The translations under genes were made by a program, and so were the position numbers. A DNA stretch of 64,000 nt from Deltaproteobacteria bacterium (GTDB lineage Bacteria > Desulfobacterota > Desulfomonilia > UBA1062), in NCBI GenBank assembly GCA_011046135.1, contig DSBG01000042.1:10184-74183 (forward strand), written 5' to 3'. The notes beneath the pieces were generated by a model, which saw only the letters and a list, made by a program, of their open reading frames with translations, made no database searches and was not told the DNA's origin. This document shows, piece by piece, positions 1-64,000 of the stretch (positions are counted from its first letter, which is position 1; every line of letters starts with the position of its first letter).

Positions 1-756
1 CAGGAGTACATGGATGGACTGCGGAAGATCTGTGACGAACACGGGATCATGCTCATCTTTGACGAGGTTCAGACCGGGTTTGGGCGGACCGGAACGTTGT
101 GGGCCATGGAGCACTACGGCGTGATCCCCGACATCATGTTCACGGCAAAATCCATCGGCGGGGGGCTCTTCCCGAACGCCGCCATGGTCTACCGGGACAT
201 GGACCTCCTCGTTGGTTACGTGGAAGAGAATCCGCTCTTCCACACCTCCCACGCTGGGGGTTCTGATCTCGGCTGCATCGTCTCCTCGGCCGTGCTCGAC
301 TTCCTCGTGGAAAACAAGGTGTGGGAGCATGCCGCCGATGTTGGGAAGCGGTTCAGGGAAGGGCTCATGGAGATCTGGCGGGAAAACACCGACTACGTCA
401 AGGAAGTGAGAGGTCTCGGTCTCATGATCGGCATCGAGTACAAGTACGAGTTCCTCGGTGCTATCATGGCGGAGTGCCTGGCACGTCAGGGAGTCTGGGC
501 TGCCTATTCGGCGAACGCTCCCCAGGTGATGCGTTTCCAGATACCCATTACGGTAACCAAAGATGAGGTTGAGGAAATCCTCGTACGCATCCGTGCGGCA
601 GTAAGATCCATGAGGTGGTATGTCGTCCCGCTTCTCCCCATGGCCCAGATTCCGTTCATCCGGATGCTCCTCGACAACGTGAAGATACAGATTGCCACCT
701 TCAACATCATACGGGATATCGAGGAACTCGTGACCAGGTATCTGTTGAGAAGATAA
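1..756 (+). CDS. Class-III PLP aminotransferase (5'-truncated by window edge)
   Basis: IFDEVQTGFGRTG and PDIMFTAKSIGGG (Schiff-base Lys present); frame is open from base 1. Confidence 0.9.
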   Translation, partial: QEYMDGLRKICDEHGIMLIFDEVQTGFGRTGTLWAMEHYGVIPDIMFTAKSIGGGLFPNAAMVYRDMDLLVGYVEENPLFHTSHAGGSDLGCIVSSAVLDFLVENKVWEHAADVGKRFREGLMEIWRENTDYVKEVRGLGLMIGIEYKYEFLGAIMAECLARQGVWAAYSANAPQVMRFQIPITVTKDEVEEILVRIRAAVRSMRWYVVPLLPMAQIPFIRMLLDNVKIQIATFNIIRDIEELVTRYLLRR

Positions 757-769
757 GGAGGAAACGGAG

Positions 770-2053
770 ATGAAGACGACTGATCTGATGAACATGGCTG
801 AGCGGGTCTTCTCGAAAGGCCTGGTAAATGTGATGCGGGAGACAGGGCACGATTTCCTCGAAGCGGAGCGTTCCGGCTCATACGTCTTCGATAGCGAGGG
901 GAACCGATACCTCGATGGGTACACCTCGGCGGGGACCTTCAACCTCGGAAGGAAAAACCCCGCCATCACGGCACAGCTCAAGAAGATGGTGTATAAGACA
1001 GACCAGGGGAACTTCGTGATGCCCTCTAAAGAGAAGACACTCCTTGCACGAAGGCTCTCGGAGTTTGTGCCCGGAGAACTCGAGTGTGTACTCTATGGGG
1101 TGACGAGGGGTGAATCCATGGATGCAGCCTGTAAACTCGCCCGGGGTTATACGGGGCGTCCTGGTCTTGTTACGGTGGATGGGGGGTACTACGGGGAAAC
1201 AGGGTTTGCCCTCTCGCTCTCGTCGCGTGAGTCGAAGGAGCAGTTCGGGTCCCTGATTCCCGAGGTAACGGTCATTCCCTTCGGCGATATCGACGCCGCC
1301 TCGGCATGCATGAGTTTGAAGCCCGCGGCATTCATCATGGAGCCGATCCAGACGGAAAATCACTGCAGGACAGCTGATTCAAACTACTATTCCCGGATCA
1401 GGGAGCTCTGCGCTCGGAACGGTGTTCAGCTTATTTTTGATGAAACGTCCTCGGGTTTCGGGAGAACCGGGAAAAAATTCTTCTTTGAATATCACCACGT
1501 CTTGCCGGATATCCTGATCCTGGGTGAAGCCATTACCAGCGGGATGTTCCCCATGACCGCAATGGTGTTCACCCCTGAACTGAAGACCTTTTTCGATGCC
1601 CACCCCCTCATCCACCTGTGTACCTTCGGGGGGCATGACCTGGGTTGTCACGCAGCAATCACCGCCCTGGATGAGTACGAACTGACCGCTGCCTGGGAAA
1701 ATGCAGCCAACCTCGGGGAACTCCTTCTGGGAGAACTGGCCGATGCTGCTCTCAGGGATCAGTCAGTGGTTTCGGTGACAGGGAAGGGACTCCTCATCTC
1801 AATGATGTTCTCATCACAGGCAACTGCCCTGAACTTCTGCAAGAAGGCCCGTGCCCACGGTCTCCTGGTGAATACCGCCAGAGTCGCCACGCAGTGTGTT
1901 CTCCTGATGCCCAGCCTGCTGATCACGGCACAGGAAAAAGACCAGATCGTGACGGCAGTCAAGCAAGCGCTCGAAGATCTGAAACCATCACAGTCCAAGG
2001 TGAGACCAAGGACCAAGAAAAGGGGGAAGCCGGCTACCGGGAAACAAAAATGA
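770..2053 (+). CDS. Class-III aminotransferase-like protein lacking the PLP-binding lysine
   Basis: YLDGYTSAGTFNLG, FIMEPIQ, IFDETSSGFGRTG; PDILILGEAITSG has E where K is expected; GGAG RBS upstream. Confidence 0.85.
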   Translation: MKTTDLMNMAERVFSKGLVNVMRETGHDFLEAERSGSYVFDSEGNRYLDGYTSAGTFNLGRKNPAITAQLKKMVYKTDQGNFVMPSKEKTLLARRLSEFVPGELECVLYGVTRGESMDAACKLARGYTGRPGLVTVDGGYYGETGFALSLSSRESKEQFGSLIPEVTVIPFGDIDAASACMSLKPAAFIMEPIQTENHCRTADSNYYSRIRELCARNGVQLIFDETSSGFGRTGKKFFFEYHHVLPDILILGEAITSGMFPMTAMVFTPELKTFFDAHPLIHLCTFGGHDLGCHAAITALDEYELTAAWENAANLGELLLGELADAALRDQSVVSVTGKGLLISMMFSSQATALNFCKKARAHGLLVNTARVATQCVLLMPSLLITAQEKDQIVTAVKQALEDLKPSQSKVRPRTKKRGKPATGKQK

Positions 2054-2304
2054 GCCCAGGAGACTTGCCCAGGAAGGAGATCGACGATGCCGCCCATCGG
2101 GTCATCTGTTGCAGGAAAAGCCAAGAGGAGGCAAGCGTGACTCAAGCCAAACAGGCGCTGGGTGAACCGTGAAGGGAGAGGAATCAGCAGGGAAGGGGCA
2201 ACTCCCTGGTCAGTACTTCATCCCGTGTCTCACTCACAGGTCAAGGACTTGAGGCTTTTCTGCCGGGAAGTACTCCTCCTGGGTTGCCCGTTTCTGAGGA
2301 TGTC

Positions 2305-3477
2305 TCAGGATATCTCTTCATCACTGAGGTAGCATGCCGGGTCCACCCCCCAGGGGTCACCGGTGACTGCTTCAGCCCTGGCCCTGAAATTTCCGGCACA
2401 CACGTCGAGCCACCTGCACTGCCGGCACCTGCCCGTGACGTGCTCCTTCTTGTTCTTGAGCTTCATGAGAAACTCGTTGGATGGATCTTCCCAGATCTCG
2501 GAAAACGGCCGCTGCCTGATAGTTCCGAGCACCCTGTGTCTCCAGAACTGGTCGGGATAGACCTCGCCGTCAAAGTTGATACAGGCGATCCCCACGCCGC
2601 TGGAATTACCCCCGTTCATCTTCAGGAGTTCAAGGGTGTCCGAGGCCCTCGGGCTGCCCTCTTTGATCATGCGGAGGTAGACATAGGGTCCGTCGGCGTG
2701 GTTGTCCACGGTGAGCACCTCCACATCGAGCCCCGATTCGATCATGGTCCGGGCCCGATCCATGATGAGGTCGAGCGTCTCCCGTGTTTCAGCATGGGAG
2801 AGGTCCTCCTCCATGAGGGTTTTCGCCCTTCCGGTGTAGACGAGATGGTAGAAGCAGATCCTGGGAATGCCCTCCTGCTGCATGAGCGAGAAGATCCCGG
2901 GGATCTCCTGGACATTTCTCCTGTTCATGGTGAAGCGGAGTCCGACCTTGATGCCCTCATGCATGGCATGGTAGATGCCGTTCATGGCCATTCTGAAGGC
3001 ACCGTCGAGTCCCCGGAAGGAATCGTTGACCGCTTCGAGACCATCGAGGCTGACCCCGATGTACGAGAGACCGAGATCGGCAAAGCGCATGGCGAAATCG
3101 GGTGTGATCAGCGTGCCGTTGGTAGAGATCACGGCACGCATGCCGTTCTCGACAGCTGACTTGATGAGGATCGGGAGGTCCTTCCTCAGGGTCGGTTCTC
3201 CACCCGAGAAGAGGACAACCGGGGAACCGAATCCGCTGAGCTCTTCCAGCAGAGAGAGCCCCTCCTTCGTGGAGAGCTCCTCTGTCTGGCTGGTTGTGGA
3301 TGCGTAACAGTGGGCACACCTGAGGTTGCAGGCGCGGGTGACATTCCAGACCACCACGGGTTTCTTGTCTGAAGAAAACTGCAGCAGGTGAGAGGGGAGC
3401 GATCCTGAGTTCCTCCCGTACCTGAGAGGGTCTGAAGCCTCCACTGTTCCGCAGTAGAGCTTGGATATTCCGATCAT
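2305..3477 (-). CDS. ahbC: Radical SAM/SPASM 12,18-didecarboxysiroheme deacetylase (AhbC/NirJ1 family)
   Basis: N-terminal MIGISKLYCG; CNLRCAHC radical SAM motif; SPASM CRQCRWLDVCAGNFRARA; located in hem operon. Confidence 0.85.
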   Translation of the reverse strand: MIGISKLYCGTVEASDPLRYGRNSGSLPSHLLQFSSDKKPVVVWNVTRACNLRCAHCYASTTSQTEELSTKEGLSLLEELSGFGSPVVLFSGGEPTLRKDLPILIKSAVENGMRAVISTNGTLITPDFAMRFADLGLSYIGVSLDGLEAVNDSFRGLDGAFRMAMNGIYHAMHEGIKVGLRFTMNRRNVQEIPGIFSLMQQEGIPRICFYHLVYTGRAKTLMEEDLSHAETRETLDLIMDRARTMIESGLDVEVLTVDNHADGPYVYLRMIKEGSPRASDTLELLKMNGGNSSGVGIACINFDGEVYPDQFWRHRVLGTIRQRPFSEIWEDPSNEFLMKLKNKKEHVTGRCRQCRWLDVCAGNFRARAEAVTGDPWGVDPACYLSDEEIS

Positions 3478-4955
3478 GGGACTGTTCCTTTCAGGGCTTC
3501 AATGATTCCGGCATCCGTGTATTCGTCGGGAACAACCTCGGCCTGGACGTCATGTGCTTCAAGGGCCTGTGCCGTCACCGGTCCGATGGCCACGATTCTC
3601 TTTTCCCTGACGAGGTCCAGTTCGCCCCGCAAGAGATAAGAGGCGTGTCTGACCCCCGAGGGACTGGTGAAGAGCACCGTGTTCACTTCACTAAGGGCCT
3701 GGATAAAATCAACAGGGTTTGCATCGGAAGGAAGCGCTGTTTCATAGAGCGGGATCTCGAGAACCTCGGCCCCCTTCTGTCTCAGCGCGGTTATCAGAAA
3801 GCTTCTCGCTCCCTTTGCCCTGGGGATACAGATCCGCTGTCCCGTGAGGTCTCTGGAGCCGATCATGGCCATGATTCCTTCTGCACGATACTCCTGCGCC
3901 ATGATGTCTGCAGTGATGCCAAAGGTTCTCAGGGCATCACGGGTCTTCGGGCCGATGCAGACGATTTCTTTTCCGGAAAACGCCCGTGCATCAAGGCCCG
4001 AGGCGAAGAGCTTGTCCATGAACAGGGGTACAGCATTCTGGGACGTGAAGATGACCATGTCATAGTGTGAGATGTCGGGCAGCGCAAAATCGATGCTCCG
4101 GATGTCCAGGAGCGGGTAGATCACCGGTATCGCTCCTGCAGAGGCAAAGAGAGAGGCGCTCTGGAGGGCGAGGTGTCGTGGCCGGGTGATCAGGATTGAC
4201 ATGCCGTGGAGAGGGAGCACCTTGTCCCGGTAAAGAGAGGTGCTCAACTCGGCGACCTTTCCCACGATCATCACGCAGGGCGAAGCGATGCCGTGTCTGG
4301 ATGCGAGATGTCCCACCTTGTCCAGGCAGGTTACGAGGTGCCGCTGTTTCGGGGTTGTTGCATCCTGCACCAGGGCACAGGGCATCTGGGGATCCATCCC
4401 CTCTGCAACGAGTCGTTCGGCAATGGCTGCAATCCTTGTTGCCCCCATGAGAAAGATGATGGTGCCGCTCTGTCGTGCCAGGAGTGAGTAGTCGAGAAAC
4501 CCGGATTCCTTGGCGGGATCTTCGTGTGCCGTAACGAACGTGACTGAGGAGGCAAGCCCGCGGTGGGTAGGGGGTATGCCGATGCTGATCGGGCCGGCTA
4601 TGGCCGAGGTGATCCCGGGTATAATCTCGACGGGGATACCGCGATCCCGCAAAAAGAGGGCCTCCTCTCCACCCCGGCCGAAGATGCAGGGATCGCCGCC
4701 CTTGAGTCGTGCAACCTCGAGCCCCTTGGTACCCAGCTCGGCCAGAAGGTCGTTGATCTTGTCCTGGCTCATATAGTCCCTGCCGCCGCGCTTACCCACG
4801 TATATCCTGTCTGCATCCTTGCGGGCGAGCAAGAGGATCTCCCCGGGAATGAGGTCGTCGTACACCAGGACATCGCTCCTTGAGATGATGCGGGATGCCT
4901 TGAGGGTGAGTAGTTCCGGGTCACCGGGGCCCGTGCCTATGAGATAGACGCTCAT
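3474..4955 (-). CDS. cobA: Uroporphyrinogen-III C-methyltransferase / uroporphyrinogen-III synthase fusion (CobA-HemD)
   Basis: GTGPGDPELLT, RLKGGDPCIFGRGGEE, followed by HEM4 domain (IFTSQNAV, IGPKT, FTSPSGV). Confidence 0.95.
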   Translation of the reverse strand: MSVYLIGTGPGDPELLTLKASRIISRSDVLVYDDLIPGEILLLARKDADRIYVGKRGGRDYMSQDKINDLLAELGTKGLEVARLKGGDPCIFGRGGEEALFLRDRGIPVEIIPGITSAIAGPISIGIPPTHRGLASSVTFVTAHEDPAKESGFLDYSLLARQSGTIIFLMGATRIAAIAERLVAEGMDPQMPCALVQDATTPKQRHLVTCLDKVGHLASRHGIASPCVMIVGKVAELSTSLYRDKVLPLHGMSILITRPRHLALQSASLFASAGAIPVIYPLLDIRSIDFALPDISHYDMVIFTSQNAVPLFMDKLFASGLDARAFSGKEIVCIGPKTRDALRTFGITADIMAQEYRAEGIMAMIGSRDLTGQRICIPRAKGARSFLITALRQKGAEVLEIPLYETALPSDANPVDFIQALSEVNTVLFTSPSGVRHASYLLRGELDLVREKRIVAIGPVTAQALEAHDVQAEVVPDEYTDAGIIEALKGTVP

Positions 4956-5842
4956 ACCTCGCCTGCACGGCGAACCTGTTCTTTGAGTTTCTCAGCGAGA
5001 AGGGAACCCACCTCCGGAGTATCTCCTTTCAAGACCAGCTTCTCCACGGTTTTCTCGTCGCTCGTTGCGAGCATGCCCTCAATGATAATGAGTCCTTCCT
5101 GAAGATGTGCATATGCCCCCGCAGGGAGCCGGCAATCGAGGCCCAGCGTTCGGAGAAAGGCCCGCTCTGCTTCGGCACACAGATGCGTGGGGGGGTGATC
5201 CAGTGACGTTCCAAGCTCAACAAGCTCCCTGTCGTCGTTTCTGCACTCCACCGCGATGATCCCCTGACCTGGCGATGGTATCATCAAGCTGGGATCGATG
5301 GCAATACCCGGAGGAAGACCCAGTCTGTTCACACCGGCTTCGGCGAGGATCACTGCATCGACCTCTGCTCCCACTTTATTCAGCCTGGTGGGAACATTCC
5401 CCCGGATGTCCACAACGGCGAGATCTGGCCGGAAAGCCCTGATCTGACATCTGCGGCGCATGCTTGACGTGCCAACCGTGCTTCCCCGGGGCAGGGATTC
5501 GAGGGACTCGTTGTGTTGTGTAAAAATCATGTCACGATGACTTCCTCTCTCAAGGCAGGCACCGATGGTGAGTCCATCCGCGAGATTCGCCTGCATGTCT
5601 TTGAGACTGTGAACGGCGAAGTCGATCTTTGAGGAGAGCAGCTGTTCTTCGATGTCCTTGACAAAGACACCTTTCCCGCCGATGGCATCCAGCGGGAGAT
5701 CGGCGAGTTCGTCTCCACAGGTTTTGATCACGAAAATCTCGTAGCCATACCCCGGGTGACGGACTTCCATCTCCTTGAGAACCATGCGCGTCTGGGCAAG
5801 GGCGAGGGCACTACCTCTTGTTCCGATCCTGATAGTCCTCAT
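4952..5842 (-). CDS. hemC: Hydroxymethylbilane synthase
   Basis: IGTRGSALAL, GGKGVFVK, AVHSLKD, GTSSMRR, IRGNVPTRL, LGLDCRLP. Confidence 0.97.
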   Translation of the reverse strand: MRTIRIGTRGSALALAQTRMVLKEMEVRHPGYGYEIFVIKTCGDELADLPLDAIGGKGVFVKDIEEQLLSSKIDFAVHSLKDMQANLADGLTIGACLERGSHRDMIFTQHNESLESLPRGSTVGTSSMRRRCQIRAFRPDLAVVDIRGNVPTRLNKVGAEVDAVILAEAGVNRLGLPPGIAIDPSLMIPSPGQGIIAVECRNDDRELVELGTSLDHPPTHLCAEAERAFLRTLGLDCRLPAGAYAHLQEGLIIIEGMLATSDEKTVEKLVLKGDTPEVGSLLAEKLKEQVRRAGEV

Positions 5843-7046
5843 CGAGTTGAAAGATCCTCCGGGTATAGTCGATGTGTTTGATGTCCGGGTAGGCCCTGAG
5901 AAAGCTCACCGGCCTGTGGAGGAGTCTCCTCAGTGTCAGCCTGAGGGTTTCCTCCAGTGCTGTTCGCTGGTCGTCATCCAGAGGCATATTCCGGACCTGA
6001 TCCTCCACGTGGTTTTCTATGAGGGCAAAAAGATCCCTGATGGTGGTGGTTGCATCAAGGGCCCTGATCCAGCGATCGAACTTTTCCACCTCCTGATCGA
6101 TGATTTCACGAGCCCTGTCGATCTGATGTTCACGGTTGGTGTAGTGCCTGTCCACGATGGATTTCAGGGCATCGATGTCGTAGAGATAGCAGTTGTAGCA
6201 GCGACCGACTTCAGGGTCAACATCTCGCGGTACAGCGATATCGATGAGAATGATCGGACGGTTCTTGCGTTTTTTCATGACCGGTTCCATGAGTTCGTTC
6301 CCGATGATGGGCCGGGGTGACCCGGTGGAGGTGATCACGATATCGCTCGAAGCGAGTTCTTCCGCAAGGCTTTCAAAGGGTTTGGGGATACCGCCGAGTT
6401 CAGAGGCAAGATCGCACGCTACCCGATGCGTCCGGTTGACGATGCACAGTCTCTTGACCCCCCTGCTCTGGAGTCTTTTCGCTGCGATGCTCGCCATGTC
6501 ACCGGCCCCTACGACGAGCACGGAGCTCGTTGAGATGTCTCCGAAGATGTGGCCTGCAAGCTCCACCGCCTCTGAGGCGACGGATACCGGATAGGAGCCG
6601 ATGTCCGTTTCCGTACGGATCCGTTTCGCCGTACGGAAGGCACGGTGCAGGGCCCTGTTCAGAAGGGTTGAGGTGGTGTTTGCAGCGAGGGCATCACGAT
6701 AGGCATCCTTGACCTGTCCCAGGATCTGGGGTTCTCCGATGACCTGAGAATCGAGGCCTGAAGCGACCATGAACAGGTGGCGGATTGCCTCGCTGCCGCT
6801 GAATACCTGGGCAACTTCCCGAAGAACCCCGCTGTCGATTCCGCTTCGGTGTTCCAGGTACTTCTCGACCACGGAGATCTCGATACCGGTCCAGTAGATC
6901 TCTGTGCGGTTGCAGGTATTGAGCGTGTAGCACTCGGAGGAATCGCCCATGATCTCGAGCATGTCCTGAGGTGATAGGGAGAACTGTTCCCGGATTTCGA
7001 CAGGGGCATGTTTGTGGTTGATGCTTAAACAGGTGATACGCTGCAT
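5811..7046 (-). CDS. hemA: Glutamyl-tRNA reductase
   Basis: Start trimmed to MQRITCLSINHK (ATG 7046, TAATG overlap with upstream stop); TCNRTE, GEPQILGQVK, VGAGDM, DIAVPRDV. Confidence 0.95.
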   Translation of the reverse strand: MQRITCLSINHKHAPVEIREQFSLSPQDMLEIMGDSSECYTLNTCNRTEIYWTGIEISVVEKYLEHRSGIDSGVLREVAQVFSGSEAIRHLFMVASGLDSQVIGEPQILGQVKDAYRDALAANTTSTLLNRALHRAFRTAKRIRTETDIGSYPVSVASEAVELAGHIFGDISTSSVLVVGAGDMASIAAKRLQSRGVKRLCIVNRTHRVACDLASELGGIPKPFESLAEELASSDIVITSTGSPRPIIGNELMEPVMKKRKNRPIILIDIAVPRDVDPEVGRCYNCYLYDIDALKSIVDRHYTNREHQIDRAREIIDQEVEKFDRWIRALDATTTIRDLFALIENHVEDQVRNMPLDDDQRTALEETLRLTLRRLLHRPVSFLRAYPDIKHIDYTRRIFQLDEDYQDRNKR

Positions 7047-7858
7047 TACAGGAGGCCTATTCCATGGGCATGCGGGAAAGCAAGGTTCATCACGAGAAAG
7101 ACGACGAGCATCACGCAAAAGCCCACCAGCGTGATGATGGCGGTTCTGCGCCCTCTCCATCCAATGGCAAACCTCTGGTGGAGGCAGAAGGCAAACACCA
7201 CCCACATGAGAGCCCCTGCCATGATCTTGGGGGCGATACTGGAGAGCCTGAGGTCGATGGATGATGCCCACAATCCCCCGAGGATCATTCCGATGGTGAT
7301 GGCAACAAACCCCAGCGACAGGCAGGCGTACAAGAGGGAATCGAGAATGGACAGGGGGGGGAGGCCGGCTACGGGTGAATGGATGGTGCCTTTGTAGATG
7401 ATCCTTTCATGGACGAGGTAGACCAGGGACGTGATGAATGCCACCACGAACAGCGCCTCACCGCCGATGACGCTCAGGGTGTGCAGTGGATACCAGTACT
7501 GGTAGGAGTTCAGGAAGATGTCGGATCGTTGTGCGAGAGACGGCATGAGCAGGGCAAGGACGAACGTTGCGGGGGGGAGGAAGAAGACGGCAAGCGATGC
7601 GGTTCTTTTTCTCCAGGCAAGGACGAGAAACACTGCGGAGGCCAGGAAGATCACCATGTTCACGCCCTGGGCAGGGGAAACCAGGGGAATGGTGTTCAGT
7701 CGTGTTGCCAGGGAAAGGATGAGAAGGAAGTGACACGCCACAGAGATTGAGAACAGCACCTGTGCAAGCAGGATCCATGGCCTCGTTCTGAAAAACAGAG
7801 AGAGAATGTACGCAAGGCTCGCCAGCGTGTAGGCGGTCACTACTCCGAAGGCGATCAC
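7046..7858 (-). CDS. CcsA/HemX-like membrane protein
   Basis: About 8 hydrophobic segments, LHT and GWRGRR motifs, no clear WxWD motif; sits between sirC and hemA as is common in deltaproteobacteria. Confidence 0.8.
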   Translation of the reverse strand: MIAFGVVTAYTLASLAYILSLFFRTRPWILLAQVLFSISVACHFLLILSLATRLNTIPLVSPAQGVNMVIFLASAVFLVLAWRKRTASLAVFFLPPATFVLALLMPSLAQRSDIFLNSYQYWYPLHTLSVIGGEALFVVAFITSLVYLVHERIIYKGTIHSPVAGLPPLSILDSLLYACLSLGFVAITIGMILGGLWASSIDLRLSSIAPKIMAGALMWVVFAFCLHQRFAIGWRGRRTAIITLVGFCVMLVVFLVMNLAFPHAHGIGLL

Positions 7859-8517
7859 GGAAACACTCCTTCAAGATCGACATGGACACCGAGGGCCTCG
7901 AAAAGGATCGCGTCGACGAGATCTCTGTCGCCCTCACGGATCGCATCGATGAGCTGGGAATTTATGAGCACATCAAAGACCCTTCTATGGCCTTCATGCC
8001 CTCCCTCCTGGGAGAGAACCACGGGTCGGATCCTGCCCAGGATGACCGAGAGAGCGCTATATTCGTCCCCCAGCAGAGAGCCGATCACGGAACGCAGCTT
8101 CTTGGACAGTGCGGGTGAAACACCGCCGGTGGAAATAGCTATCTTGATGGGTCCTTTTTCAAGGACCGAGGGGACGATGTATGAGCAGAGTTCAGGACGG
8201 TCCACCACATTGCAGAAGAGTCGGGCACGCTCGGCGTCCTGGCTTACCGTTCGATTCGTTTCCTCATCATCCGTTGCAGCGATCACGAGGACCGCGTCGT
8301 CAAGGTCCCTCGATGCATAGGTCTTTCTGCGAATCTCGATCCCATCCATGCTGGTGATCCCGGGGAGTACCTCCGGGGCAATCACCCGTACCCGTGCCCC
8401 TGCCTTGAGGAGGGACTCGATCTTTCTCTCTGCCACGACGCCGCCGCCGATGACCACGACCTGTTTGCCCGTGAGATCGATGAAGATCGGGTAATAGATG
8501 TTCTCGGACCGTTCCAT
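7855..8517 (-). CDS. Precorrin-2 dehydrogenase/ferrochelatase (SirC/Met8p/CysG N-terminal family)
   Basis: YYPIFIDL, VVIGGGVVAERK, NVVDRPELC, AISTGGVSPAL. Confidence 0.92.
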   Translation of the reverse strand: MERSENIYYPIFIDLTGKQVVVIGGGVVAERKIESLLKAGARVRVIAPEVLPGITSMDGIEIRRKTYASRDLDDAVLVIAATDDEETNRTVSQDAERARLFCNVVDRPELCSYIVPSVLEKGPIKIAISTGGVSPALSKKLRSVIGSLLGDEYSALSVILGRIRPVVLSQEGGHEGHRRVFDVLINSQLIDAIREGDRDLVDAILFEALGVHVDLEGVFP

Positions 8518-8522
8518 GGGGC

Positions 8523-9281
8523 TCAGGCCACCTCTTTCAGCCAGCCTCGAATGATATCCAGGGTTCTCTCATCCTTCCTCAGCTGGTGTGCTGCTCCTTT
8601 GAGGATGGTGATCTTTTTGGGCTTGATGGCTGCTTCATAGAGGAGGTGTGCGTGGCTCACGGGAACGGTCTCATCACTGTCCCCATGCACGATATGGACG
8701 GGTCGCGGCGAGAGAAAGGGTATATTCAGGTCAGGGTTGAGCCTCGTGAAATCGTCATACCAGCGCCTGAGATCCGGTGGAAAATCCTTGTTTCTGATGA
8801 GACCCAACTCCATGAAGTGATCCCTGAGCAGCTGTGGATCCTCGGGCAGGATATCCGAGAAGCGGCACGGGGTTGCCATGAGGAGAAGACTCGCGATCTT
8901 TTTGTTGTAGGAGGCATAGTGTGTGGCAATGACCCCACCGGCAGAAAACCCGATGCAGTGGATCGAGGCCGGATCGATTTTCGGGGTGTCATAGACCTTT
9001 TCAACAATACAGGAGAGATCGAAGATCCAGCCTGACATGTCGATATTGCCCCCGGAGAGACCACATCCCCGGAAGTTGAAGAGAAAACAGCTGTATCCGT
9101 CTGCAGTGAGTTCTTCCACAAGGGGAAGGTACCCCCTGTCATCCGGGTTCGGTTTTGATCCGGGGATTCCATGGCAGAAGATAACCGCCGGAGGCAATCC
9201 CCTCGGGTGGTTCTCAGGGGAGTAGTGCCATACCCTGATACCTATCCCCTGGTGGGTGAGCTGAAACTCTCTCGATTTCAT
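8523..9281 (-). CDS. Alpha/beta-fold hydrolase
   Basis: HGIPG oxyanion motif, GFSAGG nucleophile elbow, HGDSDETVP and GAAH triad motifs. Confidence 0.9.
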   Translation of the reverse strand: MKSREFQLTHQGIGIRVWHYSPENHPRGLPPAVIFCHGIPGSKPNPDDRGYLPLVEELTADGYSCFLFNFRGCGLSGGNIDMSGWIFDLSCIVEKVYDTPKIDPASIHCIGFSAGGVIATHYASYNKKIASLLLMATPCRFSDILPEDPQLLRDHFMELGLIRNKDFPPDLRRWYDDFTRLNPDLNIPFLSPRPVHIVHGDSDETVPVSHAHLLYEAAIKPKKITILKGAAHQLRKDERTLDIIRGWLKEVA

Positions 9282-10398
9282 CTTCCAACAGTCTGTATTT
9301 TCTGTACACGAATGCCCACGACCTCAGCTCCTGTTCATCGAGAATGAGATCTTCATTGTCCGCATGTGATCGTACCGGGATCCTGTTGTTGCCCGCCAAG
9401 AGTCTCATGGACTGCAGGGGAATGTCAAGCAGGGCGGACGCCCTTTCAAGAGATACCCGGGACTTTTTTCCCCCTCCGACCTTCTTGAACACAAAGGTCT
9501 GGAGAATGGTCTTCTGGGTGGCATCAGCGTCTATGAGGTACGCCTTGTCCAGGATATCCACGTACTCTTCATCCATCTGATACCTGGTATTCGCAAATTC
9601 CACGAGAGCCCTGATATCATCCGGATACTGCTTGAGCAACCGTTTCAGGACCTGTGCTGCCTGTTCCATCTCGTTGAGGAAGAAGTGTATCTCGGCAAGG
9701 TAGAGGTACGTGTCCTTGTCCGTATCGCCCATCTCAAGGGCCTTCGAAAACATCTCAAGGGCGAGATCCAGATGGCCGAGTTCCCGGTGACATACCCCGA
9801 TGAGCTTGTAGATGCGAGGACTTGTAGAGCACAGTACATTGGCTTTTTCAAGGTCGTCGGCAGCAATGGTATAAAACCCCTGGGACATCTTGTCAGTAAC
9901 CCGCGACATGAATATTTTGAAGCGCTGCTCGAAATCTTTGCTGCTCAGGCTCTTGGACGGATCGGTGAAATGAAATCCCGAGGTGCACAGGTCGATGAAC
10001 TCCCTGTTTTCTGAAAGATTTTCTTCGGTTTCGAGGACCTCGATGACCCGTTGACAGAGGTTCTTGATGGGAAGGGCCGTAGCTGTTTTGTTGGTGACAA
10101 AGAGCCCGATTCCTAAAGATTCATTCTTTTCGATCTCAGAGAGATGTTTCGCCTCCGCGATGAGTTCCCTGAAGAAGATATTCGTCATGTCGCGGGAGTT
10201 TGTGATGGGAAGGACCATGGCGGATTTGTACTCTCCTCCCGGGCAGGTATATTCAAAACTCAGCCACAGTTCGTTGTATTCTGGATCGATTCTCTCGACC
10301 TCAACGGAGATCAGTTCGATGAGTCCCTTGGGTTGTTCAAGCTTGCCCCGCATGGATAAAGGTTTATTCCCTGGGGCCTGAAATGTCAACAGATTCAA
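9214..10398 (-). CDS. TPR protein with a C-terminal excisionase/MerR-like HTH (start uncertain; ATG 10353 is an alternative)
   Basis: TPR-like helices (YKLIGVCHRELGHLDLALEMFSKAL; YLYLAEIHF); C-terminal VSLERASALLDIPLQSMRLLAGNNRIP...LILDEQELRSW. Confidence 0.7.
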   Translation of the reverse strand: MNLLTFQAPGNKPLSMRGKLEQPKGLIELISVEVERIDPEYNELWLSFEYTCPGGEYKSAMVLPITNSRDMTNIFFRELIAEAKHLSEIEKNESLGIGLFVTNKTATALPIKNLCQRVIEVLETEENLSENREFIDLCTSGFHFTDPSKSLSSKDFEQRFKIFMSRVTDKMSQGFYTIAADDLEKANVLCSTSPRIYKLIGVCHRELGHLDLALEMFSKALEMGDTDKDTYLYLAEIHFFLNEMEQAAQVLKRLLKQYPDDIRALVEFANTRYQMDEEYVDILDKAYLIDADATQKTILQTFVFKKVGGGKKSRVSLERASALLDIPLQSMRLLAGNNRIPVRSHADNEDLILDEQELRSWAFVYRKYRLLEDEIERVSAHPPGDRYQGMALLP

Positions 10399-10478
10399 TC
10401 CTGATGGAGAAAAAAGCTCGGAAAATGACGTTGGAAAACACGGGAAAAGTATGGTAGCCTTGCTAAGGAGGAGATTTC

Positions 10479-11180
10479 ATGTTCCGGACGATACCATACT
10501 CCGTCGTGCTCTCGATGTTCATGCTGGCAGTGATGACCGGACTATGTCTCGCAGCCCCTCGGATCGAAATCGCTGAACCCCTCTTTGATGCAGGCGAGGT
10601 CCTGGAGGGAAAGGATGTTTCCCACGAATTTGTTCTCAAGAATATTGGCAGCGATCCCCTGATCGTAACCGTCAAGCCCTGCTGAGGGGTCAGAATACAT
10701 GCTCCGGGAGAGCATGAAATACAACCTGGGGAAACGAAGATGATCGAAGTCACCATGTCCACCAGGAATGCCAGGCATACCCTGAAACGACAGATCGACA
10801 TCAAGACAAATGACCCCGATGTTCCCGAGGTTTCAGTATACCTGCAGGCAACGGTTGTCGAAATGCTCTCCGTAAGCCCGCCGATACTGAACTTCGGAAA
10901 GGTGAGGCAGGGGTTGACCTATACAAAAGAACTCACCCTTACGAACACCTCGAAAACGGTCCTCGTCATATCCGGGATAGAGGGCAACCCGCCTGCCGTT
11001 CTCAACGTGTCAGCTGAGTGCCCCATCACCATCGAACCCGGACAAAGTCACACGATGACCGTGACGCTCGCTCCAGGATCCACAAAAAGCAGATTCCACG
11101 GATATATTTCCATCCTGACAGAGCTGGAATTTCTCCCCAGAAAGATCCTCCGGGTTGCGGCACAGATATCCAGAGAATAA
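10479..11180 (+). CDS. Exported DUF1573-like/Ig-fold protein, predicted selenoprotein (UGA at codon 69, VKPC-U-GVR)
   Basis: ORFs 10479-10685 and 10740-11180 are in one frame separated only by TGA 10683-10685; read-through gives a continuous DUF1573-like domain (FDAGEV...HEFVLKNIG..PL.VTVKPCUG...IQPGETKMIEV...TNDP); signal peptide; downstream hairpin. Confidence 0.85.
10698..10716 (+). promoter_or_regulatory. Bacterial SECIS-like stem-loop
   Basis: Perfect 7-bp stem CATGCTC/GAGCATG with CGGGA loop; loop starts 20 nt after the UGA. Confidence 0.75.
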
Positions 11181-11189
11181 CTCTTCGAT

Positions 11190-12761
11190 GTGAAGACCGA
11201 AAGCGTCCATACCAGGATGACGGTAGACAGCTTCAAGAGAAATGCAGTAACCGTGGGCGGCTTCACCGGTGTCAGCAGGATTCTCGGATTTGTCCGCGAT
11301 GTGGTCATGGCCTGGCTTCTCGGAGCAGGCCTTCTCGCCGATGCATTCATCGTCGCATTCAGGCTTCCCAACCTCCTTCGCAGGTTCATGGCCGAAGGTG
11401 CCGTGAGTGTCGCCTTCGTGCCGGTTTTTTCCGAGGTGAGGGCTCGCCAAGGGATCGAGAAGGCCTTCGAGCTCTCCCGGAGCATCTTCACCCTGATGTT
11501 TCTCCTGCTCGTGATTGTGGTCATTGTGGGAGAGTTGATCGCTCCCGCTCTGGTCGCCCTCATTGCCCCTGGATTTCTCAACCAGCCGGTTTTCGCTGAG
11601 GCCGTGCATCTGACCAGAATCATGTTTCCCTACATTCTCCTGATCGGAATCGTATCACTGTGTATGGGGATTCTCAATTCCCTCGGACATTTTGCCGCCC
11701 CCGCAGCCTCACCGATTCTCTTGAATGTCTTCATGATCTCTGTGCCGATCATCTTCCATGTTCTCGTCCCGGTCTTTTCATCGCCCGCGGATGCGCTGGC
11801 GGTGGGGGTGATCCTTGGAGGCATTGCCCAGCTTGCCATCCAGATCGTTCCGTTGAGACGGCGCAAGGTCCCCCTCGGTTTCAGCAGAGATCTCGGCAAT
11901 CCCCGGGTCAGGCAGGTGTCACGATTGATGGGAATCTCTGCCCTGGGAGCATCGGTCTACCAGATCAACGTCTTTGTGGGAACCCTGCTCGCTTCGCTCT
12001 TGGCCACGGGGAGCGTTTCCTATCTGTACTATGCCAACAGGATCACTGAACTTCCCCTGGGCATCTTTGCCTTTGCCGTGGGCAATGTCATGCTGCCAGC
12101 CATGAGCAGTGCCTCGGCGAATATGGACCTGGATAAGGTTTCCTCTCTCCTGAAAAGAGCGATATCAGCCGTGTCTCTCTTCGTCATTCCTGCTTCTGTG
12201 GGAATCTTCGTGCTGGCTGAGCCCATCTTCGCCGTTCTCTTCATGCGCGGCCAGTTCAGCGCGAGTGATGTCAGCGCGTCGGCGTATGCCCTCCAGATGT
12301 ACACCCTTGGTCTGTGTGCGGTAGGGTGGTCGCGGATCTTCACCCAGGCGCTCTATGCCATGCAACGGGCTGGCCTCGTGGTAAAAGTTGCCTGGCTCAC
12401 CCTCGGGTTGAACGTGATCCTGTGCCTGGTGCTCATGCCGGTGATGAACCATGCAGGCATTGCCCTGGCCAGCAGCCTCTCCATGTTTTTCCAGCTGGTT
12501 GTCCTCGCTCGGTCCCTCACCGGCAACGGGGTGAGCGCATGGAGCGGCCACTGGAGATCGTTTCTGAAGATGACGGGTGCCGCACTTGTTATGGGTGCGT
12601 TCCTGCTGCCGTTTCTGAGGATGGAATTCTGGATGGAGGGATTCACGGTCTTCAGCGCCGGGATATTGATTTTCTGTATCATCATGGGAGCGCTGCTCTA
12701 CTTTGGCCTGCTCCGTATCATGGGCATCCCCGTCACATGGAAAGGATCTCCTTCGGGGTAA
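11190..12761 (+). CDS. murJ: Lipid II flippase MurJ (MviN)
   Basis: SRILGFVRD, AFRLPNLLRRFMAEGA, YLYYANRITELPLG; many TM segments. Confidence 0.96.
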   Translation: MKTESVHTRMTVDSFKRNAVTVGGFTGVSRILGFVRDVVMAWLLGAGLLADAFIVAFRLPNLLRRFMAEGAVSVAFVPVFSEVRARQGIEKAFELSRSIFTLMFLLLVIVVIVGELIAPALVALIAPGFLNQPVFAEAVHLTRIMFPYILLIGIVSLCMGILNSLGHFAAPAASPILLNVFMISVPIIFHVLVPVFSSPADALAVGVILGGIAQLAIQIVPLRRRKVPLGFSRDLGNPRVRQVSRLMGISALGASVYQINVFVGTLLASLLATGSVSYLYYANRITELPLGIFAFAVGNVMLPAMSSASANMDLDKVSSLLKRAISAVSLFVIPASVGIFVLAEPIFAVLFMRGQFSASDVSASAYALQMYTLGLCAVGWSRIFTQALYAMQRAGLVVKVAWLTLGLNVILCLVLMPVMNHAGIALASSLSMFFQLVVLARSLTGNGVSAWSGHWRSFLKMTGAALVMGAFLLPFLRMEFWMEGFTVFSAGILIFCIIMGALLYFGLLRIMGIPVTWKGSPSG

Positions 12762-12920
12762 GGGGGTCTTTGGCCTCATGACAAAGAATACAGATATTTT
12801 CATTTTACAGCATTTGTGTGCACTGTATGAAATTTATTTCTTATAAAAAGTAAGAAAAGTTCTTCTACTCGCTACAGTACAGGGATCTTCTTCAGCGTAC
12901 AAAGCCAACTTCAATCAGAA

Positions 12921-12933
12921 TATCATCAGGTTA
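12921..12933 (+). promoter_or_regulatory. IHF-like site
   Basis: TATCATCAGGTTA, one mismatch to WATCAANNNNTTR, just upstream of the -24 element. Confidence 0.45.
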
Positions 12934-12949
12934 GATGCTCCTTGACCAG

Positions 12950-12965
12950 TGGCATCATGTTTGCA
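12950..12965 (+). promoter_or_regulatory. Sigma-54 (-24/-12) promoter
   Basis: TGGCATCATGTTTGCA: GG-N10-GC with near-consensus TGGCA and TTGCA. Confidence 0.8.
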
Positions 12966-12992
12966 CTTTACAGACGAGAAACGGGGAAAGGT

Positions 12993-13118
12993 ATGAGCCT
13001 GACACGCAGGGAGATTCTTGAACAACTTGCAAGACTTGGAATTCGAGAGCTTCAGGATCTCAAAAAGGCGTGCAGGGAATTTGAAGTGTACTGGGTGCAC
13101 ATACAGTGCAGAATGTAG
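12993..13118 (+). CDS. 41-aa small protein MSLTRREILEQLARLGIRELQDLKKACREFEVYWVHIQCRM (absent from ORF track)
   Basis: ATG 12993 after purine-rich GGGGAAAGG RBS, TAG 13116-13118; amphipathic helical pattern; directly downstream of the sigma-54 promoter. Confidence 0.7.
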   Translation: MSLTRREILEQLARLGIRELQDLKKACREFEVYWVHIQCRM

Positions 13119-13160
13119 CGGTTTTCCCCCTTCACGGCGAGGGGTGTACTGTGGCTCTGG

Positions 13161-15044
13161 GTGAGGTATACGGGTGATAGGATGCTGTTAGAGAGATTGT
13201 CAAGATACCTGATCGATCAGACCCTTGAACTCACTCCTGATTTCATCAGAGACAATGCATCGCGTATCCCGCTTCTCTTTCAGGTTTCTCTGCTCACAGA
13301 CATGGATGCTCACATCGACAAGGTATCGGACATTTTTCTCGATTTTATGGAGCATATCACTCCTTATGATGCCGCCCTGGTCTACCTCTGGGAACCTGAA
13401 GAACTGTGGTTCTGCAAGGGACTTCGGGGAGAAATACCCTCAGACATCGACAAGGGTGACATTTTTTCCTGTGTCATTAGAGATACTGCACGTCCTATTC
13501 TGGTTCCTGATCTGGACGAGATGGAGCTTTCAAAAGACCATCTCCCCGTTGACTTCTCTTCCATGATCGGTCTGCCCATTTACATAGACACGAAGATCGT
13601 TGGGTGTCTCGAACTCTTCCGCAAGGAGATGGAGCCTTTCACGGTCAATGACCTTGTCTTCGTGAAGCATCTTCTCCTGAGTTCTGAAAACATCCTCAAG
13701 GAAGTATTCGGAACGAAAACTGAATGGGATTTCGATGGAGCCCTCGATATCCGCATGGACATTCCTCAACGGCATCTGCTCCTGGATGTTCTTCACCAGT
13801 ATGAAGAGCTCTCAAAGCGGCTCTCGTTCCCTTTGAGTGTTGCCATCGTTGAAATACAGAATCCAGTGATTTTGGGTCTCTACCAGCGGATTCCCGAAGG
13901 AGCAAGAGCTCTCAAGACCCTTGCCCGGAGGATTCAGGAATGCCTGAGATGTTACGACAAGGTATTGCGTTATGAGGAGATGAGTTTTTTTATTATACTG
14001 CCCGGATGCTCATCAATCGACGCACTTACCGCGATTCACAATGCCATCGTCAAGCTGGGGACTGACCTTGCGGAAGATGTGAAGATCGGCATCGCCACGC
14101 TTCCCGATGAAGCACAAGATGCAAAAGGACTTATCAATTGTGTCCATCAGGCCTTGTCGTATGCAAAGAAAAGGACTCTGCCCATGGCGAGGTATTCACA
14201 GACAGATGTGATGAAAGCCGTGAATTTTTCCCTTGAGCTGGAGTTAAAACGCATCCTCAGGGCATGCCCGTCCCTGGATGTCATTAACGATCTGCTCGAA
14301 CTGTTCAAGATCCAGTGCCAGGCAGAAGAAGTTGCCATAAGAAACTCCCCCCCGGGAACGCCGGTGAGCTGGGAGGGGAATGATCTTGGGTTTATCACCC
14401 ATCAAGGGCTTCCCGCCGGCATCTCTGACTGGATTCTTTCGTACGTTACCCCGGCGTGGGCTGTGGCAACCGCCTTTGATTCCGATATCAGGAACTGGTT
14501 CATAAGCATTCTGGCAACGGCATCGATCCTCATCGATCTTCGAGCCGGCTATCCCATGGGCTATTCCATTAGGGTGTCTGATCAGGTCTACACCGTGGCA
14601 AAGGAGATGGGTGTGAGCGATATTCAGGCCCATCAGTGGGCCAATGCATCACTGTGTGCCAACATCGGATACCTTGGGATTCCCACCAGCATATTCACCA
14701 AGGGAGATATAACTCCATTTGAAAAAAAGAAAATACACGGCCACACGATCATTTCAGCCAGAATGCTGAAAGAATATAACGTGCTAGACCTTGATGAAAA
14801 TCTCCTCCTCTACCACCACGAGAATCTCGATGGAAGCGGGTATCCTCGCGGAATGAAAGGAGATGAGATCCCCCAGTCTGCCCGGGTCATGAGGGTTATC
14901 GATACGTTCAATGCCATGACATCTCCAAGGCTGCATAAGGCTCAGATGAGTCATGGAGATGCCCTGAGGGAAGTGTATGCTCTTGCAGGAAAAACGCTGG
15001 ATCCCGACGTGACATCTCTGTACCTGGACACTATCGGTTTCTGA
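13161..15044 (+). CDS. GAF + degenerate GGDEF + degenerate HD-GYP protein (likely start ATG 13182)
   Basis: GAF (SMIGLPI...IVGCLEL); RYEEMSFFIILPG at the GGDEF position; SLCANIG at the HD position; HHENLDGSGYPRGMKGDEIP retained. Confidence 0.85.
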   Translation: MRYTGDRMLLERLSRYLIDQTLELTPDFIRDNASRIPLLFQVSLLTDMDAHIDKVSDIFLDFMEHITPYDAALVYLWEPEELWFCKGLRGEIPSDIDKGDIFSCVIRDTARPILVPDLDEMELSKDHLPVDFSSMIGLPIYIDTKIVGCLELFRKEMEPFTVNDLVFVKHLLLSSENILKEVFGTKTEWDFDGALDIRMDIPQRHLLLDVLHQYEELSKRLSFPLSVAIVEIQNPVILGLYQRIPEGARALKTLARRIQECLRCYDKVLRYEEMSFFIILPGCSSIDALTAIHNAIVKLGTDLAEDVKIGIATLPDEAQDAKGLINCVHQALSYAKKRTLPMARYSQTDVMKAVNFSLELELKRILRACPSLDVINDLLELFKIQCQAEEVAIRNSPPGTPVSWEGNDLGFITHQGLPAGISDWILSYVTPAWAVATAFDSDIRNWFISILATASILIDLRAGYPMGYSIRVSDQVYTVAKEMGVSDIQAHQWANASLCANIGYLGIPTSIFTKGDITPFEKKKIHGHTIISARMLKEYNVLDLDENLLLYHHENLDGSGYPRGMKGDEIPQSARVMRVIDTFNAMTSPRLHKAQMSHGDALREVYALAGKTLDPDVTSLYLDTIGF

Positions 15045-16401
15045 TCCATCTCGGGTGGGTGATGCCATACTTTCTGATCTTGTAGTGGATCACCCGCTTG
15101 CTGATCCCCAGCGAACTGGCCGCCTCTTTCTGAATCCAGTCGTTTTTGCGCAATGCCTCCAGGATGATATCCCGCTCAGAGAGGGCCAGAGAGGACATGG
15201 TCTCTGATTCCTCTTTTCTGGGGAGTGGGTTCTGACCATGATTGATTGAGATGTCCTGGGAGCGGATCATGCTTCCCTCCGTAAGAAGGACAGCCCTCTC
15301 CACGCAGTTTCTGATCTCCCTGACATTGCCCGGCCAGTCGTACTCAAGCATGACTGACAGCGCAGAGGAATCGATTTCCATAAGGGTCTTTCTGAACTCC
15401 CCGCAGTATTTCCTGATGAAGTACTGTACGAGCGGCTCGATGTCTTCCCTTCGTTGTCTGATGGGGGGAATGTGGATATTCACCACGTTGATCCGGTAAT
15501 AGAGATCTTCCCTGAATTTTCCCTGCTGGACAAGACTCATGAGGTCCTGGTTCGTGGCCGCGATCACCCTGACGTCCACCCGTATGGTTCGTTCTCCGCC
15601 AACTCTCTCAAATTCACGCTCTTCGAGTACTCTGAGTATTTTGGACTGCAGCGTGAGGTCCATGTCACCAATCTCATCGAGGAAGATCGTGCCCATGTTC
15701 GCCTGCTCCACTCTCCCAGTCCTCATCTTGATGGCTCCGGTGAAGGCGCCTTTTTCATGCCCGAAAAGTTCGCTTTCAAGGATATTCTGGGGAAGTGCGG
15801 CACAGTTGACTTGCACGAAGTTATTCGTGCAGCGGTTTGAGTTGTGGTGAATGGCCCCCGCGATAAGTCCCTTGCCGACGCCGGTCTCTCCCGTAATGAG
15901 TAGGGTGGAGTCTGCCCCTGCAACCTTTTCCACCATGTTCAGGACTCTCTTGAGAGGGGCACTTTCGCCGATGATGTCCGAGGTGCGATAGATGATATCT
16001 TCCTGTTTGTGCCTGAGGTAATCGATCTCGTTCTTCATGCGCTTTATGGCCAGGGCATCGTCGATCTTCTGTACGATTTCATGAAGCCCGAAAGGTTTCT
16101 GCACGAAGTCCTGTGCGCCGTTCTTCATTGCAACGACAGCAGTATCGATGGATGCGTATCCCGTCATAACAATGACAATCGTCGTGGGGCTGAGCTTCTT
16201 TGCCTTTTTTAAGAGTTCGATCCCATCCATGCCCGGAAGCTTGAGATCGGTGAGCATGAGATCGTAGACATACTTGTCCAATCTTGCCAGGGCAGCTTCT
16301 GCCTCGTCCACAAGCTCCACGTCATGCTTGTGCTTCTTGAATTCCTGAAAAAGGATCTGCCCAAGATTGATGTCATCTTCGACTATGAGTACATGTGCCA
16401 T
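15031..16401 (-). CDS. Sigma-54-dependent response regulator (NtrC/AtoC family)
   Basis: Receiver DLMLTDLKLPG; GETGVGK; ESELFGHEKGAFTGA; FLDEIG; WPGNVRE; Fis-type HTH. Confidence 0.96.
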   Translation of the reverse strand: MAHVLIVEDDINLGQILFQEFKKHKHDVELVDEAEAALARLDKYVYDLMLTDLKLPGMDGIELLKKAKKLSPTTIVIVMTGYASIDTAVVAMKNGAQDFVQKPFGLHEIVQKIDDALAIKRMKNEIDYLRHKQEDIIYRTSDIIGESAPLKRVLNMVEKVAGADSTLLITGETGVGKGLIAGAIHHNSNRCTNNFVQVNCAALPQNILESELFGHEKGAFTGAIKMRTGRVEQANMGTIFLDEIGDMDLTLQSKILRVLEEREFERVGGERTIRVDVRVIAATNQDLMSLVQQGKFREDLYYRINVVNIHIPPIRQRREDIEPLVQYFIRKYCGEFRKTLMEIDSSALSVMLEYDWPGNVREIRNCVERAVLLTEGSMIRSQDISINHGQNPLPRKEESETMSSLALSERDIILEALRKNDWIQKEAASSLGISKRVIHYKIRKYGITHPRWIRNR

Positions 16402-16494
16402 AACTCTTCATGTAATCGGATTTCGCCTGTGAAAACTTAACCGGGAGACATGATGCGGGGGAGACGGTATAAAGGCGCCGCAAGGGTGCGAACA

Positions 16495-17601
16495 TTAGGA
16501 AAACGTGATGTCTGTGTAGGGCATCTCCAGGCTCATAGCCAATGCGCGGTACGTAATGGCGCCTTTATACACATTGAGACCATGTGCAATGGCCGGATCT
16601 TCGAAGGCAGCAGGAATGCCCATCGAGGCGATTTTCGCGGCGTAGGGAAGGGTTGCCCCTGAAAGTCCCCAGGTGGCGGTGATGGGGACGCTCCCCGGCA
16701 TGTTAGCCACGCAGTAGTGTATGATGCCTTCTTCCTGGTACACAGGATTGTCATGATGGGTCGGTCGGGATGTCTCACAACACCCCCTCTGATCAACGGA
16801 GACATCGACGATCACCGAAGCGTGCTTCATGGTGAGGAGATTTTCTCTTCTGACTATCTTTGGTGTCGATGCTCCGGGGATGAGTACTGCCCCGATGACA
16901 AGATCCGCATTCTGGATGCACTTGGCCAGAGAATCAGGTGTGGAGAAGAGGGTGTCTATTCCCGAGCCGAACCGTGCGACGAGATACTGCAGTCTGGTCT
17001 TGTCTCTTTCGAGAACGGAAACGCGTGCACCCATCCCGGTGGCGATTTCTGCTGCGTTGATTCCTACCGTCCCGCCTCCGATGATGAGGACAGATCCCCG
17101 TTCCACCCCCGGGATTCCCCCGAGCAGGATGCCTCAGCCGCCATGAATCTTTTCGAGGTATCTGGATCCCTGCTGTACCGAGAGCTTGCCTGCTATCTCG
17201 CTCATGGGTTCGAGGAGAGGGAGATGGCCATCAGGCTGTTGTACGGTCTCAAATGCAATGGAGGTAACGCCACGGGAGAGGAGAATTTCGGTAAGGGGTT
17301 GATTTGCTGCCAAGTGGAGGTAACAGAACAGGATCTGATCCTCTCTGAGGAGATCGTATTCCTGAGCCAGAGGGCCTTTCACCTTATAGATCATCTCGGA
17401 AGAGCCATAGACCTCTTCGGCTGTGTCCAGGCAGACTGCTCCAGCTCTTCGGTAGTCCTCGTCACTGAGTGAGCATCCCTGCCCCGCCCCTCGCTCAATA
17501 AACACGTGGTGACCTGCATCGAGAAGCGTTTGTACCCCGGCGGGGGTAATGGAAACCCGGTATTCCTGGGGTGTAATCTCACGTGGTATGCCGATGTTCA
17601 T
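16495..17601 (-). CDS. ald: Alanine dehydrogenase, full-length frame (368 codons) interrupted by one in-frame TGA at codon 156 (Sec or nonsense)
   Basis: IGIPRE...[23 protein letters not shown], then [40 protein letters not shown]; both track ORFs share a frame. Confidence 0.85.
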
Positions 17602-17696
17602 TCACTCCTCCGTGTGTGCTGTCTCACTTCATCTGGGAGACTCTATCCCTGATAGTCCCTGTCGATCAAGAAGATTTTGATCCCGAGTATGGATTC

Positions 17697-17709
17697 AATC
17701 AAGTGGTTG
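17697..17709 (+). promoter_or_regulatory. IHF consensus site in the ald/MBL divergent intergenic region
   Basis: AATCAAGTGGTTG matches WATCAANNNNTTR exactly. Confidence 0.4.
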
Positions 17710-17883
17710 ATCGCGCCAAAAGAGATTTTCCCACACGACACAGGAGGGGTTTCTCGAGAGCCCGCCTTTTGTAAGGGTGATGCCAGTTGACCAAAGCCCA
17801 TCGGTATACTATTGTGATGATATGGAAACCATACATCAGAAATTCAAACTCCATCTATGTTACCCATCACCAGGGAGGGCTTG

Positions 17884-18507
17884 ATGCTGTTGAATACGGT
17901 CGTAGTCACCGAGTTCATGACGAACTGTTTCATCATTGCAGACAAAGAAACCAGAGATGCTCTCGTAATCGATCCGGGCGGGGAAGGAGAGAAGATACTG
18001 CGAGAGATTGAGAAAAACAGTTTGAATGTGATCGGTATCGTGAACACGCATGGCCACGTCGATCACATCGGGGCCATCAGGGATATCAAGGATGCCACCA
18101 ATGCCGAGATCATGATCCATTCTTCTGAACTCGCGATTCTTCAGAGTGCCTCCAAGATGGGGAGGCTTTTCGGTATCAGTGTCGCCGAACCACCAGAGCC
18201 GGATCGGTTTCTGAGCCATGGAGATACCGTTACCTGCGGCAAGATCTCTCTTTCAGTCCTCGAAACCCCGGGGCATTCACCCGGTGGAATATCACTGGTC
18301 ACCGCTGACAAGAAGTTCTGTTTTGCCGGAGACACCTTGTTTGCAGGATCCATCGGAAGGACGGATTTACCCGGCGGAGACTATCACACGCTCATCCACT
18401 CCATCCAAACACAGTTGATTCCCCTCGGTGATGAGGTGAAGGTGCTTCCCGGTCATGGTCCGGCGACGACAATTGGTTCAGAACGCAGGTACAATCCATT
18501 TTTATAA
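17884..18507 (+). CDS. MBL-fold metallo-hydrolase (glyoxalase II-like, YcbL/GloC type)
   Basis: THGHVDHIG, TPGHSPGG, GDTLFAGSIGRTD, LPGHG. Confidence 0.92.
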   Translation: MLLNTVVVTEFMTNCFIIADKETRDALVIDPGGEGEKILREIEKNSLNVIGIVNTHGHVDHIGAIRDIKDATNAEIMIHSSELAILQSASKMGRLFGISVAEPPEPDRFLSHGDTVTCGKISLSVLETPGHSPGGISLVTADKKFCFAGDTLFAGSIGRTDLPGGDYHTLIHSIQTQLIPLGDEVKVLPGHGPATTIGSERRYNPFL

Positions 18508-18520
18508 GGGAGGGACAGAG

Positions 18521-18949
18521 ATGCAAAGAAAGATAGTGTTCATGGTTACGGGCCTCGTGCTGGTTTCTCTGCTTGCTACGGGCTGCGCACGAATGAAGGA
18601 AAGCTTGCCGGGTTTCTCTCCTGCCCCTGCCGTTCAAGCTTCATCGCGCTATCTCGATTTCGGCGATGTCCTCATCCCCGGTGATCTGGTGCGTGTTCAC
18701 AAGGAATCGTACATCACTAATGGTCACGGGAGGCTCATGCTCTCCGGAAGGATAGAGAGTGAAACCCTCTCTCAGTTCTTTGCCACCTCGATGTATTCGG
18801 ATGGGTGGGTTGCCCTGAATCACTATAAATTCCAAGGTTCAATCAAGATGTTTTTCAAGAAACGCGAGAGGATCGCATCCTTGTTGATAACAGAACATCC
18901 TCTCGGAACAAGGGTCGAGATATGGGTGGTTCCACAGGAAAAGATGTAG
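18521..18949 (+). CDS. Hypothetical lipoprotein
   Basis: GGAGG RBS, ATG 18521, signal peptide ending in lipobox LATG-C. Confidence 0.75.
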   Translation: MQRKIVFMVTGLVLVSLLATGCARMKESLPGFSPAPAVQASSRYLDFGDVLIPGDLVRVHKESYITNGHGRLMLSGRIESETLSQFFATSMYSDGWVALNHYKFQGSIKMFFKKRERIASLLITEHPLGTRVEIWVVPQEKM

Positions 18950-20136
18950 AAGCCAGAACGGTCGTCTTCGGGATTACGGGGGGCATTGCTGCATACAAGG
19001 CCCCGCTGATCATCAGGGCACTCAAGGGAGCTTCCCTCAATGTTCATGTGGTCATGACCGAGGATGCCAGGCACTTTGTCACGGAGCTGACCCTCCAGAC
19101 CCTTGCAGGAACCCCGGTGCACTGCGAGATGTTCGGAAACGTGAACACCCAGTGGTATGAAATAGAGCACATTTCCCTGGCCGATCGTGCAGACCTGTTC
19201 CTCATAGCTCCCGCCACGGCGAATTTTCTTGCTAAGCTCTCCTGTGGTCTCGCGGATGATCTGCTTTCCTGTGCTTGTCTCGCAACCAGGGCACCAATCC
19301 TTGTCTGTCCTTCCATGAATGTGAATATGCTCACCAACAGAGCAACGCAGGAAAACCTGGAAACGCTCAGGAGGCGAGGGGTTCACATCCTCGATCCGGT
19401 ATCCGGAGAACTCGCATGCGGGTGGGAAGGAGCAGGGAGAATGCCCGATCCAGAGCGTATCGTGGCGGAGGTGAAGAAGCTCCTGTCAAAGGGTGATCTC
19501 ACGGGTATCAAGGTCCTGGTGACCTGCGGTCCCACCTGTGAAGACATCGACCCTGTCCGGTACATCACGAACCGCTCTACCGGCAAGATGGGTTGTGCCA
19601 TTGTCGAAGCGGCATGCCTGCGCGGGGCGCAGGTGAAGGTGATAAGCGGACCTGTTGCTCTCTCGTTTGCTCCGTGGGCCGAGATCATTCAGGTGCGAAC
19701 AGCATCACAGATGCTCGATGCTGTCATGGAACAGCTTCAGGAAGCGGATGTACTCATCATGGCTGCGGCCGTAGCGGATTACGTGCCGAGCAGGTACAGT
19801 TCCACGAAGATAAAGAAAGGCACCAAGGGTACGACCCTCGAACTGTCATCCAGTCCTGATATTCTTGCCACCATTCGGCCACAAAAGGAATCAAAGGTCT
19901 TTGTCGGGTTTGCTGCCGAGACAGAGAATATTCGCAACTATGCTCAGGAAAAGATGCGCAGAAAGGGACTTGACATGATCGTAGCCAACCGCGTGGGAAC
20001 GATTGGAAGCGGGTTTGGTTCCGATACCAACAGCGGCGTTGTCCTCTCCCCCGAGGGTGTTCTGTATGACTTCGAACACATGGCAAAGGACACCCTTGCG
20101 CATAAGATACTGGATTTTGTGAAAGAACGATTGTGA
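18922..20136 (+). CDS. coaBC: Phosphopantothenoylcysteine decarboxylase/ligase (start uncertain)
   Basis: GITGGIAAYK, APATAN, PSMNVNM, LACGWEGAGRM, DPVRYITNRSTGKMG, VGFAAET. Confidence 0.96.
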   Translation: MGGSTGKDVEARTVVFGITGGIAAYKAPLIIRALKGASLNVHVVMTEDARHFVTELTLQTLAGTPVHCEMFGNVNTQWYEIEHISLADRADLFLIAPATANFLAKLSCGLADDLLSCACLATRAPILVCPSMNVNMLTNRATQENLETLRRRGVHILDPVSGELACGWEGAGRMPDPERIVAEVKKLLSKGDLTGIKVLVTCGPTCEDIDPVRYITNRSTGKMGCAIVEAACLRGAQVKVISGPVALSFAPWAEIIQVRTASQMLDAVMEQLQEADVLIMAAAVADYVPSRYSSTKIKKGTKGTTLELSSSPDILATIRPQKESKVFVGFAAETENIRNYAQEKMRRKGLDMIVANRVGTIGSGFGSDTNSGVVLSPEGVLYDFEHMAKDTLAHKILDFVKERL

Positions 20137-20789
20137 AAGATCAGGTACTCCATGTGTTACGCGAAGAGGCACTCTGGTCCGGCCCCTATTTGATGCTGCC
20201 CGATATACCGGAACTCCTGAACCCGGAACGGGAACTCGAGCGTCTGAACGAGGCAGCTCTGGGTTGTGTCAGATGCCCGCTGGGGAAGGTGCGGAAGAAT
20301 CTGGTATTTGGCAAGGGAGATCCCCAGGCCAGGATCATGTTCGTCGGGGAAGCTCCAGGAGCAGTGGAAGACAATACCGGGATGCCCTTTGTCGGACCTG
20401 CCGGAAGCCTTCTGACGGATATCATTGAAAAAGGCATGGGGCTTAAACGCCCCGAAGTCTACATTGCCAATATCCTGAAATGCAGACCTCCGCAGAACAG
20501 AGATCCCCTGCCTGAGGAAATCAATCAGTGTATGGGTTTTCTCGTAAGCCAGATTAAAATTATTCAACCACAGGTCATCGTTGCGCTGGGTCGGGTCGCC
20601 TCTCAGACCCTCCTCGATACGAGGGAACCCATCTCCCGTCTCAGGGGGAGCTTCTTCTCATACAGAGGGATACAGCTCATGCCGACATACCACCCGAGTT
20701 ACCTGTTACAAAATCCAGCAAAGAAGAGGGACGTATGGGAAGACATAAAGAACGTAATGGATTTTCTCGGTATGCCACGAGTTCGCTGA
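20133..20789 (+). CDS. Uracil-DNA glycosylase family 4
   Basis: CVRCPL, FVGEAPG, PFVGPAG, KCRPPQNR, TYHPSYL. Confidence 0.95.
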   Translation: MKDQVLHVLREEALWSGPYLMLPDIPELLNPERELERLNEAALGCVRCPLGKVRKNLVFGKGDPQARIMFVGEAPGAVEDNTGMPFVGPAGSLLTDIIEKGMGLKRPEVYIANILKCRPPQNRDPLPEEINQCMGFLVSQIKIIQPQVIVALGRVASQTLLDTREPISRLRGSFFSYRGIQLMPTYHPSYLLQNPAKKRDVWEDIKNVMDFLGMPRVR

Positions 20790-22093
20790 GGATTCTGGTC
20801 CTCCTCGCGAGCATAGTGCTTTTTCTTGCTTTTTCCGCAACGGCACAGGAGCTGTATGTCATCGAGGTCAAGGATGCCATAAGCCCCCCGGTGGCGTCCT
20901 ACATCATCGAAAACATCGATGAGGCGATCAGTCTCAATCTGGCTGCCGTCATTATCCGTCTGGATACTCCCGGGGGGCTCGACACAGCCATGAGAGATAT
21001 TATCCAGAAGATCATGAATGCTCCTATCCCGGTGATCGTCTACGTTTCCCCAAAAGGCGCCAGGGCCGCATCCGCAGGGGCCATCATCACCCTCGCATCC
21101 GACATCGCCGCCATGGCACCGGGGACGAACCTTGGCGCAGCGCATCCGGTCAGCATCGGGAGAACAGAAGGGCAGGAAGGCCAGGACGAAACCATGGCGG
21201 AAAAGGTTACCAATGATGCCGTAGCTTATGCCAAGAGCATCGCGCGAGAAAGAGGCAGAAACGAACAGTGGGCAGAAGACGCAGTGAGAAAGAGTATCTC
21301 GACGCAGGCAACCGAAGCCCTTGAACTCGGTGTGATCGACATCGTTGCGGAGAACATGGAAGACCTTCTGAAGCAGATCGATGGGAGGATCGTGAAAAAG
21401 GATTCCACTACCTTCGAGCTGAGCACAAAGGAAGCACGACTCGTTGAGAATCCCATGGGTCTCAGGTATCGGATTCTCTCAGCCATATCCAATCCCAACG
21501 TCGCCTATATCCTCATGCTTATCGGCCTTGCAGGCATCTACTTCGAACTTTCGAATCCAGGAGCGATTCTCCCGGGTGTGATCGGAGGAATCTCGCTGAT
21601 TCTGGCCTTCTTTGCATTCCAGACGCTACCGGTGAATTTTGCCGGGATGGCACTTATTATCCTGGCCATGATCCTGTTCATTGCAGAGATCAAGGTCCCA
21701 AGCTTCGGACTACTCACCACAGGAGGGGTAATTTCTATGATCCTTGGTTCTGTTCTCTTATTCAGGACGCCTGAGCTCTATGCACAGGTTTCCTGGGCGA
21801 TCATACTGCCGATAACGCTTTTCTTTGCAGCATTTTTCGTTATGTGTGTCTATCTGGTTGTCAAGGCTCATCGGATCACACCCAAGGGGGGTGGATACCA
21901 GGGGTTGCGAGGAGAGAAAGCTATTGTCTACAGCTGGAATGAGGATGGATCCGGCAAAGTTTTCTGCAACGGAGAATACTGGAACGCGCAAGGACCCCAG
22001 ACCCTCAAGAAGGGCGATGCCGTGGTAGTTAAAGATGTCAGCGGCATGGAGCTTTTCGTGGATCCCTACCGAGACAGCCGCGATGCGAGTTGA
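20735..22093 (+). CDS. NfeD-family membrane-bound serine protease (long form)
   Basis: LDTPGGL, AASAG, AMAPGTNLGAAHP; TM region; C-terminal OB-like GEYWNA. Confidence 0.93.
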   Translation: MGRHKERNGFSRYATSSLRILVLLASIVLFLAFSATAQELYVIEVKDAISPPVASYIIENIDEAISLNLAAVIIRLDTPGGLDTAMRDIIQKIMNAPIPVIVYVSPKGARAASAGAIITLASDIAAMAPGTNLGAAHPVSIGRTEGQEGQDETMAEKVTNDAVAYAKSIARERGRNEQWAEDAVRKSISTQATEALELGVIDIVAENMEDLLKQIDGRIVKKDSTTFELSTKEARLVENPMGLRYRILSAISNPNVAYILMLIGLAGIYFELSNPGAILPGVIGGISLILAFFAFQTLPVNFAGMALIILAMILFIAEIKVPSFGLLTTGGVISMILGSVLLFRTPELYAQVSWAIILPITLFFAAFFVMCVYLVVKAHRITPKGGGYQGLRGEKAIVYSWNEDGSGKVFCNGEYWNAQGPQTLKKGDAVVVKDVSGMELFVDPYRDSRDAS

Positions 22094-23121
22094 TGATCGC
22101 CGTTGCTCTCTCGGGTGGGGATGATTCCACGGCAGCAGCCCTGATTCTCCATGAACAGGGCGAAGAGATCATGGGCATTACCCTGCTCCTCGATGAAGGG
22201 GTCCCGGATCGAGTTCATCTTGAAAGCGCTGCGCATCTCTGCCGGCACCTCGGAGTTGCCCACCATGTTCTCGATGTCCGTAAGAAATTTTCATCCATTC
22301 CCGCCTACTTCCTCAGAGAATATCTGCACGGGAAGACACCAAATCCCTGTGCAGTGTGCAACAGAGACATCAAGTTCAGGGTGTTCATGAAACAGGCCTC
22401 TGCTCTGGGTGCCGATGCAATGGCGACCGGACACTACGCACAAAAGGGAACGTCACAGGGGAGATACTACCTCATGCAGGCGCGGGAAGCGAACTCCCAG
22501 GAGTACTTTCTGGGGCTTCTTTCGCAGGAGGATCTCATGCACGCGTTGTTCCCCCTTGGAGAGATAACGCGTTCCCAGGCCCGGGAGCTGGTGAAGGCCA
22601 GCGGGATACCTCGGTCGAACATCAGGCCATCACAGAATGTCTGCTTTGTCCCCCGTGGTGGCTATGTGCCCTTTGTCTGTTCCTCTACTGGCCATACTCC
22701 TGTCCCGGGGAGAATCCTGGATCTCGAGGGGCGGATTCTCGGTGTCCATCGGGGGGTTATTCGCTACACCCCGGGGCAGCGCAAAGGCCTCGGAACAGGG
22801 TTTGGACGAAAGGTCTATGTTTTGTCAAAAGAGATCTCTGATAATACTATTACGGTCGGGAACCTCGATCAGTGGCCGTACACGGGATTTCGTGTCACCG
22901 GGTTAAATTACATGAAAGCATCAGTACTCGAGAGTGACGCGTCGGTTTTCGTCAAGGTCAGGTATCGACAGAACCCTGTTCCTGCACGCATCCTTTCCAC
23001 TGACGGGGGATGTATTGAGGTCGGGTACACGGGGATTGTCGCTCCGGGACAGCTTGCTGCTTTGTATGACGCTCAGAATGCTATTCTCGCCGCAGGGATC
23101 ATCGAAACTCCCGTGAGGTAG
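22090..23121 (+). CDS. mnmA: tRNA 2-thiouridylase MnmA-family protein
   Basis: ALSGGDDS, TPNPCAVCN, ATGHYA, YTPGQRKGLG, KVRYR, APGQ. Confidence 0.88.
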   Translation: MMIAVALSGGDDSTAAALILHEQGEEIMGITLLLDEGVPDRVHLESAAHLCRHLGVAHHVLDVRKKFSSIPAYFLREYLHGKTPNPCAVCNRDIKFRVFMKQASALGADAMATGHYAQKGTSQGRYYLMQAREANSQEYFLGLLSQEDLMHALFPLGEITRSQARELVKASGIPRSNIRPSQNVCFVPRGGYVPFVCSSTGHTPVPGRILDLEGRILGVHRGVIRYTPGQRKGLGTGFGRKVYVLSKEISDNTITVGNLDQWPYTGFRVTGLNYMKASVLESDASVFVKVRYRQNPVPARILSTDGGCIEVGYTGIVAPGQLAALYDAQNAILAAGIIETPVR

Positions 23122-23154
23122 AGTGTAAATTGAGAGGAAAAAGGAGAGAACCAG

Positions 23155-23754
23155 ATGAGGGGTCTTTCGTGCGAAAAGAACGCAGCACTTCACAGAAGGA
23201 GCATTACGAGCACGACCTTTCACGTGAAGGATGAGATCATCATGGTAGAGGGGATCCTTAGGGATGAACGATGTGTGGACAGTTTCTCGGTGGAAACCGG
23301 AGAGAAGATCCCCCCCTTCATTGTCCACGAGATCATCCTCAGGCTGCTTGTGGAAGGGCCGGAGCTTGTCATCCGAGATCTTGAGGTGGACATGAAGCAT
23401 GTGCCGCGCACTCAATGCGACCAGACACGGGATAGTTTGAGACAGATTATCGGGCAGAGGATTGCTCCAGGTTTCTCGGACATGGTAAAGAAGAACTTCG
23501 GAGGACCCCACGGGTGCGCTCATCTCAATGCCCTGCTCCTGGCGATGGCACCGTCGTGCGTGCAGGGATACTGGGCATGGAGGGTGAGTAAACCCCTTAC
23601 CTTCGAACAAGCGTCACGGGGTCTCGATGAGCGCTACCTCATTGATACCTGCTGGGTTTGGAGATCTGGAGGTGATCTGGAAAGAGATCTCCGTGCAAGG
23701 AGCGAGAACGCACAGGGGAGCAAACAGGGGAACACTCGGGAAAAACAGGAATAA
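23155..23754 (+). CDS. DUF2889-like protein
   Basis: HRRSI...EGILRD, GCAHL, DTCWVW motifs. Confidence 0.7.
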   Translation: MRGLSCEKNAALHRRSITSTTFHVKDEIIMVEGILRDERCVDSFSVETGEKIPPFIVHEIILRLLVEGPELVIRDLEVDMKHVPRTQCDQTRDSLRQIIGQRIAPGFSDMVKKNFGGPHGCAHLNALLLAMAPSCVQGYWAWRVSKPLTFEQASRGLDERYLIDTCWVWRSGGDLERDLRARSENAQGSKQGNTREKQE

Positions 23755-23795
23755 ACTGAGTGCACGGGAACTGGAGCTGAAAGGGGAAAGAGCAC

Positions 23796-24560
23796 ATGCC
23801 CAGTATTGGTGGAAGAGCCCATACCATTGAACAAATCCGAGAGATCGGTGAACGTGGGTATCCATTTGCAGAGATATCTCTGAATGATCCAGGCGAGGTG
23901 GAAGCGAACCTGAGCCAATATCTTCGTCTCAAGAGTCTCTATGGCATCTCCTATCTCGCCCATTATCCCAACGAGGACAACCCCTTTGATGTGGAGGTGC
24001 TCAAGCAGAAATTTGTTCCCCGAATCAAGAAGCTCGTTGATCTCTCCGGTGCGCTTGGAATAGCAAAGAGCACGCTCCATTTCTGGATCGACAAGAGATG
24101 GGCTCCCCACGGGCTCATTGATGCAAAGCTTCCTATTCTGGCAGAGCTGGTGGAATATGCGATGGTTCATGGAGTGGTCCTCTGTATTGAGAATCTGAGT
24201 GAGCGTCACGACAGCTTTGCACTGGCATTCGATGCGATTCCCGAACTGAAGATGACCCTTGATATAGGTCATGGCCAACTTCTTTCCAAAAAGAACACCT
24301 CTTTTGACTTTATCAGGTACTGCTTTCCCAGAATAAGTCACATCCATGTTCATGATAACCTTGGAGGCACAAGCGTACACGATGATCTGCATCTTTCCCT
24401 GGGAAAAGGCATCGTGGAATACCGTGCCATCCTCTCATCACTCAAAGAGAACGGATACGACTCCACTATTACCATGGAGGTGAAGCCTCAGGACATGCTG
24501 CATACGCATAGGGAAATCGAACATGTTTTCCGCGGAGATTTGCCCCATGGCCCGGAGTGA
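23796..24560 (+). CDS. Sugar phosphate isomerase/epimerase (AP endonuclease 2) TIM-barrel protein
   Basis: LCIENL, TLDIGHG, HIHVHDN, DLHL, ITMEV metal-binding pattern. Confidence 0.85.
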   Translation: MPSIGGRAHTIEQIREIGERGYPFAEISLNDPGEVEANLSQYLRLKSLYGISYLAHYPNEDNPFDVEVLKQKFVPRIKKLVDLSGALGIAKSTLHFWIDKRWAPHGLIDAKLPILAELVEYAMVHGVVLCIENLSERHDSFALAFDAIPELKMTLDIGHGQLLSKKNTSFDFIRYCFPRISHIHVHDNLGGTSVHDDLHLSLGKGIVEYRAILSSLKENGYDSTITMEVKPQDMLHTHREIEHVFRGDLPHGPE

Positions 24561-24689
24561 TCATATCGACACGGGTTCAGGCGTTAGACACGATTTTTCG
24601 ACGACGAGAAAAACGAGACAGGACGGCCTCTTTTCCAGAAGGCTCTCACACCTTGACTTGCAGATGCTCTCAGAGGTAATGAGGGACAC

Positions 24690-26381
24690 ATGGTAACCAT
24701 TTCTCCCCAATGGGTGATCAAGGGGCATGTTGATCCGGCACTTCTTCCGGGCACGAAGTTCTCTTCGACATTCAGGTCACTCATGTGGAGCAGGGGGATT
24801 GAAGACCCTGATGAACTCATGAGTTTCCTCTGCCCGCATCTCGGTCAGCTCAGAAACCCCATAGCCATGAAAGGCATCCCCCGAGCATGCGAACGGATTG
24901 TCGAAGCCATCAAGGCCGAGGAGACAATTGGGGTGTTTACGGACTATGACGTTGACGGTGTGTGCAGCGCAGCCCTGTTGCATCGCTTTCTCGTTCAGAT
25001 CGGATGCAGACCCCCGATGATCTTTATTCCTGACAGGATAACAGAGGGATACGGTCTGAACATGAGAGGGATTAAGGAACTCCATGATGAGGGGGTGACT
25101 CTCCTCATTACCGCGGATTGTGGGATAACAGCCCGGCAGGAGGTTGCCTACGCTGGTTCTCTGGGCATGAGTGTCATAATTACGGATCATCACGAACCCA
25201 ATGGATTGGTCCCAGATGCGCACAGTGTTATCAATCCCAAGCAGAGCGGGTGTATGTTCAAGGGAGAAGATCTCTGTGGAGCTGGGGTGGTTTTTCACCT
25301 GATCGTGGCTCTGCGAACCCTCCTGAGAGAGCTTGGCTGGAACAATCTGCCGAATCTGAGAGATGAACTCGATCTTGTGGCCATGGCTACGGTCGCCGAC
25401 GCTGTCAGTTTGGATGGAGTAAACCGAATCCTCGTCAAGGAAGGTTTGAATGTGCTCAATTCTTCCGGGCGTGTTGGTATTTCTGCCCTTGTGAAGGTCT
25501 CCGGCATCAGAAAGGAGGTGCTTTCCCGCGACCTTGGTTTTATTCTCAGCCCGAGAATTAACGCTGCAGGCCGTATAGCAGACGCGAAGAAAGCATTTCA
25601 TCTACTCACCACGCAGCATGAGCAGGAGGCCATTCTTCTTGCTACGGAACTTGACAAGCTCAATCGGCTCAGACAGATGCACGAGCAGAAAGTCATCGAG
25701 CAGGCATTGAACTTTCTTGAAGAATCTCATCAGTTAGAAGGGGTGACTGTTGTTGCGCATCAGGACTGGCATATAGGCGTGTTGGGAATTGTCGCCTCCC
25801 GCCTCGTATCGCTGTTCTCACGACCCGCCATTGTCCTGTCCATAGTGAAGGGGGTGGGCATCGGTTCGGGCAGATCCATAAGTGGAATCGATCTGCACGC
25901 CAGTCTTTCAGAAGTTTCAGATCTGCTCAGAGAATATGGCGGTCATAAGATGGCCGTGGGCCTCAGTATCGATGAGGAGAACATCGCGAATTTTTCCCTG
26001 GCGCTGAATGAGGTCATATTACGCGAGTCTACCGACATGGCATCGCCTTTTGAGGTTGATCTCCAAATCTCTCCCCTTGATCTTACCCCAGCTCTGATGG
26101 ATGAACTGGAGCTTCTCTCTCCCTTCGGAGAGGGCAACCCTGAGCCCGTATTCTATATGCCGGGAATGGAGATCGTGAGCAGGAGAAAAGATAAATCCGG
26201 AATGGTAAAGCTTATTCTCAGGCACTCAAACAGGACGTTTCACACCCTGCGCTGTTCCCTGGATGATAAGGTGTCTTTACCGAAAACACACCTCGATGTT
26301 GCATTCACTCCGATCAAGCTTCGGCTCAATGGACATAGCTATCTCTATCTCGCGTTGAAGGCAGTCGCTCCAGGCTCTTGA
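24690..26381 (+). CDS. recJ: Single-stranded DNA exonuclease RecJ
   Basis: DYDVDG, ITADCG, TDHH, PRINAAGR, GSGRS, GGHKMAVG. Confidence 0.96.
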   Translation: MVTISPQWVIKGHVDPALLPGTKFSSTFRSLMWSRGIEDPDELMSFLCPHLGQLRNPIAMKGIPRACERIVEAIKAEETIGVFTDYDVDGVCSAALLHRFLVQIGCRPPMIFIPDRITEGYGLNMRGIKELHDEGVTLLITADCGITARQEVAYAGSLGMSVIITDHHEPNGLVPDAHSVINPKQSGCMFKGEDLCGAGVVFHLIVALRTLLRELGWNNLPNLRDELDLVAMATVADAVSLDGVNRILVKEGLNVLNSSGRVGISALVKVSGIRKEVLSRDLGFILSPRINAAGRIADAKKAFHLLTTQHEQEAILLATELDKLNRLRQMHEQKVIEQALNFLEESHQLEGVTVVAHQDWHIGVLGIVASRLVSLFSRPAIVLSIVKGVGIGSGRSISGIDLHASLSEVSDLLREYGGHKMAVGLSIDEENIANFSLALNEVILRESTDMASPFEVDLQISPLDLTPALMDELELLSPFGEGNPEPVFYMPGMEIVSRRKDKSGMVKLILRHSNRTFHTLRCSLDDKVSLPKTHLDVAFTPIKLRLNGHSYLYLALKAVAPGS

Positions 26382-27291
26382 TTTCTTTCGAGAGAGCCTT
26401 CTGGTGGTCGAGAATGCTCGTGATTTCTTGAGGGATGAGTTCCCGGGTTATCCTTGGTTCTCCCACCATGACAAGACCAGTCAGGGCGAGACCGAAGAGG
26501 ATGAATATGGAGGCTTGGGCAAGGAATCTGAAGAAGGCATTTCTCGCCGAGGAGAAATCACGCTTTTCCTTTGTGCCCTCGGGAAAGACCTCAATGAGGC
26601 CCAGGTCAATGAGTTTCACCAGGGAACCCAGTGCTTCAAAGGGGGGCTCCAGGGACTTCATGACAATACTTTCGATGGTGTTCTTTTCATCGATGAGATC
26701 AAAGATATGCATGTCCACATCCGAGAGATGGTGCTTTGCGACGATCTCCTCGGTCAAAGACATGATGGTCACCGGGCAGTAATCCACAGGTGGGATTTTC
26801 TGCTTGATCATGGGCCACTCATCGATCATGCGCAAGGTATCCAGGATCACACCTTCCGTCTGAATGTGGCAAATGAGCATATTTTCCGTTTCAAGATCCC
26901 AGTCTTCGAATCGGTAACTGCCCTCTCTCCACTGGAAGATATCCAAGAGTATCTGCTTGATAACTACGTTGGTCGCCTTTGCAATGAATGACTCCTTCAG
27001 ATTACCCTGGGAGATCAGAATTTCGTGCCATTTCTGAGCATTTTTCTTCTGTTGTTCGAAGGCGGCCTTCACTTCTTTGTCTCGAAGGAATCCGGCTTTC
27101 AGGAGAACTTCTGCACGGGGGTCCATATCCCATTTGTCTGAGATGATACCCACGATAACCCCGTTTTCAAAGGCGATAGTGACCTTTGCCTTGGGGGAGG
27201 AAAGGATGAGCGATCCAGTTTTCATCTGCTGTGAGATGAGCTGAAAGATCTCGGTGACACCAAATCCCTTGAGGGTTCCCAGTAAGGCCAT
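26326..27291 (-). CDS. DUF4388 (PatA_N-like) domain protein with C-terminal TM
   Basis: MALLGTLKGFGVTEIFQLISQQMKTGSL; FQWREGSYRFE; hydrophobic C-terminal segment. Confidence 0.85.
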   Translation of the reverse strand: MALLGTLKGFGVTEIFQLISQQMKTGSLILSSPKAKVTIAFENGVIVGIISDKWDMDPRAEVLLKAGFLRDKEVKAAFEQQKKNAQKWHEILISQGNLKESFIAKATNVVIKQILLDIFQWREGSYRFEDWDLETENMLICHIQTEGVILDTLRMIDEWPMIKQKIPPVDYCPVTIMSLTEEIVAKHHLSDVDMHIFDLIDEKNTIESIVMKSLEPPFEALGSLVKLIDLGLIEVFPEGTKEKRDFSSARNAFFRFLAQASIFILFGLALTGLVMVGEPRITRELIPQEITSILDHQKALSKEIKSLERLPSTRDRDSYVH

Positions 27292-27292
27292 G

Positions 27293-28789
27293 TTACACCC
27301 CGTACCGCACAGGCGGCATTTTGTAGGCTCTCCAGTAGAGGAATCCCAGCAGGAAGAGCCCCAGTATTCTCACCGAGACGGTGAAATCAAGGCCTGTGGG
27401 GACAATGGAAAACATGAACTGACCGCCTGTTGTAATCATGACAAGGGCCACGCTCAGAAGGATAATCCGCAGGACCCCTAAAGAGGTTTTATTTCCCGTA
27501 AAGGATCCAAGACCGGGAAGAAAGAGCTCGAGTCTTGAGGTTCTGGTGAAAAGGCTCTCGCGGTAGTGCTTAATTTCCTCAGCCTTGGCATGCATGAGTG
27601 CGTTCATCTGTTTTTTTGATTTTGTGTCGATCCAGTGACACTGGAGGCATATGGGCAATCCACCCTTGGATTCGGTCCCTGCATAGAAGCAATTCCCGCA
27701 TCGGTGGCAGCGTTTTGTGTACCTCTCTTCGCGGATGTGCCCCTGGATGAAGAGAAGGAGTATGATCCCAAGAACCAGGTAGATGCTCATATTCCTGGGA
27801 ATGATGCCGAAACCCATAGCCCAGAGGATGTCGGCAGTATACTTGAGCTCAGGGGAGGTACGCATCTGCCGGGAGAGCTGACGGGTAACGGGGACATGTT
27901 CGATGATATACCGCTTGATGGAGTCTTTGTTCTCGTTGTCAAGCAGCATCCGGACACCTTTAGCATTCAGATTGCTGGCTTTTTGTATGGCTTGTTCTGA
28001 GGCGGAAAGGTTGTACATTGACTGGTAGAGCCTGCTCAGGTTGTAGTAATAGAGCATGCTGTCGCTCTTCAAGGCGATAGCGTTCTGGAAGGCATGAATC
28101 GCATCTCTCGGTTTTTCCATGCCCGTGAGGGCGATACCGAGATGGTTGAAGTAGCGATGATTGGCTGGTTCAATGTCGATACTCCTGCCCAGCAGTCTCA
28201 CTGCATCTGTGTAGTTGCCGTTCCTGATCTCAAGGAGAGCCTTGGTGTTCATGGGTTCCGCGTCGGCTGGGTTATTCTGAATCCATGAAGTCAGAGACAG
28301 GATGTCTTTCTGGGTGGCGATATCGTATTCCACCGCAAAGAGTTCCTTGTTTACCTGGGTTTGTGCATAGGTGATCAACCCGGCACCCAGGAGCGAGAAC
28401 CAGCTTGAGAGAAAGACGAAGGATGTGAAGACGTAGACAATTCTCTTTTCCGAACGGAGCAGGTATCCCCAGAGGATGAGAAACCACCACAGGACAAAGA
28501 TCATAGGCCCTGCATCAAAAAAGATCGGGACGGCTAGAATGAGCGCTATCCATAATTTCAGCCCAACATCGGGTAATTCATTGTTGGAGATAGTCTTCAG
28601 ATCATGCAGAAAGAGAGGGGCATACTTGATGATCATGCAGATTCCGATAACAACAAAGGCGATGATTGTTGTCATGATCACCAAGAAATAACCATTTCCC
28701 AAGGCTGCGGCCACCGACGGCCAGTAGATTTCGAGATCTTTCAGCAGGTGTGAGGGGAGGTATCCCGTGAGGAGCGATGTCGATGCCAC
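27293..28789 (-). CDS. Membrane protein with TPRs and a CxxC...CxxC zinc-ribbon-like motif
   Basis: N- and C-terminal TM segments; TPRs (YFNHLGIAL, YYYNLSRLY); CHRC...CLQC. Confidence 0.75.
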   Translation of the reverse strand: MASTSLLTGYLPSHLLKDLEIYWPSVAAALGNGYFLVIMTTIIAFVVIGICMIIKYAPLFLHDLKTISNNELPDVGLKLWIALILAVPIFFDAGPMIFVLWWFLILWGYLLRSEKRIVYVFTSFVFLSSWFSLLGAGLITYAQTQVNKELFAVEYDIATQKDILSLTSWIQNNPADAEPMNTKALLEIRNGNYTDAVRLLGRSIDIEPANHRYFNHLGIALTGMEKPRDAIHAFQNAIALKSDSMLYYYNLSRLYQSMYNLSASEQAIQKASNLNAKGVRMLLDNENKDSIKRYIIEHVPVTRQLSRQMRTSPELKYTADILWAMGFGIIPRNMSIYLVLGIILLLFIQGHIREERYTKRCHRCGNCFYAGTESKGGLPICLQCHWIDTKSKKQMNALMHAKAEEIKHYRESLFTRTSRLELFLPGLGSFTGNKTSLGVLRIILLSVALVMITTGGQFMFSIVPTGLDFTVSVRILGLFLLGFLYWRAYKMPPVRYGV

Positions 28790-28790
28790 T

Positions 28791-29717
28791 TCATTTTTCC
28801 TCTCTGGTAAGGTTGTCCAGTTTTATCGCCAACGTTATTCGATAGACCCCATCGTCGCCCTCGATCTTCAGCCGAAGTGGCACACTGATGGCATTGACCG
28901 ATATGATCTCAGCCGGCTCGGTACCTACGATCTGGATGCGTCCTCCGGGCATCGACGCCATGCCGGGAAGTGGCGGTTCGACCTCATTCGGGAGCGTGAT
29001 CTGAGCATCATCTTTCACGGACTGATCGGCGGGGGTATGATCTTCTGGGGGGATCCTTCCTTCGGAGGCATACTCGTGTATGGGCTTGGGTTTTTCCTCT
29101 GGAGATTTCACCTGTCGCTGTTGCTTCCCACTTGTTCCCATTTCGATATGCTTGAGCACCATCTTGGTGATCTCTGTCAGTGTCTGCAGAACACCTTCTC
29201 CGGTTGTGGCAACCGACTCAGAATAGGAATATCCATCTGGATTCAAGATCTGGTTCATCTCTGGGACGGGAAGTACATCGGGAAGGTCCCGCTTGTTATA
29301 CTGTATAATGAGGGGGATGTTCTTGATGCTTTTCCCGTAGTAGTTGAGGTTTTCCTCGAGGTTGTTGAAGCTCTCGATGTTTTCTTCCATCTTGTCGCGT
29401 TGTGAGTCTGCAACAAATACAATACCGTCCACTCCCGTAAGGACGGCCCGTCGTGTGGAATTGTAGTAAACTTGTCCTGGAACGGTATAGAAATGGAGAC
29501 GAGTTTTGAATCCACGGATATTGGCAATCTCGATGGGAAGAAAATCGAAGAACAGCGTACGGTCTGCTTCGGTTGCCAAGGAGACAAGCTTTCCCTTTTG
29601 GTCAGGTTTTATGCTTGCATAGATGGACTGGATGTTGGTCGTTTTTCCACACAGTGAAGGACCGTAGTACACGATCTTCGCAGAGATTTCTTTTTTCGAA
29701 TAATTGATGACGGCCAT
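28791..29717 (-). CDS. mglA: MglA-family small GTPase with about 110-aa C-terminal extension
   Basis: Start MAVINYSKKEI (ATG 29717); KIVYYGPSLCGKTTN, DRTLFFDF, TVPGQVYY, DGIVFVADS, NKRD. Confidence 0.88.
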   Translation of the reverse strand: MAVINYSKKEISAKIVYYGPSLCGKTTNIQSIYASIKPDQKGKLVSLATEADRTLFFDFLPIEIANIRGFKTRLHFYTVPGQVYYNSTRRAVLTGVDGIVFVADSQRDKMEENIESFNNLEENLNYYGKSIKNIPLIIQYNKRDLPDVLPVPEMNQILNPDGYSYSESVATTGEGVLQTLTEITKMVLKHIEMGTSGKQQRQVKSPEEKPKPIHEYASEGRIPPEDHTPADQSVKDDAQITLPNEVEPPLPGMASMPGGRIQIVGTEPAEIISVNAISVPLRLKIEGDDGVYRITLAIKLDNLTREEK

Positions 29718-29718
29718 G

Positions 29719-30741
29719 TTATCCTCCACCAGCCAGTCGCACGATTTCGAGCTCCACATCTTTAAAATCTTTGTGTTCTTTTTGTATCTCACGGAACACT
29801 GACAGCGCATTTTGGTTATCACCGAGGGCCTTGTAGGTCTGCGCGATTTCGTAGAGAATCCCTATCTTCATGACTGTGGAGGCTTCATCCAGGGTTGCCC
29901 CGTCTTTCAGGGCCTGAAGAGATTCCGTGAAGAGGCCTTTTTCCCGATACGTGATGCCCAGCATGATGTAGGCATCGAAAAGCCTCTGACCAGTGGCAAC
30001 CACCCGTTTGAAGGAATCGATGGCCTCATCCAGAAGGCCTGTTTCTCGGTAGGCCAGCCCCATATTGTAAAGAAACAGGGGATCCTCCCTCCCTTCCTCC
30101 AGGGCGCTTTCTTCTATCGCCCTGAAAACCGACTCGACACCGGTGGTGTCTTCCTGTTCTTGAAAAGATTCGTCAAGACCGAGATCCTCAATCTCGATAT
30201 CCAGTTCCTCGTTCAGATCGTAAAAGTCCGTTTTCTCCACAACAGGGGCTTTTCCCATGTTGGGCAACGGCTCTGTCATATCCTTTTCGCGAACAGCAAA
30301 GCTCCTGACTTTCTTATTGATCTGTGCATGAGCAGGATCGAGCTCGGCCGCTTTCTGCATATACACAATCGCAGACTCACTCTGGCCGCTTTTCTCCAGG
30401 ATCTCCGAGAGCTTGATGTACTGTGTCGCTGCCTCTCGAGCAAATCCCTGGACCTGATAGAGATCTGCGAGTTTTTCATAGGGGGTCTCCCATCCAGGGT
30501 TGATCTTGAGCGACTGTTTGTACAGGGCAATCGCTTTGGGATAGAACCCCTTGCCGCTATAGGTATCACCGAGTCTGACGTAGACTTCAGAAGCGTAATC
30601 GAGCTTGTTTGCCTTGAGATAGAGGTCGCCGAGCTTCTTCAGCAGCACTGTATCGTTTGGTCGTTTTTCCAGTGCTTTCTCACAGGCTAGAATCTCTTTG
30701 GAGGATTTTTTCCTCCCGAACAGACTCCCGAATAGGCTCAT
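29719..30741 (-). CDS. TPR protein (N- and C-terminal TPR blocks with an acidic linker)
   Basis: Start MSLFGSLFG (ATG 30741); GFYPKAIALYKQSL; LYNMGLAYRETGLLDEAIDSF; ILYEIAQTYKALG. Confidence 0.85.
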   Translation of the reverse strand: MSLFGSLFGRKKSSKEILACEKALEKRPNDTVLLKKLGDLYLKANKLDYASEVYVRLGDTYSGKGFYPKAIALYKQSLKINPGWETPYEKLADLYQVQGFAREAATQYIKLSEILEKSGQSESAIVYMQKAAELDPAHAQINKKVRSFAVREKDMTEPLPNMGKAPVVEKTDFYDLNEELDIEIEDLGLDESFQEQEDTTGVESVFRAIEESALEEGREDPLFLYNMGLAYRETGLLDEAIDSFKRVVATGQRLFDAYIMLGITYREKGLFTESLQALKDGATLDEASTVMKIGILYEIAQTYKALGDNQNALSVFREIQKEHKDFKDVELEIVRLAGGG

Positions 30742-30873
30742 CTTCCGATACCTTTCATAGTAAGATGCATCCCCTGGGTGCTCCTCATTACATGGTTCAT
30801 CGGTGCTCTGATATACAAACTTTAACTGTATTGTGAAACAAAAATCAACGTCTGACGCCAGGAAAACCCTTGC

Positions 30874-30902
30874 TTGACAAGTTCTCCGAGCTGATCGATT
30901 AT
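30874..30902 (+). promoter_or_regulatory. Sigma-70-like promoter
   Basis: TTGACA-N17-GATTAT upstream of 30936. Confidence 0.45.
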
Positions 30903-30935
30903 GATGGCCTAGTCCCGGCATGAAAGGATGTTTAT

Positions 30936-31301
30936 ATGGGCATGGAATATGTACACCCCGTTCTGAATGAGGAAGTCAATGCAATCGGGGGGTTTTATGT
31001 AATAACGAAAAAGGACACGCTTCCCCATCCACAGGGGGAAATCCTCTATCTCGTCGGTCATGCAGTGACAGACACATCCTGCTGTGGCCTGGGCGGGTGC
31101 GGGTATGCTGTAGTACCCGGGCACATCATCTCTTTTCACGCCGGATCCACAGAGGATGAGCGGGTCATTTCTCTCGTCGAACCTGTTGAAACAACACTTT
31201 TTTCTGAGATCGCATCGGAAATTGCGCGCAAGGAAGGAGTGACGCAGGTTCACTTTCTCCTTTCCTCCGGAGAAAAGAGGGTGCTCTATGCCGAACCGTG
31301 A
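30936..31301 (+). CDS. Hypothetical Cys-cluster protein (DTSCCGxGGC)
   Basis: AAAGGA RBS, clean ORF filling the gap before the ABC ATPases, clustered Cys motif. Confidence 0.8.
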   Translation: MGMEYVHPVLNEEVNAIGGFYVITKKDTLPHPQGEILYLVGHAVTDTSCCGLGGCGYAVVPGHIISFHAGSTEDERVISLVEPVETTLFSEIASEIARKEGVTQVHFLLSSGEKRVLYAEP

Positions 31302-31352
31302 TCGTCGGGAATGCCGTAATATCCAGGAAAAGAGAAGTTCTCGCACTCCGGG

Positions 31353-32411
31353 ATGACTCAAGAGAGGGAAATGGATACTGAAAAACAGGACGCAGTCACC
31401 CACGCCCCAGTCAGTCAGGATACCGGCAATGGGGATCTGCTTATTATAGAAGACCTTCATACCCATTTCTTTACCCATGATGGAATCGTCCGTGCTCTGG
31501 ACGGTATAGATCTGGTGCTCAAAAGCGGAAAAACCCTGGGTATTGTTGGTGAATCCGGATGTGGAAAGACCGTTCTTGCGCTCTCTATCCTCAGGCTCAT
31601 CCCAAATCCTCCAGGCAGGATCGTGAAGGGCTCGATACGATTTCAGGGACGAGACCTCTTGACCCTCACAGAACGCGAGATACGTCAGATCCGTGGAAAC
31701 AGCATATCCATGATCTTCCAGGAGCCGATGACCTCCCTCAACCCGGTCTTCACCATAGGATCTCAGCTCGCTGAGGTGGTGACTCTCCACCAAAAGAGGC
31801 GTGCAGGGACGAAAGCACAGGCAAGAGAGGTGGCTATCGATATGTTGAAAAAGGTTGGCATTCCTTCTCCTGAGAAGAGAGTTAGAGATTATCCCCATCA
31901 ACTCAGTGGAGGAATGTGCCAGCGTGTCATGATTGCCATGGCATTGGCATGTCAGCCGATGCTCATGATCGCGGACGAACCGACAACGGCCCTGGATGTG
32001 ACCACACAGGCTCAGATACTGCGTCTCATGAATACCCTCAAAGAAGAGACTGGAACGTCGATCATCATGGTGACCCACGATCTCGGCATCGTTGCGCAGA
32101 CATGCCAGGATGTGGCTGTCATGTACACCGGACACGTCGTGGAACACGCCGGGGTTGAGGCCATCTTTTCGTGCCCCCTGCATCCGTATACAAAAGGGCT
32201 CATGCAATCCATTCCCCGCATGGGAGAAAAGGTTCGGGGAACAAGGCTCTATGCCATACCCGGGAACGTTCCCACGGCGCGGAACATGCCGAAAGGCTGC
32301 TCCTTCAATACCAGGTGTCCCGAGGTCATGGAGATCTGTCGACAGGAAACTCCACCCCCCTTCAGGCCCGAACCTCTTCACCTTGTCCGGTGCTGGAGGT
32401 ATGCTCCGTGA
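31353..32411 (+). CDS. Oligopeptide/dipeptide ABC transporter ATPase (DppD/OppD-like)
   Basis: [27 protein letters not shown]; C-terminal 4-Cys oligo_HPY region. Confidence 0.95.
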
Positions 32412-33382
32412 ATGATCGTCTGCTTGAAGTAAGGGGACTGAAGAAGGCGTTTCTCTTGAAATCCGGGGTCTTCGGCAAGTCTACCGGCCTGATCCCGGCA
32501 GTGGATGGTGTCGATCTGGATGTTTCTGCCGACGAGACCCTGGGGCTGGTGGGTGAATCAGGGTGTGGAAAGACCACCCTCGCAAAGCTGGTTCTCATGC
32601 TGGAAAAACCCGATGCAGGAACGATTGTGTTCGAGGGAAAAGACCTCAGGAAAGCCCGGGGAAAAGATCTCAGGAAAATCCGCAAGGGGATGCAGGTGAT
32701 CTTTCAGGATCCGTTCGGTTCCTTGAATCCGAGGAAAAGAGTGGCGTCCATCATTGCAGAGCCCATGATCATTCATACCATGGGGTCGAAGAAGGACATT
32801 GCGCGCAGGACGGTTGACCTCATGGAAATGGTGGGGCTGAGTGAAGACATGCTTTCCCGGTATCCCCATGAATTCTCGGGGGGTCAGAGACAGAGGATCT
32901 GCATAGCAAGAGCACTTTCCGTCAATCCGCGACTCCTGATCTGCGATGAACCTGTTTCTGCCCTCGATGTTTCAATTCAGGCACAGGTGATCAATCTCCT
33001 GGTGGATCTCCAGGAGAAACTCAGGCTGTCATATATCTTCATATCACACGATCTCGCAGTCGTCGGATACCTTTCCCACCGCATAGCAGTGATGTTCCGT
33101 GGCAGAATCGTTGAGCTTTCCGATGCGCATACCCTGTTTGCCTCGCCACAACATCCCTATACGAGGTGTCTCATGGAGTCGGTTCCCGAACCTTCACCCC
33201 AGAGAACAATCCGAAAAAACCACGTCACCGGTAATCTCCTGGAAACTAACGGGGATGATCTTCAGAAAGGATGTCCGTATTCGCCTGCATGTCCCTGGGC
33301 TGATGGACAGTGTATTGCAGAAACCCCGGAACTTGTTGAGAGGAATACCGGACATTTCGTGTCGTGCCACAGACATCGGTGA
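32408..33382 (+). CDS. Oligopeptide/dipeptide ABC transporter ATPase (DppF/OppF-like)
   Basis: GTG start 32408 overlapping upstream TGA; [27 protein letters not shown]; C-terminal 4 Cys. Confidence 0.95.
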
Positions 33383-33420
33383 GTCTTCCGTGGATGGAAG
33401 AGGGTTTCATGGAAAATCCC

Positions 33421-33449
33421 TTGACATATGAGAGAAGCCTCGTTATAGA
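33421..33449 (+). promoter_or_regulatory. Sigma-70 promoter of rpsT
   Basis: TTGACA-N17-TATAGA. Confidence 0.55.
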
Positions 33450-33491
33450 AAATCACCCGGAAAGAAACGTGGGGAGGAGGAACGACAGACA

Positions 33492-33758
33492 ATGGCAAAT
33501 CATCCTTCTGCCTTGAAGAGGCAGAAACAGAGTGCAAAGAAACGGCTGCGGAACAAAAGCTACAAATCAGCCATCAATACGTCCATGAAAAAGATTTTCT
33601 CCGCCCTCGAAGAGAAAGATACCACGGAAGCAGCTCTTAACTTTCAGCTCACTGTTGCAAAGCTGGACAGCGCAGTAAACAAGGGTATCCTCCACAGAAA
33701 CACAGCATCCCGGAAAATATCGAAGCTTACCAGAAAATATCACGCATCAGTATCCTAG
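33492..33758 (+). CDS. rpsT: 30S ribosomal protein S20
   Basis: MANHPSALKR...KGILHRNTASRKISKL. Confidence 0.98.
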   Translation: MANHPSALKRQKQSAKKRLRNKSYKSAINTSMKKIFSALEEKDTTEAALNFQLTVAKLDSAVNKGILHRNTASRKISKLTRKYHASVS

Positions 33759-33774
33759 AGCCCTTCTGTCTTGC

Positions 33775-34743
33775 TCAGCCTCGCTTAGATCTTCTCGGAG
33801 AGAGAAATTTTCCGAGGGTTTCACACAGTGACACATAAGGTTGCACGCTCATGCCCGTTTTGACCCGGTGCTCCATCTGCCTGATGTCGTGAAGAAGAGA
33901 CCTGAGTTGTAAACTACTCAGCGTTCCTTTTCTGGTGAGGATTTTCTTCTCCACGAACGGGTGAATATCGGCTTTTTTCTCTTTATTCCCGAACAGGAGC
34001 CTGTAGTGGAGAATCGTCTGGTTTGCGATACGCTTGATGATCTCGAGTTCAGGAACGCCTGAGGATTCAATCTCGTAGAGTCTGAACAGGGTATCCTTTT
34101 TCCTGTCGAATAAGGAGTCCATGAAGGTGAAGATCGATGGTTCCTGGGACCTCACCACGAGATCTTCCACATCTGAAAGCTCGAGGGTGGGGCGAGATCC
34201 TGCATAGAGGCTCAATTTTTCGATTTCCGCGGCCATGAACCAGAGGTTTGATCCGGTAACCTCGTTGAGAAGGTATGCCGCATCGCGATCGATCTCCTTT
34301 CCGTGTCGCCGTGATCGGGCCTGTATCCATGTGATGAGATCACGTCCCTTCAGCGGTTCGAAAACCATGATCTCACCATGGTGTGAGACGGCTTTCCTGA
34401 TCTCCTGGGGGATCTTGTCTCCCTCCACCGTGAGAATCAGTGTGGTTGATGGAGACGGATCGTGGAGATAATCGATGAGTTGTTGGAGATGCTTTACCGG
34501 TATCTTGTGGATATTCCTGACCACGATGATTCTGCGTTCGCCCAGAAAAGGGAGGGTGTTGCACAGCGCAACGATATCATCAAGATTTACAGAATCGTCA
34601 CAGTTGTACGACGCATAGTTTATCGTTTCATGTTCTCTCAGTTCCAGGCGAAGCTCCGCGAGTTTTTCTTCAATGAGATACACCTCTGCTCCGGCCAGCA
34701 GAACGATCATTTTATCCAGGTAAAGAGGGTTTTTTGTATTCAT
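33775..34743 (-). CDS. holA: DNA polymerase III delta subunit
   Basis: CNTLPFLGERRIIVV, EIEKLSLY; leuS-lptE-holA synteny. Confidence 0.9.
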   Translation of the reverse strand: MNTKNPLYLDKMIVLLAGAEVYLIEEKLAELRLELREHETINYASYNCDDSVNLDDIVALCNTLPFLGERRIIVVRNIHKIPVKHLQQLIDYLHDPSPSTTLILTVEGDKIPQEIRKAVSHHGEIMVFEPLKGRDLITWIQARSRRHGKEIDRDAAYLLNEVTGSNLWFMAAEIEKLSLYAGSRPTLELSDVEDLVVRSQEPSIFTFMDSLFDRKKDTLFRLYEIESSGVPELEIIKRIANQTILHYRLLFGNKEKKADIHPFVEKKILTRKGTLSSLQLRSLLHDIRQMEHRVKTGMSVQPYVSLCETLGKFLSPRRSKRG

Positions 34744-35216
34744 AGCTCCAGGGAAGCGATGGTTCGTGCGATCTGTTGGGAGATCGCTCTGCAGGCTTCT
34801 TCAAGGGCGTCTTCTTCCTGCCCTCCCTCCAGGTACGTTCCTTCATCGGTAAAGCGAGACCTCCACAGAGAGGTCCCCCCGCGATCACTGAGTTCCGCGA
34901 TGACAGTTATCAAGAGGCGGTAACGATCTGTCTGGCCAAGGGCCGCTGCGGTTATCCTTTCCCGGTCGCTGGATACCAGAGTGCATCGGAGAACAGGGAG
35001 TTCTTCTTCCGAAGACGAGAGGAGTCCCAGGGATGCCAGGGCTGTTTCAAGCTGTGAATTGAGGATCATTCCTGCCTCGATCAGATTTGTCCTGTTTTCA
35101 CTCGAGACAAGAGAAACCCTCGGCGAAGCTGTGTTCTGATCAAGAACAAAACTGTACGGGCAGGCAGCAAGACTACTGAGAGACAGCAATAATATTGACA
35201 ATCTTATTTTTGACAT
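34740..35216 (-). CDS. lptE: LptE-like lipoprotein
   Basis: Lipobox-like LAA-C; position between leuS and holA; length. Confidence 0.7.
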
Positions 35217-37659
35217 AGATGACCTTCTTGATCAAGGAGCCCTCAATAAATCTCTGGACATTGGAATCCACAAGGGCTTTCTGCTCAACCAGTGCCTGCT
35301 CGGCATCCATGGGAACTGTTGCGGTGGCGCGAAGTTTCCCGTTCACCTGTACGGCTATGGTCACCTCCTTGTGTTCACACCATTTCGGATCATAGCTGGG
35401 CCAGGGTGCATCAAAGAGCTGCCCCTCTCTGCCGAGGATTGACCAGATCTCGTCAGCAATGTGGGGTACAAATGGGGAGAGCATGGTGATCAGCGAGTCG
35501 ATGGCCTCTCTGGCAACGGCAAACTCCTGAGGTTCCGTCAGGCTTTCCTTCAGTCGATAGAGTTCATTGACCAGTTCCATCATGGCGGCGATTGCCGTAT
35601 TGAAGTGGAATCTCTTCTCGATGTCTTCAGTCACCTTCCTGATGGTCTGATGAGTTTTCCTCTTGAGGTTGTGGAGGTGATCGGGAACATCGACGGAGTC
35701 AGTATCAGGAGAGCTGAGCTGATCTTTCATGTCCATGATCAGCCTCCAGAATCTGCTGAGGAATCGGAAGGCTCCCTCGATCCCTTTGTCCGACCAGTCC
35801 ATGTCCTTTTCGGGCGGGGCGGCAAACAGGCAGAAGAGGCGCGTTGCGTCGGCCCCGTAGTCTTGTATCAGCGCTTCGGGGTCAACCACATTTCCCTTTG
35901 ATTTTGACATCTTGGCGCCGTCTTTAATGACCATACCCTGTGTAAGGAGTCTGTCGAAGGGTTCGTCAATCTCGACATACCCGAGATCCTTTAGGACCAT
36001 GGTGAAGAACCTCGCATAGAGGAGGTGAAGGATCGCGTGTTCTATTCCTCCGATATACTGGTCCACCGGCATCCAGTAGGATGCATCCGAACTCTCGAAA
36101 GGCCGCTCTGTGGGATTTACGCTGCAGTAGCGGATGAAATACCAGGAGGATTCCACGAAGGTATCCATGGTGTCGGTCTCCCGTTTCGCAGGTCCACTGC
36201 ATTGTGGGCAGGCGGTGTTCACGAACGATTCCACCTGTACGATTGGTGATATGCTGGTACCGGAGAAGGCAACATCTTCTGGAAGCAGAATCGGAAGATC
36301 CTCCCGTTTCACCGGGACTGTTCCACAGCGGGGGCAGTGGACCATGGGTATGGGAGCTCCCCAGTATCTCTGTCTCGAGATCCCCCAGTCCCTCAATCGG
36401 AAATTTATTGTGGGAGAACCTCTGTCGAGGTCCATGAGGTGGGAGGTGATTTGCTCGATGGCATCCACTGAATCGATGCCGGTGAAGCTGCCTGAATTGA
36501 CGAGCGTTCCTTGTCCCTCGTATGCGGATTCCATGGTCTCGCCATCGAGGTGTTCCCCTGGCGGCTGGATTACCACGATGATCGTGAGCCCGTACTTCTT
36601 GGCAAACTCGAAGTCTCTCTGATCGTGCGCGGGAACAGCCATCACCGCTCCGGTACCGTAGTCGTACAGGACGAAATTAGCCACATAGATGGGCATTCTG
36701 AATCCGGTGAGCGGATTGATGCAGTACTTACCGGTGAACACGCCTTCCTTCTCATACAGGTCAGAAGTCCGGGTGAGCTTGTCTTCCTTCAGTGTTTTTT
36801 CCACAAAGGCCGAAAGATCTCCTTCTCTGGATGTTCCCCGCGCAAGGCTCTTGACGAGGGGATGTTCCGGGGCAAGGCTCATGAAGGTTGCTCCATAGAG
36901 CGTGTCCGGTCTTGTGGTGAAGACCTCGATGTCCTGATCCATATCCTCGATCTGGAACCGGATGAGGGTTCCGGTGCTTCTCCCTATCCAGTTTCGCTGC
37001 ATGGTGAGTACCCGCTCGGGCCAGCCCTCTTTGAGTCTTTCGATGTTGTCCAGGAGTTTCTGGGCATAGTGAGTTATCCTGAAAAACCACTGATCATGCT
37101 CCTTCAGAAATACCTGAGAGCCGCACCGCCAGCACAGACCTCCCTCAACCTGTTCGTTTGCAAGGACTGTCTTGCAGCTGTCACACCAATTCAGGAAGGT
37201 TCTGTCACGATATACAAGGCCTTTCTCATACATCTGTATGAAAAAAAGCTGTTCCCACTTGTAATACTCCGAATCGCACGTGGCGAATTCTCTGTCCCAG
37301 TCATAGCTGAAGCCCATCCTCTTCAGCTGGGTTTTCATGTACGCGATATTCTCTTCAGTCCATGTCTTTGGGTGGATACCGCTTGCAATAGCAGCGTTTT
37401 CAGCAGGCATGCCGAAGGCGTCCCATCCCATGGGATGGAGCACATTGAAGCCCTGCATTTTCTTGAACCTGGCCACGACGTCGCCGATGGTGTAGTTTCT
37501 GACATGTCCCATGTGGATTCGACCGGACGGATACGGAAACATCTCGAGCAAATAGTATTTTTCTCTCTCTGAATTCGCGTGAACCTTGAATATATATTCG
37601 CTTTCCCACTTCTTCTGCCATTTGAGTTCAATTTCCTGAGGATTGTATTCAGTACCCAT
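35173..37659 (-). CDS. leuS: Leucyl-tRNA synthetase
   Basis: [13 protein letters not shown] (HIGH), [27 protein letters not shown]. Confidence 0.99.
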
Positions 37660-37789
37660 CTCTTCCTCCAGCGCTATGATGGCTGCTTCATTATCACAGA
37701 GGTATCATCGAGTCCAGTGGCGAAGGGACCACGGGTACACCCGGGGATTTCCCTTGCAATTGGATTCTATTGATAGGTATGTTTGGCCT

Positions 37790-40078
37790 ATGAGAGTGCT
37801 CAAGATCATTGCGCTCCTGTTGGTCGTCTGTGTTCTCAGTGTTGGTGGCTGGAGCTACTGGTTTATCTTCCGGGATCTTCCCTCTGTCAAGGAGTTGCGG
37901 GATATCGAACCAACCCGCCTGAGCAAGGTCCTGGCCTCGGATGGGAGCATCCTGGGATACTACCCCCCGGACGGCAGGATCGTGCTTGACGGAAAAAATA
38001 TTCCTCCACTGTTCAAGCAAGCCTTTGTTGCGGCCGAGGATGCGACGTTTTATACCCATGCAGGCCTCGACATGAAGAGGATATTCTCGGCCCTGGTCGC
38101 CGACATCAGGGCAGCCTCCTATGTGCAGGGGGCCTCAACCATAACTCAGCAGGTCATCCGCTCCTACCTCTTGACAAGAGAAAAGACCATTACACGTAAG
38201 ATCAGGGAACTCGTTCTGGCGTTGCGTATCGAACGGACTCTTTCAAAGGAAGAGATACTCAACCTGTACCTCGACCGCATCTATCTCGGTAGCGGTGCGT
38301 ACGGGATCCAGGCTGCCTCCCTGAGGTATTTCGGTAAGGAAAGCAGAGACCTGAATCTCTCGGAAATATCCTTTATTACAGGACTCGCCCCTGCCCCGGC
38401 ACGCTACTCTCCCCTGAATGATTTCAACGCATCGAAAAGACGGCAGTGGTATGTTCTGCAGCGCATGGTTCAGGAGGGATTCATCACCGAGACCGAGGCC
38501 CTCGATGCATACAAGGAACCGCTGAGGATCATCGCAAAGGATATCGCCTTGTTTACCGATGAGCCCTACGTCACCGACTATGTGAGGACTCTGGTTACCC
38601 AGAGATTCGGAGAGGAGGTTTTCTCTCAGGGCATCACCATTCAGACAACCTTGTCTTCCAAACTCCAGGCAGCCGCAGTCAGGGCAGTACGGAAGGGCCT
38701 GATCGATCTCGAGATACGTCAGGGTGAATACCGGGGTGCTGTGAAAGATGTCACCGATGCAGCCAAAGAGAGAATATTTGCCCTCCAGGCAAATCAGATA
38801 ACATGGCAAGGGCTGAAAGAGTATGACCTCTACTGGGCAGAGGTGGTGCAGATCGCGCCGCTGATAGTGAATATCGGAACTCGGAACGTGGAAGTGAACA
38901 AGGAGAGCTTTGCCTGGGTGAATCCCAAGGGGAGCTGGAATCCAGCGGATGTTCTCAGACAGGGGGATCTTGTCCAACTCTGTTTCACCCCGAAAGGCTT
39001 CATTCTTTCACAGCAGCCCCGTGTTCAGGCTGCCCTGGTGGCATTCGATCTCGAAAGATCCGAGGTTGTTTCCCTTGTGGGGGGGTCAGACTATGCGGTG
39101 AGCCAGTTCAACAGAGCGGTTTCTGCCCGAAGGCAGAGTGGATCGGCGATCAAGCCCTTCCTCTATGCCGCGGCGCTCGACAAGGGCATGACAACGGCGA
39201 GCATTATCTTTGACGCGCCCATCACCTTTCGTGAGGAAGAGGAGGAAGAGGCCTGGAGACCCAAGAACTACGAGGATAAATTTTTTGGCCCCACGACGCT
39301 GAGAACAGGGCTTGTCCTGTCGCGCAATGTCGTCACCATAAAGATTCTCAAGGATATCGGGATCGGGTACACACTCAACTATCTGAAGAGATTCAACCTT
39401 GACTCAGAGCTTCCCCGCGATCTCTCGCTGGCCCTGGGATCGGGCGTCGTCACTCCCTTCAACCTGTTCAAAGGATATGCGATGTTCGCAACCTATGGTT
39501 TCCAGTTCGATCCCCACCTGATTAACTCTATTGTGGCTAGTGATGTAGGGCCGATTTTTACCTCACGCACTGACAGGGTATCCGGAATTGAGAAGCCGCC
39601 CTCTGACGAGCAGACCAGGATGTTATCTGAACAGACGGCATACATCATCACCAATATTCTCCAGGAGGTTGTCCAGGAGGGCACAGGTTGGCGCGCACGG
39701 GCACTGAAACGACCCATTGCCGGCAAAACAGGCACGAGCGATAACAATCGGGATGCATGGTTTATCGGATTTACCCCAGGTATGCTCTGCGGAGTATGGG
39801 TGGGGTATGATGACATGATTCCCCTGGGAGAACATGAAACAGGCAGCAGGGCAGCAAGCCCGATTTTCGTCGATTTCATGAGGGTGGCGCTCGAAGACAG
39901 ACCTGTGAGGGACTTCCATGTTCCAGAGGGCGTCGTCTTTGCGCGGGTTGACCTCGAAACAGGCGCTCTTGCCTCTGATGACTCACCAAAGGTGAGGTTT
40001 GAGTGTTTCAAGGAAGGCACCCTGCCTCCTAAAAAGGAGTCCGCGTATCACGAGCGTATGCTCAAGGAGGTCTACTGA
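37790..40078 (+). CDS. mrcA: Class A penicillin-binding protein 1A
   Basis: Start MRVLKII (ATG 37790); AAEDATF, GASTITQQ transglycosylase; SAIK, SRN, KTGT transpeptidase motifs. Confidence 0.95.
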   Translation: MRVLKIIALLLVVCVLSVGGWSYWFIFRDLPSVKELRDIEPTRLSKVLASDGSILGYYPPDGRIVLDGKNIPPLFKQAFVAAEDATFYTHAGLDMKRIFSALVADIRAASYVQGASTITQQVIRSYLLTREKTITRKIRELVLALRIERTLSKEEILNLYLDRIYLGSGAYGIQAASLRYFGKESRDLNLSEISFITGLAPAPARYSPLNDFNASKRRQWYVLQRMVQEGFITETEALDAYKEPLRIIAKDIALFTDEPYVTDYVRTLVTQRFGEEVFSQGITIQTTLSSKLQAAAVRAVRKGLIDLEIRQGEYRGAVKDVTDAAKERIFALQANQITWQGLKEYDLYWAEVVQIAPLIVNIGTRNVEVNKESFAWVNPKGSWNPADVLRQGDLVQLCFTPKGFILSQQPRVQAALVAFDLERSEVVSLVGGSDYAVSQFNRAVSARRQSGSAIKPFLYAAALDKGMTTASIIFDAPITFREEEEEEAWRPKNYEDKFFGPTTLRTGLVLSRNVVTIKILKDIGIGYTLNYLKRFNLDSELPRDLSLALGSGVVTPFNLFKGYAMFATYGFQFDPHLINSIVASDVGPIFTSRTDRVSGIEKPPSDEQTRMLSEQTAYIITNILQEVVQEGTGWRARALKRPIAGKTGTSDNNRDAWFIGFTPGMLCGVWVGYDDMIPLGEHETGSRAASPIFVDFMRVALEDRPVRDFHVPEGVVFARVDLETGALASDDSPKVRFECFKEGTLPPKKESAYHERMLKEVY

Positions 40079-41862
40079 TGCGCACGATGTTCTTGACAGG
40101 AGTATGCCTTCTCTTTCTGACTATCTCGCCAGGTGCAGCAGAGGAGTTTACCCTCGTCAAACGAGCCACGAAACCGGAAGTCACTGCGACGGCTTCCTAC
40201 ACGGTGAAGACGGGTGACACCCTGTGGAAAATTTTGATGGATGACTTTGGTGCAAAGGCCGAGGACCTCCCCTATTTCTACGAGAAAATTCGCGAGGCCA
40301 ATCCTGAAATTGAGGATCTGAACAGGATTCTCGTCGGGCAGAAGATCCTGATTCCCGAAGTGATGCACACAGATCGAGGATTCATGGTCAAACCTGCAGC
40401 GCCTGAAGTGTACGTGATCAAGCAGGGGCAGCATATTGCGATGATTCTCCGGGAGATCTACGGGATTGATGACAGGCAAATATTTACGGAGTACCTCGAC
40501 CTCGTGAAAGAGCTGAATCCCCATCTTGACAATATCGATCACGTCATACCGGGACAGAGGGTCCGCATTCCAGAGATTCGTGAGGTGCACTCAGCGCTGA
40601 AGCGTCAGCCGGAAGTTCGGCCCGATGCTGTGCCTGGGACCTGGGTGACGGAACCTGAGCAACGAAGCGTGATGCTTTCTGAGGGATCTCCCCCTGAGGT
40701 TATTCCAGAATCTGAAGAAAAACTCGTGAGAGAGGAGGAGAAACAGGCTGAAGATCTTGAAGAACAACCCCGTGTTCCCTCCGAACAGGAGCCTCCTCGT
40801 GAATCACCACCGCGCCAGGAAGCAATGGAAGCCGTGACCCCGGACCCCGGTAAAGAGATGCCCTCCGGGGAGCACATATCGGCAGAGGGGAGGGGATCCC
40901 GTGCCTCGGAGAAGCTGATCAAGGATTCTGTAATTCCTGCTCTGAAGGATATGGGAGGCAGACAGAAGGATCAAGGATCATACTTCATGCCCATGGCGGG
41001 GGGCAGCAGCATTACCATAGACACGAACGAGATTCCGGTGATCGAACTCGACACGGGAAAGCGTATTGTCTTCGATATACAGGGGAAGATTTCTCCCGAG
41101 ATCGGCGAGCTCATGGAACAGGCATTCCCTTCATTCAAGGTCGTTTCAGGTCCGGCGGAGAATCTGGAGGCGCTCATGGACCAGGTGCTGCATGTTTCCG
41201 GCTATTTTTCCGTCAACAGGGATGCATCTCCTCTGCTCATCGGGGAAGAGGAAAAGGTGAAGTTATTCGGAAAGTGGATCGTTTACAAAGAATATTCCCG
41301 CCGCTCTGTGTTTGTGATCAATCTTCTCTCCGGGCAGGATGACCAGACGCCCCGGCCTATACGAACCTATGCGTCCCGGTTCGGAATAGACATCATTGAA
41401 CTCGGCGGCAGAAAGAAGCAGCCTGCGCCTGCTCCCGGAGGTCGCCTCACCGCCCTCAAGGGCTCATACACGGCACTGTTCGATCACCTTGGAATTCCGT
41501 ACGAACAGGACAGAGAAATCGAGCTCGTCGCGAGCGAACCGGTTCGGATCGTCTACAACGCACCGATACTCTCAGGCAACGTGATCCTTGCCGAAACCAT
41601 GCCCGAAGAGAGCATCGTCTCTTTCTTGAAAAAGAGAGGATATCGAATCAGGAAGATCGACGTCAATGATCTTGAGGCTGTTCTCCAGGATCTGGGGATG
41701 GTTTTCACTGGCCCACCAGTGTATCTTACCGTGGCCAAGGGCAGGACAGAGATCGAGCTCCCTGCACTCCAGGTAGGGTCCAGCATTATTCTTACAAGAG
41801 CCATCGACAGTGATATCGCCACCTACCTCGCTTCAGCAGGGAAGGATGTCATTTTCTGGTGA
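40078..41862 (+). CDS. Exported protein with two LysM-like domains, Pro/Glu-rich linker and unknown C-terminal domain
   Basis: Signal peptide; YTVKTGDTLW...ILVGQKILIP; YVIKQGQHIA...VIPGQRVRIP. Confidence 0.85.
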   Translation: MRTMFLTGVCLLFLTISPGAAEEFTLVKRATKPEVTATASYTVKTGDTLWKILMDDFGAKAEDLPYFYEKIREANPEIEDLNRILVGQKILIPEVMHTDRGFMVKPAAPEVYVIKQGQHIAMILREIYGIDDRQIFTEYLDLVKELNPHLDNIDHVIPGQRVRIPEIREVHSALKRQPEVRPDAVPGTWVTEPEQRSVMLSEGSPPEVIPESEEKLVREEEKQAEDLEEQPRVPSEQEPPRESPPRQEAMEAVTPDPGKEMPSGEHISAEGRGSRASEKLIKDSVIPALKDMGGRQKDQGSYFMPMAGGSSITIDTNEIPVIELDTGKRIVFDIQGKISPEIGELMEQAFPSFKVVSGPAENLEALMDQVLHVSGYFSVNRDASPLLIGEEEKVKLFGKWIVYKEYSRRSVFVINLLSGQDDQTPRPIRTYASRFGIDIIELGGRKKQPAPAPGGRLTALKGSYTALFDHLGIPYEQDREIELVASEPVRIVYNAPILSGNVILAETMPEESIVSFLKKRGYRIRKIDVNDLEAVLQDLGMVFTGPPVYLTVAKGRTEIELPALQVGSSIILTRAIDSDIATYLASAGKDVIFW

Positions 41863-42201
41863 ACACTGCCCATAGATTCCGGGAGCAGGTGGCCACGGGG
41901 TCATATCGACAGGTTATCTCATAATCCGGACAGCAGGAGAGACAGTTTTCTTGATCCCCCTGCTGTCTGAACACGATTCAGCCCTGCTCGTGAACGTCAA
42001 GAAAACTCTCCCTTGGAATTCAGATCTTGCATGGGGAACATTTTGTCGGAGACCATGGCTCAATTCATTTTCGTGGACGCATAAGAGTTCTTCTCGGGTG
42101 ATCAGGAGAATCGGGTGTTCCTGAATCAGTACAATCAGAAAGACCTGCTCCTCCAGGATGGTGTTCTGGAGAGAATCCTTATCTGTGAAGGAGAGATACT
42201 C

Positions 42202-43710
42202 CTAATGGTAAATCGTCAGCTGATCACCAGGGAAGATCTGGGCGGTGGGCCTGAGCCTGTTCCAGCGCATGATGTCTTGGGCCGTAACCTCAAACTGTTT
42301 GGATATTCCCCAGAGGGTATCGCCTTTCTTGACGCGATACTGTGTTGTTTTAACAGTAGGAGATCCCCGGGGAGCGGCTTTCGGGGGGAGGAAAAGCACC
42401 ATGTCCGGAAAGATGGTATCCGGGTCGCTGATCCTGTTCATCTCGATGAGGTCCTGAACCTCGATGCCATGTTTTTTCGATATGCTCTTGAGAGTTTCAC
42501 CCGCTGCCACCGTGTGGGTGTGCCTGCTCGATACAGGAGCGGGGGACGTTTTGGTCGGGATGATCAGAATTCTTCCCGGGCGAAGGATGTCGTTCACGGC
42601 CATCCTGTTGGTCTGCGCAATCATTCGGGTCGATGTGGCGTGTTTTTTCGCCAGGCCTGAGAGGGTATCACCCCGCTCAATGGTGTGGGTGGTGTAGGTG
42701 ACTGAAGACCTTGAGGCTTCTGCAAGATGAGCGGTGAGTGCCTCACCCGAATTCTTGGGAACCTTGAGAGTATACTGCTTCTTCAGCGGCGGCGTACATT
42801 CTCTGATGAGTTCAGGATTGAGGTGGAGCATGGTGCTCCTGGGTACGTCGAGGATCTCGGCGATCTCGTCAAGATAGAAAAAGGAATTGACGGTCACCGA
42901 GTCGTACTGAAGAATCTCTTTTTCATCTGGTGGGTCCGTGAGTCCATAGGCCTCTCTGTTCTTGGCCATGGTGAGGGTGGCAATGAACTTCGGAACATAC
43001 TCGAGGGTTTCACCCTTGATGGGCATTTCCTGAGAAATGTCCCAGAAGGCCCTGACATGCTCATGGTTTCTCATGATTCTGAAGATGGTGCCTTCACCGG
43101 CATTGTATGCTGCAATGGCAAGGAGCCAGTCATCGAAGATCCGGTGGAGATGTTTCAGGTAGCGTGCCGCTGCAGCAGTGGATTTTTCGAGATCCCTACG
43201 CTCGTCCACCCACCTGTTCATGCTGAGGCCATAGATCCGAGCTGTTCCCGGCATGAACTGCCAGTAGCCTGTTGCTCCTGCGCGTGAAACCGCATGGGCG
43301 TGGCCCCCGCTTTCCACGAGACACAGATAGACGAGATCCCTGGGTAGACCGTGCTGGTCGAGGATGTCCTCCATGATTGGGCGCAGCGTCTCAAACCTGT
43401 TGAGACTGTCTTGGAAATATTTCCGTTCTGCCCCCGAAAAGCGTTGAATCCAATGGTCAGCTCGGGGAGTGATGTCGAAGATGCTATCATAGAGCGTGTC
43501 CGGTTCTTCGAGGAGATCTTCGGAAATTTCTTCATCCCGCTCAATAACAAAATCTTCAAGCCAGGAGGTCTGTACAGATTCCCGATCAGCCTTTTCAGGT
43601 GTATGGATCTCCGGGCTGACTGTCTGCTCGTGGTAGATGGTGTGCGTTGTGTTGGAACAGCCGAACAATGCAAGCCCACACACAAGATACAAAACTGTCC
43701 TCAACCTCAT
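42202..43710 (-). CDS. mltD: Membrane-bound lytic transglycosylase D-like (SLT + 3 LysM, lipoprotein)
   Basis: LFG-C lipobox; VESGG, ATGYWQFMPGT, AAYNAGEG; three LysM repeats. Confidence 0.9.
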   Translation of the reverse strand: MRLRTVLYLVCGLALFGCSNTTHTIYHEQTVSPEIHTPEKADRESVQTSWLEDFVIERDEEISEDLLEEPDTLYDSIFDITPRADHWIQRFSGAERKYFQDSLNRFETLRPIMEDILDQHGLPRDLVYLCLVESGGHAHAVSRAGATGYWQFMPGTARIYGLSMNRWVDERRDLEKSTAAAARYLKHLHRIFDDWLLAIAAYNAGEGTIFRIMRNHEHVRAFWDISQEMPIKGETLEYVPKFIATLTMAKNREAYGLTDPPDEKEILQYDSVTVNSFFYLDEIAEILDVPRSTMLHLNPELIRECTPPLKKQYTLKVPKNSGEALTAHLAEASRSSVTYTTHTIERGDTLSGLAKKHATSTRMIAQTNRMAVNDILRPGRILIIPTKTSPAPVSSRHTHTVAAGETLKSISKKHGIEVQDLIEMNRISDPDTIFPDMVLFLPPKAAPRGSPTVKTTQYRVKKGDTLWGISKQFEVTAQDIMRWNRLRPTAQIFPGDQLTIYH

Positions 43711-43853
43711 ACTGCCATATCACCCTTCAGTTTGTTCGTTTTCTACCGGGAAATGGTGAAACCTTCAACGATTTTTTTCATCTAAAATATCGGAAATTGA
43801 TTGACGATACTTGAATCGATGCTTCGAACTACGGTAAAGGAGATGAGGATACT

Positions 43854-44711
43854 ATGAAACTTCCCGTTGTATACAACAATTCTGCAACTGCACTCATCAG
43901 AAAACTGGATCACCTCCCTGTCCTGAGTAAGGAAGAGGAGTATGCCCTTGCTGTGCGTCTTAAGGAGCATAAGGACATCGATGCGGCTGAGGCGCTCATT
44001 ACAGCAAACCTCAGGAATGTAGTGCATATAGCCATGGACTACTCCGGCTACGGACTGCCCCTGGAAGACATTATTCAGGAAGGGACCATCGGGTTGATGG
44101 TGGCAGTACGGAAATTCGATCCCTCCAAGGGGTACAGGCTTATGACCTATGCAGTCTGGTGGATCAAGGCTATGATTCACGACTACATCCTGAAGTTCTA
44201 TTCACAGGTGAAGCTCGGGACCACAAAGCTCCAGAAGAGACTGTTCTATGGCCTCAACAAACTCTCTGTTGAAGAGGATGTCATGAACAGTGATCTCCAG
44301 GACCAGTCGCAGGCTATTTCAGCACGATTGGATGCTGATCCACAGCAGGTGGAAGAGATTATTACCCGGCTCACGAACAGGGATCAATCCCTGAACAGCC
44401 CCATGGCAGATGGCAGTGATACGAGTTTCATGGACTTTCTGGCAGAAACCCGGGCAAATCCTGAGGACCGGGTCATGGAAGTCCAGAGAACTTCATTCGT
44501 GAAGAAACAGATCGATTATGCCCTGTCAAAACTTTCTCCCAGGGAGCAGGAAATCGCCCGGAAGCGATTGATGGCGGAAACTCCCAAGACCCTCGATGAA
44601 CTCGGCAGGCAATACGACATATCGAAGGAGCGGGTGAGACAGATCGAAAACACGGTGAAGACGAAACTCAAGAAGTCCCTTGCCGGTCAGGCTGAACTGA
44701 TGCTCTCCTGA
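43854..44711 (+). CDS. rpoH: RNA polymerase sigma-32 factor
   Basis: IQEGTIGLMVAVRKFDP, RpoH-box-like QKRLFYGL, ISKERVRQIE. Confidence 0.88.
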   Translation: MKLPVVYNNSATALIRKLDHLPVLSKEEEYALAVRLKEHKDIDAAEALITANLRNVVHIAMDYSGYGLPLEDIIQEGTIGLMVAVRKFDPSKGYRLMTYAVWWIKAMIHDYILKFYSQVKLGTTKLQKRLFYGLNKLSVEEDVMNSDLQDQSQAISARLDADPQQVEEIITRLTNRDQSLNSPMADGSDTSFMDFLAETRANPEDRVMEVQRTSFVKKQIDYALSKLSPREQEIARKRLMAETPKTLDELGRQYDISKERVRQIENTVKTKLKKSLAGQAELMLS

Positions 44712-44782
44712 TCGTGGCAAAAAAGTATCGACGTCATCGTGGCGAATTCTCTGAGAATACGTGGTGTGTGATTGTTCGGAGC

Positions 44783-44805
44783 CCTTCAGAAGGAGACCCT
44801 GAAGG
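44783..44805. terminator. Hairpin between convergent rpoH and rsmG (possible terminator)
   Basis: CCTTCAG/CTGAAGG 7-bp stem, 9-nt loop; no strong U tract. Confidence 0.3.
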
Positions 44806-44886
44806 ATCTTGGCCATCATTGTCGCCCCATACGAAAACTGGAAGTAGTTCTCTTTGAGGAGGATCACCTCGTTCATCAGGAATTCA

Positions 44887-45435
44887 TCACACACTGGTGA
44901 GGGTATATCGGTTCAGGACGAGGTGCTTGCCCGGAGTGCCTTTCGTGATCGCTGCATCGATCCTGAAGGAACCACCCAGGTTGAGTTCCTGGTCCAACGT
45001 GGCAATGTAGTAGAAGCGTCCATTGGTTACGAGAATTCTCAAGAGGGCCTTTTCAAGATTCTTCTGCGGGGAAAAGGCCCGAGAAATAACCGCTTCGTAC
45101 GGTCCGATTCTGGCGCATAGCGGATCTGTCTGCAGTACTTCGATGTCAGCGAGACCAAGGAGATCGATCACATGCTGCAGAAAGGTACTTTTCCCGGCGC
45201 TGCGTTCAATGAGGGTCACCCGTGAATCAGGATGCACGATTTTGTAGGGGATCCCGGGCAGCCCTGATCCTGAACCCAGATCTGCGAGTTCAGGTTCTCT
45301 CACCTGCTCAAGGAGTTCCATGCAGTCGAGAACATGATATTCCAGATCCCTGAGAAACACGGGACTCACCAGGTGAAGCCTCGTGTTGTACCGCCGTATC
45401 TCTTCGATCCAGAGCCTGATCTGGTCCTGCATCAC
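44887..45435 (-). CDS. rsmG: 16S rRNA m7G527 methyltransferase
   Basis: YHVLDC, ADLGSGSGLPGIP, LIERSAGK, ISRAF. Confidence 0.9.
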   Translation of the reverse strand: MMQDQIRLWIEEIRRYNTRLHLVSPVFLRDLEYHVLDCMELLEQVREPELADLGSGSGLPGIPYKIVHPDSRVTLIERSAGKSTFLQHVIDLLGLADIEVLQTDPLCARIGPYEAVISRAFSPQKNLEKALLRILVTNGRFYYIATLDQELNLGGSFRIDAAITKGTPGKHLVLNRYTLTSV

Positions 45436-46754
45436 TTCCCCACACAGAAATCGCTGAACACCAGATCGAGGATGTCCGGGCTTATCTCTTCTCCCGTGAG
45501 TTCCTTCAGTGCCGAATAGGCATCCTGGAGATCGATGGTAATAACGTCTGGTGTCACACCTGCCTGTAAGCCATCGATGCCCGTTTCCAGGCTTCTGAGA
45601 ACCCTGCCCAGAAGTCCGAGGTGCCGTTCAAGAAACACTTCGGGTCGTGCCTCGGGAAAGATTTGCTCCATGATTTTCAGGAGCGAATCGATCCCTGTTG
45701 CGTATTTTGCCGAGATGAACACTACGGGAAAGATCTCTTCGCCACCTACAGGAGGAATCTCTTCAAGGAGGTCCATTTTGTTCATGACGAGGATGGTTTT
45801 TTTCCCCAGGGGTAACCACGTTTTTTCATGAGGCTGTAATCCGGATCGGGCATCCACAACGTAGAGCACGAGGTCGGATGATTCCAATGCCTCAAGGGTA
45901 CGTTCTACCCCCAGTCTTTCCGGGCCTGAAGGGGTTTCCCTGATTCCTGCGGTATCGTGGAAGATGAACTCGAGATCTCCACAGATGAGGTGTTCTGTGA
46001 GTGTATCCCGTGTCGTCCCTTCCTCTTCATGGACGATGGCCCGGGGATATCCCAGGAGGGCATTGAACAGGGATGATTTTCCTGCGTTGGGTAATCCTGC
46101 GATCGTGGTGATAATTCCCCTGCTGAGGACGGTGGCTTCGCGAGAAGATGCGATCATCTCTCGCAGCTCGTCGGTGAGCCGAGAAAGGTCTGTTGTGAGC
46201 ACCTCGGGAGAGAAGGGAGCATCTTCGGTGATGAATGATGCCTCTAGTGATGTGAGAGCCTCTGCGAGGAGGTTTTTCATGGGAACGAACCTCCGTGACA
46301 GCTCTCCCGCGGCGAGCGATTTGGCCAGTTCATATCCGACTGGGGTTCCGGCTCCGATCAAGGCCCCCACGGCTTCAGCCTGGAGCAGGTCGATCTTGCC
46401 GTTCAAAAATGCCCTTTTGGTGAATTCGCCTGGCTGGGCCTTTCGTACGAGACCTGTGCTTTCGATGGAATCCATGATCTTCTGTACGATGAGGGGATTG
46501 CCGTGGCAGCTTATCTCGACCAGGTCTTCCCCGGTGTATGACCGTGGAGTTGGATGAAAGACGCACATGACCTGATCGATGAGTGCCCCCTCTTTGTCGA
46601 GAAGAGCGTTGAGGTGCTGCTCATGGGGAACCAAACCGGCATTAGGCATGATCATGCACAGAATATCCCGGGTGTTCGGTCCGCTCAGGCGGATGATGCT
46701 GATCGCACCGATCCCCCTCGGGGTGGCCTGGGCGTAGATGGTGTCGATACTTAT
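45432..46754 (-). CDS. mnmE: tRNA modification GTPase MnmE (inferred ATA start at 46754)
   Basis: SIDTIYAQATPRGIGAISIIRLSG lies upstream of the track start; SYTGEDLVEISCHG, GLPNAGKSS, GTTRD, DTAGIR, NKMD, FCVGK. Confidence 0.95.
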   Translation of the reverse strand: MSIDTIYAQATPRGIGAISIIRLSGPNTRDILCMIMPNAGLVPHEQHLNALLDKEGALIDQVMCVFHPTPRSYTGEDLVEISCHGNPLIVQKIMDSIESTGLVRKAQPGEFTKRAFLNGKIDLLQAEAVGALIGAGTPVGYELAKSLAAGELSRRFVPMKNLLAEALTSLEASFITEDAPFSPEVLTTDLSRLTDELREMIASSREATVLSRGIITTIAGLPNAGKSSLFNALLGYPRAIVHEEEGTTRDTLTEHLICGDLEFIFHDTAGIRETPSGPERLGVERTLEALESSDLVLYVVDARSGLQPHEKTWLPLGKKTILVMNKMDLLEEIPPVGGEEIFPVVFISAKYATGIDSLLKIMEQIFPEARPEVFLERHLGLLGRVLRSLETGIDGLQAGVTPDVITIDLQDAYSALKELTGEEISPDILDLVFSDFCVGK

Positions 46755-47467
46755 TTCAATGCCTTTCTTGGAACGATAAGAATCTTCTTGTAGAGCCCTT
46801 CACCGATACTCTTGGTGTTTACGCTGCTGTCGTTTTTGAGCGTCAAGTGAATGATGCGTCGGTCATAGGGATTCATTTTCTCCAGAGAGATGGACTGCCC
46901 GGTTTTCTTGGCCTTCTGGCCCATATTGATGGCGATGGACTTCAGGTAACTCATGTGGCGCTGTCGGTATCCCTCAGTGTCCAGTGTGACATAGACCGGC
47001 TCCTGCCGTGTCTTGTTGAGAATTCTGTTCAGGATGAACTGCAGCGCGTCCAGGGTTTGCCCTTGTTTCCCGATAATGATCCCGGAACCGTCCCCGATCA
47101 GCTCAAGAGTTTTGGTATCACGAACCTTGAAAGAGCAGGCAATGTTCATTCGTGCCAGGATCTCGGAAACGATCTCCTGTGCCTTCGTGAGCACCTCATC
47201 ATCGTGTGGGGGTATGCCGGGTGAGGGTTCGCTTTCCGGGGCTGCACGCTCTGGCGCAGTGTCTTCTCCCGGTTGTGCCACTCGTGCAGGGCGGGCTTTG
47301 ATCTTTGCTGTCTTGGCACCCACCAGGCCGAACAGACCTTTGGATCCTTCAGAGAGCACCTGAATTTCGAGGTTCTCGAACGTTGACCTGAATGACTGCA
47401 TCGCCTGTACTATGGCCTCGTCCACGGTTGTTGCTTCGAATTCTCTGTAGTCGTTGTCCATGAGCAT
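46751..47467 (-). CDS. jag: Jag/KhpB (EloR) RNA-binding protein
   Basis: SKGLFGLVG, IIGKQGQTLDALQ (KH), RRIIH (R3H). Confidence 0.95.
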   Translation of the reverse strand: MLMDNDYREFEATTVDEAIVQAMQSFRSTFENLEIQVLSEGSKGLFGLVGAKTAKIKARPARVAQPGEDTAPERAAPESEPSPGIPPHDDEVLTKAQEIVSEILARMNIACSFKVRDTKTLELIGDGSGIIIGKQGQTLDALQFILNRILNKTRQEPVYVTLDTEGYRQRHMSYLKSIAINMGQKAKKTGQSISLEKMNPYDRRIIHLTLKNDSSVNTKSIGEGLYKKILIVPRKALK

Positions 47468-47471
47468 TCTC

Positions 47472-49064
47472 CTACGTGAGTTTCCTGTTGATATAGGCCT
47501 GCTGGATGATCGAAAGGATATTGCTCACCAGCCAGTAGAGCACAAGGCCCGATGGAAAACTCAGGAACAGAAACGTGAACACGACGGGCATCATGAGCAT
47601 GATCTTCTGCTGAGTCGGATCCCCTGCAGTTGGAGTCATTTTCTGCATGACAAACTGACTGAGACCCATAAGGACGGGAGTGATGAAGTACGGGTCTTTG
47701 GCCGAGAGATCAGGCAGCCATGTTCCGATGATGTGGAAGGGAGTGTGTCTCAATTCGATGGCTGAGTAGAACACCTTGTACAGGGCGAAAAGGATAGGGA
47801 TCTGGAGCAACATCGGCAGGCATCCGCCCAGCGGGTTGATTTTGTGCTCCGAGTAGAGCTTCATGAGTTCCTGGTTCAGTTTTTGTTTGTCATCCTTGTA
47901 CTTTGCCTGGAGTTCTTTCATCAGCGGCTGTATCTTCTGGAGCCCTTTCATCGAAGCGAAGCTCTTGAACGTCAGGGGGTACAGGATGATCTTGATGAAG
48001 ATGGTCAGGATAATGATGGACAGCCCGTAACTACCCACGTAGGACTGGATCCAATTCATGGATATCAGGAGGGGCTTTGCAATGAGGTCGAAAAATCCGA
48101 AGTCCAAGGCTCTGTGGAGATCGAATCCTACGTCTTTGAGGATCTTGATGTTCTTGGGGCCCAGAAAGATCAGATGATCGTGGCTCTGCGAAGAGCCACT
48201 TCTGATCTGTGCCGTCGGGACGGAGTAGGCCAGTGATACGATATTCTCATCGGTGCGAGTTATTCTCACCTGTGTTTCAAAGATCTCCAAGGGGATGATC
48301 GTGTGCAGGAAGTACTTTTCTTCAATGCCGAACCATTTGATTTCCCCGGGAAAGTCCCGATAGGTTCCAACGGTTTTCACCTTGTCCACCTTGAATTCCT
48401 CGAGATGTTTTCCGTGGAGCAGAACCGGTCCCTCGAAGGCATAGCCTTTCTTTTTCTCGTCCATGGGATAGCGCGCATTGAGGACCTGATCATAGGAGAG
48501 AGACAGGGGACTCATGGTGTTATTGATAAACTCGGTGCGGTACTCCAAGAGGTAGTTCAGGGGGTCTATCCGATAGATTTTTTTCAGGATAATTCCCTTA
48601 GAGACTTCTGACGTGAAGACGAGTTCGAAAGGTTTTTCGGCGGCATGAATCAGTCCGGTGTGTGAGGGTTCGAATACCAAGGCAGCGTCAGAAAAACCCT
48701 CGCTTGTCACGATCTGTGGGAACGGTGACCTGACCATCTCAACAGGGGGCGCGTCTGCACCGATGGTCTGTTTGTACTCCTTCAGCTGGAAGGACACGAT
48801 CTGTGCCCCCTTCGTGTTCCAGGTGGCGCGATAGAGCGGTGTCTCCACATAAATGGCTTCTCCTGAGGCCTTTTCGCTTTCAAACGAGGGCGACGAGGGG
48901 GGGTCGAATAGGGAGGGGAGTTCTTCCTGCACCTGTTTCTCTACCTGAGGCTTCTCCGTCTGAACTGGTTCAGTCTGTGGTTTTCTCGGTTGGATGAAGA
49001 AGACATCCCATGCGATCAGGATGGCAATCGAAATGATTATAGCAAGTAGGGTTTTTTTCTCCAT
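47472..49064 (-). CDS. yidC: Membrane protein insertase YidC
   Basis: DFGFF, YGLSIIILT, NPLGGCLPMLLQIP, FPSGLVLYW. Confidence 0.98.
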   Translation of the reverse strand: MEKKTLLAIIISIAILIAWDVFFIQPRKPQTEPVQTEKPQVEKQVQEELPSLFDPPSSPSFESEKASGEAIYVETPLYRATWNTKGAQIVSFQLKEYKQTIGADAPPVEMVRSPFPQIVTSEGFSDAALVFEPSHTGLIHAAEKPFELVFTSEVSKGIILKKIYRIDPLNYLLEYRTEFINNTMSPLSLSYDQVLNARYPMDEKKKGYAFEGPVLLHGKHLEEFKVDKVKTVGTYRDFPGEIKWFGIEEKYFLHTIIPLEIFETQVRITRTDENIVSLAYSVPTAQIRSGSSQSHDHLIFLGPKNIKILKDVGFDLHRALDFGFFDLIAKPLLISMNWIQSYVGSYGLSIIILTIFIKIILYPLTFKSFASMKGLQKIQPLMKELQAKYKDDKQKLNQELMKLYSEHKINPLGGCLPMLLQIPILFALYKVFYSAIELRHTPFHIIGTWLPDLSAKDPYFITPVLMGLSQFVMQKMTPTAGDPTQQKIMLMMPVVFTFLFLSFPSGLVLYWLVSNILSIIQQAYINRKLT

Positions 49065-49088
49065 TGAGCTGCATCTCCTCAGGTGGTT

Positions 49089-49298
49089 TTACACCGGATC
49101 ATACCCGCCGGGATGAAAAGGATGACACTTCAACAGCCTCAGTAAGGTCATGAACACCCCCCTGACCCCGCCATACCGGGTAATGGCGTCTATGGCATAG
49201 TCAGAGCATGTGGGATAGAATCGGCAACTGCTAATGAAGCAGGGGGAAATAATCCTCTGGTAGAGGTGTATCAGCGTGATGAGTATCTTTTTTCCCAT
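49089..49298 (-). CDS. yidD: Membrane protein insertion efficiency factor
   Basis: YQRIISP...CRFYPTCSDY...CHPFHPGGYDPV. Confidence 0.97.
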   Translation of the reverse strand: MGKKILITLIHLYQRIISPCFISSCRFYPTCSDYAIDAITRYGGVRGVFMTLLRLLKCHPFHPGGYDPV

Positions 49299-49639
49299 GT
49301 GGATGATCCCAGGGCTTTCGCTACTTCCTGATAGAGGTCATGGTACGTGGTTGTCCAGATGTGGGGTTTTGCTATCAGGATATAGTCATATCCTTTCGGA
49401 AATAGGTTCTTGTTGCGTCGATAGATTTCTCGTAAGAGTCGTTTGATCCTGTTTCTGGTGACTGCATTGCCAATTTTTTTACTCACCGTGATTCCGATTC
49501 GTGCATGCGTTTGTGAATTTGGGGCAGCCAAGATCACGAGGTGTTTCGTTACGACTCGTGCAATCTTTTGTTTGTCTGTTCTCTTGAATTCACGTCTCTT
49601 TCTCAGCCGCTCGATTTTCGGGAATTTCTCGTCTGACAT
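49271..49639 (-). CDS. rnpA: Ribonuclease P protein component
   Basis: RIGITVSKKIGNAVTRNRIKR (RNR motif). Confidence 0.97.
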   Translation of the reverse strand: MSDEKFPKIERLRKRREFKRTDKQKIARVVTKHLVILAAPNSQTHARIGITVSKKIGNAVTRNRIKRLLREIYRRNKNLFPKGYDYILIAKPHIWTTTYHDLYQEVAKALGSSTWEKRYSSR

Positions 49640-49773
49640 CAGACAGCCAAACGCTTGCGACCCTTGGCCCTCCTCCGGTTGATAACGGCTCTGCCTGCCT
49701 TGGTACGCATGCGAACAAGGAATCCGTGGGTGCGCTTGCGCCGCTTGTTGTGTGGTTGGAACGTACGCTTCAT
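49639..49773 (-). CDS. rpmH: 50S ribosomal protein L34 (44 aa, absent from ORF track)
   Basis: [44 protein letters not shown]. Confidence 0.98.
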
Positions 49774-49890
49774 CGACTACCTCGATTCAACAGTATTTTA
49801 GGGTGATAGTATTTACATACCGGTTTCTTTATTGTCAAGCAGCAAGACTCTGCAGAGCTTCTCCGAGGTTTTATCAGCATCGTATCCGGC

Positions 49891-50598
49891 TTGTCAGGGG
49901 CAGCCCTTCTAGGGTATATGCCCTCAGGTATGAAGGGCATCTTCTGCACCAGGGATTTCACGGAAGGGATCGATGGATTGCCGCTGTCGGTCTACACCAG
50001 GCTCGTGGAGCTGTTCCCTGAGGCGCAGGTTTACTGTTTGAGACAGATCCATTCCGATGTGATCGTGCGCGCCGAATTGTGTACACCCGGTGAGTTTCCG
50101 GTAGCCGATGGGATACTCTGTCAAGATCCTGAACCCATCCTGTGCATACGAACCGCAGATTGTGTCCCTGTCCTTCTCTGGTCGAAAGATGTGCCCTGCA
50201 TCGGTGCAGTACATGCCGGCTGGCGCGGACTGGCAAAAGGAATTGTGGGGAAGGCAATCCGCATGATGCATTCTCTAGGGGCACGGGATGTTCACGTCAG
50301 ACTCGGTCCCTCCATCGGACCGTGTTGTTATGAGGTGGGTCAGGATGTCGTACAGGCGCTTGGTCTTGTTATGGAACCCTTTCGTGAAGGAACGTATCGT
50401 GTCGATCTCGCTGAGATAGCCAGGAGACAGGCCATGGAACAGAACATTCCCGGTGACATGATACATGGTTCCCTGCGATGCACCTGCTGTCATCCTCGTG
50501 AGTATTTCTCCTACCGCAGAGATGGAGAGCTCGCTGGAAGAAATATCTCTCTCATTGGAGGAACATCATGTCTCTTGCCGGGCTTACGGGCGGAATAG
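49891..50598 (+). CDS. pgeF: PgeF/YfiH purine nucleoside phosphorylase-like (laccase-domain) protein (start uncertain; ATG 49930 plausible)
   Basis: QIHS, ADG, TADCVPV, HAGWRG, GPSIGPCCYEVG, FSYRR. Confidence 0.93.
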   Translation: MSGAALLGYMPSGMKGIFCTRDFTEGIDGLPLSVYTRLVELFPEAQVYCLRQIHSDVIVRAELCTPGEFPVADGILCQDPEPILCIRTADCVPVLLWSKDVPCIGAVHAGWRGLAKGIVGKAIRMMHSLGARDVHVRLGPSIGPCCYEVGQDVVQALGLVMEPFREGTYRVDLAEIARRQAMEQNIPGDMIHGSLRCTCCHPREYFSYRRDGELAGRNISLIGGTSCLLPGLRAE

Positions 50599-51170
50599 CC
50601 AGTGGAAAATCCACCGTGGCATCCATGCTGAGGGAACTCGGATGCCATATCATCGATGCAGACAAGATCGCCTTCGATGTCGTACAGCAGGGTGAGCCTG
50701 CATGGGAGCGCATCGTGGCGTTTTTTGGCACAGGGGTTCTCCTTGAAAACGGGCAGATCAACAGGGCCGTGCTGGGTGATAGTATCTTTCAGGACGAGAT
50801 GAAGCGGAATGTTCTCAACTCCATCGTCCATCCTGAGGTCTACAGGGTGATGGCCGAGCAGATTGATGAGTGTTCACGGTCAGCACCGGATTCTGTGGTT
50901 ATCCTGGATATTCCCCTCCTGATCGAGACCGGTATGCACGAGACACTCCCCGAGGTCATTCTGGTCTATGTCCCGCAAGAGGTACAGATCGCCAGACTCA
51001 TGGAGCGGGACAAGCTCTCGTATCAGGATGCGTTGATAAGGATCGGCTCCCAGATGCCTATCGAGCAAAAGAAGCGCTTTTCCACGATCATCCTCGATAA
51101 TTCCGGCTCCCTCGAGCAGACGCGTAAGCGGGTCAAGGAGATCTATGCGCAGCTCCTTGAGAAAGACTGA
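50568..51170 (+). CDS. coaE: Dephospho-CoA kinase
   Basis: GLTGGIASGKST, DAD, IVHP, DIPLL, SQMP. Confidence 0.97.
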   Translation: MSLAGLTGGIASGKSTVASMLRELGCHIIDADKIAFDVVQQGEPAWERIVAFFGTGVLLENGQINRAVLGDSIFQDEMKRNVLNSIVHPEVYRVMAEQIDECSRSAPDSVVILDIPLLIETGMHETLPEVILVYVPQEVQIARLMERDKLSYQDALIRIGSQMPIEQKKRFSTIILDNSGSLEQTRKRVKEIYAQLLEKD

Positions 51171-51333
51171 TGTATGGCTGATCACCGCATGTCAAACAGG
51201 AAATGTCAGTATTACGCCACCGGGATGAGGGGCCCGGCTGAAAGATGGTATGAAGGTGGTTGCATCTGTGCGGGCAACGTTTGCAGAGCCCGTGGACGCG
51301 CAGCGATTGTTACGAGAGACGTTTCTGACGGCA

Positions 51334-52077
51334 CTACGAAGAAACGGAGGCCCGTTGTGAAATCATGGATTCGAGGTGCCGTGCTTCCCGAAAGAGGGGG
51401 TTTATTTCAAGGGCCTTGTGAATCCACTCCATGGCACTTGTCCAGTCCTGTTTTTCGAAGTAGAGGCGGGCGATGTTGAAGCAGAGGTGTTCGTCCTGCG
51501 GAGAAATCTCCAACGCCTTCAGGTAGTGTGAACGTGCCTCGTCGAGCATGGCGGCTTTCCTGAGTGCGATGCCGAACTCGTTGAAGATGTGCTTGTTTTC
51601 TTCTTCAAACAGGGCATCGATCTGCGAGATTTTTTCAAAGACCGAGCGTGCCTTGTCACGATCGCCCATCTCCATGTAGAGTGTCCCGATACCGAAGTGT
51701 GCCCTGATACTCTCGGGGTCGAGCTTGAGTGCCGAGGTGTATTCCCACTCTGCAGAGTTGTATTCTTTGCGGTTCCGGTGTTTTTCGGCCCGCGCGATAT
51801 GGAGATCGGTCTCCTGTTCCTTGAGTGTCTTCACCTTGAAATTTGGTTCAAGGGTGTAGCGTGAGAGAAACTCTTCGTAGGGAAGTTCCACAACAATTCC
51901 GGTCGGGTTCCCTTCATTTCCGAGAAAGGTAAGTTTGATCCGTTCATCGTCGATCTGCTCGGCCAGGCAGAAATTCTTCAGAGTCTGAGTTTTCTGGGTG
52001 TGTCCGGTACCCAGAACAATGGTGGATTCTTCGAAAAAGATCCCCTTGATGTTCTTCGTGGAGGTCGCATGTTCCAT
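51334..52077 (-). CDS. TPR protein of a deltaproteobacterial family (N-terminal LGTG domain)
   Basis: Start MEHATS (ATG 52077); RAHFGIGTLY, HIFNEFGIALRK, CFNIARLY. Confidence 0.85.
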   Translation of the reverse strand: MEHATSTKNIKGIFFEESTIVLGTGHTQKTQTLKNFCLAEQIDDERIKLTFLGNEGNPTGIVVELPYEEFLSRYTLEPNFKVKTLKEQETDLHIARAEKHRNRKEYNSAEWEYTSALKLDPESIRAHFGIGTLYMEMGDRDKARSVFEKISQIDALFEEENKHIFNEFGIALRKAAMLDEARSHYLKALEISPQDEHLCFNIARLYFEKQDWTSAMEWIHKALEINPLFREARHLESMISQRASVSS

Positions 52078-52199
52078 GGATACACCATCGGATTGCGGCA
52101 GGGAGAAGTTTATTGCTTTTTTCAGGTTGTCTCTCCCTGTCTTCCCGGTATACACTACAGATCAGTTCGTTAGAATTCTGGACGTTCTGGGGGGAAGAG

Positions 52200-52997
52200 A
52201 TGTCGTCTCTCGGGTTTATCGGTGGAGGAAACATGGCGGAGGCGCTCATTGCCGGCATCGTGAAGAGGGGAGAGCTTGCCGCCCCAGAGATCATGGTGTG
52301 CGATGTCGTGCAGGAGCGTTGCCGCCATCTCTCGGCAAAATACGGGGTACAGGCGGCTTCGGATTCCCGCGCCCTCGTCGGGTCGTGTTCCACGGTGATC
52401 CTTGCGGTCAAGCCGGATACGGCTGGCCCGGTGGCGGAAGAACTGAAGGATCTGCTCAAGGACCGTCTCGTGATCAGCATCGCGGCAGGGATCAGGATAT
52501 CGTCTTTTCTGGAGATTCTTGGGGCGCAGGCACGGGTTGTGCGTGTGATGCCCAATACGCCAGCCCTGGTGCTCCAGGGGGTCTCTGTGCTGGCCGCATC
52601 GGATATGTGCTCACGAGATGATGTCGAGGTGACCAAGGGTATCTTTTCCTCGGTAGGAACCTGCATCGAAATGGACGAGCGCTATCTCGATGCCGTCACC
52701 GCACTCTCCGGATCAGGGCCTGCCTTCTGCTTTCTTGTCCTCGAAGCCCTGGCGGATGGGGGGGTGAGGTCAGGGTTGCCGAGGGACACCGCTCTTCAGC
52801 TGGCTTCGGAAACCATGAAGGGTGCAGCAGCACTGGTGATCGAAACCGGGAAACATCCAGCGGAACTCAAGGACATGGTCACTTCACCCGGAGGCACAAC
52901 CATCGAGGGACTCTCTGTTCTCGAGGCTGGTTCCGTGAGGTCCGCGATCATCGACGCCGTTTGGGCAGCATACCGGAAGGCGTCGGGACTCACCTGA
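52200..52997 (+). CDS. proC: Pyrroline-5-carboxylate reductase
   Basis: GFIGGGNMA, LAVKP, RVMPNTP, ALSGSGPA, VTSPGGTTI. Confidence 0.97.
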   Translation: MSSLGFIGGGNMAEALIAGIVKRGELAAPEIMVCDVVQERCRHLSAKYGVQAASDSRALVGSCSTVILAVKPDTAGPVAEELKDLLKDRLVISIAAGIRISSFLEILGAQARVVRVMPNTPALVLQGVSVLAASDMCSRDDVEVTKGIFSSVGTCIEMDERYLDAVTALSGSGPAFCFLVLEALADGGVRSGLPRDTALQLASETMKGAAALVIETGKHPAELKDMVTSPGGTTIEGLSVLEAGSVRSAIIDAVWAAYRKASGLT

Positions 52998-53021
52998 AAG
53001 AACAAAGGGCTGTGAATCGAT

Positions 53022-53675
53022 TCAAACCCTCGAGTTCTTGATAATTTCCACCGCATCGCGCGGGGAGTCAACGATGGTATAGATGGCCCTGTCTTCCGGC
53101 AGGATCATGCCTTCTTTCAGCATGGTGTCGTTGATCCAGTTCAGGAGACCTCCCCAGTAGTCCGAACCGATGAGAATAACAGGGAAGGGCTTGAGCTTGT
53201 CGGTCTGGATGAGGGTGAGCGATTCGAAGAGTTCGTCCATGGTGCCGAATCCACCGGGAAAGATCACGTAACTCATGGCGTACTTGACGAACATGACCTT
53301 GCGTACGAAGAAGTAGCGGAAATTGATGTGGACGTTGGTATAGGGGTTGAGGCTCTGTTCAAAGGGGAGCACGATGTTCAGCCCGACGGACTGGCCTCCA
53401 GCCTCCATGGCCCCCTTGTTCGCCGCTTCCATGATCCCGGGACCGCCGCCGGTGATGACGGTGAATCCCTCCCGGGCAAGCTCTCCGGCGAACGCTTCGG
53501 CCATGGCGTAGTATTTGTCCCCGGGCTTTGAGCGTGCAGAGCCGAAGATCGTCACTGCCGGCTCGAGGGATGAAAGTGTTTCGATACCATCGACAAACTC
53601 GGCCATGATCCTGAAGATCCGCCACGATTCCTGCGGATGGATCTGGTCTATGACATAGCGTTCATTTCTTCCCAT
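53022..53675 (-). CDS. LOG/SLOG family (TIGR00730-like) protein
   Basis: FGSAR, TGGGPGIMEAAN, FFVRK, PGGFGTMDELFE. Confidence 0.93.
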   Translation of the reverse strand: MGRNERYVIDQIHPQESWRIFRIMAEFVDGIETLSSLEPAVTIFGSARSKPGDKYYAMAEAFAGELAREGFTVITGGGPGIMEAANKGAMEAGGQSVGLNIVLPFEQSLNPYTNVHINFRYFFVRKVMFVKYAMSYVIFPGGFGTMDELFESLTLIQTDKLKPFPVILIGSDYWGGLLNWINDTMLKEGMILPEDRAIYTIVDSPRDAVEIIKNSRV

Positions 53676-53742
53676 GGGAACTCCTTGCCGGTCAATCTTC
53701 ATTTCGTTTTATCGGCAACTCTGCTATGAATATGTATTCCCA

Positions 53743-54606
53743 ATGATCGACCTCCATATCCATACAACAGGTTCTTCCGACGGGCAACACAGTCCGCGTG
53801 AGATCGTGGAGATGTCCCGTGACCTGGGGCTTGAATCCGTCGCTTTTGCCGACCACATGGATGTCTCTTCCATCGAAGAAGGCTTTGCCCGCGCAACAGA
53901 GCACGGGATAGAGTTCTTTCCCGGTGTTGAACTCTCGACCTGGTATGAGGGAACAGAACACCACCTGCTCATGTACAGCTTCGTTTTCGGTCTCAGGGAA
54001 CTCGACGAGTTTCTTGGCCGTGCCTGTTCGGGGATCTGGGACAGTGCCTCGATCCTGATCGACCGGTTCCGCGGTCTGGGGTATGATATTACGCCCGACG
54101 ATGTGTCTCGATGGGGTAAGTCCGTACCCACCGGGGTAACGCTCCTCGATGCTCTGAAAAAAAGAAATTCGCACGATGGGAGGCTTACCGAGTACCTCTC
54201 GGGACCAAAGGCATCATCTCCCTACCTCAACTTCTACCGGGACATCTCCCGCATGGGCCTTCTCGACGGGCTGGAAATGATCCTTCCGGGTCTGGGAGAA
54301 ACCCTCGAGCTCTTCCGTGAAAAAGGGGTTCTCGTCCTGGCGCATCCAGGGAAGATCAGTGAAGAGACCCTCGTGAAACTCAAGGGATGCGGCCTCGCAG
54401 GGATCGAGGCCTACAGTTCACACCACGATGCAGGGACGACGAACCATCTCGTTGCCCTGGCCCGGAGAACCGGACTCCATGTCAGTGCCGGTTCCGATTT
54501 TCACGGGCACGCCATCAAGCCCGGGATCCATCTCGGGGCCGTCACCGGGGTGCCTGATGAGCGTCTGATGGCGCTGCTGAGGGAGGCTCTGCGCTCCCGT
54601 ATCTGA
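53743..54606 (+). CDS. PHP-domain phosphoesterase
   Basis: DLHIHT..SDG, ADH, GVELS, LAHP, GIEAY..HH, GSDFHG. Confidence 0.92.
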   Translation: MIDLHIHTTGSSDGQHSPREIVEMSRDLGLESVAFADHMDVSSIEEGFARATEHGIEFFPGVELSTWYEGTEHHLLMYSFVFGLRELDEFLGRACSGIWDSASILIDRFRGLGYDITPDDVSRWGKSVPTGVTLLDALKKRNSHDGRLTEYLSGPKASSPYLNFYRDISRMGLLDGLEMILPGLGETLELFREKGVLVLAHPGKISEETLVKLKGCGLAGIEAYSSHHDAGTTNHLVALARRTGLHVSAGSDFHGHAIKPGIHLGAVTGVPDERLMALLREALRSRI

Positions 54607-54720
54607 TGGTTCAATCCCCGGGGTGTATCAGAAAGAACAGGAATGCAGGATCTCTTCGATCGTCCCACCGTTCTCCCCTAAGACTGTGACAGGAGAATTT
54701 CCGTTGTTTCTTACGGTGGA

Positions 54721-56298
54721 TCAGTGTTCCAGAATAACCGGTTCCAGCATGATCACCAGTTCATTGGTCTGTACGCCCTTTATCTTCTGGCTGAAGAGGT
54801 ACCCGAGGTAGGGGACCTCACCCAGGATCGGGATCGATCTGTTCTCTTGGGTGATCGTCTTGCTGATGAGGCCACCCAGGACCACGATGTTGCCGCTTCC
54901 CACCCTGATCTGGGTCGAGGCCTCTTCCAGGGCGACGGAGGGAATCGTGTAGACGTTTCCGCTGATGATCCGCTCCTGGAGGGTTACGATCCTGCTCTTT
55001 ATCGGTGTGATGCTCAGGTTCACGGAATTTCTTTCCAGATCGATGTTGGGTATCACACCGAGCATGATGCCGTCGAAGATAGACCCGATGGTCACTTCAG
55101 GCGTGGTAATACTCGTGCCTCCATCGATGGAGGTTGTGGTGAGCTTGATCTCCTGGATGTATGAGGTGTTGGTGCCCACGCTGATGAGCGCGGGTTGACC
55201 GTTGGTCACCCTCACGCGCGGATTGGAGAGAACCTTGATATTTCCGTACTCTTCCAGGGCATTCATGACAGAAGAAAACCCATGTTTATCTGATTGCACC
55301 TGAATCTCCAGTGCAGGGACCAGGGTGTTCGTCGACAGGGCAAGGCGCTGCTGAATCGGGTTGAATACATAGTCGCCAATGTTGCCGTGGAGACTCGTCC
55401 AGTCTATGCCATACTTGCTCTCATTGTTCAGGGACACTTCCATGATCTTGGCCGTGATGAGTACCTGTGCATTATAGTAGGTCTTGATCCTGGTGATATA
55501 CGAGTCGATTCGGTCGAGGGCATCTCTCATGTCCCTGATTTCGAGGAACCCGATGGCCCGATTGAGTGAATACGAACCATGTTTGGTCATGCATGCCTGA
55601 ACCATCTCATCGATCTGCGTGTATATGTCGGTGCTTGCCACCGATGTTGAATCCTTGATGGAGAATTCTCCAGACAGGGGTGTCTTCCCCGAGTTGTTTC
55701 CCTGTGCATTCCCCAGCACATCTCCACCCACCTGAACCTTTGTCTCTTTTTGGGAAGAGAGAAAATTGAGGTGGTAGATCCTTGATTCCGTGGCCTTGAC
55801 CAGCAGTATTCGCCCCCTGGTCTCGTAGAAGATATTGAGCGATCCGATGAGGGAGTCCAGGGCCGTTTCCACAGGGGTATCCGTGAAGGACATGGATACC
55901 AGGGGCAGTACAATGGATCCATGGGAAGGGGTTTCTTTGTCCTGCACCTCCCCTTCCATCTGCGGCGTGTCCTGGTTGTGATTGATTCTGTCCTGGCTGA
56001 TGAGCCGGGAATCAATGACCAGATCGAGCCCTACACGTTCCGCGAGTGCGCTCAGTACGTCAGTGAACCTCGCTTCCCGTGCCGTAAACGTTATGGTTTT
56101 TCCTTCAAACGGGCTCGGTTCAGCCACGTCGATGAGCACCTCAGGTACAGGTTCTTTTCTGGGCATAACAGGAGTGGAAACCGCTTTCTCCTGTTCAAGG
56201 GAGAAGTCTTCCTGCTTGATGAGCTTGTCGGTCGTGCACCCGAACAAGAGCAGTGTGCAGAAGCAGGCTATCAGGGATAGTTCAATATGCTGTGACAT
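54721..56298 (-). CDS. mshL: MshL-like lipoprotein secretin
   Basis: LFG-C lipobox; AKIMEVSL, LSNPRVRVTNGQPA, VLGGLI, ELVIMLEP. Confidence 0.85.
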   Translation of the reverse strand: MSQHIELSLIACFCTLLLFGCTTDKLIKQEDFSLEQEKAVSTPVMPRKEPVPEVLIDVAEPSPFEGKTITFTAREARFTDVLSALAERVGLDLVIDSRLISQDRINHNQDTPQMEGEVQDKETPSHGSIVLPLVSMSFTDTPVETALDSLIGSLNIFYETRGRILLVKATESRIYHLNFLSSQKETKVQVGGDVLGNAQGNNSGKTPLSGEFSIKDSTSVASTDIYTQIDEMVQACMTKHGSYSLNRAIGFLEIRDMRDALDRIDSYITRIKTYYNAQVLITAKIMEVSLNNESKYGIDWTSLHGNIGDYVFNPIQQRLALSTNTLVPALEIQVQSDKHGFSSVMNALEEYGNIKVLSNPRVRVTNGQPALISVGTNTSYIQEIKLTTTSIDGGTSITTPEVTIGSIFDGIMLGVIPNIDLERNSVNLSITPIKSRIVTLQERIISGNVYTIPSVALEEASTQIRVGSGNIVVLGGLISKTITQENRSIPILGEVPYLGYLFSQKIKGVQTNELVIMLEPVILEH

Positions 56299-56689
56299 AG
56301 AAAGTCTCCTTGGTACCATCGGGAAAGGACAGGCTCACTGAATCTCGATCAAAAGAAGTGAGAATGAAGCCGTCTCCTGATTCTCCGAGACTGAGTCTCT
56401 GTCCGTTAATGATGCAGAAGCTGCCTGCAGGGGATTCCACGATCAGGCTCACCGTGATGTTCCGGGCCGAGGGGGTCGTCTTCACGAACACGTCCCTGAT
56501 GTGGAGGAACTCAGGTTCGATTTCTTTTCCAACAGTGAAGAGGCTCAACTGATCGACATAGGAGAGAAAATCGGGCTGTTTCATCGAATAGGCTCCCTCG
56601 TCGGTGAGAACCAGGGTGGAACTTATGCACAGGAGAACTGCGATAACAGGAGAAACAAACAGATAGACGATGTTCCGGTGTTTTATCAT
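56282..56689 (-). CDS. Pilus accessory protein (MshK/PilP-like position)
   Basis: N-terminal TM, RDVF motif, CIINGQRLSLGE beta-rich end; directly before secretin. Confidence 0.55.
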   Translation of the reverse strand: MIKHRNIVYLFVSPVIAVLLCISSTLVLTDEGAYSMKQPDFLSYVDQLSLFTVGKEIEPEFLHIRDVFVKTTPSARNITVSLIVESPAGSFCIINGQRLSLGESGDGFILTSFDRDSVSLSFPDGTKETFYVTAY

Positions 56690-57084
56690 GGCGCCTGGTC
56701 TCCGAGTTTAAACCCCTTGACACTCAGGGATATTCCCGAAGGGGTACTCTCGATGGTGGCTTGTTCCAGGAAGAAGAGCCCCTGGGCATAGGTCGACCTG
56801 ATCTGTGAGTACAGCCTGGAGATGTCGTGGTCACTCAGGACAATCTCATAGTCCACGTTTGTTTCGTGGTCATGGGATATGGCGAACAGTCTGCTGCTGT
56901 ATTCTTTTATGGCGTCTATCTTTTCTGCATACACCTTGCGGTCCTCTGCCATGGCAAGGATCGTCTGGAGCTTTGAGCGGTTGTAATTCGTCTCGATCTC
57001 CGTGAACCGGTAGTAGGAAAATGAGGACCCCAGAATGAGGGCGCTTATGATACCGATGAGAATGGATGTCCTATAGTATCTCAT
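56686..57084 (-). CDS. Bitopic pilus accessory protein (PilO-like position)
   Basis: N-terminal TM plus coiled segment; operon context only. Confidence 0.55.
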   Translation of the reverse strand: MRYYRTSILIGIISALILGSSFSYYRFTEIETNYNRSKLQTILAMAEDRKVYAEKIDAIKEYSSRLFAISHDHETNVDYEIVLSDHDISRLYSQIRSTYAQGLFFLEQATIESTPSGISLSVKGFKLGDQAP

Positions 57085-58483
57085 GGGTTGTCTCGCAGGT
57101 TATGCTAAATACCGCGTTCTTCTCCGTGTGACTGAACGTGGCCCTTTTTACGACGAACCGTTTCTGAATATCGGTGAGGTACCTTGTAAAGAGACTCTTG
57201 GAGAGGGGGTATGGTGAGTCGACGATACCATCGATCTCCACGGAAAATGAACTGATCTTGAGGGCCCTGTGCTGGGGCATCGGTGGCGGAACGACCCGTG
57301 CCCCTCCGGCATCGGGTTCGACCGGGCGGCTCACCTCGATCTTTTGAATGAACATACTGCCCGGTACGTTCTCGGAGATGGCGCTGAGAGTAAGGTGGAG
57401 TTTTGGTTCGGCCTGAAACGCCTGGTAGGTCTCGATGATGGTGTTCATCTGGGAAAGATCCACCTTTGAACTCAAGGCGAGGTAATCCTGTTCGAGTGCC
57501 CTGAGTTCATGGATGCTCTTCTCATAAGCTTCCTGCATATCCTTCTGGTAGGCTTCGGCCTCATCGGCATTGGTCATTCCCAGGGAAAAGAGAGCGGCCG
57601 ACACAGCAAGAAGGACGAGAGAGAGTGCAAGGGAAATTCTGGAGTACCTGAGAATCCTCTTTGTCTGGCAATAGCTCTGGGGAGTGAAGTCATACTGCGT
57701 GGTGATGGCGGTTCCGAACAGGACGATGCCCATGGTCGTTTCATCACCGAGGGCGTCCTCTGGAAGGGGTTCCGCCTGGATACCCCTTTCGTTGAGATCT
57801 TGGGTGGTGATTTCACCGGAACCCACCTTGAAAACCCTGCTGACGTGTTCGTGATAGGAGTTCTTGAGCAGGGAGAACATCTCCTGGATCCCCGAGACGG
57901 TTTCCGAGACGAGGTCATACGATTCGGCCGAGGAGATCGTGATCAGGTAGTGAATCATGCCTCTTTTTGATGCGATGATCCGCACGAACCGCGCATCCTC
58001 ATACACGGTGACAACCATGTTCCTGTCGGTCTTTGCCACCGCAGAAGCGAGTGCGGCTTCAATGGGGCAGCACGAATCGAGCACCGCCTCTCTTTCATCG
58101 AGGATGCCGATTTTTTCGATTTCGCTCATTGGTGTGACGATGTATGAGAACCGGGCGCGTGAACCATCCAGGTCGTTCATTTTGCAGGAGGCGATCTGGT
58201 ATTCTTCCTTGAACAGCCCTATCTTGTCGACACTGGCCCTGATGTGGGCTGCGGTGGCCTCCTCGCTCACACTGGTGAACTCCCCGATATCTGCGTAGAC
58301 AGAACGGGGAGAGAAACACACCTTCAGGCAGCGCCCCCGGCGGGAGAGCCTTTTGAGGCTTGAAGAATCGAGGGTTTTAAGCCCTTTGAGAAATACTTTT
58401 TCACCGACCACGCGAAACGAGCACAGGGAGTGCTCGTCATCTCCGAGAACCACGGAATATCCTTTTTTCAAACCGAGAATCAT
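57071..58483 (-). CDS. PilM/PilN-like fusion (GspL-type architecture)
   Basis: Cytoplasmic N-terminal domain, one TM (SLALSLVLLAVSAALF), coiled coil, ISENVPGSMFIQKIEV PilN-like end. Confidence 0.65.
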   Translation of the reverse strand: MILGLKKGYSVVLGDDEHSLCSFRVVGEKVFLKGLKTLDSSSLKRLSRRGRCLKVCFSPRSVYADIGEFTSVSEEATAAHIRASVDKIGLFKEEYQIASCKMNDLDGSRARFSYIVTPMSEIEKIGILDEREAVLDSCCPIEAALASAVAKTDRNMVVTVYEDARFVRIIASKRGMIHYLITISSAESYDLVSETVSGIQEMFSLLKNSYHEHVSRVFKVGSGEITTQDLNERGIQAEPLPEDALGDETTMGIVLFGTAITTQYDFTPQSYCQTKRILRYSRISLALSLVLLAVSAALFSLGMTNADEAEAYQKDMQEAYEKSIHELRALEQDYLALSSKVDLSQMNTIIETYQAFQAEPKLHLTLSAISENVPGSMFIQKIEVSRPVEPDAGGARVVPPPMPQHRALKISSFSVEIDGIVDSPYPLSKSLFTRYLTDIQKRFVVKRATFSHTEKNAVFSITCETTHEIL

Positions 58484-58597
58484 CTTTTCCGCTCTCTCCT
58501 GCCGGTGTGCACCTGTCTTTTGTGTAACGTTGCAGCATACAGGTACGCTTCAGTTTCCATCATGTGTTCGGATTTTCTCAAGGATTTCTTGATGGGT

Positions 58598-59260
58598 TTA
58601 TTCTTTAAGGATTCCATGCAGATAGGTGATACTCACAGCATCGAGGATATCGTCATTATCCGATGTGTAGGTCCCGCTAGGCGCTGAGAACTGATTGTCG
58701 TCGTGAATGTCAACCCGCCCGTTCCCGTTGTCGTCGTTGGGTGGATCCACCTGGAGATTTTCTCCCGAAGACAGGACAACAAAGGCAGCCTGGAAGGTTC
58801 CGTTGTCACAGAAGAGGTCCGGGGTACGCACCCCCGTGATCAGCTCACGAAGGCGAATCTGGAACTCCTCCCTGTTGGTGGTTCCGGTGAGGGCAGGTTC
58901 GACCGCGTAGAAAAGGGTTCGCAGGGAGACATCCTTTCCCCGTACCCCGATGGTTGCATAGGGGAGGTATCCCTGCAGACGCCCGGACGTTTCTGTTCCG
59001 TTCTCGCTCGAAGCGGCAAAGGGCAGCCTTCCCGTTGCCAGGGCGTATCCCAGGATCGATGTTTTCACCTCCCTGACCAGGACCCTGTTCTCTCTGACCT
59101 TGTTCTGCTTGATCAGCATGGGCAGGATCTCTGAGCCCATACCGAGGAGCAGCCCGATGATCACCAGGACAAAGGCGAGTTCGATCAGGGTGAAGCCGGC
59201 TCTGGTCGATGACGTGCCAGATGAACGCCATGGAAGGATCCTTGCAGCTACCTGATCCAT
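58598..59260 (-). CDS. Minor type IV pilin/pseudopilin
   Basis: Start MDQVAAR (ATG 59260); AG|FTLIELAFVLVIIGLL class III signal. Confidence 0.88.
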   Translation of the reverse strand: MDQVAARILPWRSSGTSSTRAGFTLIELAFVLVIIGLLLGMGSEILPMLIKQNKVRENRVLVREVKTSILGYALATGRLPFAASSENGTETSGRLQGYLPYATIGVRGKDVSLRTLFYAVEPALTGTTNREEFQIRLRELITGVRTPDLFCDNGTFQAAFVVLSSGENLQVDPPNDDNGNGRVDIHDDNQFSAPSGTYTSDNDDILDAVSITYLHGILKE

Positions 59261-59261
59261 C

Positions 59262-60476
59262 TCATCCTCCTCCGAGCTGCGAAATGAGGTCGTAGACAGG
59301 ACCGATGAGGGATATGATGATGAAGATGAACAATCCACCGGCAATGAGCATGACCACGGGCTCGATCATTTTCCCCATGATATCGACAAACCTCGTGGTC
59401 CGCTCCTGGTAGTACCCGGCCAGGTAGTTCAGCCGCTGATCCAGCGTCCCGGTTTTTTCCCCCACGCTGATCATCTTGATTGTGATGGCATCGAAAAACG
59501 CGGTCTGCCTGAAGGCCTCCAGGAGCGAGTCTCCCTTGTTCGTCGCCTCCTGCATGCAGGAGATGATGGACGTTATCACCGGGTTCTTCAGGACCTGGCC
59601 CAGGACATCGAGGGCCTTGGTGAGGGTCACTCCTGCGTGGAGCATCAGGGCCATGTTGGAGAAGAATATGGTCAGGGATGAATACTTCAGAAGATCTCCA
59701 ACTATCGGAATCCTGAAGGTAAGATGGGCGAGATAGAAGCGGGTGGGCTCGAATCGTTGCAGGATCACCAGGAGGATCGTGCAGGCAGCCAGTGCACTGG
59801 GGTAGAGATACCAGTACTCCCTGGAGAGATCGACGAAATGAACGAGGTTGACGGTGATGTCGGGGAGCTGCACATCGATGTCATGGAACGTTTCCACGAG
59901 GCGGGGCAGCACGAAGAACAGCCAGAACAGCATCACGCACAGCATGGCGCTGATGACGAAGGCGGGGTAGATCAGGGCCCTCTTCACCTGGGACACGATT
60001 GCATCGACCCTCTGGAGGTGTTCAGCCGTGTTTTGAAAGGCGTTCGAGATTGTTCCCGTTTCCTCTCCGATGCTGCAGAAGAACACGAGGATGTCGGGAA
60101 AAATGTGGGGCTGGTGAGCGAAGGCCCCGGAGAGTGATTCTCCCTTCGAGATCTGCCTGATGACTTCATCGATAGCCCTTTTGAGCCGTCTCCCCTTGGT
60201 GGTCTCCTTGATGCTCTCCATGGAATCGAGCAGGGGGAGACCGCTGCCAAGCATTGAGGCGAGAGATTCACAGAACTCGGCGATTTCAAGACGATCCACC
60301 CTGGGGTGCAGCCGCTCTCTAAGGTCATGAATCAGGGTGAACCTGTTTCTGCGATAGCTGAGAAGGGTGAGATCCTGTGTGGAGAGGGTATCGAGCAGCT
60401 CATGGATGCCGGAAAAGTTTCCTTTCGCACTGATCACGGTCCCATCCTGTGTCTGGGCACAGTACGAATACATCAT
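59262..60476 (-). CDS. pilC: Type IV pilus platform protein (PilC/MshG/GspF)
   Basis: LASMLGSGLPLL, GEETGTI, ALIYP, GEKTGTL, IEP; 3 TM segments. Confidence 0.93.
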   Translation of the reverse strand: MMYSYCAQTQDGTVISAKGNFSGIHELLDTLSTQDLTLLSYRRNRFTLIHDLRERLHPRVDRLEIAEFCESLASMLGSGLPLLDSMESIKETTKGRRLKRAIDEVIRQISKGESLSGAFAHQPHIFPDILVFFCSIGEETGTISNAFQNTAEHLQRVDAIVSQVKRALIYPAFVISAMLCVMLFWLFFVLPRLVETFHDIDVQLPDITVNLVHFVDLSREYWYLYPSALAACTILLVILQRFEPTRFYLAHLTFRIPIVGDLLKYSSLTIFFSNMALMLHAGVTLTKALDVLGQVLKNPVITSIISCMQEATNKGDSLLEAFRQTAFFDAITIKMISVGEKTGTLDQRLNYLAGYYQERTTRFVDIMGKMIEPVVMLIAGGLFIFIIISLIGPVYDLISQLGGG

Positions 60477-62107
60477 CTGAGAACCCTTCGCGCCTCGATA
60501 AAGCTGGTTTTTCCGGAGAGGATCTTCCTGGCTCCATCGCCCACAAGGGTGTACATCCCCTCTTCGATGGCCTTATCCTTGATCTCGAAGGGATGGGCTC
60601 CTCCAGAAATGAGGCGTTCCACCTCCTTTGAGACCACGAGAATTTCTGCAACCATACTTCTTCCCAGGTACCCGGTTCTCAGACATTTCGGACACCCTGC
60701 CGGGGCATACACCGCTGTTCCTGGTTGTATTCCAAAGACCCTGAGCTCCTCGTCTCCCGAGTCATAGGGCTCTTTACAGAATGGGCACAATGCCCGCACC
60801 AGCCTCTGGGCAATGACGCACAGCAAGGACGAGGAGATCATGAAATCCTTCATGCCGAGATCCTTGAGCCTGGGGATGGCGCTGACCGCATCGTTGGCAT
60901 GGAGCGTCGAGAGCACGAGATGCCCGGTCTGTGAAGCACGAAGCCCCATGGTCGCCGTATCGTTGTCCCTGACCTCTCCGATGAGGATCACATCAGGATC
61001 CTGCCTGAGAAAGGCTCGTACTGCGCTCGAGAAGGTATAGCCGGCCTTTTCGTTGACCTGTGTCTGTCTGATGAGGGGGAACCGGTACTCGATGGGGTCT
61101 TCAACGGTTACGATGTTCTTTTCGATGGAATTGATCTCCCTCAGGGCTGCATACAGGGTCGTGGTCTTGCCTGAGCCGGTGGGCCCCGACACGATGATCA
61201 TTCCGAAGGGTTTCAGGAGGATTTCCTTGAGTGTGCTGATATCTTCCTGATCGAGTCCGAGACTCTTTACATTGTAGAGTTCCTCGGAGCTGGAAAGAAT
61301 CCTCATGACCAGATTCTCCCCGTAGGTTACCCTCAGGGTTGAAAGACGGACATCGTAGTTCTCGTTGAGAAAATCATAGGTGAGGCGACCATCTTGAGGT
61401 TTTCTCTGTTCAGAGATATCCATTTCTGCCTTGATCTTGATGGTGGAGACTATCCGCTGGTGTATCTCGATGGGGAAGGTGTAGAACGGGTAAAGAATTC
61501 CGTCGATCCGGTAGTGAACCTGCGTCGTTTTGTTGGTGGGCGTGATATGGATATCGGTGGCGCGTGCATTGATGGCAGACATCATGAGAAGGGAAAAGAG
61601 CTTTTCGGTTTCGACATCATGGGGGGCGTGTCTGGAACGTTCCAGCTGCTCGTAGATTTCATCCTCTATCGGGTGCTCAAGGAGGTAGTAATCCTTCTCG
61701 ATGTGGTTTCGTATCTGCGAGAGAGATGATGCAACGAACCGGATACGTTTTTTCGTGATCCTGGAGGTGAGATCCAGGAGTTTCGAATTATCGGGTTCAC
61801 TGGTTGCAACGACCAGGGTCGTATCCTCAACGCCTACGGGCAGCAATGAATTGTCCCTGGCAAACTGGACAGGAAGGGAGGTGAGCGCTTCCTTCGGGGG
61901 GAAGAGATTTCTCAGTTCCAGAAAATCGATCTCGCACTGTTTCGCGATGGCCTGGGCAAGTTCTGTCTGGGTCACGAGACCGAGGCGGAGCAGGATGTCG
62001 CCGACTCTCTCGCGGGTGGCCTTCTGTTCGATGAGGGCCAGGTCTATTCCCTGGTCAGAGATGATCCCTTCATCCCTGAGTAGATCTCCTATCCTCTTTC
62101 TCTCCAT
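60473..62107 (-). CDS. pilB: Pilus extension ATPase (PilB/MshE/GspE) with N-terminal MshEN motifs
   Basis: RIGDLLRDEGII...EQ and RVGDILLRLGLV...KQ; GPTGSGKTT; LRQDPDVILIGEVRD; CPFC...CPKC. Confidence 0.93.
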   Translation of the reverse strand: MERKRIGDLLRDEGIISDQGIDLALIEQKATRERVGDILLRLGLVTQTELAQAIAKQCEIDFLELRNLFPPKEALTSLPVQFARDNSLLPVGVEDTTLVVATSEPDNSKLLDLTSRITKKRIRFVASSLSQIRNHIEKDYYLLEHPIEDEIYEQLERSRHAPHDVETEKLFSLLMMSAINARATDIHITPTNKTTQVHYRIDGILYPFYTFPIEIHQRIVSTIKIKAEMDISEQRKPQDGRLTYDFLNENYDVRLSTLRVTYGENLVMRILSSSEELYNVKSLGLDQEDISTLKEILLKPFGMIIVSGPTGSGKTTTLYAALREINSIEKNIVTVEDPIEYRFPLIRQTQVNEKAGYTFSSAVRAFLRQDPDVILIGEVRDNDTATMGLRASQTGHLVLSTLHANDAVSAIPRLKDLGMKDFMISSSLLCVIAQRLVRALCPFCKEPYDSGDEELRVFGIQPGTAVYAPAGCPKCLRTGYLGRSMVAEILVVSKEVERLISGGAHPFEIKDKAIEEGMYTLVGDGARKILSGKTSFIEARRVLR

Positions 62108-62321
62108 GGTTTTTCACCTGGTCCCAGGAATTCGATCGGCTCCCGGTTCCTGATAAGCTCATTTTTCGATCTCTTCGATGTGTGCCCCACTTGGGGGATT
62201 GCATCGTGAGACAGTCCTTCCTGAAATGACGATCACCCGGCTCCTGGAACATCCCGGGAGCAGGCAAGGAGAACCTCCCTGCGTCCCAGGGGTCTTTTTG
62301 GAAGAGACGCAGAAAAGCCCG

Positions 62322-62885
62322 CTACATTCTCCAGTAGACCACCTTGGCGTTCGTGTTGGTATACGCGGAGTTGGCCCGGATGGATCCGGTATTGTACACT
62401 CCGTCATCGTATTTCCTGTCCAGGAGCTCGGCGATGTCATAGGGAATGGCATTGAGCCAGATACAGTTTGACTGCAGCGAGGCATACCACTCGATTCTGA
62501 GCCAGCTCCCGAAAGGATGAGTGGGGACGTCGTTGGCAACCCCTGCGTAACTCCCGTTGATGATCTCGGCAAGGACCAGATCCTCGAAGAGATACCAGCG
62601 CTCGTTTCCGGTGATCTGGCCGTCCCCGTTCCCGTTGTGCGTGTCATTCCTGGGTGCGTTCGCAATGTTTTCGTCCCCGGGATACATGCCATACTTGTCG
62701 TAGAACGTGTAGTATGCCGCGGTGATCGACTCCTTCTGGTTCACGAGTTTCTTGACCTTGGCGTTCTGGATGAGCGCCTCACCCTTGAGGACACCGGTGA
62801 TGAGCAACCCGATGATAACAAGTACCAGCGCGAGTTCCACCAGGGTAAAACCGTGTTTGTGTGCCTTTCTCAGCCGTTCCATCAT
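62322..62885 (-). CDS. Probable major type IV pilin
   Basis: AAGGAGG RBS; short basic leader; HG|FTLVELALVLVIIGLL; first gene of the cluster. Confidence 0.9.
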   Translation of the reverse strand: MMERLRKAHKHGFTLVELALVLVIIGLLITGVLKGEALIQNAKVKKLVNQKESITAAYYTFYDKYGMYPGDENIANAPRNDTHNGNGDGQITGNERWYLFEDLVLAEIINGSYAGVANDVPTHPFGSWLRIEWYASLQSNCIWLNAIPYDIAELLDRKYDDGVYNTGSIRANSAYTNTNAKVVYWRM

Positions 62886-63093
62886 ACGCCTCCTTGCGAG
62901 AATATGCTCTCGTGCAGGTGTATTCGGAATTTCATATGCTTGACTTTAATGATTCACGGCAGCACCGGGAGAACAGCACACGATTACTCCCCGGGCCTGG
63001 TTTTGGGGGAGACCGAGGCAGAAGGAAACGTCGATCCTCTCAAGGTGAACCTTGGAGGAGCTCAGATCAGAACCAGATGTGGTGGTGTTGAGT

Positions 63094-63942
63094 TCACTCG
63101 TTGATCCCGACGAGTCTGGTGCCGAGTGGTTCCCACTTCATTCCCTTCAGGGATGAGATATCCTCCTGGTGAACATGCCCGTCCCAGGAGAGGTATTCCA
63201 GAAGCGAGGCGTTAAGGTCGATGAGGGGACCGAAGGATCTGCCCGAGGAGAGATCTCGTGACGAGAGCATCTCGCCGGTCAAAGCATCGAGGGTGATGAT
63301 CCGGGTTCTGCCCGAATCGAGGCCGCTCAACGGTTGGTGGGCATCCCACTGGGATATGCGGACCTCTGAATCCATGACCAGGGTGATCAGGGGAATTCCG
63401 GGTTCGAGCGCGGCAGCCCAGAGGATTCCCTCCGTTGACAGGCAGCACAGGGATGACGCTGAAACAGCCACGACCAGGGGTTTCTTGTGCCAGGTGAAGA
63501 CGCGCAGATCAATAACTGGCTCCCCCATCGATGTAACCAGGATATTCGCAAGGGAAAGATCCTGATCGAAGAGATAGACGAGGCCGGAATGAGTTCCTGC
63601 CAGCACCTTTCCCCAGCGAGGATCGTATTTCAGGGCAGTGATCGTGTGAGTTGCCTGAAACTCGCACAGGACCGTACCCAGATTCAGCTCGATGGATTGA
63701 AGTATCTGGCCGTCAGCAAGGTAGACACTCGACTCCGAGGCATCCATGAGGTCTCCCTGTTTCATCCAGGAGAGTTCCGGGCCTTCGGAAAGGCAGGATA
63801 TCATGCCACGGGCATTTGGCCCTGTGATGATCTTTCCTCCTCGCAGACAGATGTTTCCCCCGACACCCCTGATCATCCAGGAAAGGCTCCGTGTCGGGAT
63901 ATGAAGGCTGAACAGGCAGTCCTGCAGTGATGAACAGATCAC
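63094..63942 (-). CDS. Hypothetical beta-propeller-like protein (start uncertain near window edge)
   Basis: Repeated beta-strand patterns (ITALKYD, VLAGTHSGLVYLFD, IITLDALTGE). Confidence 0.5.
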   Translation of the reverse strand: MICSSLQDCLFSLHIPTRSLSWMIRGVGGNICLRGGKIITGPNARGMISCLSEGPELSWMKQGDLMDASESSVYLADGQILQSIELNLGTVLCEFQATHTITALKYDPRWGKVLAGTHSGLVYLFDQDLSLANILVTSMGEPVIDLRVFTWHKKPLVVAVSASSLCCLSTEGILWAAALEPGIPLITLVMDSEVRISQWDAHQPLSGLDSGRTRIITLDALTGEMLSSRDLSSGRSFGPLIDLNASLLEYLSWDGHVHQEDISSLKGMKWEPLGTRLVGINE

Positions 63943-64000
63943 GGATGAACCGTTGAATCCCAGTGCAGACAGAGGGCCTCGAACGTAGAGAGAGGAATCT

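What the first reader, a model, noticed from the sequence alone, without database searches (positions are those of the whole stretch)
10479..11180. Hidden exported selenoprotein with a vicinal Cys-Sec (PC-U-G) motif, directly upstream of murJ
Seen in sequence: the two track ORFs are one frame broken only by TGA 10683-10685. Read-through gives a 233-aa protein with a signal peptide and VTVKPC-U-GVRIHAPGEHEIQPGETK. A perfect CATGCTC-cggga-GAGCATG hairpin has its G-containing loop 20 nt after the UGA. murJ starts 9 nt after the stop. Established: bacterial SECIS elements lie just 3' of the UGA inside the ORF, and DUF1573 domains usually carry an xxCGC motif here. Inference: Sec replaces the first Cys, the second Cys is lost, and an extra Cys precedes Sec. 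The resulting adjacent C-U pair resembles the GCUG redox tail of animal thioredoxin reductase, but on a periplasmic Ig-fold protein, possibly linked to envelope biogenesis. Sec-containing DUF1573 homologues may already be catalogued; the CU variant and the murJ link are the unusual parts.
Basis: partly seen in the sequence, partly recalled or inferred. Interest (0 to 1): 0.75.

Follow-up and report, generated by a model that had tools for sequence, protein, structure and literature searches.

The report
Unannotated exported Cys-Sec DUF1573 selenoprotein
Two small genes that public annotation treats as separate are really one gene for an exported protein containing the rare amino acid selenocysteine; it is a new branch of an already catalogued selenoprotein family, and its function is still unknown.

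Summary
Window 10479-11180 (+) is one reading frame broken only by TGA 10683-10685. Read through, it gives a 233-aa precursor: a signal peptide, a DUF1573 Ig-like domain that spans the TGA, and a second Ig-like domain.

The same TGA sits at the same codon in 10 distinct sequences (39-56% protein identity to the window). Each has a 5-7-bp hairpin with loop CGGGA or CGGGC 19 nt downstream. The hairpin meets the published bacterial SECIS criteria and shows compensatory changes at 3 of 6 pairs. TGA is also the commonest ordinary stop in the window (31 of 51 genes), so the recoding is local. Selenocysteine insertion is the best explanation.

What is known already: DUF1573/OS_HP2 selenoproteins (UGC motif) and Cys-Sec dipeptides in other bacterial selenoproteins. 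What is new: a [C/S]-U-G-[V/I] clade that scores below NCBI's OS_HP2 cut-off and is truncated in every public gene call I saw.

Two caveats. The preceding Cys is Ser in one lineage. The murJ adjacency holds in only one syntenic group (5 of 8 lineages). Function is unknown, and Sec machinery could not be checked in this genome.

The parts
10465..10473 (+). Shine-Dalgarno sequence AAGGAGGAG; its GGAGG core (10467-10471) lies 7 nt upstream of the ATG
   Evidence: Read directly from the sequence.
10479..11180 (+). Complete selenoprotein coding sequence: 233 codons plus TAA, with UGA at codon 69 read as Sec
   Evidence: Single frame with one internal TGA. Non-synonymous change is far below synonymous change on both sides of the TGA against the L001 orthologue. 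The same architecture occurs in nine further distinct sequences.
10479..10556 (+). Signal peptide, residues 1-26, with predicted signal peptidase I cleavage after C-L-A
   Evidence: Inspection only; no predictor was run. It has a basic n-region, a hydrophobic core and an A-x-A-type site that is conserved as CSA|AP or VYA|AP in orthologues.
10566..10829 (+). DUF1573 (PF07610) Ig-like domain, residues 30-117; it spans the TGA
   Evidence: Pfam match E=4.3e-22, 78.4 bits against a cut-off of 26.1. NF041425 OS_HP2 gives 72.6 bits, below its cut-off of 100.
10680..10691 (+). Motif Cys68 (TGC) - Sec69 (TGA 10683-10685) - Gly70 - Val71, which aligns to the S-C-G-C turn of Cys homologues
   Evidence: Profile HMM built from 19 CGC homologues. 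TGA is present at this codon in all 10 clade sequences. In the AlphaFold model of Cys homologue P0165, S-C-G-C is a 4-residue turn between two strands.
10698..10716 (+). SECIS upper stem-loop: 7-bp stem with apical loop CGGGA (10705-10709)
   Evidence: Meets the published bSECIS criteria: spacing 19 nt, 5-nt loop, G at loop position 2 followed by G, and -8.5 kcal/mol for the hairpin alone (criteria from PMC13188914). Covariation at 3 of 6 pairs, with 0 of 500 shuffles reaching the observed score. RNAalifold predicts it independently. Pro76 is CCG in 9 of 9 sequences.
10687..10727 (+). Possible extended SECIS: a lower 4-bp stem (10687-10690 with 10724-10727) enclosing the upper hairpin
   Evidence: Minimum-free-energy fold of -12.4 to -12.8 kcal/mol. 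Lower stems also form in other lineages but are not in register, so this part is weak.
10848..11114 (+). Second Ig-like domain (choice-of-anchor D / ASH type), residues 124-212
   Evidence: NF012200 at 67.3 bits against a cut-off of 45; PF15780 ASH E=2e-10.
11190..12761 (+). murJ (lipid II flippase family), 9 nt downstream and probably co-transcribed
   Evidence: Pfam MurJ on the orthologues, which are 68-77% identical. No terminator-like site lies between the two genes. Co-transcription is an inference.
9214..10398 (-). Divergently transcribed TPR-repeat gene, a conserved neighbour within the syntenic group
   Evidence: 84% and 73% identical to the neighbours in L001 and L011.

Best explanation
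Window 10479-11180 is one gene for a genuine bacterial selenoprotein.

How it is made: during translation the hairpin at 10698-16, 19 nt after UGA 10683-85, acts as a bacterial SECIS element. It recruits SelB carrying Sec-tRNA(Sec), so codon 69 is read as selenocysteine instead of stop. The 233-aa precursor is exported through the Sec pathway, and its signal peptide is cut after Ala26. That leaves a protein of about 207 aa with two Ig-like domains in the periplasm or envelope.

Where the Sec sits: Sec69 takes the place of the first Cys of the S-C-G-C turn that marks DUF1573 domains. The second Cys has become Val, and the Ser before it has become Cys in most lineages. The exposed turn therefore carries an adjacent Cys-Sec pair.

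What is shown: the frame, the conserved UGA, hairpin covariation, domain membership and the motif alignment.

What is inferred: export, co-transcription with murJ, and the chemistry. My best guess for the chemistry is that the turn is a selenol-based redox or soft-metal/chalcogen-binding site, with Sec as the nucleophile and Cys-1 as a dispensable helper. The biological role is unknown.
For: Coding on both sides of the TGA:
- Single frame with one TGA.
- Both halves are under purifying selection against the L001 orthologue: pN 0.18-0.28 against pS 0.58-0.78.
- The DUF1573 domain spans the TGA.
- The 18 codons between the TGA and the first ATG are conserved, and codon 71 is GTC here, so there is no restart codon.

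Conservation of the TGA:
- TGA sits at the same codon in 10 distinct sequences from Desulfomonilia and Thermodesulfobacteriota MAGs and metagenomes, at 39-56% protein identity to the window.
- All homologues outside the clade have Cys at this position.
- TGA is the normal stop for 31 of 51 window genes, so there is no genome-wide reassignment.

The hairpin:
- It meets all four published bSECIS criteria in the window and in L001 (PMC13188914).
- 3 of 6 pairs show compensatory double changes; the covariation score of 0.294 was reached by 0 of 500 shuffles, and slid controls gave 0.06 or less.
- RNAalifold finds it independently.
- Pro76 in the loop is CCG in 9 of 9 sequences, while five other invariant prolines use 3-4 codons each.

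Precedent and host:
- DUF1573/OS_HP2 is a catalogued selenoprotein family with Sec at this same Cys (PMC1976440, PMC2398784, PMC13188914).
- The class uses Sec: Desulfomonile tiedjei selD carries a Sec codon, and D. tiedjei has an SO_0444 selenoprotein (PMC5389517; bioRxiv 10.1101/2022.07.06.499078).

Structure:
- In the AlphaFold model of Cys homologue P0165 (pLDDT 92), S-C-G-C is a 4-residue turn between strands.
Against: - No selA, selB, selD or tRNA-Sec lies in the 64-kb window, and the rest of the genome could not be searched.
- No Rfam SECIS family matches. This is expected, because bacterial SECIS elements are diverse.
- Part of the hairpin's conservation is confounded by the conserved A-P-G-G peptide it encodes.
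- The whole-region fold is not unusual for its composition (z = -0.54).
- No experimental evidence of selenium incorporation exists.
- The proposed chemistry has no direct support. Gene contexts of DUF1573 proteins are heterogeneous, and the Cys next to Sec is Ser in L016/L017.
- Export is judged by eye; no signal-peptide predictor was available.
Confidence: 0.85

Rival explanations
1. The UGA is recoded through the SECIS and a SelB-like factor, but as cysteine rather than selenocysteine. A tRNA(Sec)-like tRNA-Cys with a UCA anticodon (selC*) and a second SelB (SelB*), described in some deltaproteobacterial groups, would do this and give a Cys-Cys pair.
For: PMC5389517 reports selC* tRNA-Cys next to selB* in Syntrophobacterales and Desulfobacterales and shows that such a tRNA can read UGA as Cys in E. 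coli. The sequence features seen here (UGA plus hairpin) would look the same under this reading.
Against: The natural function of selC*/SelB* is unproven. It was not reported for Desulfomonilia, and no such genes are in the window. If Cys were wanted, a TGC or TGT codon would do, yet no clade member has Cys at this codon (10 of 10 are TGA). DUF1573 Sec forms are accepted selenoproteins (PMC13188914).
Confidence: 0.04
2. The TGA is a real stop. The locus would then be either two separate small genes (a 68-aa exported peptide and a 146-164-aa protein), a pseudogene, or an assembly error. This is how public annotation treats it.
For: Every public gene call is split into a 68-aa ORF plus a 145-173-aa ORF. 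Another gene in the window, ald, carries an in-frame TGA that looks like a nonsense change.
Against: - The Ig-like DUF1573 domain spans the TGA and could not fold from either half.
- The window has no start codon for 18 conserved codons after the TGA.
- The frame and the TGA persist in 10 sequences that are saturated at synonymous sites.
- The hairpin covaries.
- A pseudogene would accumulate further stops and frameshifts.
Confidence: 0.03
3. The gene is a selenoprotein, and its role is tied specifically to MurJ and peptidoglycan precursor export. For example, it could be a periplasmic selenol/thiol redox partner or sensor acting on the flippase or on lipid II.
For: - murJ follows within 9-31 nt in five lineages (window, L001, L008, L011, L023), with no terminator-like site between the genes in the window.
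- The window also holds other envelope genes: a class A PBP, LysM/SLT proteins and lptE.
- One Bacteroidota Cys homologue sits next to an alpha-2-macroglobulin gene.
Against: - In those five lineages the whole neighbourhood of about 12 kb is syntenic (hem genes, TPR, GAF-GGDEF-HD, sigma-54 regulator), so adjacency may simply reflect shared ancestry.
- In L009, L014 (three paralogues) and L016 the gene is followed instead by unrelated lipoproteins and large TPR proteins, with no murJ.
- The Cys homologues examined are next to RNase D and an inositol phosphatase, rhodanese and MauE, or a PRTase.
Confidence: 0.12

Closest known systems
DUF1573 / OS_HP2 family selenoproteins (PF07610; NCBIfam NF041425; motif UGC). 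First predicted in Olavius symbiont and ocean metagenomes.
   Same: Same domain family (Pfam 78.4 bits). Sec occupies the same position, the first Cys of the S-C-G-C turn. Both are signal-peptide-bearing Ig-like proteins of unknown function and occur in deltaproteobacteria-type anaerobes.
   Different: The motif is [C/S]-U-G-[V/I] rather than U-G-C: the +2 Cys is lost in all members, and a -1 Cys is gained in all but one lineage. All clade members score 69-78.5 bits against NF041425, below its cut-off of 100, whereas the nearest Cys homologues pass. No Cys form exists inside the clade.
Bacterial selenoproteins with a Cys-Sec (CU) dipeptide: SaoL (MerB-like), SaoC, SaoB (CUxxT), HgcA, MbdU, KCU-star and the Csac_0668 2Fe-2S protein
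   Same: They have adjacent Cys-Sec, and they were typically truncated at the UGA in databases until recognised (PMC13188914; bioRxiv 10.1101/2022.07.06.499078). Many of them are implicated in metal or organometallic chemistry, which suggests one possible role for the pair here.
   Different: The folds and gene contexts are unrelated. Here the CU pair sits in a beta-turn of an exported Ig-like domain, and the Cys is not invariant.
C-terminal Gly-Cys-Sec-Gly redox tail of animal thioredoxin reductase
   Same: Adjacent Cys-Sec followed by Gly. In principle the pair could form a selenenylsulfide (established chemistry for TrxR; inference only here).
   Different: The motif here is internal (residue 69 of 233), not a flexible C-terminal tail. 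There is no flavoprotein domain. It is extracytoplasmic. It is preceded by Pro or Arg, not Gly. The Cys is replaced by Ser in one lineage.
CxC-to-UxC selenoprotein variants: SO_0444 Cu/Zn efflux transporter (CSC to USC, found in Desulfomonile tiedjei) and UGC-containing TlpA-family proteins
   Same: Sec replaces the first Cys of a C-x-C motif, in the same bacterial class (bioRxiv 10.1101/2022.07.06.499078; PMC13188914).
   Different: These are different protein families, and they keep the +2 Cys.

Membership tests
Bacterial selenoprotein gene (SelB/SECIS-dependent UGA recoding) | In-frame UGA with protein-coding signal on both sides | tested here: met
   pN far below pS upstream and downstream; the domain spans the UGA.
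Bacterial selenoprotein gene (SelB/SECIS-dependent UGA recoding) | UGA conserved in orthologues and aligned to Cys in homologues | tested here: met
   10 of 10 clade sequences have TGA. Homologues outside the clade have Cys there.
Bacterial selenoprotein gene (SelB/SECIS-dependent UGA recoding) | bSECIS hairpin with a 3-9-nt loop, 4-16-bp stem, G in the first two loop positions, 16-37 nt after the UGA, and free energy of -7.5 kcal/mol or lower | tested here: met
   5-nt loop CGGGA, 7-bp stem, spacing 19 nt, -8.5 kcal/mol for the hairpin and -12.4 kcal/mol for the 45-nt fold. Covariation.
Bacterial selenoprotein gene (SelB/SECIS-dependent UGA recoding) | selA, selB, selC and selD present in the same genome | not testable with these tools
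   None are in the 64-kb window, and the rest of the genome is not available. There is class-level support only, from D. tiedjei (PMC5389517).
Bacterial selenoprotein gene (SelB/SECIS-dependent UGA recoding) | Selenium demonstrated in the protein | not testable with these tools
   Needs 75Se labelling or mass spectrometry.
DUF1573 (Pfam PF07610) | Score above the Pfam gathering threshold | tested here: met
   78.4 bits against 26.1.
OS_HP2 family (seleno)protein, NCBIfam NF041425 | Score at or above the curated cut-off of 100 bits | tested here: not met
   Window 72.6 bits; four other clade members 69-78.5 bits. Cys homologues P0165 (114.8) and P0163 (100.5) pass.
Catalogued DUF1573 selenoprotein subfamily (motif UGC) | Sec at the first Cys of the CGC motif | tested here: met
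   Profile alignment S-C-G-C to C-U-G-V (window, L001) and S-U-G-V (L016).
Catalogued DUF1573 selenoprotein subfamily (motif UGC) | Cys retained at +2 (U-G-C) | tested here: not met
   Val or Ile at +2 in all 10 sequences.
Thioredoxin-reductase-type GCUG redox tail | C-terminal penultimate Sec on a pyridine nucleotide-disulfide oxidoreductase | tested here: not met
   Sec is residue 69 of 233, and only Ig-like domains were found.
Thioredoxin-reductase-type GCUG redox tail | Invariant Cys adjacent to Sec | tested here: not met
   Ser-Sec in L016/L017.
Choice-of-anchor D domain (NF012200) | Score above the cut-off, for the C-terminal domain | tested here: met
   67.3 bits against 45.

The most novel reading that the evidence does not exclude
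The Cys-Sec turn could be a periplasmic selenenylsulfide redox switch (or a soft-metal/chalcogen sensor) on an Ig-fold protein, made from the same transcript as MurJ. It would couple lipid II flipping or envelope assembly to the extracytoplasmic redox or selenium state. That would be a selenoprotein with a direct role in cell-wall biogenesis, which to my knowledge has not been described.
Probability: 0.07. Interest if true: 0.75.

Novelty: new variant of a known kind. Interest (0 to 1): 0.42.

Why it matters
1. Annotation. Every public gene call I saw for this clade, including NCBI records named 'choice-of-anchor D' or 'DUF1573 domain-containing protein', is split at the UGA. The clade also falls below the cut-off of the NCBIfam model that would flag it. 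So a whole branch of selenoproteins in Desulfomonilia and Thermodesulfobacteriota goes uncounted.

2. Motif evolution. The clade shows a C-x-C motif turning into a Cys-Sec dipeptide: the +2 Cys is lost, a -1 Cys is gained, and one lineage keeps the ancestral Ser. That is a natural experiment on which partner thiol a Sec needs.

3. Function of DUF1573. This is a large family of unknown function. A branch in which the motif residue is always Sec argues that this turn is the functional, probably catalytic or ligand-binding, site, and it gives a specific residue to mutate.

The finding does not open a new kind of biology. Sec-containing DUF1573 proteins, exported selenoproteins and bacterial CU motifs are all known.

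Tried and rejected
- Rfam, at gathering thresholds over the whole window and at permissive E-values over 10640-10800, gave no SECIS family, only noise hits to snoRNA and miRNA models.
- ARAGORN found no tRNA, and so no tRNA-Sec, in the window.
- Pfam annotation of about 40 further window genes found only housekeeping and envelope genes, with no selA, selB or selD.
- Scans of genome contigs and metagenome contigs with a two-sequence profile returned only the already known L001 contig and one distant CGC homologue. The back-translated patterns were narrow, so this does not show absence.
- The search of protein representatives and structure prediction refuse the read-through sequence, because it is not an exact window ORF. 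I searched with the post-UGA fragment instead. Giant Ig-repeat proteins swamped the results, but the search still surfaced P0083 and P0143, which opened up the clade. I modelled the Cys homologue P0165 as a proxy.
- PDB searches by sequence and by fold gave only HYDIN/ASH-type Ig domains and 2qsv, of unknown function. Neither gave a functional lead.
- A search for a conserved functional partner failed. Neighbours differ between the lineage groups and among the Cys homologues. Rhodanese plus MauE next to P0003 did not recur.
- Genome-wide TGA reassignment is rejected, because TGA terminates 31 of 51 window genes.
- A lipoprotein reading of the window protein is rejected. The residues before Cys23 (T-G-L) do not fit a lipobox, and L011 has no Cys there.
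Full report
**1. Observation**

Window 10479-11180 on the + strand is a single reading frame interrupted only by TGA 10683-10685. Mechanical ORF listing gives a 68-aa ORF (10479-10685) and, in the same frame, a 146-aa ORF from the first downstream ATG (10740-11180).

Read through, the product is 233 aa. It begins MFRTIPYSVVLSMFMLAVMTGLCLA|APRIEIAEP and contains ...VTVKPC-U-GVRIHAPGEHEIQPGETK. A strong Shine-Dalgarno sequence, AAGGAGGAG, precedes the ATG.

murJ can start at GTG 11190, 9 nt after the TAA.

**2. What the protein is**

With Cys placed at codon 69, Pfam finds DUF1573 (PF07610, E=4e-22, residues 30-117), so the domain spans the TGA. It also finds HYDIN/ASH-type Ig matches over residues 124-216.

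NCBIfam gives 'OS_HP2 family (seleno)protein' NF041425 at 72.6 bits, below its cut-off of 100. It gives choice-of-anchor D at 67.3 bits, above its cut-off of 45.

OS_HP2 is the name given to a DUF1573 selenoprotein family predicted in Olavius symbiont and ocean metagenomes. Its motif is UxC, or more exactly UGC (PMC1976440, PMC2398784, PMC9312934, PMC13188914 Table 1). Sec-containing DUF1573 proteins are therefore already catalogued.

**3. Is the TGA translated?**

*Orthologues.* The first protein search found only fragments. One was a 163-aa protein from a Desulfomonilia MAG. Its contig (L001) has the same gene order as the window, and it has a 68-aa ORF ending in TGA directly before the 163-aa ORF. 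Read through, it gives KPC-U-GVKIAAPGGQE at 56% identity.

An exhaustive search with the post-UGA fragment, followed by a profile search, turned up more truncated ORFs of 145-173 aa. All of them start one or two codons after the same point. Fetching their contigs showed an upstream short ORF ending in TGA in every case.

In total there are 10 distinct sequences:
- window, L001, L008, L011 (identical in L012 and L013) and L023;
- L009 (identical in L010);
- three paralogues on one 110-kb scaffold (L014; one of them is also on L015);
- L016 (identical in L017; a Thermodesulfobacteriota MAG).

All have TGA at the same codon.

*Selection.* Between the window and L001, synonymous sites are near saturation (pS 0.58-0.78) while pN is 0.18-0.28 on both sides of the TGA.

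*No alternative start or code.* The window has no start codon for 18 conserved codons after the TGA. TGA is also the ordinary stop of 31 of the 51 window genes I tallied, so the genetic code is standard and the recoding must be local.

**4. The hairpin**

A recent review gives four criteria for the bacterial SECIS model: a 3-9-nt loop, a 4-16-bp stem, a G in the first two loop positions (usually followed by G or U), and 16-37 nt between the UGA and the loop, with free energy of -7.5 kcal/mol or lower (PMC13188914).

The window element has a 5-nt loop CGGGA, a 7-bp stem, 19-nt spacing and -8.5 kcal/mol for the hairpin alone (-12.4 for the 45-nt fold). L001 has a 6-bp stem with the same loop and spacing, at -9.5 and -17.0 kcal/mol.

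By my simplified test, 3.9% of all TGA triplets in the window pass, so one hairpin means little. The whole 76-nt region also folds no better than shuffles (z = -0.54).

The comparative evidence is what counts. Across nine aligned sequences:
- three of the six core pairs keep pairing through changes on both sides (A-U/C-G; U-A/G-C/G-U; U-A/C-G);
- the covariation score is 0.294, against 0.093 ± 0.039 for shuffles (0 of 500 reach it);
- sliding the partner strand by 1-3 columns gives 0.06 or less;
- RNAalifold predicts the same helix independently.

Some of the compensating changes alter amino acids (His/Ala, Glu/Gly, His/Gln). One pairs a synonymous Ala change with a Glu-to-Gly change.

The hairpin encodes the conserved peptide A-P-G-G, which confounds simple conservation. 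However, Pro76 is CCG in 9 of 9 sequences, whereas five other invariant prolines use three or four codons each. That points to constraint at the RNA level.

**5. Motif alignment**

The nearest full-length homologues all carry S-C-G-C-T at this spot, with rare S-C-S-C and T-C-D-C variants. I built a profile HMM from 19 non-redundant CGC homologues and aligned the clade to it with an unbiased X at the Sec position.
- Window and L001: S to Cys68, first C to Sec69, G to Gly70, second C to Val71.
- L016: S to Ser, C to Sec, G to Gly, C to Val.
- L009 and L014b were placed less cleanly.

L016/L017 read K-P-S-U-G-V. In that lineage the ancestral Ser is retained, so the adjacent Cys is not essential.

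In an AlphaFold2 model of the closest two-domain Cys homologue, P0165 (mean pLDDT 92), S-C-G-C forms the 4-residue turn between strands 77-84 and 89-93. By homology, C68-U69-G70-V71 form that turn here.

**6. Context**

Five lineages share a long syntenic block: window, L001, L008, L011 and L023. The block runs hemC, hemA, a ccsA-like gene, a sirohaem synthase gene, a hydrolase gene and a TPR gene on the minus strand. The selenoprotein gene, murJ, a GAF-GGDEF-HD gene and a sigma-54 response regulator gene follow on the plus strand.

In this block the selenoprotein gene ends 9-31 nt before murJ. No terminator-like site intervenes in the window. MurJ and the TPR protein are 68-84% identical between these lineages, against 39-56% for the selenoprotein.

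In L009, L014 and L016 there is no murJ. The gene is followed there by related lipoproteins of about 300-416 aa with no Pfam match and by a 620-650-aa TPR protein. On L014 the cassette is present three times.

Cys homologues sit beside RNase D and an inositol phosphatase (P0004), rhodanese and MauE (P0003), a phosphoribosyltransferase (P0165), or an alpha-2-macroglobulin and IspH (P0207).

No partner is conserved across the family. The murJ link is best read as lineage synteny, possibly an operon, and not as evidence of shared function.

**7. Sec machinery**

None is present in the window: no tRNA, no Rfam hit and no sel genes among about 50 annotated ORFs. The rest of the genome is not available to me.

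The closest named relatives are Desulfomonilia MAGs, a class of Thermodesulfobacteriota. The type genus of that class uses Sec. Desulfomonile tiedjei selD has a Sec codon at position 15 (PMC5389517), and D. tiedjei has an SO_0444-family selenoprotein (bioRxiv 10.1101/2022.07.06.499078).

The same paper, PMC5389517, describes tRNA(Sec)-like tRNA-Cys(UCA) genes with a second selB in related orders. That leaves a small chance that the UGA is read as Cys.

**8. Mechanism and function**

*Shown:* one gene, a conserved UGA, a covarying SECIS-type hairpin, DUF1573 membership, and Sec at the family's first motif Cys.

*Inferred from established knowledge of bacterial Sec insertion:* SelB carrying Sec-tRNA(Sec) binds the hairpin and decodes the UGA.

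*Inferred from sequence inspection:* Sec-pathway export and cleavage after Ala26.

*Function:* the function of DUF1573 is unknown, and the PDB searches gave no lead. Because the motif residue is Sec in every clade member, the turn is probably the active or ligand-binding site.

Both models for the chemistry are untested here:
- the CxC/UxC precedents (the SO_0444 metal transporter, TlpA-like UGC proteins);
- the bacterial CU precedents, many of which are implicated in metal or organometallic chemistry (PMC13188914).

I put about even odds on thiol/selenol redox versus soft-metal or chalcogen binding. I give a specific MurJ-linked role about 0.1.

**9. Novelty and verdict**

The selenoprotein call is sound (about 0.85-0.9). 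It is not a new kind of thing: Sec-containing DUF1573 proteins, exported selenoproteins and bacterial Cys-Sec dipeptides are all described.

What appears new is a distinct clade with the motif [C/S]-U-G-[V/I].
- It has no Cys form among its members.
- It scores below the NCBIfam OS_HP2 cut-off.
- It is split into two ORFs in every public call I examined, including the window's own record.

The 2026 review treats families with a different Sec motif as separate subfamilies, so this is a new variant of a known kind. Interest is moderate.

Noticed in passing
window 16495-17601 (- strand); TGA at 17134-17136: The alanine dehydrogenase gene is split by an in-frame TGA at codon 156 (…EKIHGG*GILLGG…). 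The L001 orthologue has Arg (CGC) there. A 6-bp hairpin with loop GGAAU lies 15 nt downstream, but it is not conserved in L001, where the same G-G-I-P-G codons fold differently. This is most likely a nonsense change, an assembly error or a recent pseudogene rather than Sec, because TGA replaces Arg and not Cys.
   Followed up: partly
L014 979-1689, 5791-6501, 8212-8949: One 110-kb metagenome scaffold carries three paralogous copies of the Cys-Sec DUF1573 gene, each with its own TGA and hairpin. The copies are interleaved with related lipoprotein genes of about 300-415 aa with no Pfam match and with TPR genes of about 630-650 aa. This repeated cassette suggests a different functional context from the murJ-linked copies.
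   Followed up: partly
L016 221-223 (and L017 84-86): In a Thermodesulfobacteriota MAG the residue before Sec is Ser (TCT), giving K-P-S-U-G-V. Its hairpin is weakened to 5 pairs including a G-U. This looks like the intermediate state between S-C-G-C and C-U-G-V.
   Followed up: yes
L007 4640-6709: A CGC-type DUF1573 gene (P0003) is followed directly by a rhodanese gene and a MauE-family membrane protein gene. This hints at sulfur or redox chemistry for the motif, but it did not recur in the other Cys-homologue loci examined.
   Followed up: partly
L021/L022 1-5065: In Prevotella-type genomes the 354-aa DUF1573 protein (two DUF1573 domains) lies directly after an 1825-aa bacterial alpha-2-macroglobulin gene.
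   Followed up: no
window 44887-49064 (- strand): A yidC - jag/khpB - mnmE - rsmG gene run, which often lies near the replication origin. The 49.1-49.9-kb gap upstream of it was not examined for rnpA, rpmH or dnaA boxes.
   Followed up: no
window 5811-7271 (- strand): The mechanical hemA ORF is 486 aa, against 411 aa for the called orthologues in L001 and L011. It also overlaps the ccsA-like gene, so the listed GTG start is probably too far upstream.
   Followed up: no
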